Origin: Candidatus Iainarchaeum sp.
Lineage (GTDB): Archaea; Iainarchaeota; Iainarchaeia; Iainarchaeales; 0-14-0-20-30-16
Assembly: GCA_903916665.1 (NCBI GenBank)
Contig: CAIWXP010000074.1
Coordinates: forward strand, 1 to 11,456
Length of the DNA: 11,456 bases
Direction of reading: 5' to 3'
Part shown: one piece after another, positions 1 through 11,456 of the stretch
Layout of the letters: each line of letters starts with the position of its first letter
Position numbering within the stretch: the stretch's first letter is position 1
Notes under the pieces: generated by a model
The model's input: the letters and a program-made list of their open reading frames with translations, nothing else
The model's database searches: none
What the model was told of the DNA's origin: nothing
Program-made: the position numbers and the translations under genes

Positions 1-63
1 TGATAATTTCTTTTTCGAAAATCAAGAAATTACAACATATAACATAAATAAAGAGTGAAATTT

Positions 64-1200
64 ATGTCTTTAATAAAAGTTGCATTTTTGAATAATTTCC
101 GTAGATTAAGTAGAACTGTATTAGTTCTTCTAGGGATAGTAATAGGTATTGCGGCATTAATAACTTTAGTTTCTGTTGTTGATGGAGTTTATCAAAATGC
201 AGCAAATTCTTTGGGAAAAATGCAAGGAATAATGGTATTTAAAGGTGCGCAGGGTCCTACAAATAGTTTAATGGCAGTATCCTACGAAAGTAAATTAAAA
301 TCAGTTCCCGGAGTAAAGAAAGTAACACCTACTTTAATGAAAGCAATTTCAATTATTGATAAAAAACAAGGTGCTGTTTTAGATTTAACTAATATGTATG
401 CCATTGTAGGAATAACTCCTTCTGATTTTAAATATTCTAATTTTAATTATATTGCAGACAATATGGTAAAAGGAGATCTATTAAAAGATAATGATGATCA
501 CATGGTTGTTATTCCTAAAAAATTTGCAGATGCATATAAGAAAACCATTGGTTCAAAAATTACTTTAGATGGTGTGGATTATAAAGTAAAAGGAATCTAT
601 GAGGTAGGACAGCAGGATAATAGAATTTTTGGAAGATTGGTAGATGTTAGAACTAGCTATGATATTCCTTTTGATCAAGTTAACTATTATACTGTTACTC
701 TAAATAATCCTCAGGATGCAGATAAAGTTAGAGATTTAATAAAATTCAAATTTAAAGAATTACAAGCCTATGGTCAACAGGATACTTTGGCATTGGTTGG
801 TTCTGTTTTAGATAATTTGAAATTGTTAGTTATTATTGTTTCTATAATTGCTGCGATTGTTGCAGGTATTGGAATTATTAATACAATGTTGATGTCTGTA
901 ATGGAAAGAACAAAAGAAATTGGTACATTAAAAGCTGTTGGTTGGACTAATGGTAATGTAATGACTATGATTATTTTGGAATCTACATTTATTGGAATAA
1001 TTGGTGGAATTTTAGGTATTATTTTTGGCTATTTATTAAGTCTTGCTTTGGGAAAATTAATTGGTATTTCAACAGTTGTTACTTTGGCAACAGTAATAGA
1101 AAGTTTTATTTTTGCATTAGTTATTGGAATAATAGGTGGTGCATATCCAGCCTATGTTGCAAGTAAATTAAATCCAATTGAAGCATTAAGAAGTGAATAA
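64..1200 (+). CDS. ABC transporter permease, FtsX/MacB family (MacB-like extracytoplasmic domain + C-terminal FtsX TM bundle)
   Basis: ORF 55..1200. It has an N-terminal TM helix (LVLLGIVIGIAALITLVSVV) and a ~220-aa extracytoplasmic domain, then an FtsX-type membrane domain with the family-typical 'MERTKEIGTLKAVGW' segment and the C-terminal 'GGAYPAYVASKLNPIEALRSE'. I prefer ATG at 64 over GTG at 55 because GTGAA (55-59) plus 4 nt matches the SD spacing seen at other genes here. The partner ATPase is not in the window. Confidence 0.85.
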   Translation: MSLIKVAFLNNFRRLSRTVLVLLGIVIGIAALITLVSVVDGVYQNAANSLGKMQGIMVFKGAQGPTNSLMAVSYESKLKSVPGVKKVTPTLMKAISIIDKKQGAVLDLTNMYAIVGITPSDFKYSNFNYIADNMVKGDLLKDNDDHMVVIPKKFADAYKKTIGSKITLDGVDYKVKGIYEVGQQDNRIFGRLVDVRTSYDIPFDQVNYYTVTLNNPQDADKVRDLIKFKFKELQAYGQQDTLALVGSVLDNLKLLVIIVSIIAAIVAGIGIINTMLMSVMERTKEIGTLKAVGWTNGNVMTMIILESTFIGIIGGILGIIFGYLLSLALGKLIGISTVVTLATVIESFIFALVIGIIGGAYPAYVASKLNPIEALRSE

Positions 1201-1208
1201 AATACTTT

Positions 1209-1229
1209 TTTTCTTTTCAAAAAAGAAAG
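1209..1229. terminator. T-tract/A-tract hairpin between convergent genes (candidate bidirectional archaeal terminator)
   Basis: TTTTCTTTT (1209-1217) pairs with AAAAGAAAG (1221-1229) around a CAA loop (8 bp plus one G-U). This gives oligo-T on the + strand just after the permease stop, and oligo-T on the - strand (also 1245-1251, A7). Archaeal termination is known to use oligo-T tracts. Confidence 0.35.
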
Positions 1230-1333
1230 TAAGTTATTTATCGTAAAAAAAGAAAATCCTCATTGCACATAGTGCTATGCCATTGGCAAATATATTCGGG
1301 TTGTTAATTTATTTTTAAAATTATAATTAGTAA

Positions 1334-1966
1334 TTAAACGTTAATCCATTTAGATAATAATTTATACATTTTAATTCTATCATCTAATTTATTTTTTCGT
1401 GCTAGAAGAACATCTAATTTATTTTTTGATATTTCTTTTTGTAATGCTAACTTTTTAACTACTTTTTCTCCAATTCCTTTATTTCTATAAACAATAGAAC
1501 TTTCAATAGTTTCAATTAGCTTTTGTCTGTATTCTTTATTATTAATAAATTCTTTGATTAAATTATTCATACTTTCTTCGCCAATGTATTCAATTGGTAT
1601 TTTTATTTTTTTGAAATCTTCTTTATAATCTTTGTCAAATGTTTCCTTAATTTTATGTTTCCAAAAAGTAGTTTTTAAATATTTTGTTTTTTTATTTTTC
1701 TTAATAAACTCTTCTGATTCTTTTTTTATACCATTCCAAAGTTCTATTTTTTGCATGGTTTTTGATCTTTCAGGTAGTAGTTCATCTAATTCTTTTTTTA
1801 CGATGTCTTTATTTGGATAGAGTATATCTAGTTTAGGTTTACCCGTTGTTTTAATAATCCCGCCTTCTCTAAGAAAGCTTTCTAATGATACTTTCTCTTC
1901 CTGTGTGAGTTTTTTAATATCTTCGTAGTTATTTTCTAGATCTCTCATGTTTGTAAAAATGTGCAT
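1334..1966 (-). CDS. hypothetical Lys/Glu-rich protein (210 aa), no recognisable domain
   Basis: This is a long uninterrupted ORF in a composition where stop codons are frequent. A TATA-like TTTTATAA on the - strand (1997..1990) lies exactly at -31..-24 of the ATG at 1966, consistent with a leaderless transcript. I recognise no family motif. Confidence 0.6.
   Translation of the reverse strand: MHIFTNMRDLENNYEDIKKLTQEEKVSLESFLREGGIIKTTGKPKLDILYPNKDIVKKELDELLPERSKTMQKIELWNGIKKESEEFIKKNKKTKYLKTTFWKHKIKETFDKDYKEDFKKIKIPIEYIGEESMNNLIKEFINNKEYRQKLIETIESSIVYRNKGIGEKVVKKLALQKEISKNKLDVLLARKNKLDDRIKMYKLLSKWINV
1381..1427. repeat. perfect 17-nt direct repeat (CATCTAATTTATTTTTT x2, period 30 nt) inside the 1334..1966 CDS
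   Basis: Read directly: 1381-1397 and 1411-1427 are identical. On the coding (-) strand they give two KNKLD pentapeptides 10 residues apart (ISKNKLDVLLARKNKLDDRIK). Confidence 0.95.
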
Positions 1967-1989
1967 AGTATAATCAAAAAGAGTTATGC

Positions 1990-1997
1990 TTATAAAA
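1990..1997. promoter_or_regulatory. near-palindromic TATA element (TTATAAAA / TTTTATAA) in the 75-bp divergent spacer
   Basis: On the - strand it lies at -31..-24 of ATG 1966. On the + strand a start site ~24 nt downstream would give a short leader carrying AGGTGG (2032-2037), 4 nt before ATG 2042. Confidence 0.35.
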
Positions 1998-2041
1998 TAT
2001 TCCTACCTTTCTTATAGTATTAGTGTACTTTAGGTGGTTTA

Positions 2042-2812
2042 ATGGACTCAAGATTAGGTGTTTTCCCAATAATTATATTGGCAGTATTGTTTTTAATTTT
2101 AGGTATGCTTGTAGCACCGAAATATATATTTGACTCTGGAAGTAATAATAAACAATTATTTGTTGTTGGAAAAGCTGACCAAAAAGTAGTACCAGATAAT
2201 GTTGTAGTTAACATAAACATAACTAATGATGCTTTAACAGCAAGTGCTGCTTTAGAGGCAAATCAAAAACAATTTGATGTTATTAAAGCCTATGTTGATG
2301 GTTTAAAAGATTATAATGGAATTAAATTAGAAACTGCTAGTTTTAGTGTTAATCCTAAATATGATTGGGATGCAAATTTACAAAAGTCAATACAAAATGG
2401 TTATACTGCAGATCATAGTTTAAGATTTAGTGTTGATGATTTTAATTCAAAGGGAAAATTATTGGTTGATTCAGTAACAGAATTTGTTAAAAATAAATCA
2501 GTAAGTATATCAAATTTAACTTTTGATGTATCTGATAGTTTAAAAGATAAAATAAAAAAATTATTAATTACTGATGCTATGAAAGATTCTTGGTCAAAAG
2601 CAAAAGCAATTGGTGATGCTGGTTTTTTTGTTTTAGATCCTAAACCAACAAAAATAAATTTAAATTATACTGATTATACTCCCTATCCTATGTATTATGA
2701 AAAATATAGTGCAATGGCACAGGATAGTGTTGCAGGTGCTGCAAATAATTCAATAGCTCCAGAAGAAGTTAATTTGAGTGTTACAATAGATACGACCTAT
2801 ACCTATAATTAG
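2042..2812 (+). CDS. SIMPL / DUF541 domain protein (BP26/26-kDa periplasmic immunogenic protein family), N-terminally membrane-anchored
   Basis: It has an N-terminal TM helix (VFPIIILAVLFLILGMLVAP) followed by the SIMPL layout. That layout is 'VVGKADQKVVPDNVVVNINI' (G-x-v-x-v-x-PD), an 'INPKYDW...NGYTADHSLRFSV' core and a second half 'ISNLTFDVSD...AMKDSWSKAKAIGDAG'. The SD AGGTGG lies 4 nt upstream. Confidence 0.8.
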   Translation: MDSRLGVFPIIILAVLFLILGMLVAPKYIFDSGSNNKQLFVVGKADQKVVPDNVVVNINITNDALTASAALEANQKQFDVIKAYVDGLKDYNGIKLETASFSVNPKYDWDANLQKSIQNGYTADHSLRFSVDDFNSKGKLLVDSVTEFVKNKSVSISNLTFDVSDSLKDKIKKLLITDAMKDSWSKAKAIGDAGFFVLDPKPTKINLNYTDYTPYPMYYEKYSAMAQDSVAGAANNSIAPEEVNLSVTIDTTYTYN

Positions 2813-2852
2813 GTAGGGGTTCTTTAAATTTTTAATATGCGAGATGATATTT

Positions 2853-3959
2853 ATGGCAAAGAATAATAATGGAAAATGGTTTGCAATTTTAGTAATCGTT
2901 TTATTTTTATCTTCTACTTTTTCTGTGTTTTTATATACTAGTGGAAACAAAGAAGATACAAATACCACAACAACAACAGTTACTGATCCCACAACAACGA
3001 TTCCAATTTCATATACTGCAACATTGGATGGTAATATATTAGAAGTTCCTACTGCAAGTTCATTTAGATTAATGGCCTACACAAATGAAACAGATGTTGA
3101 TAAATTAGATTTATCACTAAGAGATGTTAATGGCGTTTACAATGTGGCTGGAAGTATAACTTTAAATAAAGATACAAATAAAATAACTGCAAATTATATT
3201 TACATTGCAGATATTGTAGGAACTAGTTTAGATTATAATTTTTTATATGGTAAAATAAATGATAATAATAGTTTTATTAAGGGACAAACTAATTTATTTC
3301 CTTACGCAAAAGTTAGTTATAATTCTTTAGTTGATTTCACTAATAAAGATTTAAATTCAAAAAAGCAATATGATTTAGGTGGAAATGAAATAGTTGTTTT
3401 GGTTGAACCAGATACTTTTGTAAATGATAAAATAAGTTTTTCTATTGCTGCACAATTTAAAGGAGATGCATTAGCTAATTATGGCGCTTTTGAATTACAA
3501 AATTTAAGTGCACAACCACAGGCAATAAATTCAATTTATAGTTCAAAATTCACAAATAGTTTCTATGCTATTTCATTTGATGGAAATATAGCAAAAGATA
3601 AATTTAAAGTTTTAAATGATAAAAATTTAGATTATAACTATGAATTTAGTTATAGTACAACCTATCTAACAATAGATAAAGATGCAAATTTAAGTAAATA
3701 TTTAACTTTATTAAATGGTTTTAGTAAAGATTATAATGCAAAAGAGAATTCATTTGTCTATGGTACAATTTTTGTTGATACTATAAGTTATATGGATAAA
3801 AATTATGATGCAAATAGATTGGTTAATACTTTTTTAGATTATAACAAATATATTGATTTAAATTCAAATTTAGAATATAATTTAACAGCATATTTAGTAA
3901 GAGACAAAATAGTAAGTGTTTCTGCAAACCCTATATTTGATGTAAATAAGGTTAATTGA
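2853..3959 (+). CDS. membrane-anchored Thr-linker / Asn-rich extracellular protein (hypothetical surface protein)
   Basis: ORF 2844..3959. It has an N-terminal TM helix (WFAILVIVLFLSSTFSVFLY) and a Thr-rich linker (TNTTTTTVTDPTTT), then ~310 aa that are Asn/Tyr/Asp-rich with several N-X-S/T sequons (NTT, NET, NNS, NLS x2, NLT). ATG 2853 is preceded by GAGATGAT plus 4 nt (SD-like). ATG 2844 is the alternative start. Confidence 0.65.
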   Translation: MAKNNNGKWFAILVIVLFLSSTFSVFLYTSGNKEDTNTTTTTVTDPTTTIPISYTATLDGNILEVPTASSFRLMAYTNETDVDKLDLSLRDVNGVYNVAGSITLNKDTNKITANYIYIADIVGTSLDYNFLYGKINDNNSFIKGQTNLFPYAKVSYNSLVDFTNKDLNSKKQYDLGGNEIVVLVEPDTFVNDKISFSIAAQFKGDALANYGAFELQNLSAQPQAINSIYSSKFTNSFYAISFDGNIAKDKFKVLNDKNLDYNYEFSYSTTYLTIDKDANLSKYLTLLNGFSKDYNAKENSFVYGTIFVDTISYMDKNYDANRLVNTFLDYNKYIDLNSNLEYNLTAYLVRDKIVSVSANPIFDVNKVN

Positions 3960-3971
3960 TGGTGATGTTTT

Positions 3972-4337
3972 ATGTTTCCTGGATTAGGTGGAATGAACCC
4001 TGCACAAATGCAAAAGATGATGTCACAGTTAGGTATTAAAACTGTTGAAGTACCTGTTGAGAAAGTTGTATTTTATATGAAAGATGGTACAGCAATGGAA
4101 ATGGCTTTGCCTCAAGTAACTAAGATGACCATACAAGGCACAGAAACCTATCAAGTAATAGGTAATGCTCAACCTTTACAATCTTTACCTAATAGCAAGC
4201 CTAAAGAGTTAGAAATAACTGAAGATGATGTTAAGTTAGTAATGCAACAAGCATCAGTATCAAAGGAACAAGCATCAAAGGCTTTGAAAGAAACTAAAGG
4301 CGACATTGCTGAAGCTATTATGTTATTAAAGAAGTGA
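3972..4337 (+). CDS. nac: nascent polypeptide-associated complex protein (archaeal NAC alpha homologue: NAC domain + C-terminal UBA)
   Basis: It has the archaeal NAC N-terminus 'MFPGLGGMNPAQMQKMMSQLGI' and a NAC beta-barrel segment (VEKVVFYMKDGTAMEMALPQVTKMTIQGTETYQVIG). The C-terminal UBA reads 'EDDVKLVMQQASVSKEQASKALKETKGDIAEAIMLL'. The SD GGTGAT (3961-3966) lies 5 nt before the ATG. Confidence 0.92.
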   Translation: MFPGLGGMNPAQMQKMMSQLGIKTVEVPVEKVVFYMKDGTAMEMALPQVTKMTIQGTETYQVIGNAQPLQSLPNSKPKELEITEDDVKLVMQQASVSKEQASKALKETKGDIAEAIMLLKK

Positions 4338-4338
4338 T
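4334..4338 (+). promoter_or_regulatory. Shine-Dalgarno GTGAT for the GNAT gene, overlapping the NAC stop codon
   Basis: The sequence is GTGAT (4334-4338), then TGT, then TTG (4342). The NAC TGA stop is 4335-4337. The same GTGAT-N3-start geometry occurs at four other genes in the window. Confidence 0.5.
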
Positions 4339-4341
4339 TGT

Positions 4342-4848
4342 TTGAAAGTTACTTTACGTAAGTTCAAATTAAAAGATGTAAATAGTTTAGCAGAAAATAC
4401 AAATGAAAAATTAATTGCTAAAAATCTAATTGGAATTATTTTGCCATATACAAAGAAGGATTCTTTGTCTTGGATTAAAGAAGTAAAAAAAGAATATTTA
4501 AAATCAAAACCCAATAAACTCTATTTTGGTATTATTGTAAATGGTATAGCTGTTGGTGAAGTTGGTTTATATGATATTGATCATGAAAATAAACATGCAG
4601 AATTAGTTTATTGGATCGGCAAGAATTATAGAGGAAAAGGCATAGTAAAGAAAGCAGTAAAACAAATGCTAGACTATGGTTTTAAAAAGTTAAAATTAGT
4701 AAGAATATTTGCAACTATTTTTGTTTATAATAAACAATCAATTGATTTGTTAAAAAGTTTAAAATTTAAGTACGAGGGTAAACAACGCAAAGTAACTTTT
4801 AAAGATGGTAAATATTTAGATGAATATACCTATGCATTAATTAAATAG
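4342..4848 (+). CDS. GNAT family N-acetyltransferase, RimJ/RimL-like (Acetyltransf_3 type)
   Basis: The N-terminal 'VTLRKFKLKDV' is typical of RimJ/L-like enzymes. It also has 'AELVYWIGKNYRGKGIVKKAVKQMLDYGF' (the R-x-x-G-x-G acetyl-CoA motif) and 'LVRIFATIFVYNKQSIDLLKSLKFKYEG'. The start is TTG, since there is no in-frame ATG near the N-terminus, and it is supported by the upstream GTGAT. Confidence 0.85.
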   Translation: MKVTLRKFKLKDVNSLAENTNEKLIAKNLIGIILPYTKKDSLSWIKEVKKEYLKSKPNKLYFGIIVNGIAVGEVGLYDIDHENKHAELVYWIGKNYRGKGIVKKAVKQMLDYGFKKLKLVRIFATIFVYNKQSIDLLKSLKFKYEGKQRKVTFKDGKYLDEYTYALIK

Positions 4849-4858
4849 TTACACACAG

Positions 4859-4866
4859 TTTTAAAT
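4859..4866 (+). promoter_or_regulatory. TATA-like box TTTTAAAT upstream of the 41-codon ORF
   Basis: It lies at about -28..-21 relative to ATG 4887, and no SD lies between them. This suggests a leaderless transcript. Confidence 0.3.
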
Positions 4867-4886
4867 TTTTTCAAATTATTTTAGTT

Positions 4887-5012
4887 ATGGTTATTAGAAT
4901 AGAAACGCCTTTGGGAATTGAAACAATAATTGTTTCTAATAAAAAAATTAAAAAGAAAAGTGATAAAGTAACTAAACAAGAAATAGTAAATATATTAAAG
5001 CAAAAGAAATAA
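4887..5012 (+). CDS. small hypothetical protein, 41 aa (MVIRIETPLGIETIIVSNKKIKKKSDKVTKQEIVNILKQKK); below the ORF-track cutoff
   Basis: I translated it by hand from ATG 4887 to TAA 5010-5012. It fills an otherwise empty 164-nt spacer in a compact region. An open frame of 41 codons is unusual at this AT content. A TATA-like box sits at the correct distance for a leaderless ATG. Confidence 0.4.
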   Translation: MVIRIETPLGIETIIVSNKKIKKKSDKVTKQEIVNILKQKK

Positions 5013-5444
5013 TTATTCCAAATAAATACTTTCAATTGCTTTATTAAATATTAAAATTAGAATATACATTTCATCTTCAGTTAATGATATTCCTATGCTG
5101 TTAAGAGTATTATCTTTTTCTTGTTGATTTATTTTAAATGAATAACCAAAATTACTTTTTGATATTTTTAATACTGCATTCTTAACTGTTGTTTCATTAA
5201 TAGATTTATTTGGATCATGGAATAATTGTAATTCTTCTTTTGGACCCTTAATAAATACACAAATCTTTGCAGCATCCTGTGCACTTAATTTAAAGATTTG
5301 TTTATTGCTCCAATCAAATGCTTTTTCTTCTTTTTGCTTCGCAAATTCTAGAAATATGCTCTTCTTTAATTTATTAAAATCGACGCTCATTGCAGAGCCA
5401 GATTTTGAAGAATTAGGTTTGTAAATAACATAATTATTTTGCAC
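5013..5444 (-). CDS. Whirly-like single-stranded DNA-binding protein (bare Whirly domain, 143 aa)
   Basis: Several motifs line up colinearly with plant Whirly proteins recalled from memory (potato p24/StWhy1, AtWHY). The pairs, ours vs plant, are IYK..GSAMSV vs IYKGKAALTV, FDWSNKQIFKLS vs YDWSRKQVFSLS, and LFHDPNKS vs FFHDPNKG. Two more are GYSFKI vs GHFFNL and ISLTEDEMYILILIFNKA vs IPVTKAEFAVLVSAFNFV. The GTG start (5444) is preceded by GGTGAT (5453..5448) plus AAT. Confidence that this is a real CDS is higher (~0.85) than confidence in the family call. Confidence 0.6.
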   Translation of the reverse strand: MQNNYVIYKPNSSKSGSAMSVDFNKLKKSIFLEFAKQKEEKAFDWSNKQIFKLSAQDAAKICVFIKGPKEELQLFHDPNKSINETTVKNAVLKISKSNFGYSFKINQQEKDNTLNSIGISLTEDEMYILILIFNKAIESIYLE

Positions 5445-5481
5445 ATTATCACCAATTAATCAACATATAAAATTTATCTGT

Positions 5482-5964
5482 TTAATGATCTAACATATGA
5501 TTCTTTTGTTTTAATTTTTTTACCATTTCTTCTGGTTTTTCGCTCATAATATTTGAATTCTCTAGAATGGTCATGAATCCAGTGTCACCTTTAAATCTAG
5601 GTACAACATGGAAATGAATATGATCTACTGAGCCACCGCCCATTTTAGTTTGATAACCCACATCAAAGCCATCGGGATGAAATGCTTCTCTTAAAAGTTT
5701 AATTGCTCTTTTTATTAATAGCATCATATCTTTATCTTCATCTTTATTTAGATCTACAATATCTGTAACGTGTCTTTTTGGTATTATCAATAAATGACCA
5801 TATAAATATGGATATTGATTTGCTAAAATTGTACAGGTGTTTCCTTCGTGAACAATATATTGAGATTTATTATGATAATTACAGAAAGGACATTTTGTAT
5901 CCTTGTTATGACTCTCAATATATTTTTCTCTTATTGGTGCATAAATTATTTTTGCGATAGACAT
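5482..5964 (-). CDS. HIT family (histidine triad) nucleotide hydrolase/transferase, Fhit-like branch
   Basis: The histidine triad reads 'HIHFHVVPRFKGD', preceded by 'YGHLLIIPKRHV' and an N-terminal 'CPFC' motif. An SD-like AGAGGA lies ~7 nt upstream of the ATG. Confidence 0.9.
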   Translation of the reverse strand: MSIAKIIYAPIREKYIESHNKDTKCPFCNYHNKSQYIVHEGNTCTILANQYPYLYGHLLIIPKRHVTDIVDLNKDEDKDMMLLIKRAIKLLREAFHPDGFDVGYQTKMGGGSVDHIHFHVVPRFKGDTGFMTILENSNIMSEKPEEMVKKLKQKNHMLDH

Positions 5965-6050
5965 AAATATTCCTCTTTTTTTATGTTATATGTTGTATAA
6001 TTTTTGATTTTGTTTGAAAAAATTATCAACTTTGACATAAATATCATCCT

Positions 6051-6578
6051 TTAAAATTTCTCTCTTGATATTTTATAGTAACTTACATCTAATTCATTAT
6101 CAACAATAGCTAAAATTAAAGTAGTATGTAATCCTATTGACATTCTTGTGCTTTTTGCAATTTTTTGATTTGTTAATTTTTCGCTTTCTGGCAAAACTTC
6201 AATAACAAATTGTGTGTGTGCTTCATCTACTTTTTTACCCTTTGGATATACTCTAAAATCAAAACCAAATTTTAATCCAGTTTTCAAAATATATCCCTTA
6301 GATCTTAAATCTTTATATACTGCGAATTTATGAATTAAATATTTTTTAGAACTTTTACCTAAAATAGTTTTTGTAATTTGTTCTGCTGTGATTTTCTTTT
6401 TGTTATTGTAAATAGTTAATGATTCTTTTTCACATAAATATAATGCTTCATATAGATCTAAAACTAGTATTTTGTTTTGTAGTTTACCAAAGGATCTTTG
6501 GCATAGTAAAGCTTTAGAATCTTCATCTGTAATTATTACCTTGTCACCATCTAAATTTCCTATAAATTTTTTGGACAT
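6051..6578 (-). CDS. endA: tRNA-splicing endonuclease EndA (short, homotetramer-size class)
   Basis: It is colinear with M. jannaschii EndA (recalled from memory). Shared segments include 'KKFIGNLDGDKVII', 'YEALYL', 'VYKDLRSKGYILKTGLKFGFDFRVY' and '...H...LILAIVD...VSYYKI'. The ORF track starts at GTG 6590. I prefer ATG 6578 because GTGAT (6586..6582) plus GAT precedes it, the SD geometry used elsewhere in the window. Confidence 0.9.
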   Translation of the reverse strand: MSKKFIGNLDGDKVIITDEDSKALLCQRSFGKLQNKILVLDLYEALYLCEKESLTIYNNKKKITAEQITKTILGKSSKKYLIHKFAVYKDLRSKGYILKTGLKFGFDFRVYPKGKKVDEAHTQFVIEVLPESEKLTNQKIAKSTRMSIGLHTTLILAIVDNELDVSYYKISREKF

Positions 6579-6630
6579 ATCATCACTCACAAAATCATAA
6601 ATTCTAATACGATAAATTTGTAAACTATAG

Positions 6631-6640
6631 ATATATAAAT
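6631..6640 (+). promoter_or_regulatory. TATA-like element ATATATAAAT upstream of the CBS gene (a second copy, ATATATATAAT, lies at 6650-6660)
   Basis: It lies in the 85-bp divergent spacer between endA and the CBS gene. A start site ~25 nt downstream would leave a short leader carrying GGGGTGGT (6665-6672), 3 nt before ATG 6676. AGATATATA occurs twice, 20 nt apart. Confidence 0.3.
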
Positions 6641-6675
6641 GTTAAAAAGATATATATAATGATAGGGGTGGTAAT

Positions 6676-7728
6676 ATGATTGCTTGTCGAAGAATAACTG
6701 AATATCAAGTAGTAGATGCAAATGAAACACTTTCTAAGGTAATTCCTAAGCTAAAGAAGGATAAGCAAGTAGTTGTTTTTGACGGTGCCAAATATAGTGG
6801 TATTGTTACTAGAAAAAACATATTAAAGGAAGGGATAAATTTACCTGAAGAAAAGATTTCAAATATTGTTTTGAGACCACCAGCTGTTTATGATGAAACT
6901 TCTGAGTTAGATGTTGCAAAATATTTTATTGAAACGGGTGCACATTTTTTGCCAGTTTTAAACGATGAAGATAAAAATAAAATTGAATGTGCAATTTATA
7001 GAATTGATTTTATAAAAGATATTGTATTGCCAAGTATGAAAGGTACAAAGGTATCTGAGGTAACAACAGTAAATGTTAAAACGATTTATCCAACTGATAA
7101 TTTGACAAAAGCTTTGGATATTTTTCATGAATTTGGCATATCAAAATTAGTTGTTTATGATCAAGGAAAAATATATGGTGTTTTAACAATGTCAAATATT
7201 TTGGGGCAGTTTATGCATGATACTCAAATATCAAGTTCAAAATTACAGACAATTTTAGTTAAAGATATTATGAAAAACGAAGCCTATACCATTGAAAAAT
7301 CAGAAGACCTATACAAAGCAATTAATTTATTTTCTGAAAAGAATATATCTTCAGTTGTTGTTTTGGATAATGGGTTTCTGTATGGAATAGTTACAAAAAC
7401 AGATATTTTAGAACACTATGTTTATGCTTTGGAAAAAGAATTAAAGCAAAGTACTGTGCAAATATCAGCTAAATTTCCTGGAATAGATAGACAAGAAGTT
7501 GAAAATATATTTTCTCATTTAGATAGATTTGGAAAAGAGTATAAGGTATTTGTTTACTATAAAATGGGTAAAGAAAAGTTTAGAGGGCTGCCTTTAATAA
7601 ATTGTAGAGTTAGGTTAATTGAACCTAGACATACCTTTGGAGTATCCGTTGAAAGTTGGGGTGTTGAACACGCAACTGAGTTAGCAGTTAAGAAATTAAA
7701 AAGACAAATGGGTGATGTTAGCTTCTAG
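6676..7728 (+). CDS. four-CBS-domain (two Bateman modules) protein with a C-terminal HPF/RaiA-like (ribosomal S30AE-like) domain
   Basis: Four CBS repeats end in GIVTRKNILK, CAIYRIDFIK, YGVLTMSNILGQF and YGIVTKTDILEHY. Residues ~261-350 (7456..7725) read as beta-alpha-beta-beta-beta-alpha. They end in 'HATELAVKKLKRQM', which resembles the HPF/YfiA C-terminal helix '..AAIDGLIDKLARQL'. The CBS call is high confidence and the HPF-like call is moderate. Confidence 0.8.
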   Translation: MIACRRITEYQVVDANETLSKVIPKLKKDKQVVVFDGAKYSGIVTRKNILKEGINLPEEKISNIVLRPPAVYDETSELDVAKYFIETGAHFLPVLNDEDKNKIECAIYRIDFIKDIVLPSMKGTKVSEVTTVNVKTIYPTDNLTKALDIFHEFGISKLVVYDQGKIYGVLTMSNILGQFMHDTQISSSKLQTILVKDIMKNEAYTIEKSEDLYKAINLFSEKNISSVVVLDNGFLYGIVTKTDILEHYVYALEKELKQSTVQISAKFPGIDRQEVENIFSHLDRFGKEYKVFVYYKMGKEKFRGLPLINCRVRLIEPRHTFGVSVESWGVEHATELAVKKLKRQMGDVSF

Positions 7729-7746
7729 GCTTTTTAGAAAAGCCTA
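7726..7746 (+). terminator. perfect 9-bp stem / 3-nt loop hairpin beginning at the CBS-gene stop codon
   Basis: TAGGCTTTT (7726-7734), TAG loop, AAAAGCCTA (7738-7746). It is relatively GC-containing for this sequence. The TAG stop (7726-7728) forms the base of the stem. T-rich tracts follow at 7770-7778. Confidence 0.4.
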
Positions 7747-7749
7747 AGT

Positions 7750-7812
7750 TTGCCAAAATCGCCAACAACTTTTCTTTTCATAAGTAAAGTTTTTGGCAAT
7801 TTCAAAAGAAAA
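7750..7812. repeat. two interleaved inverted repeats in the convergent spacer
   Basis: TTGCCAAAA (7750-7758) pairs with TTTTGGCAA (7791-7799). TTTTCTTTT (7770-7778) pairs with AAAAGAAAA (7804-7812). The order A-B-A'-B' is a pseudoknot-type topology if transcribed. The B arms double as oligo-T tracts on each strand. Confidence 0.3.
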
Positions 7813-7873
7813 AGTCATGGACAATGTTTGTTAACAAAATATAGTGTGTTATTTATTTTTTGAAATTAGTTGT

Positions 7874-8389
7874 TTATCTTAGTCTCATTAGGATATCTCT
7901 TTGGTTATCAAGAATATCTTTCATAAGTTTTGTTAGACCATCAATTTTAGCTTCTATTGAATCGGTTTTGTTTTGCAAATCGCTGTGTCTTTCATTTAAA
8001 TTAGTGTGTAATTCTTTTATTTCTTCAATATGATCTCTTGTAGGTAAACTAGAAATACTATCTTCTAGGGTATCTAAGCGATTTTCAAAAGCATTAACTC
8101 TTTCTAGATGTTGGTCAACTTTATTTCCTGCTGCTTGAGCAACGTTCATTGCTAAGTTGCTAGCTAATTTAGCTTCGTTGGCATGATCTCTCACTGTATT
8201 TACAATTTCAGGCTTTATTTCTTCTTGTTCTTTTATTGGAGAGGATTCTTCTGAAGCACCTTCGCTCATTGCTTCATTTATTGTGGCTTCGTCAAAACCA
8301 ATATCAACAAGCATACTTTTTATTTCATCATTACCTAAGCCAGATTGTCTTAAATTAGCAATAGTTTCCATAACTGCTTTATCAGCCAT
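7874..8389 (-). CDS. hypothetical coiled-coil protein with a small N-terminal helical motif and an acidic linker
   Basis: The N-terminus carries a tandem short motif (GLGNDEIKSML / GFDEATINEAM) and an acidic linker (SEGASEESSPIKEQEEIKPE). The C-terminal ~100 aa has a heptad-like pattern (LERVNAFENRLDTLEDSI...IEAKIDGLTKLMKDILDNQRDILMRL). The SD GTGAT (8397..8393) plus ATT precedes the ATG. Confidence 0.65.
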   Translation of the reverse strand: MADKAVMETIANLRQSGLGNDEIKSMLVDIGFDEATINEAMSEGASEESSPIKEQEEIKPEIVNTVRDHANEAKLASNLAMNVAQAAGNKVDQHLERVNAFENRLDTLEDSISSLPTRDHIEEIKELHTNLNERHSDLQNKTDSIEAKIDGLTKLMKDILDNQRDILMRLR

Positions 8390-8454
8390 AATATCACGAA
8401 TAAATTTCCATAAAGTATATATATTATAATGTTATTATTATAACTGTAGAGTTA

Positions 8455-8462
8455 TTTATATA
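8455..8462 (+). promoter_or_regulatory. consensus archaeal TATA box TTTATATA
   Basis: It lies exactly at -31..-24 relative to ATG 8486. There is no SD-like sequence upstream of either ATG 8477 or 8486. Confidence 0.4.
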
Positions 8463-8485
8463 CTTTTCTTTAGCAAATGATTTTT

Positions 8486-9931
8486 ATGATAGTTGATTAT
8501 CCAAATGGTCCATGGAAAAAGTTATTCTCTGGTAACTATGATGAATATTCACTAAGTCTTTTTTTTAATGAAGAAGGATATATAATTACAGAAATATTAA
8601 ATAATGAAAAAACAAAAGCGGTTTTAACGATTTCACAAATAATTGGTGTTTTTGGCGATGCAGAAACATTTGTTGAAACTATCCCAAGAAATGCAATATT
8701 TTTACTAGAACATGGTACAAAATCAAATCAAAAATATATTTTACTTCAAGGAGATCAAGAGGTATTAAACTATGGTCAGAAAGATATCACTGATTTTGTA
8801 AATGACCAATTTAAAAAATTAAAGAAAGACTCAAAAAGCATTGTTAATATTGCAAGTTCCTACGAAATTAATTTAAAAGATTATTTAGAATTGCCAAATG
8901 ATATGAAAACAAATATATTTTCTAATCCCTTATCTTTATTTTCGTTTATTACTCAAAATAGAGGTCCAAAGTCATATACTTCTAATAAAATAGAACAGGA
9001 TAAGAAAGAATTCTTTTTAGGTTTTTATAAAACAACAAATGAAAAAGTAACAGAACCTTTAGAATTGTTTAATAAAACATTTGTTTTTGGCTCTGGTGAT
9101 AATTGTGTTAAAGTTTTATTAGAAAATTTTTCGCAAAATAAAACAAATATTGTTGTTTTTACCTATTCTGATAATATTTCAAATATGAAATACCCAAATG
9201 AAAGTTCAAAAGTTCAAGAAGAGAATAAAAGTGCATCAATGGGATTTCCCACAATAGATTATAAATTAGGAGAAAAAATTTGTGTTAATTTGCAAGATCT
9301 TCCTGAAGGATCATTCCAAGAATTAATTCAATTAAAAGATGTAGAAATTTCTGCAATAATTACAGATGTTTTAATTAATAAAAAAAGTACGACTTTAGAT
9401 AATTTAATAAAAGATATATCAGAATATCTTAGTGATAAATTTACTAATTATAATTTAAATTTAGCAACTCGTTTGATAAACATAGTAAAGCAAGAAACGC
9501 CAGGAATATTTTTGGGAGACTTTTCAGTTAGTGAGTTTTTTAAGAATTATGGAAATTTAGGAAATATAAATATTGTTTATATTGATAAAAATAATTTATT
9601 AGCATCTAGAACAATAATTTATAATACCTTAAAGAAAATAGTAGAATTTTCTGGAAAAGAACAAAAATTATTGGTAGTATTACCAAATTTACAGGATGTT
9701 TTGCCAAGAAAAAATGATGATATACTTTCAAAAGAGTTTTTGAAATTATTACAACAGGATAATTATAATTTTTATATTTTTACATCACAAAATGAAATAG
9801 ATTTGAAACCAGAATTGTTAAATCAATTTACTGCTAAATTATCTATTTTAGAAATAGAAGAAATAGGAATAACATTAAAAGATGCAAAACCATTTAGATT
9901 TATTTTAAGACCAACTTATTCGAAGGCGTAA
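8486..9931 (+). CDS. HerA/FtsK-superfamily (DUF87-like) ATPase homologue with degenerate catalytic motifs (predicted inactive)
   Basis: ORF 8477..9931. ATG 8486 is preferred on TATA geometry. The architecture follows HerA-like proteins. 'FFLGFYK...VTEPLELFNKTFVFGSGDNCVKVLLE' occupies the position of RH..I.G.TGSGKS. 'INIVYIDKNN...LLVVLPNLQDVLP' occupies the position of I.DLS...hhhh(D/E)EAH.h.P. 'YIFTSQNEIDLKPELLNQFTAKLSIL' occupies the position of L.lisQRPsel...vlsQcnt.i.lRL. The reference patterns are recalled from memory. Confidence 0.5.
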   Translation: MIVDYPNGPWKKLFSGNYDEYSLSLFFNEEGYIITEILNNEKTKAVLTISQIIGVFGDAETFVETIPRNAIFLLEHGTKSNQKYILLQGDQEVLNYGQKDITDFVNDQFKKLKKDSKSIVNIASSYEINLKDYLELPNDMKTNIFSNPLSLFSFITQNRGPKSYTSNKIEQDKKEFFLGFYKTTNEKVTEPLELFNKTFVFGSGDNCVKVLLENFSQNKTNIVVFTYSDNISNMKYPNESSKVQEENKSASMGFPTIDYKLGEKICVNLQDLPEGSFQELIQLKDVEISAIITDVLINKKSTTLDNLIKDISEYLSDKFTNYNLNLATRLINIVKQETPGIFLGDFSVSEFFKNYGNLGNINIVYIDKNNLLASRTIIYNTLKKIVEFSGKEQKLLVVLPNLQDVLPRKNDDILSKEFLKLLQQDNYNFYIFTSQNEIDLKPELLNQFTAKLSILEIEEIGITLKDAKPFRFILRPTYSKA

Positions 9932-9933
9932 CT

Positions 9934-11244
9934 ATGAATGCTTTGTTTAATCCAAAGAGTATTGCTGTTATAGGAGCGTCAAATAAACCGGGTAAAATAG
10001 GTTTTGCAATAATGAAGAATATTTTATCCTATCACATTCATAGAAAATTATTTCCTATAAACATTGATGCAACTACAATTTTAGGAATTCAAGCATATAA
10101 AAGTGTTGTAGATATTCCCATTGAAGAATTAGATTTAGCAGTAATTTGTGTTCCTAAAGTTTTTGTTACACAAGTATTGAAAGATTGTGGAAAAAAGAAA
10201 ACTAAGTTTGTAATAATAATTAGCGCAGGATTTAAAGAAGCAGGGGATTTGAAAAGTGAGCAAGAATTATTAGCAATTGCAAAGAAATATAAAATAAGAA
10301 TTGTAGGACCAAATGTATTAGGTGTATATGATGGTTTTAACAAATTAGATACTTTATTTTTACCAATAGATTATCAGCCTAGGCCTAAATTTGGCAAAGT
10401 TTCTTTGATTAGTCAATCAGGAACTGTGGGTGCAATTTTATTGGAACAATTTGAAAAGAAGAATTTAGGTTTAAATAAATTTATTAGCTATGGAAATTCA
10501 TGTGATATTAATGAATGTGATTTACTAGAAGCATTAAATAATGATAAAAATACAGATATAATTTCAGCTTATATTGAAGAAGTAATTGATGGAAAAAGAT
10601 TTATTGAGATATTAAAAAAACAAAAGAAACCTTTAATTATTTTAAAATCTGGTAAAAGCAAACGTGGTTCTCAAAGTGTTCAAAGTCATACAGGTAATTT
10701 AGCTGGTGATTATTCGGTATATAATGGTATATTTAAACAATTTAATGTAATAAGTGCAAACTCAGTAACAGAATTAGTAGGATTTACTCAAGCTAAATTA
10801 TTAAAGAAAATAAAAAATACTTTAATTATCACCAATGGTGGTGGTTATGGTATATTATTATCAGATCATTTTGAAGAAAATGAAATTCCTATTTTAGAAT
10901 TAACAGAAAAAACTAAAAATGATTTAAAAAAAGTATTGCCATTGGGTGTAGGATTAAAAAATCCCATTGATATCATGGGTGATGCTGATTGTGATAGATA
11001 TTTAACAGTAATTAATAAAACAAAACAATATGTGGATACCTATGTTATTGTGTTATTGGGACAAACATCAACCATTGATGAAGTGGGCGTTGCAAAATTA
11101 AAACAAGAATTAGAAAAACTAAATAAAAATATTGTTTTCATTTCCACAATGGACAAATATACTAAGATGTTGCAAGACAAATTCCTGGTTTACGAGTTTC
11201 CAGAACAGTTAGCAAAATCTATTTCTGTTAATTTAGAAAAATAA
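9934..11244 (+). CDS. acdA: acetate--CoA ligase (ADP-forming) / acyl-CoA synthetase, alpha subunit (CoA-binding + CoA-ligase domains)
   Basis: The N-terminal CoA-binding Rossmann motif reads 'LFNPKSIAVIGASNKPGKIGFAIMKNIL'. Other family motifs are 'RIVGPNVLGVY', 'LISQSGTVGAILLE' and the phosphohistidine motif 'VQSHTGNLAG'. It starts 2 nt after the upstream stop. No ATP-grasp beta subunit is adjacent. Confidence 0.88.
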   Translation: MNALFNPKSIAVIGASNKPGKIGFAIMKNILSYHIHRKLFPINIDATTILGIQAYKSVVDIPIEELDLAVICVPKVFVTQVLKDCGKKKTKFVIIISAGFKEAGDLKSEQELLAIAKKYKIRIVGPNVLGVYDGFNKLDTLFLPIDYQPRPKFGKVSLISQSGTVGAILLEQFEKKNLGLNKFISYGNSCDINECDLLEALNNDKNTDIISAYIEEVIDGKRFIEILKKQKKPLIILKSGKSKRGSQSVQSHTGNLAGDYSVYNGIFKQFNVISANSVTELVGFTQAKLLKKIKNTLIITNGGGYGILLSDHFEENEIPILELTEKTKNDLKKVLPLGVGLKNPIDIMGDADCDRYLTVINKTKQYVDTYVIVLLGQTSTIDEVGVAKLKQELEKLNKNIVFISTMDKYTKMLQDKFLVYEFPEQLAKSISVNLEK

Positions 11245-11246
11245 AA

Positions 11247-11435
11247 TTATAATCCATAATCTTCTAATGTATGTGTATCAAAATATTTTCTCATGGATTT
11301 ATCTAAATATAAATTATTTCTTAAAGAATCAAATACTGTTTTAGCGATTTCATATAATAAAGGAATTAAATATTCAAAAAATATTCTTAATCTTCTAGTA
11401 TATTCTAATTGTTCAGATATAGTTAACTTTTTCAT
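11247..11435 (-). CDS. small hypothetical protein (62 aa)
   Basis: It is an ATG-initiated ORF convergent on acdA with a 2-nt gap. I recognise no motif, and its upstream region is truncated by the window edge. Confidence 0.4.
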   Translation of the reverse strand: MKKLTISEQLEYTRRLRIFFEYLIPLLYEIAKTVFDSLRNNLYLDKSMRKYFDTHTLEDYGL

Positions 11436-11456
11436 TTTTTGATCAATTGTATTTAA

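Follow-up and report, generated by a model that had tools for sequence, protein, structure and literature searches.

Genes and features of the locus

The window, by which we mean the whole 11,456-nt stretch of DNA that was analysed, encodes a 143-amino acid Whirly-domain protein embedded among archaeal housekeeping genes. The setting of HIT, EndA and NAC genes, which a first-pass annotation had described from the sequence alone, was confirmed by Pfam (Table 1). The genes for EndA, HIT and the Whirly protein are co-directional and separated by spacers of 86 and 37 nt. The best NCBIfam match of the HIT gene is to ATP adenylyltransferase (4.5e-29, below cutoff). Further genes identified in the Pfam run encode a four-CBS protein, a coiled-coil protein, a conserved 484-aa protein of unknown function and an ACD-like CoA ligase, and a tRNA scan of the window returned no tRNA gene.

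Table 1. Features of the Whirly locus, ordered by position in the window
Feature	Positions	Strand	Evidence and remarks
NAC	3972-4337		Pfam
GNAT acetyltransferase	4342-4848		Pfam; between NAC and Whirly
Whirly-domain protein gene	5013-5444	-	ORF list; 143 aa, GTG start at 5442-5444, stop codon at 5013-5015
Residues 123-142, C-terminal helix α2	5019-5078	-	DSSP helix, ending IESIYLE
Residues 75-80, FHDPNK	5205-5222	-	Strand β5 and following turn; identical to potato p24
Residues 43-48, FDWSNK	5301-5318	-	Family block with the highest conservation (YDWSRK in plants); aligned with 1L3A and 4KOO
Residues 8-18, YKPNSSKSGSA	5391-5423	-	β1-β2 hairpin; expanded counterpart of plant KGKAAL
GGTGAT, Shine-Dalgarno-like	5448-5453	-	3 nt upstream of GTG; ATCACC on the + strand
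TTTTATAT, TATA-box-like stretch	5465-5472	-	Read from sequence; in the 37-nt HIT-Whirly spacer
HIT-family nucleotide hydrolase/transferase	5482-5964	-	Pfam HIT 3.8e-17; directly upstream of Whirly
tRNA-splicing endonuclease EndA	6051-6590	-	tRNA_int_endo 1.2e-23, tRNA_int_endo_N 6.4e-16; first gene of EndA-HIT-Whirly

The GTG start of the Whirly ORF is credible because in close homologues the protein starts at the equivalent point (M-QNNYVIYK), and together with a reading of the sequence these shared starts bear out the earlier proposal that the gene has its own GGTGAT-N3-GTG initiation site. The NAC, CBS and SIMPL-like genes of the window are likewise preceded, at a distance of 3-8 nt, by GGTGA or GGTGG motifs, and GGTGAT would presumably pair with the 3' end of 16S rRNA. 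The TATA-box-like stretch TTTTATAT may conceivably be the promoter of the Whirly gene itself; a match of this kind is expected by chance in 26% GC DNA. Comparison with eight relatives gave dN/dS values of 0.06-0.14 at dS 1.0-1.9, which mark the ORF as a functional gene subject to strong purifying selection. Its predicted product is small and basic, with a pI of 8.8.

The host is a low-GC DPANN archaeon of a Diapherotrites/Iainarchaeota-like lineage, and the closest named relative, which is 86% identical, belongs to Ca. Diapherotrites archaeon CG08. A scan of genome contigs yielded three close loci; the order EndA-HIT-Whirly is kept in L001, L003 and L012, and other assemblies preserve the longer synteny CoA ligase / 484 aa / coiled-coil / CBS / EndA / HIT / Whirly / NAC. 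From one end of the window to the other the GC content stays at 24-29% without a compositional break, which in combination with archaeal neighbours in conserved synteny places the Whirly gene on an archaeal chromosome rather than in a contaminant or provirus. Its clear sequence homologues are conserved and vertically inherited housekeeping genes in two DPANN phyla.

Family assignment and predicted fold

Whirly (PF08536) was the sole Pfam family returned for the 143-aa protein, matching at 51.8 bits against a gathering score of 23 (E = 1e-13), with residues 29-129 aligned to positions 32-133 of the 136-position profile. A phmmer search of all PDB sequences retrieved plant Whirly proteins only, with E values of 3.3e-11 for AtWHY1 (4KOO), 9.1e-11 for potato p24 (1L3A) and 1.8e-10 for AtWHY3 (4KOQ), and weaker values for StWhy2 and AtWHY2 (about 1e-4 to 3e-5; 2.7e-5 for StWhy2 3N1H). 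A family profile built from 40 sequences matched all six PDB Whirly entries at E values of 1e-11 to 1e-12, and hhalign against an algal, KGKAAL-type profile gave a probability of 99.4% (E = 4.9e-22) over 133 columns. At the DNA level, the pattern [FY]DWxNK-27aa-HDP occurs once in the window and in none of 200 shuffles. Both the PF08536 and the 1L3A comparisons proposed with the first-pass annotation were thus significant. The assignment itself lies within reach of standard domain annotation: a precomputed PF08536 assignment is already attached to exactly this protein in a protein collection, although a close relative is named hypothetical protein by NCBI and no NCBIfam model exists for it.

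Four of the five motif pairs that the first-pass annotation had listed against plant Whirly align residue for residue as given there in HMMER alignments to 1L3A and 4KOO, namely (archaeal / plant) FDWSNKQIFKLS / YDWSRKQVFSLS, LFHDPNKS / FFHDPNKG, GYSFKINQQ / GHFFNLSVQ and ISLTEDEMYILILIFNKA / IPVTKAEFAVLVSAFNFV. The fifth, IYK..GSAMSV / IYKGKAALTV, falls outside the HMMER and Pfam alignments, which begin at residues 25-29, but was recovered by profile-profile alignment with a five-residue archaeal insertion. Among 40 diverse family members H76 is the sole invariant residue, while within the Diapherotrites-like clade F43, D44, W45 and K48 of the FDWSNK block and Y8, K9, N11, K14, G16 and A18 of the β1-β2 hairpin are all invariant.

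An AlphaFold2 model built with 12 homologues (mean pLDDT 87.5, pTM 0.82) has the order β1-β4, α1, β5-β8, α2, that is, two antiparallel four-stranded β-sheets each followed by an α-helix (β4-α-β4-α). DSSP places the first four strands at residues 2-9, 17-24, 29-37 and 49-53 with a helix at 55-66, and the second four at 71-76, 87-97, 100-109 and 114-121 with a helix at 123-142. The two sheets and C-terminal helix anticipated for a Whirly protein are therefore present in the model. In plant Whirly proteins α2 forms the core of the tetramer. Foldseek searches of the PDB returned plant Whirly chains as the top 16 matches (TM 0.73-0.79, E = 1e-8 to 5e-7), the best being AtWHY1 (4koo; TM 0.79, E = 1e-8), followed by trypanosome MRP1/2 (TM 0.71) and then Pur-alpha. 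Taking the profile matches, the significant 1L3A and 4KOO alignments and the predicted fold together, the protein is a member of the Whirly domain family, as the first reading of the locus had claimed. Its differences from plant Whirly, given below, place it outside the plant WHY1/WHY2 subgroup.

The neighbouring fold families share its predicted β4-α repeat architecture and are themselves binders of single-stranded nucleic acid. Trypanosome MRP1/MRP2 (2GID/2GJE) and Pur-alpha (3K44) have Whirly-like or PC4-like folds, yet show about 10% identity and no detectable sequence similarity to the archaeal protein, belong to other Pfam families and, in the case of Pur-alpha, superpose at a TM of only 0.3-0.45. 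MRP1/2 also form a whirligig tetramer (PMC7549692). Membership of the PUR, PC4 or MRP families was considered and set aside, as Pfam gives only PF08536 and the structural match to Whirly is better.

Comparison with plant Whirly proteins

The plant proteins WHY1, WHY3 and p24 (4KOO, 4KOQ, 1L3A) and WHY2 (3N1H, 4KOP) belong to the same Pfam family and are 28-33% identical to the archaeal protein over about 110 residues. FDWxxKQ, FHDPNK, G(Y/H)xF and helix α2 follow one another in the same order in both, and the predicted archaeal fold superposes on the plant structures within the TM range given above. Unlike plant Whirly, the archaeal protein has no transit peptide, its domain starting at residue 2, and it ends 1-2 residues past α2, whereas plant chains run about 20 residues past the aligned region. 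The description of a minimal Whirly without transit peptide or C-terminal tail therefore holds, the domain spanning residue 2 to the end of α2. The archaeal gene is chromosomal, whereas plant Whirly proteins are organelle proteins encoded by nuclear genes.

Two further differences emerge from the hhalign alignment. A five-residue insertion, NSSKS, occupies the archaeal β1-β2 hairpin after the YK that is common to plants and algae, and about 15 additional residues between β2 and β3 in plants and algae are missing from the archaeal protein. The hairpin corresponds to the KGKAAL motif, as defined in PMC3245945, whose second Lys is needed in plants for cooperative 24-mer assembly on long DNA; the motif is also reported to be important for ssDNA binding in plants. 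The archaeal protein does not carry this hallmark: YK-P-[NSSKS]-G16-S17-A18-M19 aligns with YK-[S/G/K]-K-A-A-(V/L), so that of KGKAAL and its archaeal counterpart KP-NSSKS-GSAM only Y, K and one A are kept and the second Lys is replaced by Gly. At the other end of the domain, a terminal Gly-Trp closes α2 in plants (…LLGW, within FNFV(M/L)PYL(L/I)GW), in Micrarchaeota (…IYGW) and also in phage homologues, in contrast to …IYLE here; alignments indicate that this nearly universal C-terminal Trp has been lost in the Diapherotrites-like clade.

Relatives in Micrarchaeota, phages and algae

The first-pass annotation had taken the family to be described from plants and algae; it is less restricted to plants than that, as archaeal and phage members are already in public databases; the annotation's suggestion of a prokaryotic relative of the family is borne out by PF08536, the PDB sequence matches and the predicted fold. 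Word-indexed protein searches with the Whirly protein found close relatives only. When 1.84 billion cluster representatives were searched exhaustively with a profile, 387 clusters matched at E ≤ 1e-3, of which 50 reached E ≤ 1e-10; the majority are stand-alone proteins of 140-175 aa, and the named relatives of the nearest clade come from Ca. Micrarchaeota and Ca. Norongarragalinales. In JGI metagenomes the [FY]DWxNK-27aa-HDP pattern identified 48 loci, which comprise low-GC Diapherotrites-like loci, Micrarchaeota-like loci, high-GC marine green-algal loci (L014, L023 and L024 among others), a YKGxxGKxGA subfamily and three false positives.

The closest named relatives outside Diapherotrites are the Whirly proteins of Micrarchaeota (for example P0026 of Ca. 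Norongarragalinales and P0173 of Ca. Micrarchaeota), which match the clade profile at E values of 1e-25 to 1e-37, are about 41% identical and of similar size, and likewise come from DPANN hosts. They differ in keeping the C-terminal IYGW, in several cases in having 50-240 additional N-terminal residues with a high content of Q, P and T, and in genomic context: they are usually paired with a gene for a RecJ-family nuclease, whereas the clade of the window sits in EndA-HIT-Whirly. Among the Micrarchaeota-like metagenome loci, some are on contigs of 313 kb and 375 kb, and some encode long Q/P/T-rich N-terminal tails of this kind.

The YKGxxGKxGA subfamily and other distant members are found in phage genomes. 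Neighbours at L028 and L004 include phrog_8638, a phage AAA ATPase matched at E values of 1e-124 and 1e-134 respectively, along with a head maturation protease and a ribonucleotide reductase of phage type, and a viral structure library contains UniProt A0A6J5NR37, 'Whirly transcription factor [uncultured Caudovirales phage]'. Profile search and fold (TM 0.60-0.68) place these phage proteins (L004, L028, A0A6J5NR37) in the same family; they are stand-alone and about 140-200 aa long. They are 26-31% identical to DPANN members, have YKGxxGKxGA-type N-terminal motifs and in some cases a Cys-rich insert, and are encoded in phage replication or morphogenesis arrays. The hand-made [FY]DWxNK-27aa-HDP pattern had no match in IMG/VR, and searches of PHROGs, GenBank phages (tblastn) and PADLOC gave no match to the window protein or to the phage-type homologues. 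An anti-phage sensor of the Shedu type 1A or Menshen NsnA kind was also considered and rejected, the protein being stand-alone at 143 aa, without a PADLOC match and among housekeeping neighbours; the papers on those systems describe an sPC4/Whirly likeness at the level of fold only.

Whirly proteins are routinely called plant-specific by plant biologists, reviews included (PMC9070903 and PMC11712025, for example), contrary to which sequence-level homologues occur in two phyla of ultrasmall DPANN archaea and in uncultured phages. Bacterial and archaeal sequences have served as the outgroup to Whirly in a 2024 paper, and a 2026 paper places Whirly/Pur-alpha proteins in all three domains. In the literature searched we found neither a characterisation of a prokaryotic Whirly protein nor a mention of Whirly together with DPANN, Micrarchaeota, Diapherotrites or Iainarchaeota. 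The minimal 143-residue domain is suited to structural and biochemical work.

Proposed function and alternatives

A gene for a DHH/DHHA1 protein of the RecJ family lies immediately upstream of, and co-directional with, the Whirly gene at 12 of the approximately 21 Micrarchaeota-type loci with enough upstream sequence. These 12 loci represent at least eight lineages, and their RecJ-like copies are only 27-55% identical to each other; the best NCBIfam matches of the DHH/DHHA1 protein are HAN, RecJ_archaeal and GAN, all below equivalog cutoffs. The RecJ-like and Whirly ORFs overlap by 8 nt at L027, the order at L053 is DHH, HhH-GPD glycosylase, Whirly, and FEN1 lies near the Whirly gene at L010. 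RecJ-family enzymes, as exonucleases on ssDNA, are linked to replication and repair, and their pairing with Whirly thus supports a role in handling ssDNA and offers a testable functional lead. No RecJ-like gene was found within 6 kb of the Whirly gene in the window, L001-L003 or L012.

Homology and, in Micrarchaeota, the neighbouring RecJ-family gene lead to the prediction that the protein binds ssDNA or RNA. Plant Whirly tetramers bind ssDNA (PMC3245945). We consider it somewhat probable, weighing fold, family and gene context, that the protein is a cellular minimal Whirly that acts as an oligomeric ssDNA binder with a RecJ-family nuclease. Its two helices would drive assembly into a whirligig-shaped oligomer, probably a tetramer as in plant WHY1/WHY2. 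Single-stranded nucleic acid of almost any sequence would be bound at the edges of the β-sheet blades and between them. Such an oligomer would protect ssDNA exposed in replication and repair, limit illegitimate annealing and work with a RecJ-family 5'-3' ssDNA nuclease, as an accessory single-strand binder that need not be the sole SSB. The archaeal gene in itself demonstrates no new mechanism. The idea that Whirly is the only SSB finds no support, nor is Whirly evidently an SSB replacement, because an OB-fold SSB, though no RPA, has been reported from Ca. Micrarchaeum ARMAN-2 (PMC3914693). Archaeal OB-fold SSB and RPA presumably do the same job of coating ssDNA in replication and repair, but with an unrelated fold and no sequence or structural match to the Whirly protein.

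Several observations count against an ssDNA explanation. It is the sister phylum, and not the window's own clade, that shows the pairing with RecJ, the EndA and HIT neighbours point equally to RNA and DNA, KGKAAL is only partly kept and the C-terminal Trp is lost. Plant Whirlies, moreover, bind RNA and act in transcription as well, so that homology alone does not fix the substrate.

The main rival reading assigns the protein to tRNA or RNA processing, as an RNA binder or RNA chaperone co-expressed with EndA and HIT and comparable to the MRP1/MRP2 annealing complex or to chloroplast WHY1 in splicing. The closely spaced, co-directional EndA-HIT-Whirly genes, conserved in the window, L001, L003 and L012, invite this reading, as do the position of MRP1/2 as the next-best structural match after plant Whirly and the RNA binding of plant WHY1, which is linked to intron splicing (PMC3245945). 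We nonetheless regard it as unlikely, given that the arrangement is limited to the close Diapherotrites clade, with other neighbours at L058, L006 and all Micrarchaeota loci, that elsewhere Whirly is repeatedly paired with a RecJ-family DNA nuclease, that the possible TATA-like element and the gene's own Shine-Dalgarno-like motif in the spacer would permit independent expression, and that the window has no tRNA gene. An abundant architectural nucleoid-associated protein or transcription regulator that coats or compacts the small chromosome, by analogy with proposals made for WHY1 in the nucleoids of plastids and for PBF-2 as a transcription factor, would suit a small, basic protein from an apparently single gene conserved in two DPANN phyla. 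Plant WHY1 compacts nucleoids and was originally identified as a transcription activator (PMC9070903, PMC3245945). Against this, Gly stands in the place of the second Lys of KGKAAL, which plants need for 24-mer assembly, and no conserved association with transcription genes was found, TFIIB lying 2.4 kb away in one lineage only (L008, L009), which makes such a role rather improbable in our judgement.

A gene foreign to the archaeon, whether viral or proviral or introduced by algal or plant contamination of the metagenome bin, might be suspected from the homologues in uncultured tailed phages and marine green algae described above. It is highly improbable in view of the unbroken GC content of the window, the EndA and NAC genes on either side in synteny conserved across several independent assemblies, the distinct Diapherotrites clade recovered by phylogeny, and searches of PHROGs, GenBank phages and IMG/VR that returned no match.

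Phylogeny and origin of the family

A neighbour-joining tree with bootstrapping on 71 taxa recovered separate Diapherotrites and eukaryotic clades with support of 98 and 89, respectively. Support for a DPANN grouping was 38-51, and nodes joining the eukaryotes to any prokaryotic or phage clade received 12-59; because of these values at the deep nodes, the archaeal gene does not decide the origin of the plant family, for which the archaeal and phage homologues nevertheless serve as outgroups. A broader joint reading, which we offer tentatively and hold to be doubtful as a whole, is that Whirly is an old family of non-OB-fold single-strand binders in prokaryotes and phages. The DPANN Whirly would then be a dedicated partner of a RecJ/Cdc45-like nuclease at forks or repair intermediates, and the organelle Whirlies of plants and algae would derive from a prokaryotic or phage gene acquired by the green-plant ancestor. 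Other organelle replication proteins are phage-type, a parallel for such an acquisition.

A nuclease gene kept beside Whirly

The Whirly gene and a gene for a DHH/DHHA1 RecJ-family nuclease form a kept gene pair in Micrarchaeota-type loci despite divergence of the nuclease, with the nuclease gene lying directly 5' of the Whirly gene and co-directional with it in 12 of about 21 such loci (see table). Between lineages, the nucleases adjoining Whirly share only 27–55% identity. At one metagenomic locus, L027, the nuclease and Whirly reading frames overlap by 8 nt.

Features of Whirly-bearing loci and of the window
Feature	Locus or protein	Coordinates	Strand	Remark
RecJ-family nuclease/Whirly pair	L008/L009	4461-6501
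RecJ-family nuclease/Whirly pair	L027	9611-11702
RecJ-family nuclease/Whirly pair	L013	1229-3275
RecJ-family nuclease/Whirly pair	L044	3501-5304
RecJ-family nuclease/Whirly pair	L039	441-2320
RecJ-family nuclease/Whirly pair	L059	2705-4361
RecJ-family nuclease/Whirly pair	L015, L041, L016, L032, L040
RecJ-family nuclease/Whirly pair	L019			one additional ORF separates both genes
Micrarchaeota Whirly with N-terminal low-complexity extension	P0033, P0172, P0173, P0028; L015, L018, L027, L041
Window protein C-terminus	window	5019-5027		compared with relatives' terminal Gly-Trp
Whirly-family gene within phage genome fragment	L028	2116-2679
Whirly-family gene within phage genome fragment	L004	8001-8447
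GNAT acetyltransferase gene between NAC and Whirly	window	4342-4848	+
HIT protein of EndA-HIT-Whirly cluster	window	5482-5964	-	best NCBIfam model: ATP adenylyltransferase
Four-CBS-domain protein	window	6676-7728	+
Conserved 484-aa protein	window	8477-9931	+

Variation among Whirly homologues

Comparison with relatives revealed that a Gly-Trp terminating helix α2 is common to plant, Micrarchaeota and phage Whirly homologues, but is missing throughout the Diapherotrites-type clade, in which the C-terminus reads …IYLE/IYSD; this loss may affect oligomerisation. In some Micrarchaeota Whirly proteins the domain is preceded by a Q/P/T/S-rich, low-complexity N-terminal extension of 50–240 residues; the window protein has none.

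Both contigs with phage-borne Whirly genes also encode the phage AAA ATPase phrog_8638, and on L028 there are also genes for a head maturation protease and for a ribonucleotide reductase of phage type. Neither Whirly gene had a match in PHROGs or in GenBank records of cultured phages. Some phage-type homologues (P0127, P0148, P0161, P0164 and that of locus L055) contain a Cys-rich, zinc-ribbon-like insert (CxxC … C…C) in the β2-β3 loop, a position at which plant Whirly has instead an extra 15 residues.

The Whirly proteins on six high-GC marine metagenome contigs (L014, L023, L024, L031, L033, L046; GC 57–72%) are of green-alga type. Their N-terminal regions are very long, Q/G-rich and bear a FAVYKSKAAVKF… motif, and the proteins served as full-length eukaryotic comparators.

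Other genes of the window

The ATP adenylyltransferase (Ap4A-phosphorylase type) model outranks Hint for the HIT protein, although at E = 4.5e-29 the match is under the NCBIfam cutoff; the protein also resembles ThsC, a HIT component in PADLOC. Among the compared relatives the GNAT acetyltransferase gene is confined to the window contig: NAC and Whirly are directly adjacent in L001, and are separated by a 68-aa ORF in L012 and a 329-aa ORF in L003.

The gene for the 484-aa protein, which had no Pfam, NCBIfam or PADLOC match, always adjoins an ACD-like CoA ligase gene in the window's lineage; it is also found in L012 and L003, and L045 has an orthologue at 31% identity. A C-terminal stretch of ~75 residues in the four-CBS protein is faintly similar to S30AE, a family of ribosome hibernation factors (E = 0.0025; the score of 18.9 bits falls short of the 23.7 cutoff).

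Follow-up and report, generated by a model that had tools for sequence, protein, structure and literature searches.

The window, the whole stretch of 11,456 nucleotides analyzed here from a Candidatus Iainarchaeum sp. contig, has a G+C content of 24–30% and carries a gene of the HibA/AHA family (Table 1). The initial annotation had placed an HPF/RaiA-like ribosome-hibernation domain, fused to four CBS domains, at positions 7456–7728. This segment is codons 261–350 plus the TAG stop of the open reading frame, and the C-terminal peptide quoted there is letter-exact, with three further residues (VSF) completing the protein. The called ATG agrees with the start position of most homologues and, together with the GGGGTGGT upstream of it, this supports the called start. 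The inverted repeat AGGCTTTT / AAAAGCCT at the end of the gene is a possible transcript-end hairpin. Archaeal markers among the window ORFs are NAC, the tRNA-intron endonuclease EndA and the alpha subunit of ADP-forming acetyl-CoA synthetase; tRNA genes and Rfam families were not found within the window.

Table 1. Features of the HibA/AHA-family gene and its flanks, in window coordinates.
Feature	Coordinates	Strand	Description	Basis
Shine-Dalgarno-like GGGGTGGT	6665..6672	+	Putative; ATG 3 nt downstream	Sequence reading
HibA/AHA-family gene	6676..7728	+	350 aa + stop	ORF list, end-to-end phmmer, 23 full-length relatives
CBS1	6700..6849	+	Residues ~9–58	Pfam CBS, AlphaFold2 secondary structure, column counts
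CBS2	6859..7035	+	Residues ~62–120	Pfam CBS, AlphaFold2 secondary structure
CBS3	7048..7209	+	Residues ~125–178; T171-x-x-N174	Pfam CBS, AlphaFold2 secondary structure, column counts
Shortened CBS3-CBS4 loop	7210..7257	+	F179–L194	HibA alignment, clade length count, long-HibA alignment
CBS4	7258..7425	+	Residues ~195–250; canonical ribose-binding motif G237-x-x-T240-x-x-D243	Pfam, column counts
HPF/RaiA-like domain	7456..7725	+		AlphaFold2, Foldseek, PF02482 sub-threshold, PDB profile search, hhalign, pI
Insertion between HPF strands 2 and 3	7567..7587	+	G298-K-E-K-F-R-G304	HibA alignment, column counts, hhalign
8-bp perfect inverted repeat AGGCTTTT / AAAAGCCT	7727..7745	+	Overlaps stop codon	Sequence reading

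Several neighboring genes had been described as translation- or RNA-related. NAC, a GNAT protein (Acetyltransf_3) and EndA were recovered as such, while the label 'RimL-like' fell below threshold (47 bits, cut-off 184). The order NAC, Whirly, HIT, EndA, HibA, a coiled-coil ORF, orf484 and ACD is collinear in four loci (L001–L004), which come from close relatives with synteny across the whole window. The neighborhood was therefore ruled out as functional evidence: with gene order preserved across the entire window in related genomes, the adjacency of NAC, GNAT and EndA is uninformative. Three relatives, with 47–59% identity, were found among the representative genomes of GTDB. One relative lies in 'Candidatus Diapherotrites archaeon CG08_land_8_20_14_0_20_30_16', so far the only named source of the clade; judging from its name, this genome belongs to the GTDB Iainarchaeota order 0-14-0-20-30-16 of the HibA source data. 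Three relatives (P0002, P0005 and P0013) bear the JGI name 'predicted transcriptional regulator'. Another, P0018 (229 aa), was considered as a variant with two CBS domains and rejected as a split or frameshifted gene, a 98-aa ORF lying immediately upstream at its locus.

Fold and homology of the C-terminal domain

The full-length protein was modeled with AlphaFold2 from a 21-sequence alignment (pLDDT 87.6, pTM 0.86). Its C-terminal part showed the β-α-β-β-β-α succession that had been read from the sequence (strand 261–265, helix 272–285, strands 290–302, 305–316 and 319–328, helix 330–349), and the domain modeled alone had the same topology (pLDDT 87.4). The initial annotation had named an ACT/ferredoxin-like fold as the counter-case; the fold found is neither. 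Residues 256–350 are basic (pI 9.67) and residues 1–255 acidic (pI 5.71). When the isolated domain was superposed on PDB structures with Foldseek, all of the best 26 matches were bacterial or plastid HPF/RaiA/pY proteins (TM 0.6–0.79; rmsd 1.5–1.8 Å for the best examples), including Listeria HPF (8uu7_w; TM 0.79, rmsd 1.8 Å), Thermus thermophilus protein Y (2ywq_C; TM 0.79, rmsd 1.5 Å) and E. coli HPF (2rql; TM 0.78, rmsd 1.7 Å).

Sequence profiles led to the same family at greater distance. The expected PF02482 alignment does run across the domain (residues 272–345 on profile positions 15–80 of 88; E = 0.0025), but its 18.9 bits lie below the gathering threshold of 23.7, so that the domain is a remote homologue and not a Pfam-callable member. 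PF02482 was matched at E ≤ 0.01 in 13 of 21 full-length relatives (best E = 1.5e-5), and the compact relative P0027 scored 25.2 bits, above the curated cut-off. NCBIfam (June 2026) contains no model for the architecture and reported only sub-threshold CBS families for the window protein. The closing helix, VEHATELAVKKLKRQM, had been likened to that of E. coli HPF, MYAAIDGLIDKLARQL; hmmsearch and hhalign both returned this residue pairing, the latter with E = 8.7e-5 and a probability of 60%. A C-domain profile searched against PDB sequences found HibA (1.7e-6) and 9l96_a (1.4e-4), followed by E. coli HPF (0.03–0.05) aligned over the entire domain. With only the C-terminal 99 residues as query, a word-indexed search gave no relatives; the full-length query and an exhaustive profile search succeeded. 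The Pfam relatives, profile search, hhalign and Foldseek concur on an HPF/RaiA-type C-terminal domain.

A phmmer search against PDB sequences aligned residues 9–345 of the protein with residues 13–368 of 9sr9_H at E = 3.6e-28, a sequence match to a solved homologue that is far beyond chance. PDB 9SR9 shows Pyrococcus abyssi HibA in complex with ATP, chain H being identified from the data statement (PMC13324472). A second solved relative, 9l96_a, was matched at E = 5e-22. Its chain sequence is haloarchaeal in appearance, and a literature search found no paper citing PDB 9L96. In the Foldseek search with the full-length model HibA was absent from the matches, presumably because the HibA paper dates from 27 April 2026 and the library held entries released by 2026-04-08.

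HibA, which is PAB0961 in P. abyssi and was also found in Thermococcus barophilus, came to light when stressed cells were examined by cryo-EM (Madru et al., Nat Commun 2026; PMC13324472; PDB 9SR9–9SRF and 9T7H). The same family was described by Souza et al. as AHA in Haloferax volcanii, with 3,160 homologues in 17 phyla, and was defined by its architecture of four CBS domains and a C-terminal HPF domain (PMC12934967). Ribosome binding and translation inhibition were shown for HibA of P. abyssi/T. barophilus and for AHA of H. volcanii (PMC13324472, PMC12934967). The remark in the initial annotation that CBS-domain proteins had been implicated in archaeal ribosome hibernation is borne out by HibA (PMC13324472), by AHA (PMC12934967) and by the CBS-only factors Dri, SriA-D and ARC.

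When 1.84 billion representatives were searched exhaustively with the C-domain profile, 53 proteins matched at E ≤ 0.001. Most of them either were ~350–400 aa long and carried the domain close to the C-terminus, or were standalone proteins of ~100–140 aa, with a few of intermediate length, and CBS domains were present in every long match scanned. This distribution of lengths and architectures agrees with the published picture of the family. Since the window protein matches the ribosome-solved HibA end to end, the CBS-HPF fusion is one already known; it was published in 2025–2026 and reported as widespread in Archaea. We conclude, with a probability of roughly 0.87, that the window protein is a HibA/AHA hibernation factor in a trimmed DPANN form that, by homology, would silence ribosomes with a decoding-center wedge. 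That it binds ribosomes and AMP and inhibits translation is inferred from its relatives, the only proteins in which these activities were shown.

Ribosome-contact residues and the compact clade

The HibA contacts listed in Supplementary Data 1 of the HibA paper (PMC13324472) were mapped onto the window protein through the phmmer alignment. Forty of the 53 C-domain contacts could be aligned, 10 being identical and 10 similar. E300-K301-F302-R303 corresponds to HibA E323-K324-F325-R326, and all four residues are identical; in HibA they touch 16S G496 and A1461 (E. coli G530 and A1492) and uS12 (PMC13324472). Also identical are R313 (HibA R336; h31 and uS9), R343 (HibA R366; h44) and Y294 (HibA Y317; h31), and E-K-F-R together with these three residues is invariant or nearly so across the 21-member clade. 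Opposite the GKEKFRG segment, hhalign left E. coli HPF with a gap of 6 residues; this archaeal-specific insertion is predicted to act as a wedge in the decoding center. Among the N-terminal-domain contacts of the PTC state, 7 of 28 are identical to HibA.

Aligned with longer HibA/AHA homologues from the exhaustive profile search, the window protein and about 20 relatives (P0001–P0023 and P0027) form a compact group marked by three reductions. The first is in the CBS3-CBS4 loop, counterpart of the 'PTC loop' of HibA and 'loop 3' of AHA, which is fixed at 16 residues in 21/21 clade members as against 24 in P. abyssi HibA. HibA K192, Q194 and Y195 fall in the alignment gap, and the P-R-x-R...GEK elements are absent from the compact clade. 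Y195 contacts the universally conserved A2834 in HibA (PMC13324472). With a loop 8 residues shorter and devoid of Y195, K192, Q194 and GEK, an insertion into the PTC like that of HibA/AHA is doubtful. The second reduction removes 6–8 residues between HPF helix 1 and strand 2. The third is the absence of a C-terminal tail of 20–28 residues: the window protein ends 7 residues past R343, whereas HibA runs 26 past the equivalent R366, so that 13 of the 53 C-domain contact residues (369–386) lie in the absent tail and lack a counterpart. In HibA the tail contacts h23, h24, h28, uS7, uS11, eS28 and the E-site tRNA (PMC13324472). P0057 has a long loop but a short tail, which indicates that the two losses can occur separately. 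As the family is defined by its four CBS domains and HPF domain, the missing loop marks a variant and not an exclusion.

These reductions leave room for a different account of how compact members act, to which we give somewhat less than even odds. The compact clade would comprise silencers resembling short HPF, tethered to a sensor, in which the HPF domain alone makes the specific (small-subunit) contacts, the CBS disc serves for regulation or as steric bulk, the PTC is left unplugged and the mRNA exit stays open. The fixed short loop that has lost the PTC-stacking tyrosine and GEK, the absence of the tail with its 13 contacts to h23, h24, h28, uS7, uS11 and eS28, and the fully kept decoding-center motif all speak for it. 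Against it, the HibA N-domain contacts outside the PTC loop (residues 47–186) are identical at 6 of 14 positions (K60, P68, K82, E86, K100 and F179), and some large-subunit docking may therefore persist. Moreover, the HibA CBS module also takes two positions, at uL5 and at the L1 stalk, that do not depend on the loop (PMC13324472).

A further proposal, which we hold only tentatively and consider rather unlikely, is that the ~350-aa clade constitutes a distinct minimal subtype of HibA/AHA that has given up the PTC loop and the exit tail and kept the wedge and one pocket. A subtype without the loop or the tail is not mentioned in those passages of the HibA and AHA papers that were read or searched by keyword; the published surveys include Iainarchaeota genomes, and the compact form may already be in them or in their figures. 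Such a subtype, if real, would provide a naturally loop-less protein in which small-subunit silencing and nucleotide sensing stand apart from PTC protection. It would also offer a direct test of the proposal by the AHA authors that loop 3 is stabilized by AMP (PMC12934967).

CBS tetrad and nucleotide pockets

Two Bateman modules with four CBS motifs had been described in the initial annotation, and both Pfam (four stretches, E = 1.2e-33) and the AlphaFold2 model (four units) bear this out. The best Pfam stretch, residues 195–248, is CBS4. Within the clade G237 and T240 of the CBS4 motif are invariant and D243 is present in 18/21 members; the motif adjoins the site at which HibA and AHA bind AMP/ATP. 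At the Asp position of nucleotide-binding CBS domains, the window protein has Asn in CBS1, where column counts place Asn48 at the ribose-binding position, and in CBS3. A substitution of this kind was linked with an empty pocket in ARC-A by the ARC preprint. Searched against the PDB with Foldseek, the full-length model matched the CBS tetrads of SriA, SSO3205, MJ1225, AMPK-gamma and Dri, with E values down to 3e-19.

The CBS module of HibA binds AMP, ADP and ATP with Kd values of 12, 65 and 113 μM, respectively, and holds one nucleotide per module at the CBS3/CBS4 interface (PMC13324472). In AHA two AMP molecules are bound at CBS3/CBS4 (PMC12934967). Ribosome binding by P. abyssi HibA was not clearly altered by AMP or ATP (PMC13324472). 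Nucleotide control of ribosome binding, through which energy charge would govern silencing, is still a hypothesis, if a plausible one, for the window protein and even for HibA.

CBS tetrads also include the regulator family CM-3/HhpR, and the window protein could by comparison be a CBS-domain transcriptional regulator, in keeping with the JGI names of three relatives and with a weak NCBIfam match to HhpR. We regard this as very improbable: the HhpR match reached 33.9 bits against a cut-off of 520, Pfam and NCBIfam scans of the window protein detected no DNA-binding domain, and the C-terminal domain is HPF-like in fold and sequence, its nearest solved relative being ribosome-bound. The HPF and dsRBD folds resemble each other in structure, and dsRBDs (Loquacious and Dicer partners) do appear at lower Foldseek ranks (E ~2e-3, TM ~0.5), but a generic dsRNA-binding or ACT/ferredoxin-like ligand module with a function unrelated to hibernation is just as hard to credit, given that HPF/RaiA/pY proteins fill the best ranks, that the domain has the extra N-terminal HPF strand and an order differing from the β-α-β-β-α-β of ACT, and that the HibA-specific ribosome-contact motif is conserved.

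Proposed mechanism and comparison with known systems

For a hibernation factor of the HibA/AHA family, homology to the P. abyssi and H. volcanii complexes suggests how the window protein would act. The basic HPF/RaiA-like domain would occupy the small-subunit channel for mRNA and tRNA, with the E-K-F-R insertion touching uS12 and the decoding bases (equivalents of E. coli G530 and A1492), and the C-terminal domain would shut out mRNA as well as tRNA at the A and P sites. The four-CBS disc would span the tRNA sites to the large subunit, keeping the 70S ribosome together, and would have one or more adenine-nucleotide pockets where CBS3 and CBS4 meet. As the PTC loop is mostly gone and the exit-channel tail is lost, silencing would probably proceed mainly through the decoding-center wedge and steric bulk.

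The window protein shares with HibA the four CBS domains and HPF/RaiA-like domain, the E-K-F-R insertion and the T-x-x-D of CBS4. It differs in length (350 aa, compared with 392 aa in HibA), in a β13-α11 insertion 3 residues shorter, in an α1-β2 region shorter by 5–8 residues, in the missing tail of ~24 residues and in the ribose position of CBS3, which is Asn where HibA has Asp. The source also differs, HibA coming from a hyperthermophile and the window from a mesophilic DPANN MAG with 26% GC. With AHA it has in common the four CBS domains followed by a C-terminal HPF domain and the AMPK-gamma-like tetrad, also matched by the full-length model. AHA, however, has an extended loop 3 in the PTC and two AMP molecules, whereas the window protein has a short loop and one canonical T-x-x-D in the CBS3/CBS4 pair.

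Bacterial HPF/RaiA proteins (YfiA, pY; PF02482, Ribosomal_S30AE) resemble the C-terminal domain in fold, strand order and the K-L-x-R-Q of the closing helix, and archaeal homologues bind the 30S decoding region at the same site as they do. They are standalone or, as long HPF, carry a dimerization domain, whereas the domain in the window protein sits on a CBS tetrad; the 6-residue insertion (GKEKFRG) between strands 2 and 3 is a further difference. Dri of Thermoproteota, SriA-D of Methanosarcina and ARC-A/P of Methanolobus likewise bind ribosomes with an AMPK-gamma-like CBS tetrad, and the full model found its top structural hit in SriA as bound to the M. acetivorans ribosome (9znf_4; E = 3e-19). 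In contrast to the window protein, these factors are devoid of an HPF domain and block the mRNA channel with other elements; release triggered by ATP is reported for ARC only.

This important class joins a bacterial-type hibernation domain to an AMPK-gamma-like energy sensor, and we make no claim of novelty for the family. The compact DPANN form is of modest use in showing what a reduced genome can do without in HibA, the PTC loop and exit tail being lost and the wedge kept. It is therefore a natural variant for testing the link between nucleotide binding and ribosome affinity. The analysis is also of value for annotation, the HPF domain having been missed by the Pfam threshold and by NCBIfam (June 2026); the public names of family proteins are 'CBS domain protein', 'dehydrogenase' and 'transcriptional regulator'.

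Relatives of HibA

PDB 9l96_a (entries 9l96, 9l98, 9l9c and 9l9v) is a second solved relative, a 406-aa 'CBS domain-containing protein' of acidic, haloarchaeal-looking sequence. Its alignment with the window HibA, at E 5e-22, spans the CBS region as well as the HPF domain. No paper in the literature library searched cites these four entries; thus, a further structure of the HibA/AHA family of archaeal ribosome hibernation factors has apparently been deposited with no findable accompanying paper. The HibA orthologue in the related locus L004 (2635-3690; MAG GCA_053535955.1) is split between a 98-aa and a 229-aa ORF in the gene calls. This points to a frameshift or pseudogene, or else to a fault in the assembly. 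A genuine two-CBS variant at L004 was rejected given this two-ORF call.

Genes surrounding HibA

The inverted repeat at the HibA 3' end may form a transcript-end hairpin. The convergent coiled-coil ORF gave weak coiled-coil family matches, all of them sub-threshold, and is kept in the related loci at 45-61% identity. The 484-aa ORF had no match in Pfam or NCBIfam and no meaningful one among PDB sequences; it retains 48-62% identity across L001-L004, the collinear loci of close relatives, where the gene that follows it closely downstream is invariably that for the acetyl-CoA synthetase alpha subunit.

Features in the window
Feature	Position	Strand	Remark
SIMPL/DUF541 protein	2042-2812	+	PF04402, E 9e-28
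Thr/Asn-rich ORF, 371 aa	2844-3959	+	follows SIMPL/DUF541 gene; N-terminal hydrophobic segment
Whirly-family ssDNA-binding protein, 143 aa	5013-5444	-	PF08536, E 1e-13
Perfect 8-bp inverted repeat, AGGCTTTT ... AAAAGCCT	7727-7745		overlaps HibA TAG stop codon
Predicted coiled-coil protein, 171 aa	7874-8389	-	convergent with HibA gene
484-aa ORF	8477-9931	+	conserved, syntenic in L001-L004

Whirly homologue and SIMPL/DUF541 gene pair

The Whirly ORF is the most highly conserved gene in the window, with 82-86% identity in L001-L003 as against 47-59% for HibA there. In phmmer comparisons it matched plant WHY1 (4koo_A, E 3.3e-11) and PBF-2 p24 (1l3a, E 9e-11). Since the Whirly family is familiar mainly from the organelles of plants, this strongly conserved DPANN homologue may be worth separate study. 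The Thr/Asn-rich ORF showed no family match; it and the SIMPL/DUF541 gene are both kept in L001 and L003.
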